In this document: piece after piece, positions 1 to 64,000 of the stretch
How the letters are laid out: each line of letters opens with the position of its first letter
Numbering within the stretch: the stretch's first letter is position 1
Source of the DNA: Spironucleus salmonicida
Lineage: Eukaryota
Assembly: GCF_000497125.1 (NCBI RefSeq)
Contig: NC_090602.1
Location: 1,364,001-1,428,000 of the forward strand
Reading direction: 5' to 3'
DNA length: 64,000 nucleotides
The notes under the pieces: model-generated
Databases searched by the model: none
What the model was told of the DNA's origin: nothing
Seen by the model: only the letters and a program-made list of their open reading frames with translations
Position numbers and translations under genes: made by a program

Positions 1-1705
1 TAAATAATAATATTACCATTACGTCTATGTTCGATGAATTATAATTTTTAGTGGATATTGCTGCTTCAAAAAGCTATACCTGTTACTATTCCGAAAACTA
101 ATTATAATTAACTAAATCAATGGACAACTAGTGTCTGAATTTACTTATAATAGTTTAAAAAGGATGCAATATATTTTCAAATGAACAATGTTTAAAATAA
201 TCCTTATAAATGCATATTATATTTTCATCTATATCTTATTCTTTATCCCCTAGGCCAGAAACTTCGATAAGAGCCTATTTACACTACTTGCATTCAATTA
301 ACTAAAATATTTAGACGAATTCTAAATATTTTCCAATATAGAGAATAATCTCTTTGGTAAAAATATTCACATGACTTAATGCAAATGTACTATCTAATAC
401 AAACGTATTTTACTATATCATCTATTTCATAAACTCGAAAGCTTATATATTTTAGCTGAATAATAACATTACTTAACTCATATACGTATTAACTTATAGA
501 CTTCCACTGGTATATACTTTGATAAATAATTAAACTAACTGATCTATAAAGTTATCATTTTATAATAAAAACTCGTCAGTAAATAATTATGATCCTATTA
601 ATGTTTTTTCTGAAATAGTAACTTATAATATAGTCTAAAAATAGTAAAAGCTAGTTAAAATATCAACTTTTTACAAAACTTAAAACCCTTTTGTAATGTT
701 TTTATCTGTAAATAGTTAATGAGCATAACACAATCCAGCTGTCTATATACATAATAGATTCTAAATATTTTATTATGACATAATAAATGCTGCTTAAAAT
801 TAATTTTAATTAATCAAAGATTAAACTAATATATCAGGTGATGGTTTAGACAGTAAATAAAGCCTTTATTTTTATGAGACGATCTGGAAATCATTAAAGA
901 AATGAATACTTGATATATTTTATAACTGTATTTTTTAAACCTGAAATAACTATAAGTTATTGTAAATATTAACTTCAATAGATTCTAAATCATTAGATAT
1001 AATGCTCAGATCATTTAACATATAAACTAAAGACTGAGGTATACTAACATCGTTCGATTTACATATTGTTTTGTTATTAATCTATATACGTGATAATTAA
1101 CTATTACTAATAGATAAACAATTATATTATTCTGTATTTTATTCAGTAAGTTATATTGAAATACCATTAACTTTGTTATAGTCATTTTAAAATTTAACCT
1201 GAAATAAATATTTATCAATATCTTTAACAAGCTGATCTGAAATATCAGAGAACTCACTATTCAGAGGAAAATTTAGAATGTTTTTGCCTTAAATTAAATA
1301 TACATTATTGTAATTCTTAACTAAATTGGAAGATTTAATACTTGTTTTACTAAATTTAGAGTCTGCTAAAAAATAAATATCATTGCATTTTGAAATAAGT
1401 AGAATATTATCTTGAATAATCATGACCTATTAACAATAAAATTAAACTGAGTATTCCTCATGATTTTAAGCTATGAACAAGTCTTCATTAATGAATATAG
1501 TTTTAATAAATGATGACTAGTTTATTTCTTGAATATAGGTAAATTATATAAAATTTTAGCATACTTCTTTTTAAAGAGTTAGACTAGAAATCCTACCATT
1601 TTTATTAACTTATATTTATTTTTATACTATTATTTTCTTTTAAATAAATTAAACATCATATTTTAATACCTAAATACTAATACTTGTCTCCTTACTATCT
1701 TTCAT
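1..1705 (-). CDS. Hypothetical protein, runs off the window start (>568 aa, table 6)
   Basis: ATG at 1705 (MKDSKETSISIQVLKY...). No in-frame TGA in the stretches read, including the first lines of the window. No motif recognised. Confidence 0.6.
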
Positions 1706-2319
1706 AATTGTAATACATTTATCTTATATAGTAATTATATAATTTTTAACCAGACATACGGATAGTGCACAATCAAACTATTTGACTAAATCTTATTCAA
1801 TCAATATTTTCATATCAAAATCGAATTTAAGTTTCCATAATATATATGGTTTCTCAGATATTGCATTAAAATAGTTAAATACCCCGTCAGTATTAATAAA
1901 ATTTATACACGTGAATGTTGTTGGTGAATCACTATCAATTTAGTTTATCTTATACATTTTTATTTATACAGAATATACTATATAATAATATACTATACTT
2001 TAATAATTATCATATTTTTAAATCATTACTATTTTTTGATTTTATTTCTTACTATAATTTAATATCATTAATTGTATGCAAACATGATACTTATTAGAAA
2101 TCAATTTGCGTTCAAATAATTTTTATCTGTTAAAGTTTTATAAGTTAACTAAAAATATTAAATATGATATAAATTAGCATAAAATAATTTATAATTTAAT
2201 ATTATTAATAATATAGTAAAGTTTTTAATATTTTAACTTATAAATTATAATGTAATTAGTCATCATTATATTGCTAATATCATAACTAATAAACTAAGAT
2301 GTAGTAACCATACGTTTAT

Positions 2320-2688
2320 TCATTTCATTGAATGTTACAAAACTTGAACAACACACACGGTTAACTACTCTTTTCGGTTAGTTATTTCTATACTCCAATC
2401 AATTTTTTGCTTTAATAATTCTTACTGTTTGATTCTAATTATCACGTACTTGTTAAATAGTTAATCTCTTTGATACAATAATTTAATATTCTCTCGACGC
2501 AAATTAGTTGATTGTGTATCATTCAGATACTTAGATTTAACTTTAGACATATCTATATGTCCTATCTTAGATGAGTTAGTAGCCTTCTTCAGAATTCTCT
2601 TCAAGCTATTACTGCTCTTTTATTATGATTTAGTATATTAAACAGTCTCGGTGTTTATCTGTTCAACATTCTCATTTTAGGTAGTCAT
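2320..2688 (-). CDS. Hypothetical protein, 122 aa
   Basis: ATG 2688 to TGA 2320 (MTTQNENVEQINTE...HSMK*), preceded by an AT-only promoter-like tract. Confidence 0.55.
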
Positions 2689-2982
2689 TTATTTGCAATT
2701 CCAGTAATTATATTAAAAATAATATTATATTATTAGGAGAATCAATTTGCTCAAATAATAGTAATATACTCCTAGTAAATATCTAATTAACATCTACTGC
2801 TTTTTAACTAAATTGAAAAAGATTTATGGTGAAAAGATTTGTTAACTCGATTTTGTGAAGTACAATAAATTACTAAAAGTTATTTTTAAATATATAATAT
2901 ATCTTAGAGATAACCATAATATTAACAAGTTTAGATTTAATAAAAACTAATCCTTATTAAACAGTTACATTAAACAAAATGA

Positions 2983-3516
2983 TCAAATCTCTGTAATAAA
3001 GCTCTCTTTCAAATCAAAATTATTGCCTTCTTTAATTTATTGGTAAAATAATTAATCGTAAACTTAATATCCTGTACTTTAGTCAAATTTACCAACAACA
3101 TAATTACCTGTCCCTTTAGCTTTTACAGAATAAGAAAATTATTTATAAGAAGGTTTTTCTACTGTAAATAAATAATTTTTTAACAATTAGAACTTACTTG
3201 GAAATGCTATGTCATGTCCCCCAATAGCCTGTTATAAATTTCGTTCTTAAGCTAGTTACGTAGGTGTTAATTGACTCATTTCAAATTTTATCTATGGAAG
3301 TTCAAGTATATAATCAAAATATGAGAAATTATATATATTACTTAAAATTTTGTTCTAGAACATATCGGAAGTAATTTTTAGACTAAAAGGAGATGTATGG
3401 GCAACAATTTGGTTGCCTTAAAATAATTAAGTACGATTAAAATTTTGAGAAAATGCTAGATGCTCTATAAAATGTGCTAGATATGCCTTATCTGGTGATG
3501 TTGGTAAATTAATCAT
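2983..3516 (-). CDS. Short M16 (insulinase/MPP-beta-like) zinc peptidase-domain protein, 177 aa
   Basis: LAHFIEHLAF (inverted HxxEH) at 3460-3474, GNQIVAHTS (cf. GxxLNAxTS), ELPQIKFEM (ExxxxxxE) and IGG, in the canonical order. Confidence 0.7.
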
Positions 3517-3553
3517 TTTAGAGAGTTTGTATATATACTATATTATTATACAT

Positions 3554-4003
3554 TCACTATTAAGTTTATCTAGTAATTACAATTCGTGTGCCAGTAAGCT
3601 AATCTACAGATGTGGTAATAAATGGAGAACTTTGCTAGCTGTAAAGTTTTTTTCTATACTCTTTTGTAGGAGAAAAGGTGAAAGTACCATTTTTACCTTT
3701 TAATCTATTTATAACATTATTAATATCATTTTTAGTAAAATCATATTGCTTTTGATAGGAAATATATTCAGTTTAACATTATTTTCTTAGCTATGCTATC
3801 TCTCCATCTCTATGCAGTGATCTGAAGTAGGTAGAAGTAGTAGCATTCTTGTTTGAAATTTTTGACGCTTAAGCTTGCTTCATATCTTTTAATTTCAATA
3901 GTTCTCTATATTCCAAAGACATATATGCATCTCTTGTGTTTGTTTCCAGCAGAGGCCGTTCAGAAACTTTCCTATTTTTACTAGTGTATCTAAAGTCACT
4001 CAT
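3554..4003 (-). CDS. Hypothetical protein, 149 aa
   Basis: ATG 4003 (MSDFRYTSKNRK...) to TAG-TGA at 3554, an AGTGA stop context. Confidence 0.6.
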
Positions 4004-4053
4004 TCAATAAATAATTTTTAATATATATTATTGTGATAAATTATTAGATAATT

Positions 4054-4067
4054 TTCCACATTCCGCA
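4054..4067 (+). promoter_or_regulatory. C-rich motif immediately upstream of the start codon (representative example)
   Basis: ttccacattccgca-ATG after an AT-only tract. Similar motifs precede the ATGs at 8099, 13546, 14652, 21213(-), 23930, 37878(-), 39942, 42717 and 43878. Confidence 0.6.
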
Positions 4068-4337
4068 ATGCCTAAACCAACAAATATTGTGGCTGATATT
4101 AAAGAAGAAATTAAAGCAGCTATCACAGCAAAATTATTAGAAGAAACTGATAAATAACAATCTGAATCCGACTTAGTCAATACTATTAAAACTTACTTAG
4201 ATAACACTTACTATCCTTCATGGCATGTTATAGTTGGGAAATCGTTTGGTTCAACTGTAACACATGAAGCAAAAGCATTCTATACATGCAAAATTGGAGA
4301 GCTTAACGTATTGATTTATAAAGCTGGTGTTTTGTGA
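4068..4337 (+). CDS. Dynein light chain LC8-family protein, 89 aa
   Basis: YLDNTYYPSWHVIVGKSFGSTVTHE signature. One internal TAA read as Gln. Confidence 0.93.
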
Positions 4338-4388
4338 TACTATCATATATATTATTATATATTAATATGCATATATTTAGTCAACAGA

Positions 4389-5954
4389 ATGTATATAAAA
4401 ATTGGAAATCAGATTGTAGTGCCATAGTCACCATTCTAAGTAGCAAGAACTAATTTAGATTCAAATCATGGTCAATTTATAAATAATACTTTATTAATAT
4501 GCAAAAAAGAAGTTTCATCTAAACATTGTATAGTTACTTATTTGTCTGATAGTTAAGTTTAAGTTTTAGTGTCAGGTACTAATGATACTTATTATAATAA
4601 AATTTTAATTAGTAAAAATGTACCTTTTAATATTTAAGAGACAGGAAAATTAACATTAAAGAATTATGATATTTTAGAGATAATATTCTAAGACCCTTCT
4701 ATTATGTTACTAAAACATTAGTTTCCAAAGTTAATTAAAGTTTATTATGATAAATTTATTAATTTCTCAGAATATTAGTTGTAAATACTGAAGTAAACTA
4801 CACTAACATAGATCGTTTTACTTAAACCATTTTATTAATATGACAAACCTATTGATATTCATCAAAATTTTAAAATAACTATTCCACCATTAAAAGATTA
4901 TTATTTAGATTTAATTGATACGCTTCCTAATTATTCCTAAATCGTCTAATTTTTATAGGATAATAATATTCCTATGTCTGATCTACGATTTAGCACCCCA
5001 CTTGTTTTATTCTTACTTAATAGATCATAGTTATACGGTGAATTCTAAATAAAAGGTAGATTTTCAAAAGAATTTGGTAGTAATGATACTGGATGTGATA
5101 TTTCGTTAGACGATGAAAATCTTAGCACTTATATTATAGTTCCTCAGCATATTTTCTTCTTATCAATATATTTTTGTGATACAACTATATTATAAGGTTT
5201 TATATAAGAAAAAACAGTAGCTTAAAGCTAGTTAACAATATTAGATTAAGATAATTCAAATTAGATCACTGAAAACCTAAGTAAAAATAAAAATCAGTAA
5301 AAATATATAATATAATTTTCTGATACAGAATCAGATAGTAATTCTAATATATTTGAGTGTATCAAGAGAGCATCATAAGGCTAAAATATTAACCAGATTA
5401 ATATTACATAAAACAAGTCAAACGAAATTTAATCTTTATCTATTTAAGAAAATAATAGTAATGAACTATTTGTATAATCTAACAACGATTCATCAGATAA
5501 TATATTCATCGTTAAAAAATAAAAATAGCATTTCCAAAATAACGGGTGTATTTAAGAAACACCAAATCCTATTGACTCGTAAATTGAGTAAAAACTATAA
5601 AATTAGACTTTAGTTAATAATTAATAGCTAATAAATTAACTAAATGCTCCTAGTTAATTAATATATCCACCAAATGTTAAATAAATTGATAGCCAAGAAT
5701 TATCAACTTTAAATATCAATTCACTCCCTAACGAACCAAAATAAAAAATACTATTCAACTAATTTGCATAATTTGATATTTCAAAAGATATTCCATTACA
5801 AGTAAAAACATCTTAAACCTTTTCTCTTTATAAAAATAGCGAATTTCTTGGAAACCTTAAAATTGAGCTGCCTCCAACAGTATTTACTGAAATTAAACCT
5901 GAAACTTTTGATTAGATTTAACCAATAAGCTACCAAGACTTTTTAAACTAATGA
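4389..5954 (+). CDS. FHA-domain protein with putative BRCT-like region (NBS1/Xrs2-like candidate), 521 aa
   Basis: N-terminal FHA-like motifs VAR...VSSKHCIV...GTNDTYYN, then QTTLTQIVLLKPF...IPPLKD, then a low-complexity S/N/Q tail. Confidence 0.6.
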
Positions 5955-5957
5955 TGA

Positions 5958-6419
5958 TCACCACTCGCTGTCGCTAAGGTCTTCATGCGATGACTTTATT
6001 ATTTTCGCTCCTTATTTTCGCTCCATTTAAACCCCTCTAAATGCAGCAAATCCAGAAAAAACTAATCTTGAAATTCGATAACATATAGCTTTTTCGTTTC
6101 TGTCAAGCAGTTTCAACTTTCTCTCGTAAAAGTCATCGAAATCTATATAAGAATTAGTCGAGAATACCCCGTAAAATTGTGTGATTTAACGTTAGCTTTT
6201 AATCTTCTTAATTGCTATGTATCGTTTTTTGGATAAAAATACTCTGCAAGAGTTCTAGATCATTTTACAAAAGTGTAACTCTAAAATTGACCGAAGGGAA
6301 GGAAGTTATAATATTTATAAATTACTGTAGTTTGGTTAAGGCAAAACAATTGATTTTACGTGGTGAAGTAGTTGGTTAGCTTCAACTTCAATTTCGATTA
6401 GCTTTTCTGTGATATTCAT
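5958..6419 (-). CDS. IQ-motif-like protein, 153 aa
   Basis: KMIQNSCRVFLSKK resembles IQxxxRxxxxR. ATG 6419, TGA 5958. Confidence 0.6.
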
Positions 6420-6480
6420 TTTTAGAAAACTTTATAACTAATTATTATAATATTATATTAATGATATATTACACATTAGA

Positions 6481-7587
6481 ATGATTAACCAGGACTATAA
6501 AAATTTATTAAAAGATATTACAAAAAATGCATCTAACCACCCTGTTTTATCTCTAGAAAGACCATTAGTGGATAATTTATTTCATATAACTGGTTCAAAA
6601 GGAAAAACAACTACAGCTAATTATGTTCACTAATTATTACCAAAATAAACACCAATTTTTAGCTCACCACACTGTTTTTCACTAAAAGAGAGAATAAGAG
6701 ATTACAATTTACTCTCAGATACGGATTTTACATAGTTATTTACTACAACAGATTATTCATTTTTTGGTAACTTAACACATGCATTTATAAATTTTTTATA
6801 ACGATAAACTCCAAAAAATGCTGTTATCGAAGTAGGAATTGGTGGATTAATGGATACTACATTTATTAAAAACATATCATAGTAAAAAATAGGTATACTT
6901 ACATCAGTAGAGTTAGAACATTAAGATCTATTAGGTAATAATCTTTAAGATATTCTTTTTCATAAACTTGCAATTTTTTAAAATGCAGATCATGTTATCG
7001 TTCCATAAAATCTGGATTTACTCGGAATGGATCGCTTTTATTAAATTTAAGATAAAATTAAGCGAGTAAAAATTGATGACGACTGGCAAAGATCAAATGA
7101 GCGATTAGCTCGAAGAGCTGTTTTTGAAGCAGGTATATAAACATACAATAAAGTTTCTTAATAGTTTCCTGGGAGAAATATTTAAATTGATAATTTTTTT
7201 ATCGATTGTGCCCATACAGTTGAAAGTGTTAAGAAGTCTTTAATTAACCTGAATGGTAAAAAGTGTAAGCTTATATTTTCATAAACTAGGAAAACACGAG
7301 ACTGGAGGAGTGTCCTAAGATAAATTTATTAAATTTTAAATATTTAGGAAGCTTATTATCTACCCACTAGTTCTAGCTTAGATTATAGAGATAATTTACT
7401 AATAAGTGAAACGAGTAAAGAAATTGGGAATTAAATATGTTAAGAGGTCGACATGAAGATGATTTAGAATTCAGAAATTAAAAATATATAAGGCGATGTA
7501 GTGGTACTAGGAAGCACACATTTAGCTTGCTTAGTATAGTGGCTTATTTAAGGAGAAAAAGCACTTGATTTTTTTAATAGAATGTGA
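6481..7587 (+). CDS. FPGS: Folylpolyglutamate synthase (FolC/FPGS family), 368 aa
   Basis: HITGSKGKTTT P-loop, FSSPH..LKERIR, IEVGIGGLMDTT, TSVELEHQDLLG, FPGR and DCAHTVES. Confidence 0.92.
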
Positions 7588-7613
7588 TTTTTAATAAATA
7601 AGTTATATTTAAT

Positions 7614-8036
7614 TCAGAAAAATCCTGTAGTATAGGCATTTTAAATTTACTTTATTTGATCTAAGGATAATAGCTCAGTTTCTCCAAACATCATTGTTAT
7701 ATAAATTTGATCTATTTCTAAATTATATAAAACAAGAGCAGTTTTCATTACGAGATTAACAGGGATCTTCTTTTTACCATCAGCAATAAAAGAAAATATA
7801 AATTTGTCTTTCTCAATAGGGCATTAAGAAATTCTTTTCTCTAGCTACTTCATATCTTTTTCTTCAAATTTAAGTCGTTTATAATTTATTCCAACTAAAA
7901 GCATAAGCTCTGTGAAAGAAATCTCTAGTTTATATTATATTTAAAGTTATTACATCTAATTCTCTAGTTTCATAACATTTTAGTCAACTTCTTTATAATT
8001 TCTTAAACCAGTCGTAGCAGATGCTTAATTTCCCAT
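7614..8036 (-). CDS. Hypothetical protein with N-myristoylation motif, 140 aa
   Basis: Starts MGNQAS (MGxxxS). Open to TGA 7614. Confidence 0.6.
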
Positions 8037-8098
8037 TTAATTTATATGTAATAAGTTATATAATATTAATATAATCATTTCCTTTTCCGTTTTAAACA

Positions 8099-10057
8099 AT
8101 GCTTCAAACAAAAATTATAAAATATTCTACTGAAGCATTACCTTTAGCTGAAATCAACAAAAAGGTTCAGGTTATACTTCAAAAAAGAATTGATGCCAGA
8201 AAACAACTATTTCTATAATAAAATAGAAAAGCTGATATATAAATGGAGCAGAAACTATTAGTGGGCTCTTTGCAAGATAAAATAGCGCAGATGACACTTA
8301 TGATCAGAGAAGATGTATTAACTTTCTAAGAATATTTAAATATAATAAGTGATACAATTGACAAAAATCCTAGAACGTACTTTTAACTAACTCAATATTA
8401 TTTTGAAATTTAGTCCATAATGGGTATGAAAAGAGAACTCACCCCACTCACCTCAAATCTGAAATAAGTTCAGCCGAATACCTTCAAATATCCAACTGAT
8501 GAGACTGAACTTCTTTAAATTTATGCTGAAGACGCATTTTTAAAACTAGCACTCAAATTCTTGGAATATGCTAGATCCAGTGCCAGATCTAATGTCCCAA
8601 ATTTTAGAAAATTAGCTATTTAGTAACTTGCAGGTCTAACTGGTCTTGTAGGGTTTGAAAAAGCTTGCATTAAAGTTATAATTGAAAAAATGGGCGACCC
8701 TGAAATTTCTGGAAAAGCCATTTAGGTATTAGAACAATTATTTAAAGAAAAGAATTTAGTATAAGTCATTTTGTGTATTTTTGAGGAATTCTAGAGATAA
8801 TCTGTTTACTATTTCAAAGATAGAAATAAAATGGCAGAGAAAATTATGCGCTAAGCAATTATTTTTATAGGATTTTAGCTTAAATTATCAGATGAATCTT
8901 TGTCATTAGAAGCAGCAAGAATTATAATGAATTTTTTGCACGAAGAAATTAAATCCGGTGTCGTAGAGAATTTGCTTATCTAGCAAAGTCTTTTGACACT
9001 TTCTAAGTTATCAAAAATTTGCGACTTTAGAAAAGTTGAAAAAATTGATTTGATTGTCAAAAAATTGAGCGTTCTCGCTGACACAGTTAACTATCAAACA
9101 AGAACAATCATAGTCAACTTTTTAGTCCAAATTCTGTTCTCTATGTAATTATAAAGCTCTAATTACTCTATGGAAAACGATTAAGTGACCTCTATTATTG
9201 ATAGTGTCATTAATCTGTTACTTTCTCTTCCAAACAAATTAGAAATGTAGCATATCACCCCAAAATTTTTTAGCCTCATGAATGCTGTTTATAAGCTTCA
9301 TAAAATTACAACAAATGGTATTTTCTCTAATAATATGATCTTAGCAAACATCTGGAAGAAGTTTTTTAATGCCGGATTGGGAATTGAAAACTCAGCAGTA
9401 CTTTCTAACCTTATTACCTTATACACAGATTCTGCTTAGTAAAACTTTAACCTTAGAAAGAAAGAAAATTTGAAAACTCAAAAAGGTCCAAATTATCTTT
9501 TTTCTAGCGAAAATCTCACTTACAACTATAAGACATTTTATAAAATTTCTAACGCAGAAAAATCACTTCCTTTTGAAACTTTACTGATGAAGCAACATTT
9601 AAACCCGTCGATCAGAACATTTGGTGAGTAATTTTCGCAAAATAAATTTTGCTAGATTGCAGAACTCAAAAATGGTGCTAAAGAATAGCCATTTGGAACA
9701 TAATTTGTTAGGCGCGTTATAGATGGAGGAGTAGAATGTATCTATGGTAATGGCTCTGAAATAAATAGTGTACACTTATCTAGTTTAAAACGAATTATAG
9801 ATGTGAAAGCTAAAGAAAAGAGTGGTAAAAAGAGGTAAACTGATGAAGAAATTGCTATTAAAGCTTTATAGAAACAAGGTATTTTAGATGAAAATTGTAA
9901 TAGAATTTATAAAGACGATGAAATTAATAAATAAGAAAATTAAGTTTATGAAGAAGAATTTGAAGGAGAGGAAGAAGAATTCGGGGACTTTGAAGGAGTC
10001 GAAATATTTGGCGGATAACCTGAAGCAGAAAAACAGAATTTCAAGAAAATGAAGTGA
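8099..10057 (+). CDS. MAK21: Noc1/Mak21/CEBPZ (CBF domain) ribosome biogenesis protein, 652 aa
   Basis: GSLQDKIAQMTLMIRE (cf. GTxxDKIxAxTL), YAEDAFLK, HLNPSIRTF (cf. HYHPSV), acidic C-terminus. Ends AAG-TGA. Confidence 0.8.
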
Positions 10058-10356
10058 AATATCGAAATTAAATATGGATTTGGTGATTGTGAAAATTAAG
10101 CATATTGAATAACTATTGTTAATCATGTTTTTTATTCTAAAAGTACATTTTATGTAAATATAAGATCAAGGAATATACTATTATTAGCAATATCGAATCT
10201 TTTATTAAAAAGTAGAAATTTTGTATAGCTAAAGAAAATAAGTACCCATATCAATTGAAGATAATAATCATTATAGTTGTCACTACTATAAAATTAGATA
10301 CAAGAAAGTGTAGCAATTTATTAATAATCAAACTTATAAGTCAACATAGCAAAGCA

Positions 10357-10914
10357 TCACCAATCACTCCCTTCTTCGTCAGCATACCCAAAAAGTGTTC
10401 CACCTGATTTTTTAAATTGTTTTTCTTCTTAAAGCGAGAGAGTTAAAGCCCCATAAGTGCCTAACCCTTTTAACACTAAATCATAACTAGGCTAGTCCAT
10501 ACCGAATTCTTCAAAACCTATAAATTTTTTAAGTATTTTACCCTTTTTAAAAATAATTATAGTAGGTAGAGTTTTAATTTTAAGTTTATTTACAAAGAAA
10601 CCGGCTCCTGGAGCATCGATTTTAATGAACTTTGACTCTAAATGTTGTTAAGCCATCTCCTCTAAAATTACATTCATTGCTTAGCATGTTATAAATTCTG
10701 GTTAATAAAAATGTGCAATAACGTAATCATGTGCTGTTACATTTGCTAAAAATACGGTCTCGTCAATTTCATCTAATTTACCAAAACCTTAGAACTTTAG
10801 TTCTTAATTCTTAAACTCTTGCTTAAGTTATTCTCTACGTGCACGCATATATCCTTCTAATTGATCGTTTACATTATCATTTGAAATTTCTATATCAGAC
10901 TCAGTGTCAGACAT
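10357..10914 (-). CDS. Phosducin-like protein 3 / TXNDC9-like thioredoxin-fold protein, 185 aa
   Basis: GFGKLDEI...VIAHFYQPEFITC...HLESKFIKIDA..AGFFVNKLKIKTLPTI..FKKGK...IGFEEFG. Confidence 0.88.
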
Positions 10915-12775
10915 TTTCAGTTAAAATTTTCCTATCGAATTATTCTAAATATAATATAATAATATAGATACTAAAAATCCTTTACAGTATTCATATAATA
11001 ATTTATAAACTAAATATATGCAGGAGTTATTAATCTATATTATTGTAAGACAAACTTAAACTTGTTAATGCAGATAAAATTTATGATTAAGATATAGAAG
11101 AAATAAATTTACAACATAGTATAAATCCATATAATAACATTTTTATAGAAAGAGAATGGGTTGCTATAATTATTAAATAGTTTGTATTGTAATTTATAAA
11201 TTAAACTAATAATAAATTAAAATATACTGTAAATAGTAAACAAAAGTTTATACTAATAAAATCAGAACATAATCTCTTAAAATAATTAAATCAAGTGATT
11301 GGTGTTAATATTTTAACTAAGTTCTGTAATATTGTGGTGAGTGTATTTAAACAATACCAGTATAGAAGGTTAATGTTAAAGTATGGAAACTGAAAATGTG
11401 TATTAATAATATATAAGATCTGATAGATATGGTTCAAGATCTACTAAACTATTTATAAAAGTCGAAAATAACTTTATATAAATAGTTAGTTACATTATTA
11501 ACGTAAGAATGACATATAATTTCATTTTATTGTATTAATAAATTTGGTGTCCTAAAATTAAATTATTTAGATATAAGATTTATGGCCAAAAATACATATA
11601 TTTATAAAAAAGTATAAATAGGTATATCATATCAGGATTACTACTAAAAATACCATAATAATTAAAGTTTTGTGTTTAGTAAGTACACATGTAATAATTT
11701 AAATTTTTAATATAAAAGCTTAAAACTATGTTAAATCGTTATATTTTTATTTTATCTATAATACTAATGTACAACAAGTGCATCCATACAACATAAAAGT
11801 TTGATATACTTTACATTTTTATTATTTTCAAAAATACTGTAAATATAAACTTTACAAATTTTATCTATAAAGCTAAAACAAGAAATATCAATAATTTTTT
11901 ATATGATATTTTAACAAGAAAATTTACTCGATTAGACTCAAATGAATTTCTCAAGCTAAGCAGATAAATATAGCAAATATATTATTAATATTTTTAGCCT
12001 AAGATCATAATTATCAATTATTCCAGCAATATTTATATATATGCTAATTTTTACACTTTGAATAAGAGGCAATTTTCCTCATATATAGTACTTGAGAAAA
12101 TAACATATACCATTTTTAATATTTTTATGTATAATACTGTTAAATATAGCCAAATAAATAATTTATATATAGCTTTTCTATAATACTAAAATAAAACGAT
12201 AACGATAGTTAGCAGTTTATTAGGTAAGAATTAGATTATCATTTCATAAACACAAAACACTAAATTTTGATTCGTTTTAATTTATTGAAATAGAAGATGC
12301 AAAATTACCTAGTAATAATTAACGATTATAATTTTTCCTTATTTATATGTAATACTCAAAAATTTGATAGACTGCTTATTTAAAAAAGTTAACTTAAGTA
12401 TAGAATTATTTTTCCTTTTGGATTACCTACAACTTGTTTTCTTAGATAAATACACAAACTATTCTAATAGTTGGTATACATTTAGCTATATTTTTGATGT
12501 TTGAAATAATAATCATTTATAGATATATTTACGGCCACATACAAAAATATATAAACTAAAATATACGCAAATAATTGAGTAAGAGGTAGCTATTTTTAGT
12601 GAGTAGTATCATGTTTTGTTATTAATTTTACTGAAATATGATCTGAGTATTAGAATTTTGAAATTTCAACCTTCACCGATAGTACATAATAAATTTTAAA
12701 ATTCTAGTACCTTGATGCATTTTAAGTGAACAACTAATAAAAAAAATATTAATATTTTACTTAACTAATAACTAA

Positions 12776-13129
12776 TCACTGATCTGTATTTTCTGACAAT
12801 AAACCAAAACTGTCATCAGAATCCTAATAGGTGGAAACATTTCCATGCTATATGTTTAAAGAGGACTAAAATGGATTCTTGAGGAGAACTTTTGGTGATT
12901 CTACAAGTTAGTCTAGAGAGTCTTCGTTTTCTAGCAGTGATATTATTGAATAGGATATCATATTCATTTACATTTTGAATGATCGCGAAAATTCAATACT
13001 TTTTTGGGATAAACCTGTAACCAAAGGTATAATACAGGATAATGATGATGTTGCTAACTAGCTAGATTATTTATTTAGTTTAATATTGCCTTATTCGTAG
13101 TCAAAAGGATTTTTAATGTCATTTCGCAT
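12776..13129 (-). CDS. Hypothetical protein, 117 aa
   Basis: ATG 13129 (MRNDIKNPFDYEQ...) after an AT tract. Ends CAG-TGA (AGTGA). Confidence 0.5.
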
Positions 13130-13545
13130 TTAATATGATTTAAAAAGTTATTCAGTAATATATTATATAATTTTCAGATACTTTATTTTGACAAAGAATT
13201 TAGTAAGGTTATACTAGCTATTAAATAGTCTATGTGTTTTGTATAGTTCAGTAAATAATAAATAAATTGATATGAACTATAATTAATAGTAGTCAATCTA
13301 ATTTTCAAACGTGAAATAATATAATTTTTATATATTATCATTATCCTATTATTGTAGAATTATAATTAAAAGATCATCTATATTCTTTATACTTAGGTGA
13401 TACTAAAATTGCTATTTTATTCAGCAGAATCAACATATTTTTATATATTTTTCATAGTTTTTTTAGTTTTTTGAGAACAAGAATATTATACATATTATAT
13501 TTTTTAGTATTTAGTATTTTTCTTTTCTTATAATCTTTCCGCCAA

Positions 13546-14610
13546 ATGGGTTGTGGTACAAATAATGCTTCTGTCACAGATAAATCTTCGACTATTCAAT
13601 AATCTCGCTCAGCACCCCCTCCTAAAGGAGCTAAAAAGGAAGTATTGAAATACGTCACTGGTCGTATTTTCCCGGTTCCCAGCTATTCTAATATTGGTTA
13701 ATCTCTCCCTCCAATGAACTCAGTAGCCTTCGGTGTATTATCAACGATCAGGCCCCGTAGAGCTAGTTTGACTCCTCTAGCCCAAGCTGCAGTCGATTAG
13801 ATTGCCGTTGCGGCCGCCAAATTTCAAACTTATGCTGACGTTAATATTTCTCGTGATGAATTACCCAACGTTATTGACTGCTTCAGTCAAGATTTTCCAG
13901 AAGTTTTCTGGGTTCATATCAACATTGCTTATGCATCCAAAGAGGGTCAGGTCATCCGTGTTGATTTCGATAAATTCGACTATCAGATGGTTTCGAAACG
14001 CTTCAACTAACTTAAAGACATCTGTTCTAAGGTATTAGAAGGAAAATAAATTACCTCTGCCTTCCTTGCCTGCTATGAAGAAATTTTGTAGATACAAAGT
14101 GACATCGAGAAACATGGTTCGGACCACTGTTTGATCGACCGTAAGGCCTCCCCTGCCGCAATTGCAAAGGCTCTCCAGCTTTTGTTACTCAAATGCGACA
14201 TTCCTGCCGTCGTTTTGGACTCGAAGTTCGTCGCCTTCAAGGTTGACCAGACATGGTCTTTAACGAACCCAAGCGAACGCTTATCTGGTATCAACTGTGA
14301 CTGCCAAAATGTTAATTTGGAGGGTCTCTCCATTGCCAATTTTGAGAGTTTCCCTGCCTTCTGCCCTAAGGTTTTCGGCCGTTACGCTGCAATTTTGGCC
14401 AGCCAGGGATGCTGCAAAACTGCTGAAATAATCGTGAAGGCATCTGCTGCCGACGTTCAGCTCGTTCAAGCAGATTTCGTTGAAGCCATTTCCGCTGTCG
14501 GAACAGGCCACGTCTGTAAAATCGTGGTTTGCGAAAATAATGATTTGGGCCTTTGCGGCGTCACCGTTACACTCGGGGACGGCGATTTGGTGTTCGAAAT
14601 CGCTAAATGA
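13546..14610 (+). CDS. MGC-acylated transglutaminase-like (probably inactive) protein, 354 aa
   Basis: Starts MGCG. DFPEVFW motif, then RKASPAAIAKALQLLLLKCDIPAVVL...FKVDQTWSLTNP, which follows the transglutaminase-core pattern without the Cys/His/Asp triad. Confidence 0.65.
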
Positions 14611-14651
14611 GGTTTTATTTTTATTAAAAAATTTTCACTCCCACTCCAAAA

Positions 14652-17252
14652 ATGAAAATAGTAGATTTTTAGGTTGAATAGAAGCCGGACTCCGAATTCA
14701 TTTTAGCACTAACAAATGAAAGTTTTAAAGATTATTAAGGATATTCTGAGCGACTTTCACAAATCTAGTACGGAATATGGTAGTCTTCATTTTTTGAAAA
14801 TACTGGGAGTCTTCGAACCATTTACAAGTAGGATTTAGCTTTTTTGATGCAAGTTCGTAAGATACCATTTTCCCGAATTGGTAATACTCCAATTTTACCA
14901 AAAAATCCTGTAATCGGCGACTTCATTAAATTTCCAAAAGGATTTGGTATTATTTTAGATGCTGATACGATGATTATAGAGAAAGTTCCCAACCAATTTA
15001 TTTATTCATTTGTTACAACTGTTGAATTTGACAAAAAACTTGCTAAAACTGATTTAAAACCTGTTAAGTATCCTAGTTTAGAGTTTCCATAAACATTCTT
15101 GAATCTTATAAATTTAATAATTGATACTAATTAGTCTAAGTAAATTATCAAAATTTTTAACAAATATAGAAATTAAATAGATTTTTTCATAGGAAAATTT
15201 GCATCCTTTAATATGTATCAACAGAACATTCTATTTTACTCTAGTAGGTAACGGAATCTTTATTTAAAATTTTTTGAAGAAAATGGATATTTTTAGGTGG
15301 ATTTAAATGAGGTTAATTATATGGATAATGCTGAAAATCCGTTATTTTATAAATAACTACTTATTTTGAATGATACAATGATAAACTATGCGAAATAACT
15401 ATTTTTAGGTTTTAAAAATGAGAAAAAAGTTATAATAACTAAACCAAAATTAGTATTAATACCAGTATTATAAGAAAATTGTTTAAAAATAGATAATTTA
15501 TTGTTTATGAAGTTCCTCGGTCTATATTAGTTTATTTAGTGGCATACAGATATAATTGATATTGAGTAAATAAATTTAATTGAGTTTATTGAGAGTTTTT
15601 ATTGGTAATAAAATCAAGATATAGAAATTTAATAAATCATTACCAAGTTAAATAGTGTTAACTCTATCTAGTTATCTGAGACAGAAGATAATTTAAGTAA
15701 AAGTGAAATAGAAACTCATGAACCTATTGACTGTTTTTACCCATTCTTTAACCATTCTATTGTTCCATATCATTTTAAGTTGGCATATAATAATATTCGT
15801 CTGTTAGTAAAAGGTCACATATTAGAAGCAGAATATATTCATAATAATTATGGAGATAATAGTTTTGAAGATGAAGAATATGATTATGATGAATCATCTG
15901 TAAGTTAGTAGAAATCGAGAAAGAAAATTAGTTTTAGCTAAGATTTATCAATAAATAATAATGAGGAACCATCAGATCATTTTATTTCCGAAAATTATCA
16001 TATTCCATCTTTTATTCAGAAAGATTTTCTTAATTGTGTAAATTTTAATAGGATTAAGAAATCAGAACTAATATAGGAAGGTTAAAATTTCTTAGGAACT
16101 AGAGATGATCTTTGGGCTGATTTGGTAATTTCCTATATAAATTAAACAGCTACAACTTATTAAGATTTATAAGCAATTAATTAAATTTTACCTCTTATGG
16201 CATTTTTAACTTCCCATAATGTATAGATAGTTTTTGATATATTATTTAGAACTGAACGTTATCTTTATCTTGAAAAAAAGTAATACACATTATGTGGTTA
16301 AGCTTAGTATAATATCACTCATTTTCCATACAAAACTTTTCAGTCTATATTTGAATTTTTCAATATTGAAATCAGCCTTACTACTGAAGAAGTAGAATAT
16401 TTTGAAATGAAACTCGATTATAACAGTATACCAATTCGGTAATAATATTAATACGAAAAATATTATCATAAAATTCAACAGCATACTTTCTAAAGTATTT
16501 CCTTAGCTGACAAATTATCATTTTACGAATGGCTCTTTTATTAAGTTGCATAGTCTAATAAACAAGCATAGTATGAAGAAATGATCATGAAATGGATTCA
16601 TGAAAATGAAGAAAAAATATAAACCGTTTAAGATGAACAGTAATAATTTTTCAGTACCGATATAACAAAGATCAGAAAGCTTTAATATTAGACTTAGTTA
16701 GAAGACTTGTTGTTTAAAAAAATATAATTTGAGGAAAAGTTACTCTCTAGACCTAATTCTGCATCTGAGAATGCTCTTTAAAGAGTAATTTTTAAAATAT
16801 AATATTTAAAAGAATAAAATTTAGTAGTCAGTTAGCAATAAATTTTTAAGTAAAAGCTTTCAGATATTAAAGATGATTAATAGGAAAATATTTATAAACT
16901 AAACTAGGGATTTATTTGTGAAGATGAAGCATAATTTTATGCTTGTAATATAAACCAAAATATAATTGGGTTTGCAGCATATATTAACAGTGTATATTTT
17001 ATACCTGAGACAAAAATTAAATTATTATGCTAATTTTCAAGTATAGTGAAATCTAATTTTAATGATTTAACTGTTTTTAAAAATCCAATAGAAGTTACCA
17101 GTTATCCGACACATAGAAAGAAATGGATTAATTAAGAAGATTGTATGAGAGTAGGCAAAAGCTACACATAAATACCAATATTTTTGCGAACTCTTGACGA
17201 CTTAAACTTAAGCCGAGAAAATAGCTAAATTATTGCTAAGTTATATAAATGA
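14652..17252 (+). CDS. Hypothetical protein, 866 aa
   Basis: ATG 14652 after the C-rich ctcccactccaaa. Single frame (includes track ORF 14844-15092) to TGA 17250. Confidence 0.7.
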
Positions 17253-17277
17253 GTTTATTATATTATATTAATTTTAA

Positions 17278-18186
17278 ATGAATAAATAGCAGGCTGATTT
17301 AAATAGACTTAAGATTATGCTTCAGATGAATCCTACATAAAAATACTTTACTGAATTAGTGGAGATTGCAGTTAATAAGAATACAGAAAAATTATACGAT
17401 GAAAATATCGAATTACGATAATAAAAAATTAATATATAAAATGAGATAGATTAAATAGAGCAGTAGCTAAACTTGCAATCTAATAATCTTAAAAATTCTT
17501 AATTGCTTTTGTATTCACCAATTCAAATACCACATCGGTATTAACTTCAGACTTAAGATTTTAATTCATAGCATCCGTTATAAGTAATATCAGAACAATC
17601 GCTTAATGAAGCTTATAAACAATTTAACTATTATAAAAGTTAAGTTGATAGTCATAACTAAAATATATAGAATATCAACCAGCTAATCAATAAAAAACTA
17701 TAACGACTATCAAAACAGTTTGCTGAAGTACGTTAATCTCTAATTGCAAATCAAGTTAAACTTAATAATAATTAAATAACTGGGGCATTATTACTCCCAA
17801 ATTTTAAATTTATATAAGAAATGAATTTTGAGGAGAATGAAAAAGGTTTTAATGAGTATTTGAAATGCATAATAGAATAAATATAAGCAGTGATGATTTT
17901 TTGTCATTCAAAAATTCCACTTGGATAGCTAACTTATACGAGTTCTTATTCATATTCAAGTGTGTCTAACTATTATTTAAAAAGATATATTAATGATTAT
18001 TATACCACTCTGACATCTTCAGAATAATTTGGAAATAAGCACATTCTCTTGTTTTCAAATTTTGCAATAGCACCGACTAAAAAATTAATTGAAAATGTAG
18101 AGTTTTAATTTAAAACTGTAATATCAACAAATATCTTAAATATTTATTAAATAATTGATTAAAATTACGATTACTAACAAAGATGA
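17278..18186 (+). CDS. Gln-rich coiled-coil-like hypothetical protein (3' end uncertain, possibly near 17893)
   Basis: ATG 17278 (MNKQQADLNRLKIML...). First in-frame TGA is at 18184, overlapping the convergent gene by 283 nt. Confidence 0.5.
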
Positions 18187-20810
18187 CTTAGCTATTAAAA
18201 TGATAAAGTTTATTACGCTTCGATTAATTTAGAATAAAATACATGAGATAGCGATTGTATTAAATAATAAATTGAGTAAACTGGGAGATATTATTATGCT
18301 TTATATGATGTTTCCTTATTTACGCTAGCAATATTGTATTGTGTATAATAAGATTCACAGAATTATTACAATAATTAAATGAAATCTTTGATTTCATAAA
18401 AAATGAAATTATTGTCTAAGATATCCAAATCTACAGTAATAATTTTCAATTTAGCCAATGCAATAAATGGGATACTAACAGATAATAGCTTTGGTAATTA
18501 TTTTTAACTAGAAAACTACCTCATAAGTATATTCTAAATTTAAGATGCCAATGCTATTCCTAAATTTTTTTATTACTTGAGTTAACAAAACCTAAGTTCT
18601 TAGTTAACTATTTAAATTTATAGCATTGATAGTGAAAAGTACTACAAAGGTAATAACAATTTTGTATCATATTGTTTTGTTAATGATAAATTAGATAGAT
18701 TAAAACTTATTTAGACTAATTTCCTAATCAAAGTATAATCTGACAAATTTAATTTAATTTAGTTCAAAAAGTTAAATAATTTTGCCTATACTGTTTTAAT
18801 TACAAGATCTTTATCTTATACAGAGTTTGATAAAGTAATAAAATTATGTATTATATTATAAGCATATTTAACTGCCTCGATATTATTTAATTCATCAAAA
18901 ATAATTAATTATTTTTCAATAAGGTCATCTTAGTTTAAAATTAAAAAATTATTAGAAAATATAGATATGAATTTTAATACATAATCTTATTGTAAAAATT
19001 AAAACTATTATGATAGCTCTCTTGTCAACTAATTTTTTTAAAATAATTTCTTTTCCCCTTCAAATTTCTATAATAATATTTAAAAAGAATTTGATACAAC
19101 AGTAGATTGTTGATTTAAATCATCTAAACTTAAACCACTAGATCTTCTACTCAGAATATTTTATTAGTTATTAACTTGTTATGTTAAAACAATAAGTTAC
19201 GTAAATATATAGAAATCTGGTTCAGCTTCGTTAATACTGTCTAAATATTTAATTAACCATTTATTTTCAAAATATATATATTCATTATTAATTTTTTTAG
19301 TAAGTTTCGCGAAAAGTTATTGTTGTTATTTGTCAGTGAATACCTATAATACATCAACTTATTATTAATTTAACAACTATATACCATAAAAATCTAAATA
19401 AACATTACAATTAAAGAGCTACTCAAGTATAATACGAACACAATTTTAATTAAGTTCATAATTTATTGAATTTAAGATAATGCATGTAAATAATGAATTA
19501 TCAAATTATATCAAAAAATCAAGTACATTTTACGTTAAAATGTATTTCTAAACTTCAATACTTAATATTTACTCTTTTTAACAGAATAATATATGTCTTT
19601 ATTATAATTCATTAAAAATGTTTTTCAATTTATCATACTCAAAATCCTCAAACTATCCATATAAAAGCATAAAATTATTATTTAACTACTCTAAATAGTG
19701 AATAAAAAATGTTTCGTCGGATTTAAGTGCTATTAATGTAATGTCTTCGAATAAATCAATGAAACATGACGATAGTGATTAAAGACCTTTTATCTTTATT
19801 TCATTAGATTGTGATGATAAACATTTAATAATTACTTTTTTATAGTTATCAATTTAATCTTCAGCTGACATAAATTCTAAGGCTTTGTAGGATAATTAAA
19901 TATTATGGTCAGAAATACAAATTTTGAGTATATCTTATAAAAAATCGTTGTCAACATATTTATAACGTAAGATTATTAGTTCAATTGTTAATAATTTTAT
20001 TTCTTTATTATTACTATTAGCAATTTGTTATAAAAAGAAAGGGTTTAAAAAATTTATATCAAACTATGAGTTTCTCACGATATTATAAATCTTATACACA
20101 GTTTATTATTCATCCGATACCATTATTTTTTAGCAATAGCTGATTGACAGAAAATCTATGTTCAAGTTAGCAATACAACACAAAAATAAAATATAAAAAA
20201 TATCAGCTTGAACATCCTTGCAATAACTTATAATATTATCTAAACAGTTTTAGCTAAATTTTAGAAGCATACTATGCACATACAAAATCGAAACTAGTTG
20301 TCTATCCTACCAAAATGAATTTTTTTCTGAAAGTAAATTAAGATTTATATTTAATTCATCTTTTTAGATATAAGAATTTGGTAATGGTTTCTTCTCAATT
20401 TCTTTCAATGATAAAGTAAAAATCGACTTTTCATATTTTTAGCAAATTATTTCTAACAATAAATTGTTATGCTAGTTTGATAGCTCATTATTATGAGTAT
20501 CTTAATATAATAGTCTTCTATACGACGATTATAATGTATTGAATAAACTACATCTATCAAAGTCAAATACAATAGAAGCATTAATAATTATAATAAATAA
20601 TTACTATGTACATTTATTAGGCTTTTATATAAAAGAAATAAGAATCGAAGTAGAATTGCTAACTTTTTGTATAAATTGTAATTCATTTCGCATACATGCG
20701 ACTAAGACTAATGCCGTAAACTATATAACATCATTTAAATCTGTAAAATCCTCCATTTTTAAATTAATAAGCTCCTATTCGTCATTTAAAATTTCTTTTG
20801 TAATAGTCAT
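17904..20810 (-). CDS. Hypothetical (probably helical-repeat) protein, 968 aa
   Basis: ATG 20810 (MTITKEILNDEQEL...). No in-frame TGA until 17904. L/I/F/Q-rich. Confidence 0.7.
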
Positions 20811-20883
20811 TTATTAATTAAATTATAATATTTTAACTGTATAATAACTATATAAAAAATAAAAACGAATTTGATCAAATTAT

Positions 20884-21213
20884 TCATTTCATGAATACTA
20901 AAGCAAAAAGAAGAGCAGCACCCGACCACATGGCATTTCTTTGAATATCATATTAACATGTGAAAAAATCGTAAATATTTCCAGCTATGCACGAACAAAA
21001 TCCAGCTAAAAACAATCTTTTAGGAACAAAAAATTTACCTCTTTTCTGAGAAAGAATATATATTAATGTTAGAGAAAATATTACAAATGCACAGAATAGG
21101 AATGTAAGTGGAATCAATTTCATAGGCAATTTAGGGGTTTGTTGTGGGTTTCTGAGGAATCGAGGGAAAATAGGGCGTTCTTAGGGGTGTGAACGAAAAT
21201 CAAGATTAGACAT
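20884..21213 (-). CDS. Small membrane protein, 109 aa (possible Asterix/PAT10-like)
   Basis: Three hydrophobic segments, N-terminal DFRSHP, C-rich motif before the ATG. Confidence 0.6.
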
Positions 21214-21875
21214 TTTGTGGAGTGGGGAGTAGATGTTATATTATATATTATACTTAATTTTAATAAATACTAAATGAAGGATTTAAGTCTATTTTAATTT
21301 CATTGGAATACTATCTTATGAATGAAAAAATTTATTATTAACAATAGCTACTATATTAATAAGATTTAGTTTATGCTTATAAGAGTATGAAAATAAGCGA
21401 TATCAAAGATACAACTCAAAAAAAGATAGAAGGATAATTAATAATAACTGCAGTTATAACCCATAGAATAATTTATTAATATCTAATATTTATATTTTGC
21501 TAGTAGTATTTATCTGTAATTTATTTTTCTTATTTATAATAATTTACTTTTTTATTCCTATATTATCTTAATTAACTATATTCGATATTTTTATTAATAG
21601 TTTCAATAATACTAATTTTTTTATTCTTCTAAGTCATATTATGCATCACATTTTATTAGCATCATTCGGGGATATTAAATTTTATTAATGACAAGGTTTT
21701 TAATTCGTAGATAAATTTTATTCAAATACATAAATATTTTAATTTAACTATAAATAAGTGGATTTTTCTACTATTTTTCTGTTATGTGAATAAATCCATA
21801 TACTATATTTAATGATGTTTTAATCTTAATAAAGTGGCCGATTATTATTTTAAACAATGAAATAAAAGAAAATAG

Positions 21876-23030
21876 TCACTAAAACTTCCATGAACTATTT
21901 AAATTCTATTAATAATCACCTAATATGGCATTAATATTTAAACCATTTATATCACCAATGCAAAGAATGTCTATTGCTTGTGTTATAGACTTTGCTGCAT
22001 TAATAGCAATATTAAGTTATCTATCATCACTTTTATTTAGTGACTTCAAATATGCATTTTCTTCTTTTAACTAGGTAATCTCTGTCATTAAATCTGAAAT
22101 AAATTCTTTATCTGACTACTAGTTAACCTTAAAATCAAGGATAGACTGTTTAAAATATTTGTAATCTAAGAAATTCATGTTTTCTTATATACTAAGAACA
22201 ATCGCTTACAAATTTTTAATTTATTCTGAAACAGGCAGTAAAACTTTTCTAGGCAAATTACTAATTGTATCTAACATATGTTTCATTGCTTTTTCTATTT
22301 TTGTTTCTCCAAATTTACTAGTAAGCCTTATAACTTCATTATAATCAAAATTTTATAAAGATTTAGATATTGCATTAATTAGATTAACATTTAAGTAACT
22401 ATATTGCTGTGAATTTATATTAGAATTCTAAGTTATAGTATTAGCCTATGAACTAGATTAAGATATTATTGAATTTTTAGTTTATTATTTTTCATGATTT
22501 GAACTTTTCCCTAATTATTTAGGTGTAATTTGCTATTACTATAAATCCTCTACTGATATATCTAACGCCTTTTTAGTTACCTAACTCAAATTATTAGTAT
22601 TTGTGTCTACTTATGGAAAATGTTTAACCGTTTCAAGTTCTGTCGCATACTTGGTATCTGCCTTAATTTACTGAATTTAATTATTGACTTTTTGTTTTTA
22701 GAATTCTACAAGAGTACTTGAAAGCTGTTCTAAGTTTTGTAGCTATTAGAACCCTACTTTATATCTAGCTTAATATATACCAAACCTAATAATATTATCT
22801 GTAGTTAAACCAAAAGGATTTGTTCTTATTCTATAGTCATTAATAAAAGTACCATTTCGTGAACCTAAATCTTAGATAAATACGTCACCATTTTGGAAAA
22901 TAAGTTTCGCATGAAAAGCTGATATTGAACCATTATTTATTATTAAATCATTACTTTCATGTCTTCCTATTGTGAAAACTGGTTATTTTATCTCCTAAAG
23001 CTTTCCGTCACCAGAAATGTACCCGTACAT
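21876..23030 (-). CDS. FHA-domain protein, 384 aa
   Basis: Canonical FHA: FTIGRHESNDL...SISAFHA...IQDLGSRNGTFIN. Ends TAG-TGA. Confidence 0.88.
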
Positions 23031-23075
23031 TTTATAATTTATAATATATTTAATATAAGTAATAATAAGATCAAA

Positions 23076-23879
23076 ATGACTTCATCAGTAACAAACTTTT
23101 TGAGAGCATCTCCAGTCTTCAACAGATTCACTACTATATTATAAACTCTGAATCTACCAGGAAAAGTGGAAATAGAAGCCCGTGTTGGTAAAATTTCATA
23201 AGGAAGATATCGATACCAACCAAATTTTCTTACTGAATCCCTAGTGCAGGTATAATACGTTGATATTTCCGATGAAGATTTGAAATTTTTTATCAATGCA
23301 GTTTTAAAACAGTAGAAGCTTCCACCTTTCCCATCTTAAATTTTTGAGCCTCAATAATAAAACCTTCAATTCTCACCTTCTATTCCTTAAGAATATTTTA
23401 TTTTCTTAGGTAATATACGCAAACCAAAATTTGAGCCATTCTATCAAAAGTCAATGAAAATTGAGCAGCCATTTCCGTTTTTAAATCTACGGAAAAGAGA
23501 GGATATCAACAATAGAGTTATAGAAAATATTGCTAAAATAAGATTAGCTAACTTTGATATCTCAACTGTTTTTGATTTTGATTACAGAATAAGCATAAGT
23601 CTGGAAATTAAAGTGCCACCGTTTGTTGATTCTGGTGCAGAGAGGCGGAAAAGAGGCAGTGTTATTTATTAAAATGTTTAGTGTGATATGACAGAATTTG
23701 GTGACGGTGATGACTTCCAGATTGAATTGGAGGGTGATAATATTGCTACAGTTGTTGAAGGAATAAGAGAGATTTGTTGTGTTCTAAGCGATTATTGTGA
23801 TATTTTTGATGGTGACGAGCCAGAAAAGGTAGAAGACGAGGAGGAACTTTAAGAAGATATCAGTGATGAGTTTGACTGA
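23076..23879 (+). CDS. CET1: mRNA 5'-triphosphatase, Cet1-type triphosphate tunnel metalloenzyme, 267 aa
   Basis: Motif A VEIEARVG, AKIRLANFD, DYRISISLE, RRKRGS, CDMTE, motif C QIELE. Confidence 0.82.
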
Positions 23880-23929
23880 AAAATATATTTAATATTATGT
23901 AATTAATAATATAATTTCTTCTCCGCAAA

Positions 23930-26122
23930 ATGTCTGACGAGGGTGATCGTGATCGTGAATTTGAGGATTTAGACCAACCAGAGCAACATCTTGAAAAATT
24001 AGTGGCTGTAACTGTTAGTAAAGGCCAATCATTTATTAAACATGACTAGTTATTAGAATCCGTTATTTTAGCACCTACGGCATCACGAACTTTTTATATG
24101 CAAGCGCCATCTGTTTTCGCAGCTGATGGACAAGACGCAGCGAAGACAACAAAATAAAATGATAATTACGAGAAGGCCTGCAAAAAAATGCAAGAGCCTG
24201 GACAAGCTGTTAACGTGGAGATTTAAACATTAGTATAAACAGAAGTTTTAAATACAGGAGCAGTTATTTTAACTAAAACTGCGTATGCGAAAGAAAAAGG
24301 TGTGGGAACATGTCAATAAACATTTAAAGATTAAGCTGTAGAAGTAAATTATGTTGACATTATGTCATTGATTAAAGAGGAAGAGGTAACTTTGGTACAA
24401 TAACCAGATGATGTTGAATTTAAGAAGAAATAAGAGGGAGGGATAGATTTTGATGATGTTGGTACTGCATATACCAAAACTGAGGGTGATGATGTTTCAG
24501 AAGCAGGAACAGCATACACGACAGGAACATAAAAAACTGCCGATTAAAGTATTGGTTAAAGTATAGGGTCTACCATTGGTAAAGATGATGATGAAGGTAA
24601 AGGTAATGAGTTAAGAAAATAACGTTTATAAAGTTTTGAAGGTAGAATTTTTAATGATCCTAAATTTGTAAAGTCAATGTTATTAGCAGAATTATTAGTT
24701 TAATAAAATCCTTTAATAACTCGCATTTGCAGTTATAGGGCACAAGATGTGTAGTATGATCCTGACTTAGATTATGGCCAAATTCTACGATCAGAATTCA
24801 CTGTTTCTAAAGATAATACATAAGTTTCAAAGAAAACACCTTTATAGCTTAAATAACTGTATATTTATAAATCTCCATTAATGCATTCTCTTAAAGTTGT
24901 TTGTTTAGATTTCTCTCCAATAGATGAACGTCTGTTGGCAGTAGGATATGCAGATACTAATAGTGCACCTTCTGATGAACATTATGGTGCTATTGCAGTT
25001 TGGTAGCCAGAAAATCCGACACATCCTAAAATTCATTTTTTTACTAGATAATAAATTACGTCGCTTGCATGGCTTCCATTAGGTAAATCTGTAGTATCTG
25101 TTGGTTTTTCTGATGGGTGTGTGGCAGTTTATGACTTTAGACACTTATAAATTGATTCATAAGGATATGCAGTCCCTAATTTAGAAAGTAATAATAAAAC
25201 AGGAAAACATACTTCGAAGGTATGGGATTGTGCTTGGGTAGCTGGTGATACTAGTAGCATGAGTGGTGACAATGTGGTTAGTACTGATTATGATAACTTA
25301 ATTACGGTTAGCGCAGATGGACGTGTAGTAGAACGTAGTGTTAAAAGAAGTTTCGAATATAGAGATATTCTTACATTAACCAGTGTAGGATCACACCCTG
25401 TAGCTATTAAAAGTGTAGATGATAAGAAGAGCACTAGTAACAGAATGACTATTATCAGAAAGCTTTCTGCTGGTTTAAGTATTGATTTCTTACCAGATTA
25501 AAGCACATATTTAGTATCAGGAGACGATGCAGTTATTAGAAAGGCTAGTAGAGCATACTCTGAATAAACTCTTATGCAATATACAGGACATTTAAGTTCA
25601 ATTTACAGAGTTCGTGTTAATCCTTGTACACCAGGATATTTTTTATCCTGCTCTGCTGACAGAACTACTAAAATCTGGAATTTAGAATCATAATAAGCAC
25701 TGGTATCTCTTAGATCACCTTCTGAAGAGCATGTGTATACAGCAGAATGGTGTCCTTACAAATCTACAGTTATATTAACAGGTACAAAGGCAGGAACTGT
25801 TGAATTATGGGATTTAACTGAGACCACTGTATCACCTATGAAAGTTATCGACAGACTACAATTTAAGAAAAAAACTGATGATGATGAGGAAGAAGAAAAA
25901 CCTGATGAAAAAGAAGAAATTATTCCAGTACGCGTTGTTTAATTCAATAAAAAAGTACCGGTCTTCGCAGTAGGTTATGAAAATGGTTTCGTATATATTT
26001 ATAGACTTACAGGTGTAGAAAATGGTTATATTTTTAAAAATGTTGACTAGGCTAATTTCTTAGAAGTAGAAAGCGAAAGAATCGCAGCGGTTGTATAATA
26101 ATAAGAAGGTGCAGAAGAATGA
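23930..26122 (+). CDS. Axonemal dynein intermediate chain (WD40; WDR78/IC138- or DNAI1-like), 730 aa
   Basis: CLDFSPIDERLLAVGY, VGFSDGCVAVYD, GKHTSKVW, ITVSADGRV, AYSEQTLMQYTGH..IYRVRVNP...FLSCSADRTTKIW. Confidence 0.88.
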
Positions 26123-26650
26123 TCACTTTTATTTGAAAAGATATTTCTATAATTTTTACTATTCTAATATTTTTCGTTTTTCTTAAACCTCTTAAATTTT
26201 TGATAAAGTTTTTTCTTTTTTCTACTACACTAATTATAATTTTTCATGCTCTAATATTTTTAATAGCTATTCCTAAGTTTCTTCCTTATTGTGTTATTTA
26301 TTTTCTAAGTCTATTAGTTGTTATAACTTTGAGTTTCGGATAGCATTAACTTTTTAATCATGATGTCTGTATATTTATCCAAGATTATTATCATAATTGC
26401 CTCGCCATTTTGTTTTGTTTCTCTATTATGATTTATTTGACCTAAATGATAAAGAATCAGATTAATACTACTCATCATCACTAGTTTCTTATAATCTTGT
26501 TAGCATTTAATATTTTAACATTTATCTATTAAGATAATTAATATACTTTTCAATACTTACATTTAGTTATAATATATCGTCAGGCTCCTTAAATTGCTCG
26601 ATGACCAACTCTTAAGGGTCCATATACATTTGAGTACATAGTTTTTACAT
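26123..26650 (-). CDS. Hypothetical coiled-coil protein, 175 aa
   Basis: ATG 26650 to AAG-TGA at 26123, whose stop directly abuts the stop of the dynein IC gene. Confidence 0.6.
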
Positions 26651-26946
26651 TTTTAATTTATAAAAACTATAGATATTATATTAATATTATAAATTGTCTT
26701 TTCAAATAATTACATTTTCTACCCATACTTTCTTACAACCATGTAGTGTATATATTTAATAAAACCTTATAATTATTATTCCTCAATCTTATCCTTCTCT
26801 AAACCTAGAAGATATACATATAAGATTAGTAATTTTTATGATATGGAGTTATATAACAATTATTATTATAGAAAATTCAATTCCATAATATTAGTTATAA
26901 CTCTATTATTATATTAGTAATGTGGATATACTCAACCACTCTACTA

Positions 26947-28305
26947 ATGCCGCTAACAATTTTCTAAATTCTATAAAGTTCAACAGGTGAATTCTTACTA
27001 TAAGAACCATACTAATAATTATCTGAGTCATCTTAACATCTATTGAAACTACCTCCTCTCCCAATATTTCCAGCATCAATAATGACACCAAATGCATCAC
27101 TTTCCTCTATGAAGTTAAAGTTTGCTGATCTACTTTCATCCGGGGAAATTAAACACCACTGGTAGCATTCAATCCAGAAAGAAGAACTAATTTTTTCTCG
27201 CTTCGAATCAATCGAGTCTACTGGTTGTGAGCATTTTCCCACCAATTTACTCCTGTAATGTAATTGTGGTGTTACTACTTTTTGTAGATATTGTCATGAT
27301 GAACTTGATGATTCATGCGAAAAATTTACTTTCAAGAAAGCATTTTGTGCCTCATGTGAGATGGAAACTGATATTTAAAGTGAATTTTGTACTAAGTGTA
27401 GTCAACCTTTAGCAAAGTTTTTGTGTAAGATTTGTGGCGTTTCCAGTAACTCCACACCTTTTTCTCATTGTAAAATTTGTGGCTGCACAACATTCCCAGA
27501 ACCATTTCATTGTAACATTTGTAACCGATGCCATGGCTCTCTACTACATGACTGTACTCCGCTTCTTACTGATCCCTGCCCTATTTGCTTTGCAAATTAT
27601 GATAACTTGCTATTTCGACCATAAACACTAACATGTGGGCATGTACTCCACTAGTCATGTGTTGAAAAAATGAGCCATAACGGACCATTCGAGTGTCCTT
27701 TAGATAAGAAGCAAGTGGGAAGCTATATTAGTTGTAAAGCAGACTGGATAAAGTTTATCAGCATTTATGCAATGACAGAAATTCCGCTTTATTAAATTGG
27801 TAATTATTATATAATTTAGTGTAGTGTAGGTTGCCCAGAGTTTGTTGCTAACTGGCATTCAAAAGGATATATTTGCCCTCATTGTTTAGGTGTTAATTGT
27901 AGTTAAAAAAGCGAATATTTGGACTAAGATGCATAAGAAGTAATAACTAATTAGTATTTATTAATCAAAAAAAAGCATAATCGATCACCTATATATCCTT
28001 TGATCTTGTCACCAAGATCTGATAATTTGGAAATGGATGAAGTTATATAAGATTATGTGGAACGTTATCGTTAATTTTGGGAATCACATATTCCAAAGTT
28101 AATCAATCCTTAGGGTCCTGTTCCACTTCGCGAATTCGTTCTAGCGTACTGTCTAACTCGTGTTTTCGACGAAAAAGTAGGTTTTGCCGCAATTAATTTA
28201 ATGCACGCTAGATAAGAGTTTCCAGAAAATGTGAGGGATTTAGATAAAATTAGTGTCGAAGCAATAGTCGAAGTTAGAGAATTGCGGAGGTTGAAGTTGG
28301 AATGA
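26947..28305 (+). CDS. CHY zinc finger / RING-H2 E3 ligase (Pirh2/RCHY1-like), about 452 aa
   Basis: GCEHF...CNCG...FCRYCHDE, CASC, CTKC, CKIC, HCKICG, HCNICNRC, CPICF...TCGHVLHQSC...CPLD, then a zinc ribbon (CPHC). Alternative in-frame ATG at 26920. Confidence 0.88.
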
Positions 28306-28744
28306 GAGAAAGTTCGGTGAATGATTTAATTATACTCTCATGCTAATGAGTGTGATATTATTATTTAAGGTAATAGTATATTTATAATTTACTAGTTCAG
28401 TAAATAATATAAATTTTATATGCCGTGGTTTGTTTTACTGATATCTTGTGCTCCAATAATATTTAATATGTAAGAATCATATTAGTTGGTTAAAATAGTG
28501 ATGCATGTAATGTAATGATTATTCACAGAGTTGAGTTGATAATTATATTTAACCTTTACAGACTAAATTATAAACATAATAAGTAGACAAATTTAGAAAT
28601 TATGAATATATAACGAGAGAAGTTAGTAAATTTATTGGTTACAATTATATAATATGCTATATGATTTGCGTTTAAAAATATTTTCATTCATATAAATAAT
28701 TATTTTATATTAATTATCTTTACACTATAAATAAACAAGTTAAA

Positions 28745-28912
28745 ATGGAAACAATAATAAAAACTAGATTTGATAATTTTAAACAGAGGTTAGAAAACTA
28801 TGATCGCATGCGTCTAGATATTGAGGGCAAAGATTATGATGAAGAAGATTATACCTTAAAACGTGATGTTACAAATGTAGAAATATTGTTTTACAAAAAA
28901 TTTTATTAGTGA
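28745..28912 (+). CDS. Putative small protein, 55 aa
   Basis: METIIKTRFDNFKQRLENYDRMRLDIEGKDYDEED...; D/E-rich, ends TAG-TGA, sits in otherwise AT-only DNA. Confidence 0.45.
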
Positions 28913-29114
28913 TTTGAGTATATACTAATATGTAGGTTACTTTCAATTTGTTTATACAATTCAGTTGTTGTGTATTATAAAGCAACGAAATAAACTACAG
29001 ACTTCCAAAGTTAAATTTAATTGATAATTATTTATTTAATTAGCTACTTATATATTTTATTACTGTAAAATGTAAAATATAATAAATTATATACATAAGT
29101 AAATATCCTCAAAA

Positions 29115-32100
29115 ATGAATCTACCCTCTAAAGTACTTCTATCATATCTTATTCCCACAGATTCAGTTGATATTGATGTTAATAACTTATTAGATCACTA
29201 AAAGGCATTATTATCTAGATTCAATGAGGTTATTATAAATGCAAATCCAACATATCTTATTACTAGCTAAATTTAGCACATTTAGACACTTATTTCGAGT
29301 TTTAATTCCTTATAACTTTCATAATAAGAGATAGCCTTCATTGAGAATACTAAAATTTTCTTTGGGCTCCGTTCAACAACGTTAGATGAGTTTGCAGCTA
29401 GGTTCTAAATTTAATCAGATTAGGTGGTTGAAACTATTAAAATTAAAAAAGCAAAAGCAAAAGTTTAAACTTAAAAACAGCAGATAACAACTTAAGAGTA
29501 ATTTGACACCATTTTCTTCGTTTCATCTTTGGAGAATCAAATCAAGATGTACAAACTTAATTTTGCGAAAACAAGTTATGCTGCAATGACCAATAAGGAT
29601 TTATACTTTAGTTTAGTACCAAAATATTAGATATGTTAATTTTATTAATAATATATGACGATCGCCGATCATATTTTTTTAATTGATGAACTTTTAAAAA
29701 ATAAGCAATATATTAATAAAATACAGTGCTTGTGTACCAAAGAAATTTTATATGAGTTTCCTACTATTGGTTAAAAGGTATTTTAATATATTATTTAGAA
29801 AAAAAATTTCGGGGATTAATTATTTGATCTTAGAAAAGAATTGGATATATCTGATAAGGATTTATACTCTGCGTGCTTTGAAGGACTTATTTCAAGAACT
29901 TAATAGTTTACAATTTGTGATTAAAATATTGGACATTTTTATTCAATCTTTGATCAGTTTATGACAAAAGATGAGTTTTAAGAACTGTTTAATGTAAACT
30001 AGCACTATTTTGTCTAAAAAAATTAAATTAATACAATAAATATATTAACAATTATTGGAAATTTGAAATTCTAAGCTGATATTAACTTAAACCCCAAGCT
30101 GTTCTTTGTTTTAGATTATGAATTTGACGGAAATGTTAAATTCTTTGCTAACAATATGTAGATGTAAGAGATTAAAATTTATTATGGAAATGAGTAATTA
30201 GACTCTTCTGTAATTGATAAGATACCCACACAGATTATTAAAAATCTTAGTAATTATTCATTTAGACTAGATTGTAAAAATTAATTTGTTTACTGTCTAT
30301 TTAAGCTAGATGATAGTTTTTATGAATGGTCATAATAATTATCTAATAATTCATTTACCTCTTATTTATTAGAAGATGCTAAAATTTTAATACATTCTTC
30401 ACAATGTAAAAAATTAAAGTATAATAATAAAATTTTAGACTATATTGATGGTAACAGTATTGATATATTAGAGTTCACAGACTAACATTTGGATGTATAG
30501 CTTCTTGATATATTTGGAAACATTACTAATGAAATTATTTATAAACCAACGATTCAATCAACTATCTCAGCAAATATTGACTTTACCCAAGTTGGATAGT
30601 CAAAACTTATAGTAAACAATTTATATCCAGAAGTGGTGTATAACTATAAAGATTAGAGAATTCAGAAAATTATTGATACTGATCTTAACTTAGAATTATT
30701 TATCACTGAGTTTGGTAAGAAAAAAATAATTCATAAGCAACCTCTACCAAAAATATTTACTGAAATCGATTTATCAATGTATGAATTATTTTATGTACAA
30801 TAGTTTGAAGCTGTTATTAGTGGTGTTATTGAAGGAAAGATAATATAATGTTCAGACTCATATGTTGTATAAGGTTTCCCATGTTTGTGTAAAATTTATA
30901 GTTATATAAACTCAATTGATATTCATCTATTTAATTAACAGTGCAATTTATAAAATGTATAAGTTTCTGTAACAACTTTTTAAAGACCTTTAAGTAATTA
31001 AAGTGATCTATTAACTGATAAAAATGGGTTAGTTTCTATTAAGATTGAAGAAGGAAATACGCCTCAAGCGATAGAAATTTAATTTTAATATCTCGAACAA
31101 CTGTATAAATTATCCCATACAATCTAATGCCATGATTCAATAATATTGCCTTTACTTAATGTGTCCAAAAATGGCACGATCAAAACGTTTATACCAGATT
31201 CTAACCCAATGAAGTACTATATTAATAACGAGCCTCTTATATACAAAGATGGCACTCTTTAGCTTAATAATACCATTTAGTCAGGTGAACATGCACTTTA
31301 TGTTTACAATAATAACATTCGAAAGAAAGTAGCTAGAGTTAATATTTTAGAGTAAAGTAACATCAATGATGAACTATTACACATAATTCCCATTGATGAT
31401 AACACTTTTGCTGTTAGTAAATGCGATATATCTATTTCTGGTATCTTTTCAAACAGTATATAAAACTTTTAATTATCATCCCAAAATACCAAATTTTAAA
31501 GTGTAAAACCTCCATAACCCCCTCATTTCAATATTTCACAAATTTTACATATTTCTGAAGAATAAAAATACAACTAATTACTGGCAGGTGCTTTTACCGA
31601 TTCAGAGTGCACAGCAACATTTGCAGCTCCATTTCCCTCGATTTTTATTAAGGAAAAGTAAGTTCAACCAATGTAATAAATTATGTAAGCCGAATGTATG
31701 AATAATTGTGTGGATGGAATGCAAAGGTAGAAGCAAAAACGATCAGCGTTTATGGGCGGTGCTAATTTTAGTGCCAATAGAATGGAAGGTGGAATGAGTG
31801 CACCATGTTGTTTTGCTGCTCCTGGAGGCTATATGGCTAGAACAGACGAATTTCTAGAAATTTCATCCTAAAATATAACTGAGATATAGCATTTTGCAGG
31901 TCCTGATCTCGCTTTGAAACCATAAAAAATCGGCTTTTAGATTACTGAGCATGCTAATTATAATACAATATAATTAACATATACCGGTCATACAGCTATT
32001 TTGATTTCTTTATCATAAAAAGCAAAAATTTTGACTCTTCAAAAATCTGTTAAAAAGTCACCGTTGCCTGTTGAACCTTATGAGCAGAAGAGATAAAATT

Positions 32101-34058
32101 TAACAATTAGTAACTTTATATTTTCTAGTTCTGGAACTACTATTAATACAAATAATCATTTAGCAAGACATTCTCCAATTTTAAAAATGTTGTATTCGTG
32201 GCACACATTCAATATACCGCAAAAAATATTTTTAACACATTAAAATTCATGCGTTGAGTTGATGTTATTTATTAAACTGAATGATTTCCCGTTCTTCGAG
32301 TCATATGGAAAGGTAATATTTACTAACAAAATGCTAGTTAAAAGTGTTATGTCTGCTTTCATTTTAGATGATTTGGAGTATTTAGATATTGTTGGGAAAG
32401 TATTTTGGAGTTTAAATCCTATTGAGCAGTTTTTCGTTCTATTTTCATAAAAATAGCGCAATTCCGATAATTTTGAACAATTCATAGCACTTTGTGATAA
32501 TAAAAATGAGTTTGACGAGTCAGATTTTATAAATCAATGCTTTTTGGCTGAAAATCAATTATATTAAATTTAGTATAATAATGAATATAACGAAATGGAG
32601 TTTTATAGTTAAACTGATTTAACTAGTTTCAGTTACTGTGATATGTTTAAATAATTACTAACATTCGTTAGAACCCCAAATTTTAGTTAGATGCATTAAA
32701 CTTAATATAATATATTAGTAATTTTGCTTTGGAATTAGTAGTGGAAAGTGTAGAAACTTGAATCTGAAGACACTGTTTAAAATCATATTTCTGGAAAACT
32801 TCTTCTAAATGGTCAAAGTACCTGTACTTTGAATAGAAAAAATACAATCTAACTGTAAATTGGTGGTAAATTTATGAAGAATCTTAATGTGCATTATTAA
32901 ATATATAATGTGGATATAATTCAGGAACATAGTATTAATTAATTTGATCTAAATGAAGTTGAGCATCAAATAACTTTAGCTGAAGTTTATCCTAAACAAG
33001 AATTTTCTTTATTCCTTAAAATTTATCAAAATGAACTTTTAATTAGCACATTCAAGTTTGAGGTTTAACCTAATTAAGATCAGTTTAATATAATAAACAC
33101 ATACTAAACTGCACAAATTAATTGTATTGAGGATTGGATTAATTTGATGATTTAGTATCCTTAAATTAAATAGAAAGATCTATGCCAAATTTTTATTAAA
33201 AAGACTGGAGATAAGAGTATTGCATATCAGTTTTACTTAAAGTTACTTAGCTTTGGTATTTTTAATCCATGGCTTTTGCGATATTCTGATAATTAGGATT
33301 TAGTAGGAATGTAGGCTATTTATTTGCAATAAAATAGTTAAGATTTTGTTTAAATGTACAAATATACAATAACAGAATAATTGCCGTTTATTAGAGAAAG
33401 ATGCCTGAAAAACGAATGGAATATCGAATTCTAAAAATTTATATTAAGGAGTATTTTTAATTGCTAAAATGGATTACTCTTTACACAGTTAGTGAAGCAT
33501 GGCTATATGCGCTATGCTGGACCTCTTTGTGACATTGTATAAGATAATGCTAGATATAATGTAGTTGTTGGATATTATTAAAAATGTGTTAATAAACGTG
33601 ATTTTGATCCTAACTTATCGTTTAACTAATTTAATATTTAGTTTAACATTAATATGGATAAAATTACTAGGGTATTTAGTTATAAAATTGAGAATTAGAT
33701 GTTTGTATCTAACTAAGAAGTATAAATTGGTATTGGATCCTGGGCATACGAGCCAGTTAAAAAATGCTCATTAAAAGCTAATTAATAAATATATGTTCCT
33801 TCTGATAAATATCTGACTATTTATCGTGATACATTCTCTCCCATTATAGTTACACCGTAAACGCTTTAAGTGGATATCTCTATGATCTAGCATGGTATTT
33901 AGGTGAGCAAAGGTGGTGCTCCTATTAGAAATTTACTTGTTATTTCATAGAAAGACAATGTTATTTAATAGGTAACTTACACTGATAGGAGCGGAAGGGC
34001 TCGATGCTCCGGGAGCGTAACTATTTATGAATCAATAAACAATTTTGTAACGCTCTGA
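29115..34058 (+). CDS. Large conserved protein (AbpF-like / planctomycete-myxobacterial large hypothetical family), 1647 aa
   Basis: Long single frame. LLSYLIPTDS near the N-terminus, WHTF..QK..SCVELMLFIKLNDFPFF...NKM...LNPIE, and C-terminal TYTDRSGR. Confidence 0.65.
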
Positions 34059-34148
34059 TTTTACTTTTAACTACAATTATTTTATTTAATAATCTTATTT
34101 ATATATTATTATACCATTAGTAATATTAATAATATTCTAAATTTTATA

Positions 34149-35312
34149 ATGCAATTTTAATCTATGAATAGACCTATAGATAATGCAATATTCAACTTCA
34201 ACCCGAATGATGTTTAATATTCAAATAGCATAATATAACTTCAACCGTATTTAAATTCTCTAATTTTCGGCGATTTTACATAATGTTCATAATAATAACT
34301 CCTAATTGGTTTATAGTTGAATTAACTCTGTTCACAATATTTTCTGCAGCAGGCAGATATAGTAGAGAGTTAATGTCAAACTTAAATATAAAACACAATG
34401 AATCAGTAAAAATCACCAATAGAAGTGTAAAACTACTAAAATTAAATTTCAACACTCAATTTTTAACTTTAAGCATATCAATAGTAAATAAAATAGTTAT
34501 AACTTAGTTATAATCAAAGAAATTAAGAATATTTAACGCTCTAATAGTAGGTTGTTACTAATTAAGATCAATTTAAAATAAACTAATTATAATAGGAAAT
34601 AGATATTTTGCGATAATAACTTTAATAATCTAATTAAGCTACTTCATGTAAAAATAATTAGTTCCAGTCTGGGAATTCTTCAACTAATGAATTAAATGCA
34701 ATGAAGTAATAATATTAGCTTTTAGTTCAAGAAAATAAAAGACTAGTATCACTTCAACAAGCACCACCATATATGAAATAAATGGCTGCTATAAAACAAG
34801 CTAATGAATTAATTCGTTAAGAAAATATTAAGCTTAAAAAATAAGTGACACAAGTCTAAGGTGCATTTCATCGTTGCTAAGTTTGTTTTAAATTTTTTGA
34901 ATCTGATGATTTTTTAAAATAACATATTAAAAGAAGACATTAACCAGAAGATACATTAAAAATGAGTAAAATTATCAGTAGTTATAGTTAATAAAATTTA
35001 GTTTAAGATTAAAAAAGTGTATATAAAGAAAATTTCTATGTCAGTCCAATTATTAAATAAAGTAATTAATAACCTATAGTATAAGAACATAATTAGCTTA
35101 ATAATGATATTGTAAATGAATCTGGATCATTTGATTCTGTTTTAAAAAGTCTTGAGGAAATAGACAAAAAGTTAGCTGGAAAATAATTGTAAAATGTTGT
35201 TAAGGATTAAAGCGGAATAAGTGACAAAATTTAAAAACTGAACGAAAAAACTGACAAATTACTAAATAGTATTTCTGCAATTGAAGGAGTGAGTGTTGGG
35301 GAACTAAAGTGA
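34149..35312 (+). CDS. DZIP1: DZIP1/Iguana-like ciliary C2H2 zinc-finger coiled-coil protein, 387 aa
   Basis: N-terminal LQPYLNSLIFGD...LQLNQLCSQYFL (Dzip-like N), then FHRCQVCFKIFESDDFLKQHIKRRH. Ends AAG-TGA. Confidence 0.72.
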
Positions 35313-36951
35313 AAAATCCAATTTGTTCCCTTATTGAATGTTTAATTTTATATAAATTTCTCTAAATAGTAGTTAAAATACTAATGAAACGCTTACATAC
35401 TTTAAAATTCTTGCTAGTAGTATATATTAATTTAGAACTAGATAATGCAGGAATAATCATACAGTTAATTTCATACAATATTTAAAATAAATAGTATTAA
35501 GCTTAATTTACCATAATAAACGTCAAAATAAAATTATTAAAATTCTAATTATATAATTTATTTATATTAAAATAATTCTACGAAAAGCATATTATAAATT
35601 TGCGCAAAAATACTAGAAGCCATTACTAAAGATAACTGTCTAAAATATTAAATTTCAATTATTTCTAGTTGATAATTATAGAAGAAAATTAAACTAGTGT
35701 TTAAGATTGTAGGATAATAAAAAGTCAATGCTGTAATAAAACTAATTTCAAAAACTAATTTTGTAGCAAAGTTTTCAAGGGTTCATATCATATGAACTAT
35801 ATTAAACAATTGTCAATCCTATAATACTATTAGAATTTTATAGTTATATGAAGGTTGAAGAAAAGAATAATGCTATATTATTTAATTGATAAAATTTGTT
35901 ATATATTAATCGGTACTAAAACAGTTCAATAAAGGTAATTTTTATATTAAAATATTTTATAATGAAAGTCTATAATATATAGATTACATAGAATATAAAA
36001 ATTAAATTGTTTATCATTTTTTTAATAAAGACGCAGATTTGAAGCAAGTCAATACCAGTTATGATATAATATTACTTAATAATAGCTTTTCTTATGATAT
36101 ATCTTCTATAATACAGGCTTTACATAGTAATATAAATTTTTATTAACCGAAACTTTTACTAAAATCGTTCATAATAAATTTGAATTATACATGGTATAAT
36201 AATATATATAAAGAAATAATTCAGGACATTATAAGTTAGTATAAAATTTTTATTTTATGAGTGGCTATTCATCCTATGTTTTTAAAATTTTATTAACATA
36301 TCATATGGAGTTTATTTTCAATCTTTATATACGTTTTATTAGTTATTAAATTTATAGAATCTTTAATTTATTTCACAAATAGAATTTAATAGTAATAATT
36401 TTATTCATAAATCATAAGTATTACTTTTAATCTTTACATAAAATAATCATTTATTAATAATTAAAAATGAATTGATATATTGAATTTAAGTTTTAAGTTT
36501 TAAGTTTATTAAAAAAAATAGGAAATTGTACAAATAAATAGTAATGTTTCCTTATTCCATATAAGTATTTTATGTCAAAAATGAAATTTTATAGATCTGC
36601 TAAATACTGACTAAATAAATTTATACTTCAATTTATTGCTATTGATTGTCTATCGCGAATTTTCCTAGTATTTTTGATTTGAAAAAACAAATATATTTAT
36701 GAATAGTAATTATACTCAATATTATATTTTGAACTTAAATATAAAAAAATAAAGTCTTAATTTAACTCCAATTTACATTAAATACCATTCTTCACCATAT
36801 TTATATAAAATTATTTTACACCATTATAAATACCCAATTAGTTTAGTGATAAACACTATGAACATTACTCTCAATTTTAAATCCAACCCACACAACAGTA
36901 CTAATTTGATTTATTTAGCCAGCACTACTTTACTTTAAACAGCATTTTTCA

Positions 36952-37878
36952 TCACATAACGTCTTCTTTCTCTAGCTTTTCATCTGTATTCTGTGCCCAA
37001 ATTTCCTGACTAACGTTCCCCCACATTTATCCTCCAATCGAAACCTCAAAATCACCTTTCCAACAAATTTCCGGCATATATACGCACTCTACAAAGCATA
37101 GGTTGTAGCTAGACGCCATTTGATACTATTTGGCACGTGCTCCATTGAGATAAAGTGGAATTACGTCGCTTTTGAGCGCCAGGCACTCCAGTAGTGCCCC
37201 GACCATGCATCGCACCTGATTGCGGCAAAACCCAACCCCACACACCCAGAACTCGCATTAACTGTCCCGTTTGATACACTGCGAACGCAGAATCGTTCGG
37301 ATGCAGTTCCTCCCCCGCTCCTCATTGCTCAAACTCGAAAAATCCCACGTCCCCACGAATGATTAACAGAAATTATGTAACATTTGAATTTAATTTTCAT
37401 TTTCCACTCCTAATTTATAGACATAAATCCGGGATTTAGCGCTAAATCGAAGCGAGAAATCCGGTTTAGGAACTGGGGCGGCCGCCAGGATTCGCACATA
37501 CGGAGGCAGCACACAATTTAACTTTTTCACCACTCCTTTATCCTACCGCAACAGATCAATCCTGACGGCGTTCCTACGCGCAGAGACACCTGCATCTGTG
37601 CGACCGCTACGGTCAGGATTTCGGGGTGCAGCATCGATGAGTTTGAGTGTAAAGAGTGATGCAAAAATGAATGATTCGGCAGCGAACGGGTTATCAGGCG
37701 CGTAGGCTGAGCCGGCAGTGAAGCGACCATCGTACGCGAATAGGAAAAGCGTTGGAAAGTATATTTAATGTACGTTCGGTTCTGTCGGAACTAGCGGGAA
37801 ATGCTTTTCGAATAGCGCTTTTGCGGTGTCGGAGGTCTTGGCGAGATCTAGGAGCAACTTGTAGTGTTTGGCGAGCAT
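36952..37878 (-). CDS. tRNA pseudouridine synthase, TruA family (Pus3/Deg1-like), 308 aa
   Basis: FAYDG, RSGRTDAGVSA (catalytic Asp), LNCVLPPYVRIL, FSLRFSAKSRIYVY, GTWDFS, GFCRNQVRCMVG, YQMAS. Confidence 0.92.
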
Positions 37879-37936
37879 TGGAGTGGATTAAGAAGTAACT
37901 ATATTATTACTATTTAGTAGTATATTTTAAATAAAA

Positions 37937-38689
37937 ATGTTTCAATGTTAGTTCAAGATTGTTGAGCTTTGCGAAGGTAGGATTAGGGTTTATGAGACCG
38001 AAAAGGATTTAGTAGCAGGTACTTTTTATATCTAGCATGAGCTAAAAATTATACCTATGCGATATTTTGTAACATCTTCAGAAACGCTGCTATTTAGTAG
38101 TAGGCCTTATATTTATTAGCTCAGCTTTGACACTGATACATTTAACCCTGTTTATACTATTTTGTGTTAGTTGCCAAAGAATTTAGAAGGATCCTCTATA
38201 TTTTCTTTGAAGGATAAATTTTACTTAGCATTTGGTATGAATTCAATGTGCCAGCTTACTTCAGGCGAAATATTTTTAATTCAAAATAGAAAACTTAAAC
38301 CATTTTTAAATTTAGAGGAATCTAGATCTTTTTCTGGATGCTGCGAGTTTTAAAATAAAATTTGGTTTTATGGAGGAATCAGGGTACTTAGTGATACTGA
38401 AAGTCTATTGAATGATATTATAACATTTGATGGACAAAATATATAAAATACTGAAATTATGGGTTTGCCGGCATGTCATAGTGGATAACTTTGTGTGTTA
38501 AATGCAAAGCTAGTTTGTTATGGTGGGAAACGGAATATAACTACGGTAGAGGAAGTTAGAATAATTAATGCTGATAACTCCTATGCATTTTATAACACTA
38601 GTAAAGATAAGTTTATTATTTGTAATAATTTTATACTAGGGCCTAGTTATGTTAAAAATGATGTAATTAATAGTGAGATAGTTATCTGA
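37937..38689 (+). CDS. Kelch-repeat-like protein, 250 aa
   Basis: FYLAFG, KIWFYGG and KLVCYGG at kelch-like spacing. Confidence 0.7.
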
Positions 38690-38707
38690 TAGATTTAAGT
38701 CACTAGC

Positions 38708-39007
38708 TCATATATAGAAAATAATTGAGCTGCCCACTATAAAAATTGATTCTTCTTTCGTCCGCGATAATTGTTGAATCTCTACATATAATTCAGTAAA
38801 TTCAGAAGGTTAAAATAATTCGGAAACCAATATATCATCTGATATTTGAACTGTTGATCCTCTATACAATATAATAATCTTGCTGAAGAGTGTTGATTCA
38901 TCAGGTATAAGTGAGTCTATTATCTCATTAAACATCAATTATGTAGATTAATTTTCTTTAATATCTGCTAAGTATCGCTATCCTGAATGAACAAGCTGAA
39001 CTAACAT
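38708..39007 (-). CDS. Hypothetical protein, about 99 aa (possible ubiquitin-like fold; upstream in-frame ATG at 39109)
   Basis: MLVQLVHSGQRY...KIIILYRG... with a hydrophobic C-terminus. Confidence 0.4.
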
Positions 39008-39317
39008 TTCTAAAGAACCTTATATTTTTAAGTCAAATTTATAATTCACTTATTTATAATAATAAATTAGTTCAATAAAATATATAGAAACGGAATTAAG
39101 AATTATCATTTTGTAATTCTTAATCTATTTTAGACATATTATGTCTAAATTTATACAAACAATGAGAACTATATTGATACTTAAAATCAATTATAATTTT
39201 ATAATAATCGATTAGAATACGAAACCAATCAGATTTTCAAAACTGAGATATTAATAACATGTGGTAGTTTTATTTATTAAAACTAAATTTAAGTAATAAT
39301 TTATTCAATCATTCTGG

Positions 39318-39839
39318 TCAAGCTTATCTGTTAATTTATTCTAACGATAACTTTTAGCAGAATTTAATTTTTGTCTCCCCTATAATATATCTTTTAAACT
39401 GAGCCGCATCTATTCGTTTTTAACGATCCTATATTTTTAATTGTAATAAGTCTTATTGACTTTCTTTTAACTTCTACACTCTAAGAATATCATTAAATTA
39501 TTTTTCAATTACAGCAAGCTACCAATTAATATAATTAATATTTCTATCACATACTTTAATTGATAACTATGTCAAATATGATCTTAATTTAGATTTTCTA
39601 GTAAATATGAAGAAGTCTTTCTGCTGTTTAGCAGTAATATTGAGTATACGATACTATTTTGTTCGAATTGATGGTTTTTTACTTCTTACAACCGTGAATA
39701 CATCCTGGATATTAAATTGAATAACATTATTTTAAAGGTCTAGAGATCCAAATCCAGATGCTTATGAGTTTAAATTTTGATCCGATAGTTTTTAGTTCAT
39801 GCTAGTGAAGTTAATAGAATCTTCGGATTTGACAGTCAT
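39318..39839 (-). CDS. Hypothetical protein, 173 aa
   Basis: ATG 39839 (MTVKSEDSINF...) to TGA 39318. Divergent from SPB1. Confidence 0.5.
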
Positions 39840-39941
39840 TTTAGATGTTCATTACGTTAGTACGAAAAGACTATAAATTAATATATATTTAAGAATATAA
39901 TAATTAATATTATTATAGTTCGCTTCTCTTTTCGTTCCACA

Positions 39942-42542
39942 ATGCAGGGCCGTCACTCAAAGTTAGGTAAAGGACGTAAGGATATGTATTATTACTTAGC
40001 CAAAGAAACTGGTTATCGCTCTCGTGCAGCTTTTAAATTATTATAATTAGAAAAGAAGTATGGTTTCCTTTCAGATAGTAAGACATGCTTAGATTTATGC
40101 GCTGCTCCAGGTGGTTGGTCTCAAGTAGCCGTCAAACATATGCCAGTTGGATCTAGAGTTATTGCTGTTGATTTAGATCCCATTAAAGATATATCTGGAG
40201 TTACTGCTTTTTAGGGCGATATTACGACAGAGACCACTAGCAACTAAATTAATAAGATTTTAAATGGTGCCATGATTGATGTTTGCGTACATGATGGGGC
40301 TCCTAATGCTTCAGGTGATTATGGACAAGATTCGTATATTTAAAATATTTTAGTTTTATGGGCATTAAAACTTGCTATAAAACATTTAAAGAAAGGTGGT
40401 ACTTTTGTTACAAAAATATTCAGAAATTCTGAATTTTTACAGTTATAGTATGTTTTTAAATAACTTTTTGATAAAGTTGAGACTACTAAGCCCAAATCGT
40501 CACGTGATACTTCCGCCGAAATATTCACAGTATGCTAAGGTTTCAAAAATGTTGAAATTGATGAAAAAATGCTTGATCCCGATGTTGTTTTAAAAGTTGA
40601 AAAATAAGAAAAAGTTGAAAACTTAAAAGGTTTAGTTCAGAAGTTAGATTTGAATACCAAACATAGAACCGGATATGATGATGAATTAACTAAAAAGTAT
40701 TTTGATGTCCTATCTTTTGTTATTTCACCATCTCCAATTGGTTTATTAGCAAAAGCTGGCGAAATCTGTTTCACAGATGATATTTCTACAGACTATCGTT
40801 TTAAACCTCTTGTGAAGTAAATAGAAGGTGATGGTGTAAAGTTTAACAAGCGAATCATTAATTCAATCTAAGAGTATAATAGAATTTAGGAACTTATTAA
40901 ATAGTTAGTACCTAGCGAAGTTGGATAGCTTCTATAGGACGTTAAGGTATTGTCAAAAAGAGATTTGCGAATACTTTTAAAGTGGAGAGAAACGGTTTTG
41001 TCAGAAGTATGTGCTTAGACTGCTATTAATGAAGTTAGATAAGTTGCGGAATTTGAAGAAGAGGAAGTTCAAGAAGATCTAAACCCAGCTTAGAAGTAAG
41101 AAAAAGCTCTATAAGACCAAATTATTAGCAGAGAAAAACAAGCTGTTAGATAAGATAAGAGGACTATCAAAAAGTAAGCCAAAAAGTTGGCAACATTCGA
41201 TGGCGAGAATGTTGACGATATGGCTTCAATGTACTTAAGAAAAGATCTATTTACTATTAAGCAAGCAACAGCTGAGTTCAGAGAAGGCGAAATCTGTGCA
41301 GACTAAGACCAATCAGATTCTGACATCAACGATCCATCGAGACAGAAAATTGGTCACGATATCGAAGTAAACATTGATGCTGACTAAGAGCAGTATCTTG
41401 ATTAGGTTGATGAAAATCTTGATTTCTATTATACATAGTACGCTGATAAGCGTTAAAAACGTGAAAATCGTCTTAAAGAACTTGAAGAAATGGAAAGAAA
41501 AGCCAAAGGTCACGCAGACATTAGAACAGCTGCAGAAGAGTGGTTTAAACAGCGTGAATTCGTTCAAGAAGCTGAGAAGTCTTAGAATTCAGAAGATTTC
41601 AACACCTCCGACGAAGAATTTGCAAATCAATTCCCACTACCAAGAGACCTTTTATCCCGAACAAAAGCCCATGAAAAACGTGTTAAAATGATAGCAAAAC
41701 AGGCCAAAGAACTTGCAAAATCTAGTAAGCAACTTGATGCATTAAAGGACGAGCACCGGTTTGGTGATGTTGGCATCACTGCTACAAAAGATTTTGAAAA
41801 TATGAAAAAAGCTTATGGTATCACCAAAGAAACAGGATTAGGTGAGATTGAAATTTTGAAAAAAGGCGAAGCCGAAGAAGAAGAGGATGTTTATGAAGAC
41901 GAAATAGAAGATGTTTTGGAGGCTGAAACTGAAGCTTTAGACGAAGAAGTTCCAAAATTCAAAGAGGCGAGTCTAGGCAAACAACTTTCTAAAGGTTAAA
42001 TTGAGGCGACTGCTACAAAAATTGCTTTGGCATCATGCATGACCCACAGAAAACGTAGAAGAGAACTGGAAGAATCTGGATACAACAGGCATACTTTCTA
42101 TTTAGATGACGGTGATTAGTTACCAAAATGGTTTTAGGAAGACGAAAAGAAGCACTGCTAGCCGATTAGGCCTTTGAACAGCGATGAGATTTAATAAATT
42201 AAACAAAAGTTATAAGATATGCAGACACAGCCAAGAACAAAGAAGGAGCGTGAAGCTATTGCGCGTAAGAAAGTTAGGACAAATTAGGCCTATACAGCTG
42301 TTTAAGAGAAGACTCAACAAATTATTAATAGAGAAGATTTGACAGAAAGAGAAAAAGTTAAATAGTTAAAATCAGTTTAGAGCAAGCTTTAATAGAAATA
42401 ACAGAAAAAGAGAGTTGTATATAGTAATATTCATAAGGACGTAGCGTCAACTGCTAAAAGTAATAGAAACACTATTTATGTAGATAAACGTGGTAAGAAA
42501 GATTTGAGATAGGAAAAGATCAGAAAAAGAAGAGGGTATTGA
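39942..42542 (+). CDS. SPB1: Spb1/FTSJ3 rRNA 2'-O-methyltransferase, 866 aa
   Basis: [70 protein letters not shown], and C-terminal YNRH..LPKWFQEDEKKH and [10 protein letters not shown]. Confidence 0.96.
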
Positions 42543-42677
42543 GTTATTTTACAGAGAAACATTATTAATTTTATTATATATAGTACTAATATTTGACATA
42601 AAAATTATTATATATTTAAAAACTCACGTAAACCACAATCTTGGTTCTATTTAAAATGTAATATTATATGAATATAA

Positions 42678-43729
<1,052 letters not shown>

Positions 43730-43877
43730 ATTATAATTTTTGTTCTAAATATTTGTGTTGGGTCATTATAATTCTACTTTCCATAATACTCTAATGCTAG
43801 AATTTTTATAATGATTTTTGCTATGTTGCTTTAATATTTTATGTTATTGTTTGTATATATACATTTCCATTCCTATT

Positions 43878-44831
43878 ATGGACTTCTAACAAATTTTTGA
43901 TTTACTTCTAGAAGATAGGTAGGTAGGTTAGGAAGTTGAGTTAGAAGAGGAATTAGTCATGAAAGTATGTTAAAAATTTTAAGAGGTTTACTAAAATCAG
44001 TCTGCAGTTCAAGATATAACTTCAGAATAATGCTATATTGTAGGAGATGTTCATGGTTAATTTTATGACGTAGTTAACTATTTTAAGACACTTGCTTTGC
44101 CATCTGTTGCAAATTATATATTTCTTGGAGATTACGTAGATAGAGGTGTTCAATCCGTGGAAACTGTTATGCTTTTATTTTTGGCTAAAATTTTATTCCC
44201 ATCTAATATTACGCTTTTAAGAGGAAATCATGAACAGGAGTCTTAGTGTTGCAGTCAAAACTACGCATTTCCTTTTATTACTGAGGTCGAAGAACGATTT
44301 GATAATTATGAGTCTGTCATGAAAGTATTCCTACGTTCATTTGAATTTTTACCTCTAGTTGCAGTTCTTAATAAAAAAGTATTATGCGTTCATGGATGCA
44401 TCCCTTCATTTATTCGGTCTTTAAATCCGTATAGAGAGATAAATTTACCTGTTTAATCTAATTAGCTTTAGAGTAATATAATTTAACATTTATTGTGGTC
44501 AGATATTGTTAGGACTGCCATTATTGATGCTGAAATTGAATTTAATGGCGAAGTTTTCTCTATCACATCTAACCCAAGGCGAGGTGTTGGTGAGTAAGTT
44601 CCAGAGGGGAAAATTTTGAAATTTTTAGAAGAAAATAATATGGAAGTTTTGTTTAGAGGCCATGAGGCTGCTAGGGATGGTGCAGAAATAGGAGTTTCTG
44701 GACGTGTTTTTACAATATTTGGAGCCACAAACTACTATAAAACAAACTAATGTGATGGAGCAGTTGTAGCTTTAATCGATGGCGAAACTATTAATTTTGA
44801 GATATTCAGATCAGATTATGTTGAAAAGTGA
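43878..44831 (+). CDS. Ser/Thr protein phosphatase, PPP family, 317 aa
   Basis: GDVHGQ (Q = TAA), [33 protein letters not shown]. Confidence 0.95.
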
Positions 44832-44842
44832 ACTCTATATAT

Positions 44843-46330
44843 TCACTCTATTTGTTCATCTAACTATTATTTTTCAAATCGAGGTACCTATAAAAATGCC
44901 GCCAAGCATACTTTTTACAATATATGCATAAAAGGCCCGATATTCGAATTTGACGATATTTCTATCATTGAAAGCTCCTAAATTGTCATATTTTATGATA
45001 TTGCCATTGATACCAGATCAACTAACCCAGTAGAGTCGCGAGTTCCCATAATTTAGCACCCTAATATTTTAAATGTAACCTCTGAAAAAATTATAATAAT
45101 AGATGAAATATCATCTTCAGTTGGAGTAAAATTTCGTATTATATCTTCTGAAAGCATAATTTTAGCAATATTTTATATTCCCATTGTATCAGAAGATATA
45201 CCTGTGCACGCTAATGCAAAACTAAAAATTTATATCCCAAATGAACCCTGCGTACCTTACATAGTGATATCTTTTCCTAAAATCTGATATGCTGCTACAG
45301 CACCTTATCTAATAGCATGCGTAGCTAAAGGTAAATACAAATCTTACTTAACTGAATTATTAAATATTTAGCAGCAATCCCCAGCTGCATACACATTAAG
45401 AATACTAGTTTCTTGTTTTGAATTAACTTAAAGAGCTGTATTATTATGTTTCAATATTTTCAAATTATCACTTTATAATACCATTTTAGTATTTGGTGAG
45501 AAACCTGCAGCTAGTATAACAAATTCAGCTTCAATTTATTGGTCTCCAAATAAAATACATACTCCAGTATCAGTAGATTCGACAGATTTGATCTATTGTC
45601 CAAGAAAAAGTTCTGCACCTTTCGTCAGAAATTCATCCTAAATAATATCGGTATAAAACTCTTCAAAATATTTTTACATTATTCTTTATGACTGGTCTAT
45701 TAGCTTTACTTTGGCTTTAACTTCCGTAAGTGCATATGCCAGCTCTGTACCAATGTGGCCAGCTCCTAAAATTGCTACGGTTTTGAATTTTAGTTTCAGC
45801 AATTTAAGAGTGTCATTATAATTTTTACAAAATAGAATTCTGGGAGAATTCATTTTGATAAGTTTTGGTAAATACTGTTTTGAGCCTGTCGCTATAATTA
45901 ATTTATCATAATTGATACTACCTAGTAAACACGTAGATTAATTTTTAAAATACACTATCCTTGCTCCATAATCAATCTATTAGACTTCTGTATTATCTTA
46001 AACCTCAATATCTAATGATTTTAATGTTGCAATTGAGTTATAGAACATTTAATTTAAATTTGTGCATACTCCCATAAGAGCCAAATGAATTCCGCATGAT
46101 AGAAATGAAATAGTTTAATTTTTTTCAAAAATCGTTATTTGGATTGCTTTGGACCCATTTCTTAAGACTGCAGCCGCTACTGTTCCTGCATGAGTGCATC
46201 CAATAATGACAACGTGATTTGATACCTATTTCTATATTATTGGTATATCTAAATCTAAACTTAAATCTATATCTTTTTCATTTTAAAACTTGGGTTAGGC
46301 ATACTAAAGTTATATTTGTCCACATCCCAT
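44843..46330 (-). CDS. NADH oxidase (Nox/Npx/CoADR-type flavoprotein) paralog A with MGC N-terminal extension, 495 aa
   Basis: IIGCTHAG, ISFLSCGIHL (redox Cys), YDKLIIATGS, GAGHIGTELA, TSILNVYAAGDC, LPLATHAIRQG. Confidence 0.93.
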
Positions 46331-46513
46331 TCACAAATTACTACAATTTCATCTTATTCTATATATAATTTAATCTGCACTAAAAACGCAAAAAATCATA
46401 CATCATAAATTATATAAAATTAATAATAATGTTATTGTTTATAGTTAGAATACTCTGATAGAGTATTAAATCGTTTTAATAAAAAGTGATAAATGTTTAA
46501 TACAATATGTCAC

Positions 46514-48019
46514 TCATTGATTTTAAGACAAAACTTACTAAGACCCCTCATCGTCAGTATTTTCTAAGAATACTGGAATTTAAATTGAAGAAACTAAACA
46601 TATCTATTATACTAAAGATAAAAACTGGGAAATTCTTGGATTGTAACACCACTCCGACATTCCAAGTTCATTAACTGTCATATTTGCACTAATAGCCAGT
46701 GAAACTACATCGATAAACCCAGTTAAGTCGAGCGAAGATATCACTTAGCAACCTAAAATTGCACGTGATTCTTCATTATATAACAGCGTTATTGAGCCAA
46801 TAAAATCATCGTTGTGTTAAAAATTACGAATTATTTACTCTGAAAGCACGAGTTTTGACACATTTTTCATTTACTAATGTGCAGCTTCTTCCATACTCAG
46901 CCCTGTACATGCGATGCAATAATCAAAAATATGCATTCCAAAAGACCCCTACGTGCCATGTGCTTATATATGTTCATACCCAAGCATCTAGTATGCAGCA
47001 ATTGTACCCTACCTGATCGCATTTGTAGCAAGCGGAGAGTAAACGTTACTTTAGCTAATATTATGACGAATACAGCAACAATCACCGGCGGCATAAACGT
47101 TCGCAATACTAGTTTCCTGCTTTGAATTTACATCAATAACGTAATTAGTATGTTTCATCTGCTTCAAAACATCTGACTAGAAAACAATTTTGTTATTCGG
47201 TGCGAATCCGGCTGCCAGAATCACGTAATCCACCTCGATTCGCTATTTACCGTATACAATCTCAACTCCATTTTCTGTGCAGTTCACATCCTTGATTTCA
47301 TCATTCAAAAGAATTTTGCAGCCCCGCTCCTCGAATTGCTCTTCAAGTATATCGGTATAAAAGTCAATAAAATACTTTTAAAGAATTCTAGAGGATTAGT
47401 CAATTAGGTAGACCTGACTATTGGACACAGTGAACGCATATGCAAGCTCCGCTCCGATTGGCCCAGCACCCAATATTGCAATTTTCGAGTCCCGAAGAGC
47501 GAGCAATTTATGAGTATCGTCATAGTTTTTGCACCATAAAATACGGTTATTTGCGTTGCGAAGGAAACGCGGAATCTACGGTTTTGAGCCTAGCGAAATA
47601 ATCAATTTGTCGTACTCTTCTGTCAAAAGTTAGTCAGTTCTTAGGTCTTTGTAGAAGACTGTTCTTGTACCGTAATCAATTTATTACACCTCACAGAGAT
47701 AGTTTACGATAATACCACTTTGTTTCAAGTTGTCTACTGAGTTATAGAACATTTTGTCAATGTTTGCGCAGTTATCCATGATGGCCAGGTGAATCCCACA
47801 TTATAGGAAAGAAATGCAGTTATTTCGCTCGAAAACTGTTATTTTCATGCGCTTGTCGAAGTTTCGAAGCGTGACGGCGGCTGCCGTGCCTGCATGAGCA
47901 GATCCAATGATACACACTCGAAGTGGAGTTATTTTCTTAGCTAGTACTGGCTTTTCTAAGTTTTCTTCATATAGGATATCATTGGGAGGTTTTTGGGAAA
48001 GCTAGGTGGCACAGCCCAT
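46514..48019 (-). CDS. NADH oxidase paralog B with MGC N-terminal extension, 501 aa
   Basis: IIGSAHAG, ISFLQCGIHL, YDKLIISLGS, GAGPIGAELA, VYAAGDCC, PLATNAIRSG. Confidence 0.93.
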
Positions 48020-48044
48020 TTAAATTAAAGAAAAGTAAAATCTC

Positions 48045-48401
48045 TCATTCGCCTCTTTATGCTGTTTTAATCATTTCCTCAACTTTTGACTCAGCTTCTT
48101 TAACCTTACCGCTAACATAGGAAATAGTTCCAGTAATAAGCTGAATATCTTTCTTATCTTTCTCAGTATTGACATTCATAACTTACTTTAGTTCATCAGT
48201 ATTCATGACAAAGTAAGCTTTACCAGCATTTTTATAAAGGGTAGCTGAAGGAGACTCATTTAAAGCATTCAAAGTTACATCGCGGTGTTTAACCTCAGCA
48301 TTCAATTACTGAAGTTATCCCTATAACTATTCTTATTGACGCATAAATGCTAACATTGATGACTGAGCATTAACAAATTCTTATTAAAAGTTACCGTCCA
48401 T
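48045..48401 (-). CDS. Prefoldin beta-type subunit (PFDN1-like), 118 aa
   Basis: Coiled coil, then TLNALNE...LYKNAGKAYF hairpin, then coiled coil with SYV. Confidence 0.8.
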
Positions 48402-48485
48402 TTCAAAATTTATGGAACGATTACTTAAAATCATTATATTATTATTATACGATATTATATATAACCGCGCTATTTGAATTACAAA

Positions 48486-51400
48486 ATGTCTATGTACTCA
48501 GAATCTAATTTCGGCTCATCATCGTTAATACGAAAGGCTACAAAGGTGCCTGCAAAAAAAACTTTAAAATCCCCATCTGGATTGAAGAAGTCTGCCACAA
48601 CAAAACTTAAATCAGCAAAATCTAGTAGTGTCAATGTACTCTAAACAGATCGAATTGAAGAATTGGAGGATGACCTCTAGTAGCTCTAAGAATTTACTGA
48701 GTAACTGTAATCTGAGTTGTAGGATAAAGTGCGTGGATATGAATAACTTCTTACATAACAAAAAGAAAAAACAAGCACTATAGTATAATAAAATTCTCGA
48801 GATATCAAAGAATAAAAATAGTAAATAGAATAAAAAGCAGAAGAAATTAAACATTTTTAAGACGAAAAATCCCAGCTTATGGCTAAACTTTAATAGTAAA
48901 ATTTTGATATTTAATCAAACATCAATTTAATTTAAAATCATGAAAAATAATATATGTAAATAGAGTTTGACTTCAATAATTTAAAAGCATAACTTTCGGA
49001 GACTTAAAAGAAAACATTGGTCTTTGAATAGGATAATGTTAAACTTTCTTCAATGTTATAAAAGTGCCAATTTACAATCGAGTAGGCTGAACTATCAAGA
49101 TAAAACTTCGATAAAACAATCAGTGATCTTAGTTATGAAAAAGCTGAATTAGAAACGACACTAAATAAATATAAGGTGAATGTTAGTAAAGCAAAAAATA
49201 AAATAACCGAGCTTTCAGAAGAGAATAATTATCTAAAAGAATCAAAGGCTAAGTTTTTAAGCCAATTTTAGAAAGTTAAAGATATGTGTAAAACAAGCTA
49301 AGTTAATTTAAAGGAAGTATAAGAAAAATTTGCGAATTTGGAACATATTGTTTCTTAAAAAGATAAGAAAATAGTAATTTTGTCGGCATAAGTGGATGAT
49401 AACTAAGAAAAAATTAATTAAATGAAATAGTAAGTAACTCAGAAGGTTTAGAAGTAATACTAGGTAAAGCTAGAAGAATTGCATGTTTAAAGTAATTAAA
49501 AAATTCAAGAACTACAGGAAAAACTAGATTTTTAAGTCAAAAAAATGTAAGATGAAAATAACAAAAGCAAAACTTCAGAATAACAAATAATTGATTTACA
49601 AAGTTAAATGTAATAACTGCAAATTTAGTATAATTAAAAGCAATAAGAATACTTGTCTATAAATACATAACTTACAGAATTTAAAGTACGTTGTGCAACT
49701 AAGGATACACTCCTCGAGGATACTCAAGTTTAAATTGAAAAACTAAGGTACCATAGTGTATTTTAATCTAATAATAACGAAAGCTCTACTAGTGAATAAA
49801 AGGGTCAAATTTTGTAGTTAAAGTCGCTGTACGAAGATTTGAAACATAAATTAAATCAAGAGAGAATGAAATAGGACGATCAACATCTATCAAGTTCTTA
49901 AACGGTTATGAATACAGTTAAAGAATTATCTGGTTAGAATACATTATTATAAGATGAATTATTAACTGTTAAGAAATAGTTATAAGAGTAAACTCATACT
50001 TAATAAACTGGATAATAATTATAGCTGTAAGCAAAATAAAAATTAGAAGAAACTGAAAGATAGCTTAAGTATGTTAAGACAGAGCGTGACTAACTATAAT
50101 TTAATAATTAGAGATTGAAAACTGAACTTAATTAAATTTTAGATGATCTGCAAAGAACGTAGTCTAATTATAATTCCTTAGAGCAAACTGTATCTAAGAA
50201 TGATGAAGATGGATCTGTTTAGTTCTTATTAAAGTAATAGAAAGATGAAATGCTTGAAATGCAGAATTAGATAAATGATTATAAAACCTAAATAAATTAA
50301 AGCTTATCATAGTTGTAATTAATTGAAAAAGATAAGGTTGAATTATCTTCAACAATAGAATAATTAGAAAACGAAAAGGATTCACTAAAATAATAAATAA
50401 ATAGTTTAAATGTACAAATTTAGTCATTTAATACGCAATAGTTAGATTTTTAAAACTAAATATAGGTGTTTAACGAATTTAAAGGTAAGCATTTAGATTG
50501 TATGGAAAAATAGCAGTAATTGTCTCAATTTGATCATGAAAATAAAATACTGAAAGCGTAGCTTAAAGAAAAGCATAACGAATTAAAAGAGCTTGTAGTT
50601 TCATAATTATAAGCAAAAGAATAATTATAGGCATAGAAACAATCTTAGGTGATGGTAGCTGAATAATAACTTAATAATGCACCTTAGCATACATCTTAAC
50701 TATCAGAATCATAATTAAATATGAACAAACAGTAATATCTTTGTGAGAATAATCAATGTCCACATTTATAATAAAATGAGCTATTATAGAACATGTTAAC
50801 AGACTTACAAAATAAATACTACACTCTTTAGTAAGATATTACAACATCACAAATAAGTTAGGTTAATTCGATCGAAAGTACGGATCTAGCCAGAATATAA
50901 CAATAATATGAAGAATCGCAAGCAGATCTTCGTAAACTATACGAAGACTAAATGGTTGTTCTTCATGATCAAATTGCAGATTTAACCTTAGAAGTGCAAG
51001 ATTTCAGATAGAAATACCCTTCGCTAGAACAAGAGAGGGATTTCCACCAAATGAAGAATTTTGAACATGAAAATGAAATTTAGTTCTTAAAACAGCAACT
51101 GTCAGACGTATAAAATTAGTACAATCAAGACCTTTCTGAGTAAACAAAATATTAATTTGCAAACGAAAAATTCCAGCAATAAATTATTACTTTATAAAAC
51201 GACATAGATCACTTAAATGAAGCATTAACTGACAAATCTTAATAATCATAAAATCTCTAATTACGCATTACTGATCTCTAATAGCAATTAGAAGACCATA
51301 ATCAAGTTTTAGCCAAAAACAACTAATTAATCCTTGAAAAGCAGCACATCGAATCATCTCTAAACTTAGTTTAATCCAAATTTTCAGAGCAAGAAAACCG

Positions 51401-52733
51401 CCTTCTTTACTTGGCTGAAAAAGAACACCAAATCGTCATTTTGGAGTAAGATTCACAAAATTTGCAGCTTGATATTTTGAATTTCAAGAAAATTAATGAT
51501 GGCTTAACTGTCGAAATTCAGGACAATTTTGCGCAAATTCAGACCCTATAGAAGTAAATTTAAGAAAGTGATGCTCTTCACGCACAATTTTAGACAAAAC
51601 TGCTCAAATTACATTTTTTGGAGTAGGAAAATGCCAAAATGAAAGGAATGAGCGACTAAATTATCGCTCTGACGATTAAATTATCAGCTTTAGAAATGGA
51701 AAAAATCAACCAATCTAAGTATTTAAACGTCGTAACCGAAGAGAAACTGAAGCTATAGTCGTCGAATTTGCTCCTTTTGAACCTCCATAAATCAGCCATT
51801 CAATCGAAGCTTTAGCTTAATTTTACAACTGATATAAGCGCTCTTTATGCCCAAATTCGTGTTAATGACACCCAGAAGTCCTGGAATTTAACGTTGCAAG
51901 AGGTAAAAATGCTGATCGAAGCGAAGTACATTTCGAACAAATCCATGAAAGATTTCGTCCTGAAGTACCTGAATACGCAAATTAAGACCGATCTGACGAC
52001 CTCTTTCCACACCGGCGAGGCCGACTTTTTCCGAATCGAGGAGCTCTCAAACTTCTCGGATTCGCTCAAATTGCAGATCCAGAAGGCCGGAATTGACGAC
52101 TGCGAGGAGCAGTTCGCGATGCTGAAACAGATTTTTCAGCTCGTGAAGCTGCTCCAAAACCACATTTTCGTCATCAAAAATCTGGCCGTTTTGCTCGGAA
52201 TTCCGAGCGATTTCACGCGCGATAAGGCGCTGCTGAACCTGGACTTCCTGACGATTCTGAAGGACGCGCAAAACGCGCAGAATCTGCTCTACTCGCCGCA
52301 CATTTCGGACTACCTTTTCGTGTACTACTACAGCCAGGCCGTGCTCCAGAAGGTCAAGAGCAGCTGGGCGCGCTGCGAATAGCGCGTTGTGGAGCTTCTG
52401 GGCGAGGGGCTCGAGCTCGTGCGGCTTGAAAAATGCGCCGAATTCGGCGCTATCTGCAGCGAGCGCGTGCTGCAACGCGGCGGGTTCCTGCAGCGGACGA
52501 GTTTGTACGCTGGGGACGCGCTGGGGCGGCCGATCGAGCTGGGGGCGTACTACAGCGTTTTGGCGTTCCTGTTCCTGCTGGACGGCTGTGGGTAATGCGG
52601 GACGCGCGTGTGCAGCGGCATGAGCGCGATTTTGGGCGAAAATGACGACCTGGAGTACGAGCTTTTCTATCCTGCGTGGGTAGGCGCCGACGGCGAGGTT
52701 GTGGCCAAGGGTAAAGGTAAGGTAATCAGATGA
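48486..52733 (+). CDS. Long coiled-coil protein with a globular C-terminal domain, 1415 aa
   Basis: One frame from ATG 48486 that joins track ORFs 51894-52382 and 52389-52595 through TAG/TAA = Gln. Ends FYPAWVGADGEVVAKGKGKVIR*. Confidence 0.8.
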
Positions 52734-53191
52734 GCTCGGCTGGAAAGCGCGGGTTGGTGATGGGGAAAGTGTTATATGAGTGATGATTTTTGAAAAATTC
52801 TGCTTAATAGATTGTTAAAAGGTTTTAGTAAAGAATTTTACACATGGGGATAAAGTACGGCTAAAAGTAAATAGTGTCGATTTAAGTTTTAAGATTATGA
52901 AACTTGCGAGATTTGGCGAGAAGTGAGAAAGATTTTTTGTCTGGAGAAGTTCAGCACGAGAATTTTTAGTGATGAACAAAATATAGGTAGATAAATCCTT
53001 TATTGGTGTTCATCATGGGTCTGAATTGGACTAGTGAAATTTAAGGATCGCTTACGCTATAAGATCAATGCTAAGTTTGCATTTTATTCTCGAAAATAGT
53101 GGTAAGGGCTGACTATTAAATAATTTTTATGCTAAGTAGATTAATATATTGAGCTTTAAGGATTATAACAATATTAAAATGGAAATATAAG

Positions 53192-54249
<1,058 letters not shown>

Positions 54250-54473
54250 TTAACTTTAATTATATAAATAATAGATTTGAGTTATAGGAGGTTTTTGTGG
54301 TTTATATAATAACTTAAATATTCTATTGTATATAATAATCATAATATAATAAACTATGTTAATATATTCTTATTTAATTATTAGAATGTTAGATTTATGA
54401 TAGCAATAATTATTAAAAATATTATATTAAATTAAATTGATTACATATCATAAACCATTATTTGAGACATTAA

Positions 54474-55022
54474 ATGTAAAATTTACCAAAACCTAGAGCA
54501 GCATCCCCAGTACGACTGATCAAGCCATAATCTGTTCCCAAACCTGTGCAGCATAGATCATTATCTCCTATTAGAAAAACATCTGCTAAACCTGACTCAT
54601 TTTCAGGGGCAGGTGTTAATTTCTCATCAAGATATGAGTACCTATTACCGAAACCACCTGTAGTATTACTAGAATCTGCATAATTAGCATAAATTCTAAA
54701 TTATACTCCAAGTGATAGAGATCTCCTTTAAGCTGACATATGTGATTTTGATATTAATGTTGAATAGGGTATACCATTTTCTGGTAGCATCAGAGTAGAG
54801 AGAAGATGGGCATAAACTTAACAGTTAAAAGAAAGATAAATTAATGCAGAAATTTATAATAAAATCAAACAAGATTAAATCGCATATAATTATGATTAAG
54901 ACTTTAAAAACTATGAATAAGGCTCTAAATAGTCTATTATGTTAACAGATATAAATAATGATGATTAAGAAGAAATTAAAGAGGTTTAGGATCTTAATGA
55001 TATCCTTCCAGTAACTTAATGA
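54474..55022 (+). CDS. Hypothetical protein with POLD4/p12-like motif, 182 aa
   Basis: Pro/Ser/Arg-rich N-terminus, then DFDINVEQGIPFSGSIRVERRWAQ. Confidence 0.55.
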
Positions 55023-55442
55023 TTGTACTATATTTTTATGTCTATTATTTGAATTTCATCGACTAATAATTCGTACATATTTGCTATTTATAATTAAAAT
55101 TTGTGCAGATTATCCTGATGATTTCATTCTAGATATGTCATTTATATTCAAATTATTTATTAATAAACTACCAGTGGGTTTAAATAACTAGAAAAATCAC
55201 CCAACTTAAATAAGTTATTTCTAACCATTATCAGTTTTAACACCTATAATAAATTCATATACTTCGAGAATCATTATTGAATGTTTAACTGATTTTTGAT
55301 TTTAAACATAGAAGGAAACTATAACAACTAGATATTAATATTATTTCAAGTATTAATGTAGTAGATGAATGATAATTCATGAATATTTTACAATATAACA
55401 TCTACATGGCTATAAATTTATTAGTTAAAGTAATGTATTAGA

Positions 55443-58400
55443 TCATTCCCACACAATTTCTACTCCTTCCCCTTCTTCAACATTACCTTAAAATTCTTAC
55501 CCGCATAATACACAGAAATCGCTTTTACCTTTCCCAAAAACACTTAACTTAACATCAGAGCAACAAAATTATTCCTTTTTAACACAAAATCCACCTTAAA
55601 CTGCTACCGGATGTTCAGAAATGGATTAAAATTTTTCGTCAAATATTACAAATTTTGACGAAAAAATTAATAAAAACCGCTCTAAATTTCCATCCATAAC
55701 CACATAAATACCTTCAATTTAATTAGATTATAATAGTTTTTTCATCTCGATATTAGTAGTAAATTGTATATCAGAAATTCTTGATTGTAGTAAAATTCTA
55801 TCTTGGTTTTCTTTTTAAACTATGCATAAAAACAAAGTTTTTGTGAGACAAATTGATATGATTTTAGATATTTGTTATAAGATATGTTTACGAATCAAAT
55901 TACTATTTATAGCATTAAAAACTATATATTTAGGACTCATTTCAATATAAAAGTGATTTTATTCTTAAAAACAAAAAACTGAATTTTAATATCTAGGCTT
56001 GATTGTAGTCTCTATTAATTTTTAAAGTTAAAATGAATAAGATAAAGTTATGAGTTCTTCAGAAATTAAATATAGTGTTTAATGCTAAATTTCAAAGGAA
56101 TCCGCAGAAAACTCTTGAGATATAAATTACTTAGACTACTGAATGAATGCAGTTACTACATTTATGCTAGTTTGGGTAATCAGAATTGTGGGGTTCGACT
56201 GAAGCACGTAAATTCCACTAATATGCTTAGGAAGATAATGCTAAACAAAAAATGTTGCATTTTTTTTATTAATTCGGTAATTATCTAAAAATGTGCTAAT
56301 TTGAGACTAGGTTTGCTAGTTGTTAACTTATTTGTGCCAAAAGATAAGCTTTTCCTCTAAAACAACAAGAATATATGATACATCTTTTGGATCCGCTTTT
56401 TATATAAGTGATAGTAAAGCTACTTCTTACTACTCTGAAAATAAACAGGTTCTTGCAAATTTAAATACTTAATTCAAATTTTCAACGCTAGGTATCTCTA
56501 AGTTCCTTTCCATCTGCTGCCTACCAATATAATCAGCCACTTTTTACCAGCAATAAAAGCAGTGTTCATCTTCATCAAATATTTCTTTTACTATAAAGAT
56601 AATATTTAACAAAACTAAAATATCTAAGAAATCAATTTACAAATTTTATAAAAATTCATATATTTTTGACTTAAATATTCTACGAAGATTAATTTATACT
56701 AGTTTAAGATTCTAACAAGTTCTAAATTTTGGTTAGGACACAAATAAAAACTATAACAGTGTTGAATACTTCTTTTAATTAAAAATTTTAGGGACTGTGA
56801 AATCAAAACATTGCTCAATAACCGGCAGTGAAATGCTATCAAATGAAATAATTTCGTTATTTAGGACCTCTTTCTGTTTAATAATGCTATAAATCGGAAT
56901 TGACTTAATTTTTAGTTAGTTTGATATTTTTTAATACAACAATTTTATATACAGTGATGAATATCTAAGAGATAAAGACACTGATAAAGAAAGAATGAAT
57001 TATGAGATATTGATATCCTAATAAAAGAGATGAACTGCATATAAGAAAGAGACTAAATCGGGAATATCTGTTGCTTTTATTTAGTGTTTAGTTAAATCTT
57101 ATAATAATTATAAAATTTATAATATATTTATTTTTTCATTTGAAAAATTGATTAAAATAAATTAATTAACTTTAACAGCCTCTATATAATCTAAAGCATT
57201 TAAGTTATCAGATAAGTAGCAGTTTTATATTTGTAATAACAATATATTTTTGATATCATCATCAATTTAGTCATGGAATCTAAGAATTTAAACTGAGCGT
57301 AAAGCAAGAATGGCACTATTGAAATAATCAACAGATGATAATATTTTAATTGCATTGATATAATCTTTACCAATAATAAACCAAGCAGCTGACATTTCAT
57401 ACTAATGTTTTGATAATAAAACAAATGCATTCTTTATAGCAGCCTATTAGTTACTTAAAATGGAAAAATCACGCTTCAAAAATTCAGCAACTTTAACTTA
57501 ATTAGATAATTTATATAAATTAGCAAGAAGTTAAACTTTATTACATATAATAAAATATAATGACACTTATTGAGGAGATTTTTCAAGTTAATATTAGCCA
57601 GTTGCCATTTAAGTTATAATGTCAATTAAATGATAGACGGGGGAGGTATATAATATATTACTATTTAGTAATTAGTCTATGCTTATTTTAGGTATCTTGT
57701 TAGTAGAATCAAGTGTAGCATAAAAATTTTATAACCACTCAGGAAAATCATTTTTGTTATATTTAGTCTAAATCTCAATATAGTTAAATTGATTCATAGC
57801 CAAAAAAGGTAGGGCAGATTAGAAAAATTAGCTAAATCGATTAAGTGATTCAAATTAGCTATTTATATCAATTTCATCATTGAAATCTCCAGTAACTTCA
57901 AAAAATATTGACAAATCTGGTACATTACATATAATATGTTCAAGTTGAGTCTCCATATTGCCATATTTAGTTCTCTAAATCTAACATAATTAAAGTTCAG
58001 AATTAACAGAAAAGCATCCTTCATTTAATTAAGCATAAGATGCTTTTTAACACCTAATTAGTGGTATATAAAAAATAATATCATATGTCTATGTCTTAAC
58101 TATGAAAGTTTATAAAGGTTGCAAGTAATTACAAGATATATATTCTGACTACATTTAAAACTCAAATATTACAGTAGTATCCTCAAAATCTAAAAACTAT
58201 AAACAGTTTCCGTTTAATAATACCTATATTAAAGAATAGGTATCGTAAAGAAGATGTATACAATTGTATATTTATTTAGTATATACAAGTTTTTAATTCT
58301 CATATCTTTATATACAATTTTCTTATAAATTATACAATGAACCTTTATAAAATAGCATCTACTTAATATAATCAAAATTTTCAATAGTGTTTAGAAGATT

Positions 58401-59333
58401 ATTATCAATATCAAACTATTCACAGGTTTTACCATGGACAACCCAAAAATTTTTTTACTGCCAATAAACTTATTCGATGCGCTCATTAAATGTATGAACC
58501 AACTTGCAATCTCTTAAATTTTCAGCAATATACAAATTATTTGTTACTACCAAAGCATTTAAACGTAAAAATGATGGATATGTTCTTGATATTCTGATAT
58601 TTGTATGTAATGTAAGACTTTTATCAATAACTTAATTATTTTCAATAACATATTTACAAAACATTCTAGACTTATCTGAAATAATAAAGCAAACATTGAT
58701 TTGAAAAATATACTTTTCTTAATCTTAAGTGACTGCATATGCTTATATGTAATCTACACTAACATCTGTAAGTATAGGCAGTTCGATTATAATTTCTTTA
58801 GTGCCAAACATTTTAAGCTGAAATTTTGTATTCACTAAAAATACCCATGGAGCTCCATAATTAACGACATACGATGCTAATGATTTTTCAAATACTTTTA
58901 TAACTTTATCATCTTTCATCAAATAAGTTCGATTTCTATTTAACAAACAATAATTTTATGATATAGAGTGGTAATCGAATTTATAGTTAGTGTATTCTTA
59001 AGTAAAAACATTGTAATATTCGTTATCAAGTCTCACTATTGGTGGATCAATAACACTTATATATTTAATAATTTTATTAAAAGTTCTTAACAAAACCATA
59101 ACAGTATTATTAAGATCGAACTAGTATAAGTAAAGTTAGTCTGATGTAAGCGCTAAAATATAAATATCGTGTTTAATAAATGAACAAATATCTATAATAG
59201 TAGTCTTTAGCGTTTTTTCATAGTACTAATCTTAGTACCTAATAATAAGTCTATTTTATTACTAAGAAATGAGCAACTAGTTAAACCCTTTACTTGAAAG
59301 TATATTAAATGATTAACGAGTAATAAAATCCAT
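55443..59333 (-). CDS. RAV1: RAVE complex subunit Rav1 / Rabconnectin-3alpha (DMXL)-like, 1296 aa
   Basis: SPQQVSLYFIICNKVQLLANLYK...EFLKRDFS...AAIKNAFVLLSKHQYEMSAAWFIIG matches the Rav1p_C core. Frame checked open from 59333 to 55443. Confidence 0.82.
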
Positions 59334-59673
59334 TTAGTAGTAGAATGATTTACTATATTATGATTTGATAATGTATATTTAGTTAACTAATATAATTCAT
59401 CTTTATACTTATTATATACAATATATTATTAATTATTTTGTTAACCAATATATAATATAAGTAATATTATATAGGTTTAAAGATTTTTTTAATTGTAAAG
59501 TTTAGTTTTCGCAGAAATTAATTATAATGATTTTTGTCTTATTTTATAATAAAGTATAATAAAATAAACGTCATAACCCATATAATAATAATTATTATAT
59601 AAAATACTAGTAAATATTTCATCATAATAATATATAATTTACTATTATTAATTATATATAATATTTTCTTAAA

Positions 59674-61308
59674 ATGGGATGTTCATCATAATAAGTAAAA
59701 GACTAAATAGTAAATGAAAATATGTTCAAATTACCATCATAATAATAATAATTATAGGCAGGTATTAAATTGCCACAAAACAAGGAACTTCCTATAAACT
59801 ACCTAGAAATACCGACAAGATTAATTATTTCTTAACTAGTTTCATCTAAGTCTCAAGAATAAACAAATGCAGTGACCAAACCTAATGCATTATTATATAG
59901 AGTTGCAGAGCTAGTTGTATAGGCGAATGCCTAAAACTTTAATGAGTTTGTACTTGTTTTTGATAGCCAATTCTAGTCTAACTAATAGCTTTAATGGACA
60001 GGTTTCATGATGAATTTATTGAATGTATTTATAAGAAGAATGACTAAAGGGTTGGTGTTTGGTATTGATTCTTTAGTGCAAACTTAGAATAATGAAATAA
60101 CTTTAGTTATTTCAACAGCAAAAACACTTAAGTACTTGTATTCTGAATAAAAAATTGAATAAGATGAATTAGAGTATATGTTTGCTGATATTTGCATTAG
60201 CGCTGTTAAAAATCAATAATCTTTTATCGAGATTACATACGATCCATTAACGCTAAATACGACTTAAGTTCAGCTTTTGTTGAAGGAAGTTTATAAGACA
60301 CACACAAAATTATAAGACACATTTGGTAGAACTTTTGCAAGTTTAAGAAAACTTAACTAACATAGCTTGTTTAGTTTTACTGTTCTCCTTTTTACTTTAG
60401 ATGCTATTTAAGAAATTCTTAACGGCGCTGTGAATAAAGATTTAGTAGTTTCAAATTCATTTGAACTTAAATATAATAAAGACTATGAGAAAAAATTTAA
60501 TAATCGTAGTTTCTTTTCGAATTTAATTGTAAATTCAGCTTATAGATAGCTTATGTTCTTTATTGTTGATAACATTAACTAATATGCTTAAACAATTACG
60601 ATTCCATTTGAACTTAGATTTAGACCAACGTTTTTAAGTGTATTCTCATAGATGATGTCATTTTAATATCCAATGATGTACTAGTATCAATTAGAGCCTT
60701 TGGAGTAGCAAGATGGTTACCTCACTAAACTATCAGTAGAAAAGGCTGATTAGGCATATAATAAAAAAGTTGATGGTCTATTGGCTTATTTATGTAACTA
60801 AATTCCAGAACAATATAGAAAACTAGTCAATAGTATTTACTCTAGATCAGCAATTGATGACTAAAATGCAGAAAATTATTCAGACAACGAAGAGAATTCA
60901 AAGGATAAAAATTAAAAAATAACTGAGATTGTAGATTTTGTTTTATAAGAGTATCTGTTTAGTCCATAATAAGTTATTGATATAGATGTATCTAAGTATG
61001 ATTAAGATTATATCTAAAAGAATATGATATAAATTAAGTAAGAAATAGAAAATAATTTACTTGGTGGTGATGAAGTTAAAATTGGAGTTACTCTTGATTA
61101 AGAAGTTTTCATTAAAGTAGAAAAAGTTACAAATAGAAATAAATCGAGATAATAATCTAGAGCAGCCGGTCGTAGATAGGTAATGGTTAAAGATGAAGTT
61201 GAAGTACTAGGGAAACGCAAAGTATATGGAGAAGAGTAACATGAAGAACTAAATTACGATGATGCAGCTGGAAAAATTTAAATGCTATTTTATGATATTG
61301 ACCTTTGA
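59674..61308 (+). CDS. MGC-acylated hypothetical protein, 544 aa
   Basis: Starts MGCSS, open to TGA 61306. An internal segment resembles part of the 13546 protein. Confidence 0.7.
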
Positions 61309-61330
61309 TAATAGTGAACCATATTAAATA

Positions 61331-61735
61331 TCACATTATTACTTTCTCAACTTTACTTACAACAGATATTTCAGATACAGACTATTAGGACAGTAGTCGT
61401 TATAGTGGAGTTATAGTTCGATCTTCCTATGATTCAAACAATAATTAACTTGGAGAGTCATTCGAAAATACTTGTGAGTTTTATGATAAATATATTCCCT
61501 ATTGAATGCAGGAACTATTTTAGATATCTCGAAGTGATAAAACTCCAAAAGCATGAGATAAATCAACTTTATTTTGTTAAGATTTAGATCTTTCTTCTGC
61601 TAATTATTTTTTCATCTTTTAGTCTAATAATTTATTTTATATATCATTCCTCTCGACTCTTTTACCTTTGAATGATTCCCTCTATTAAACCTCTAATTTT
61701 TATTTGAGTAAAGATAATTTAGCTAACTTTTCCAT
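61331..61735 (-). CDS. Hypothetical protein, 134 aa
   Basis: MEKLAKLSLLKQKLEVQQRE... to TGA 61331. Confidence 0.55.
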
Positions 61736-61861
61736 TGTTTGAAAGGGAAGTTTCCCCGGGTAAAAGGACTATAATAATATATATAATAAAAATACGTATA
61801 ATAAATTGAACTATACTAATTAATTTTATTATATATTAAAATTAAATACTAGACTCTCACC

Positions 61862-62278
61862 TCATTAACAAACGGTCTTGAATAATTTTCTTTAATTCTT
61901 CGATAAAATTTTAATATTATCATTAAGGGTACTAAGATAACGCTTAAGTTAAGATACATTATATAACAATTCATTGGCTTATGCATTACTAGCGGTTATT
62001 CGCAGTACAAGTTAGTGCTAATTGCCTAACTCTTGAAAACTTTCATCAGATATGCTATCTGATATATCTGCATATAACTGAGATTAAATTAATTATTGAG
62101 GTAATTCATCTGGTTAAACAATATTTCTGGAAGAGGATGGAGACGAAAGATTATCTAGAATACTTGGAACAAAATAAGTGCTTGAGTTGGAAATCGGTGT
62201 GGTTAATTCCAATAATGGAAATTGTTGTATAAAGCTTTTCCCCTTTTGCTTTGGTATATTAGGTGGTTTGAATTCCAT
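61862..62278 (-). CDS. Hypothetical protein, 138 aa
   Basis: MEFKPPNIPKQKGK... to TGA 61862. Confidence 0.55.
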
Positions 62279-63095
62279 TTTTTAAAAATTAGTACAGCTC
62301 ATTATTTAGAGTTGTAAACATTCTATTTACACTATTTCCAGAAAAAATTTATAATCTATACTTTAATCTATTATATTTATTCGAAATTAGTACTAAAAAT
62401 AACTCTATATTTCCTTATTAATATCAATAATATAAATTTCCTGTCCAACGTCAAGTAAAATAATTTACTTAGAATTTAATCTGATAAATTTACTCAATTT
62501 ACTGTATTTAATATTATTAATGGTCCTATGCCGAAAATTTCATAATGTTAGTTATACTTAATATATTAAATATTTCTTTTAATTTAAATGATTTATTATA
62601 CTCCTAGTTTCATAAATTTAGAAATTAAATTTATAAGTAGAATTGATTTTAAAACTTAAAATTTAAACTTTCATAAGTTTAATAGGTTAGTACAACTATA
62701 CTGTATAATTTTTATATAATATTAAATTTTGAATTAAGTTATACTATTTGATAAAATTTTGTACATAACTATATTTATGTAAATGTTAAATTTATTTTAA
62801 AAAATAAATATTTATAGAAAATTAAATTACTCTGATTCACATATAACAGCTATCAATTAATTAGGTTAGTCTATAAAACTTTGCCTAAATACATCATAAA
62901 TTACATAATTTTTATGAAGTGTTCAAATAAATCGTTAAATGCTCCATATACAATCAAAATAGAGCACATTTAGCAAATTTGGATCAACCAATTAATATCT
63001 CCAGTCTTAACCAATTTTCTAATACAAACTAATATATATCAAGATTTCATATCTTACCATTATTATAGATCGTATAGAAGTATTTATAACTCTAT

Positions 63096-64000
63096 TCACT
63101 TTTTCAACCTGCGTCCCAGCAACTTCTCGACACTGCTCAGAACGCTGGCTTGCTCGCTGAACTCAAGCTCCCGCCCTCCATCTAGCTACTTAATTTTACT
63201 CTGAAGCTCATTCTACAAAACGCTGAACACCGTTTTAACATTCTCCAGTTCTTCGTTTTTTTCGTTCAAAATCGACGTCAGCTCGCAGTTTTCGCGTTAC
63301 GTTTTGGAAACAAGTTACTTCATTTTTCCGATGATTTCTGCTTGTTGTACGCGCTTCTTACGCGTCAAATCAAGCTGGTTTTTAACCTTTTCAAGCTCCT
63401 GACCGTGGCGAAAACTGGCTAGTTCCAGGTCATTCTGGAACGTCTCCAAAGGTGTAAGCTCCTTAACCTTATTACTTAGATCAGTATTCTTAGCATTTAG
63501 TTGTGAGACTTACTCCCGTAAAATCTGCACTGATTTTGGATCGAAATCATCTAGAATTTTGGTAATTTTAAGCAGTTTTGGGGATATTTTCTCTGCAATC
63601 AGGAGCAGCATCTACGTGTGGCGCTGCTAGTGGAAGGACTACGCAGTTAGCAGATTTTCAAGAGCGTACGAAATCTGTGGAAAAAATGTGGAAATCTCAA
63701 ATTTTGGAAGCTCGAAGTCAGATTAGGCAGGTGCATTTTAGATTGCATTCAGGGTTGTGTGCAAATTGCGAATTTACTGGTTCAACATAGTGATTTCGGC
63801 ACCATACTTGGCGTGTAGTTGCTAGGTCGCGCATATGGTATTATGCTAGAATGAGCTGATTTATGAATATTGTGAGTGGTCGTTTTATAGCTAAATGGAT
63901 AGTTCTGTAGCAAGTTTGCTTAGGCGCTAATTTTCCTCAGTCAGGGTGACGATTTCAAACTGAAAATCGTGTTGAGGAATGATTGTGGTTTCGTGCTCAA
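63096..64000 (-). CDS. 3' part of a coiled-coil protein (5' end outside the window)
   Basis: E/Q/K/L-rich frame ending ...LLGRRLKK-TGA (AGTGA) at 63096. Confidence 0.7.

Follow-up and report, generated by a model that had tools for sequence, protein, structure and literature searches.

Diplomonad NADH oxidases (Nox), including Giardia GL50803_33769 and SS50377_13934 of Spironucleus salmonicida, are attributed to the same lateral acquisition in the sections consulted of two earlier studies (PMC6934886, PMC6397501), which already contain both genes described here together with their bacterial origin, and list them as NADH oxidases. Just one Nox gene is listed for Giardia, and the four S. salmonicida "NADH oxidases" have been treated as equivalent in gene-count catalogues of diplomonad oxygen defence. 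In Npx the opposite subunit contributes residues to catalysis, and in CoADR it contributes residues that line the site, according to the excerpts available of PMC6026696; no open paper naming Nox residues that act in trans was found. In S. salmonicida itself, annexins 3 and 12, which have predicted dual acylation, are described as localising to flagella in the available text of PMC4863580. The sequences indicate that the four S. salmonicida copies comprise one conventional enzyme, two lipid-tag-bearing proteins without partner loops and one catalytically dead protein.

The two lipid-tag-bearing copies lie in the window, the whole stretch of 64,000 nucleotides that was analysed, as tandem minus-strand open reading frames (44843-46330 and 46514-48019) that form intact Nox-family genes when read with NCBI table 6 (TAA/TAG=Gln). 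A table 11 reading gave only fragments of both genes, and table 6 was preferred. MGC-Nox 1 (P0001; 44843..46330, minus strand, code 6) encodes 495 aa with an MGCG start, and MGC-Nox 2 (P0002; 46514..48019, minus strand, code 6) encodes 501 aa with an MGCA start; the two are 50-51% identical. P0002 probably corresponds to SS50377_13396 (EST46592) and P0001 to SS50377_13397 (EST46593), the latter because a dimerisation-domain InterPro match is absent from 13397 and PF02852 is absent from P0001. All of the Nox motifs quoted in the original prediction were found in the translations (GCTHAG/GSAHAG, SFLSCG/SFLQCG, GAGHIG/GAGPIG, and YAAGDC and YDKLI in both), and the bacterial-type ancestry it had assigned to them agrees with profile and structure matches and with the published trees, as far as the portions seen of PMC6934886 and PMC6397501 extend.

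No upstream in-frame ATG is present for either gene, and a TGA immediately precedes the ATG of P0001. The next in-frame methionines are M86 in P0001 and M58 in P0002, both 3' of the His10 equivalents (H47 and H42, respectively); alternative ATG starts were rejected because the MGC ATG alone gives the whole FAD domain. The transcript-type evidence consists of assembled contigs from one study, none of them on record as RNA: RNA-type contigs covered the P0002 extension in 4/4 runs, the P0001 contig pieces listed came no closer than ten bases to the ATG, ending at 46320, and no intron joints were found in these contigs in any of the four runs.

The N-terminal extension of P0001 (46220..46330, minus strand) is made up of Met-Gly-Cys-Gly and a disordered linker, 37 aa in all, with a putative myristoyl Gly2 and palmitoyl Cys3, and that of P0002 (47924..48019, minus strand) of Met-Gly-Cys-Ala and a linker, 32 aa; the extension of 35-40 aa first proposed thus holds for P0001, whereas P0002 is slightly shorter. 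In the AF2 model of P0001, residues 1-36 had pLDDT values <50 and the Nox core was well folded (mean 85.8). MGC starts were present in 6 of the 409 proteins collected, all six from diplomonads, and the same start was seen in six full-length Hexamita inflata records (two 90% clusters), which speaks against chance. The H. inflata orthologues, with MGC, a disordered linker and ~32-40% identity, form one clade with the window pair, supported by SH-aLRT values of 99-100 in three trees, all of them quick searches with SH-aLRT support only, one of which omitted nine bacterial rows for speed. The linker sequence itself is poorly kept (6-10 identities over 23-29 residues). Beyond the window pair, P0042 was the only MGC member among the best 120 of 475 profile-search matches, a search that was incomplete, as it missed P0342, the second known class member, which another search recovered. 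A metagenome scan yielded 80 loci; none of the 20 ORFs printed had an MGC start, and in the five loci with a plus-strand ATG-Gly-Cys it never lay where the printed ORF begins. The matches listed included no protein recognised as coming from Giardia and none named Trepomonas.

The genome encodes one NMT and 21 DHHC matches. Given these enzymes and the conservation of MGC in H. inflata, the start is likely a selected dual-acylation anchor, judging from sequence, and the reading of MGC as the genuine N-terminus is upheld by its being the only usable ATG and by this conservation. MGC is moreover an enriched start in the S. salmonicida genome, where ATG-Gly-Cys-Gly occurred 71 times versus 13 in the reversed control, and AT-preceded MGC 79 versus 25, in comparison with 101 versus 71 for MGY. 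The myristoylation consensus (PROSITE-type) has a small residue (S/T/A/G/C/N) at position 6, which is Ile and Gln in the window pair, off the consensus, and Asn and Gly in H. inflata. The consensus residue was present in 7 of the 15 other credible MGCG starts examined in the genome, and one annexin of the genome starts MGCSAD, with Asp at position 6, so that the rule looks relaxed in S. salmonicida. Since the annexin precedent is flagellar, flagella are indicated as much as the cell cortex. No published account of a conserved MGC and linker tag in these Nox proteins was found.

Behind the linker, the own active site of P0001 (46091..46201, minus strand) contains His47 and Cys79, which correspond to His10 and Cys42, and then a His peculiar to the clade (CGIHL), and that of P0002 (47795..47905, minus strand) contains His42 and Cys74, again followed by CGIHL. 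The CKNY lysine, equivalent to Lys134 and presumably part of the catalytic site, is found together with GAGHIG in P0001 (45749..45832, minus strand) and with GAGPIG in P0002 (47453..47536, minus strand). The His10, Cys42 and Lys134 equivalents are thus kept in the MGC proteins. On the nicotinamide side, the Tyr of GxGYIG, present in 35/35 references, is replaced by His in P0001 and by Pro in P0002, and the second Glu of GxELxE by Tyr or Trp; both changes were seen in all four MGC proteins compared, indicating that NADH turnover may be altered. Among 404 other proteins, CGIHL was found in none, and two had His or Pro in place of the Tyr. The MGC proteins retain GxGxxG, the first Glu, the LIDQ acidic residue, the GD motif for FAD and 15-17 of 22 conserved NAD-domain columns. 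Both window proteins have the two-dinucleotide-binding fold and the C-terminal dimerisation domain, with its helix (SxAI..xMT..L) retained, and their closest structures were the water-forming Nox 5ER0 and 2CDU (TM 0.93). The top profile was NOXase_Strep (NCBIfam NF046103), with 284.3 and 303.2 bits, below the cut-off of 600 of this Streptococcus-centred model. A CoA-disulfide reductase identity was rejected, with GGxAAG, CGLPY and YYPG absent and scores under the family cut-offs.

The C-terminal motifs, which the original prediction had called divergent, proved the most informative part of the proteins, both loops being degenerate. These loops, RPEFM and DFFFQPxF, are taken here to complete the active site of the partner subunit. 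In P0001, IIRNFTPTE replaces xxRPEFMP in loop 1 (45116..45142, minus strand) and EISSNSNIG replaces DFFFQPHF in loop 2 (44936..44962, minus strand). In P0002, loop 1 reads IIRNFQHND (46808..46834, minus strand) and the partly degenerate loop 2 reads EWCYNPRIS (46628..46654, minus strand), with the aromatic-x-Pro kept, and by its sequence this protein may still homodimerise. Only 1/7 and 2/7 of the RPEFM and DxFFxPxF loop columns are kept in the window pair, and loop 2 was matched in 271 of the 273 other proteins having both His10 and Cys42. The H. inflata MGC proteins have a ~40-aa insertion in loop 1. No published account of loop loss in MGC proteins was found.

A paralogue with the complementary loss, P0122 (SS50377_14284), is encoded elsewhere in the S. 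salmonicida genome. With 15 own-site columns picked by hand and motif sets selected after the alignment was seen, the four MGC proteins kept 15/15, 15/15, 13/15 and 13/15 own-site columns versus 0/15 in P0122 and 2/15 in P0360, and 1, 2, 2 and 2 of the 7 loop columns versus 6 and 6. Taking all 85 conserved columns and dividing them at the domain border gave ratios of MGC-only to dead-only retention of 37:3 in the N-terminal and 6:7 in the C-terminal part (Fisher p=0.0009), a result due mainly to decay of the dead class and computed on columns that are not independent; the control comparison of P0125 with P0122 gave p=0.43. The canonical P0125 (SS50377_13934) has no N-terminal extension and keeps 7/7 loop columns, and H. 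inflata P0376 is a Cys-less paralogue with loops kept. The dead paralogues show that the diplomonad Nox family pseudo-enzymises readily. No H. inflata orthologue of P0122 was found among the best 150 matches of one search. By search score P0122 is closest to P0125, and it has a distant sequence match to FSP1/AIFM2; its placement is unstable: one tree groups it with P0360, and another makes it the sister of the MGC clade with support of 89. RAEFMP, a PPxExYK tail and, in the T413 column, a Lys are shared by P0122 and P0360, and orthology of the two was considered; their joining is a meeting of long branches, however, and was not relied on.

We tentatively favour, at less than an even chance, an MGC protein that acts as a catalytic subunit, is anchored to a membrane or to a flagellum and is made complete by a paralogue that has kept its loops. 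Diplomonads would have acquired a Firmicute H2O-forming NADH oxidase once, laterally, and in the ancestor shared by Spironucleus and Hexamita one duplicate would have gained the general Met-Gly-Cys tag of the cell and a flexible linker of 26-37 aa. Myristoylation of Gly2 and palmitoylation of Cys3 would very probably hold the protein at a membrane (most likely that of the flagella or the plasma membrane) on its cytosolic side, where, judging from the retained residues, it would probably still bind FAD and NADH and carry out Cys-sulfenic-acid chemistry on O2 or peroxide. As the MGC proteins are without partner loops, these would come from a paralogue, and a heterodimer with one working site has close to an even chance. 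The best partner candidate would be the catalytically dead P0122 and the alternative the canonical P0125; a dead partner is not required, because a canonical copy with both loops exists. In published RNA-seq, with genes assigned as above, the log2 responses of SS50377_13397 and 14284 were near-identical (O2 0.14/0.13; no-antioxidant 1.55/1.55), a co-expression of one gene pair taken without a null distribution, and the pattern of SS50377_13396 (P0002) differed (0.52/0.68). The role may be local, low-level redox housekeeping at the membrane, not bulk O2 removal.

An anchored enzyme that works independently of any paralogue, in which loop loss opens the Cys pocket so that bulkier or lipid-borne acceptors are reduced or H2O2 is leaked, as in an FSP1-like protein, appears unlikely. 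Lipid hydroperoxides, quinones, protein disulfides or sulfenic acids come to mind as acceptors. The tag and the retained own site are equally expected of such an enzyme, the clade-wide changes around the flavin (CGIHL, His/Pro at Tyr) fit it, as does induction of SS50377_13397 without antioxidants and not by O2, and an NADH peroxidase activity of Giardia associated with membranes is reported in the sections available of PMC6856725. However, with its single Nox gene the membrane peroxidase of Giardia need not correspond to an MGC-Nox, the dimerisation-domain helix is retained, and the upkeep of loop-keeping dead paralogues in the same genomes is left unexplained. A conventional H2O-forming Nox homodimer relocated to the cell cortex to shield the cell from oxygen, a shield that the original prediction had raised as a possibility, is improbable. 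NOXase_Strep as best profile, water-forming Nox as best structures, the retained His10, Cys42 and Lys134, and "Cell membrane" as the first DeepLoc call for 13396 (0.35, published table) would suit it, yet both scores fall far under the family cut-off, two loops are gone that nearly all comparable proteins match at loop 2, the precedent for the tag in this organism is flagellar, and O2 induction (log2) was 0.52 for SS50377_13396 and 0.14 (not significant) for SS50377_13397 versus 2.58 for the canonical untagged copy; a cortical oxygen shield is thereby weakly supported.

That the MGC proteins are redox sensors or scaffolds, with FAD bound, the Cys serving as a membrane switch and NADH no longer turned over efficiently, is very improbable: the clade-wide loss of Tyr, Glu and loops and the readiness with which diplomonad paralogues become pseudo-enzymes agree with it, but the dinucleotide-binding motifs and most NAD-domain columns are kept. 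Least probable of all is that MGC is unacylated and the proteins are soluble divergent paralogues, as might be read from position 6 in both window proteins and from the cytoplasmic call for 13397 by both DeepLoc and BUSCA (published table), because MGC is kept in two genera while the remaining linker diverges, and the genome-wide MGC enrichment comes with an equally loose position 6.

Returning to the paralogue-completed subunit, its strongest form, in which hexamitids split a homodimeric Nox into a lipid-anchored catalytic and a dead structural subunit that form an obligate one-site heterodimer at the flagellar membrane, is somewhat unlikely; if true, the half-sites asymmetry that has been described in bacterial Nox would have been fixed into two genes. 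More generally, a bacterial enzyme appears to have been given eukaryotic targeting after lateral transfer and may have been subfunctionalised, one subunit being catalytic and the other structural. Because the four Nox copies are not equivalent, the published O2-response data need a different reading, and since S. salmonicida is transfectable and taggable, as stated in the available text of PMC4863580, the anchor and subunit claims are directly testable.

Compared with Firmicute Nox (NF046103; L. brevis 5ER0, L. sanfranciscensis 2CDU, S. pyogenes 2BC0), the MGC proteins are alike in fold, His10, Cys42, the CKNY lysine and the FAD/NADH motifs, but add a linker, have degenerate loops and His/Pro for Tyr, and reach about half the curated cut-off. 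The canonical S. salmonicida P0125 differs from them in being untagged, in keeping both loops and in being the O2-induced copy. CoA-disulfide reductases (NF007123, TIGR03385) share the single-Cys homodimer fold, and by eye the Tyr-x-Pro in loop 2 of P0002 resembles CoADR YAPP; the MGC proteins, however, have His10 and CGIHL, not GGxAAG and CGLPY, and are without YYPG. FSP1/AIFM2 is an N-myristoylated FAD-dependent NAD(P)H oxidoreductase that acts at membranes on a quinone substrate; it belongs to another subfamily and is without the Cys42/His10 centre. Alpha19-giardin reportedly (Saric, in 2009) carries a dual-acylation signal and has a flagellar location. This protein and S. salmonicida annexins 3 and 12 also have an N-terminal dual-acylation signal and are flagellar in the excerpts of PMC4863580, but are native eukaryotic phospholipid-binding proteins, unlike the laterally acquired redox MGC-Nox. 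In the trypanosomatid prozymes (AdoMetDC, deoxyhypusine synthase), an impaired enzyme is completed by a dead paralogue, according to the portions consulted of PMC5201418 and PMC3663545; these belong to other enzyme families, have no membrane anchor and are biochemically shown, whereas the Nox pairing is a proposal, and if hexamitids did split their Nox in the way outlined above, the two genes would give the flavoprotein disulfide reductase family a prozyme pair.

The AT-rich window yielded long genes only when TAA/TAG were read as Gln, among them two tandem genes on the minus strand encoding P0001 (44843-46330, 495 aa, MGCG start) and P0002 (46514-48019, 501 aa, MGCA start). The original prediction had described bacterial-type NADH oxidases (Nox) re-targeted to membranes by a Met-Gly-Cys (MGC) anchor, and every Nox motif that it named was found in the translations, behind N-terminal extensions of 37 (P0001) and 32 residues (P0002). 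No in-frame ATG was present upstream of either MGC ATG, and the following in-frame Met sits past the His10 equivalent; a whole FAD domain is thus obtained only by starting at the MGC ATG. One study supplied four runs, which we guess to be RNA. Their assembled contigs, which give neither transcription start nor expression rank, covered the P0002 ATG in all four runs and reached 46320 for P0001; over the Nox pair they had no joints, and poly-A loose ends were detected just past both neighbouring stop codons. A prefoldin subunit gene (48045-48434, minus strand) ends 25 bp ahead of the P0002 ATG and shared a single contig with P0002 in all four runs, and a calcineurin-like phosphoesterase gene (43878-44831, plus strand), convergent with P0001, showed a poly-A loose end at 44845, overlapping the P0001 stop codon. 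The pair lies between two inverted GAPDH copies of 999 bp each (42717-43715, plus; 53206-54204, minus; GC3 0.90, zero TAA/TAG Gln codons), which differ by one synonymous change at 43427 and lose identity 12-14 bp beyond the CDS, representing either a recent duplication or gene conversion.

A search of the 14.5 Mb assembly (42 contigs) retained four of five candidates as Nox matches: P0001, P0002, the canonical untagged P0125 (SS50377_13934) and the divergent P0122 (SS50377_14284). Two other proteins of this assembly are exact matches to S. salmonicida records (EST45955, EST45712), in keeping with a hexamitid diplomonad. The genome paper likewise counts four NADH oxidases (PMC3916229), the existence and origin of these genes being already known, and the role of Cys42 has been described (PMC11423319). 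The Nox named in PMC6429047, SS50377_12178, is annotated as belonging to another family, one with a TIM barrel. The top profile for the window pair was the H2O-forming NADH oxidase (284 and 303 bits, against a cut-off of 600), and the nearest solved structures, by sequence and fold, were the Nox of L. brevis and L. sanfranciscensis. The AF2 model of P0001 had a confident core and disordered residues 1-36, with dips in confidence at two degenerate C-terminal loops. In trees, P0280, a canonical Nox of 456 aa from a Logan record, branched between the diplomonad and bacterial groups, and is possibly from another anaerobic protist.

Two Hexamita inflata orthologues, P0042, represented by three records, and P0342, represented by a fragment and three full-length sequences, start with MGCGS followed by linkers of 26-27 aa; they share about 32-40% identity with the window pair, and the linkers have just 6-10 residues in common. 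The four MGC proteins formed one clade (SH-aLRT 99, 99, 100) on the diplomonad side of the bacterial split, indicating a single gain of the tag that followed the transfer and preceded the split of Spironucleus from Hexamita. An MGC start was found in 6 of the 409 proteins of the comparison set, all six from diplomonads.

The genome encodes one NMT and 21 DHHC matches. MGCG sites numbered 71 genome-wide, against 13 for a control pattern, and MGC sites with an AT-rich lead 79 against 25 (MGY with the same lead, 101 against 71); 30 of the 71 MGCG sites were inspected, and 15 of these resemble gene starts. MGC is a general tag in this genome, and a frequent one on unannotated proteins. Four MGC ORFs of at least 350 aa occur in the window; the two besides the Nox pair, at 13546-14610 (354 aa) and 59674-61308 (544 aa), both on the plus strand, lack a Pfam match. 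The myristoylation consensus has a small residue at position 6, and the residues there, Ile in P0001 and Gln in P0002, fall outside it, which counts against acylation; only 7 of the 15 credible MGCG starts agree with that consensus, however, and an MGC-starting annexin of S. salmonicida has Asp at this position. S. salmonicida annexins 3 and 12, with predicted dual acylation like alpha19-giardin, are located in flagella (PMC4863580). Besides the annexin in L118 that begins with MGCSAD, another at L121:1396 (plus strand) has an N-terminus of the acylation type, MGAGSTTSKC. Acylation of the MGC Nox proteins, together with a membrane or flagellar location, is considered likely.

Against 35 non-redundant references (85 columns at least 80% conserved), the MGC proteins keep 21-23 of the 26 conserved columns of the first FAD segment, His10 and Cys42 among them, as well as the CKNY lysine. 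The divergence originally noted in the C-terminal motifs was borne out, since RPEFM and DFFFQPxF are both lost; in the second loop, Ser, Tyr or Gly takes the place of a Phe that 35/35 references have, and the H. inflata proteins carry an insertion of about 40 aa within the first loop. Presumably both lost loops reach the active site of the opposite subunit (a Phe424'-type flavin contact; Tyr361' and Tyr419' in CoADR). In general terms, residues of the opposite subunit are described as contributing to catalysis in Npx and as lining the site of CoADR, and E. faecalis Nox is described as showing half-sites behaviour (PMC6026696). The second loop was matched in 271 of 273 other proteins having His10 and Cys42 (one miss an offset artefact, one real), so its loss beside kept His10 and Cys42 is rare. 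Flavin and Cys redox activity is probable, tempered by changes on the NADH side (Tyr to His/Pro, Glu to Tyr/Trp).

In the catalytically dead P0122, neither His10 and Cys42 nor the CKNY lysine and PLATNA survive, but RAEFMP and DFFFQPYFGKP do, a pattern repeated in the partial record P0360; the H. inflata paralogue P0376, without the Cys, keeps 5/7 loop columns, and its cluster adjoins that of the canonical P0128 in accession and contig. On hand-picked columns, P0001 and P0002 keep 15/15 own-site and 1-2/7 loop positions, and P0122 keeps 0/15 and 6/7. When the full set of 85 columns was divided where the domains meet, the discordant counts between MGC and dead classes were 37:3 on the N-terminal and 6:7 on the C-terminal side (p = 0.0009, leaning on decay of the dead class), and canonical versus dead gave p = 0.43. 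This mirror image is the trace expected if a two-site homodimer had decayed in complementary fashion to a one-site heterodimer, and is also compatible with two unrelated fates. Five Nox-like proteins (P0303, P0313, P0385, P0387 and P0397) also lack the His10 and Cys42 motifs and keep a DxFFxP loop; P0387 (Periweissella, with a short MGLLSKLF extension) and P0397 are named as lactic acid bacteria, so the pattern may occur in bacteria too.

Published log2 changes (O2 / no-antioxidant medium) were 0.52/0.68 for SS50377_13396, 0.14 (not significant)/1.55 for 13397, 2.58/1.06 for the canonical 13934 and 0.13 (not significant)/1.55 for the dead 14284; a dimerisation-domain hit found only in P0002 and 13396 suggests that these correspond, and that 13397 is P0001. 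The cortical oxygen shield originally proposed, formed by MGC homodimers, fared poorly, because it is the scavenger without a tag that responds to O2 (2.58, versus 0.52 and 0.14 for the tagged genes). A rival reading has an enzyme with an opened site work by itself on peroxides or on acceptors carried in lipid; a membrane NADH peroxidase activity is on record for Giardia (PMC6856725). A sensor role and an unacylated protein are further alternatives. Completion of the MGC active site by a loop-keeping paralogue is a tentative reading, at somewhat under even chances, and completion by the dead P0122 in particular is less probable still; the matched 13397 and 14284 responses fit such a partnership, but they are one pair, with no null to set them against.

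In the main texts of papers treating these Nox genes, 'myristoyl' and 'palmitoyl' had zero occurrences, and a search of mainly open-access literature found no paper that connects a Nox of diplomonads with acylation or with a dead partner; the sole hint was 'Cell membrane' (0.35), assigned automatically to 13396 in a published supplementary table. The MGC pair is a real, conserved variant of a known enzyme family, apparently unreported, and pairs of an enzyme with its prozyme are known from trypanosomes (PMC5201418, PMC3663545).
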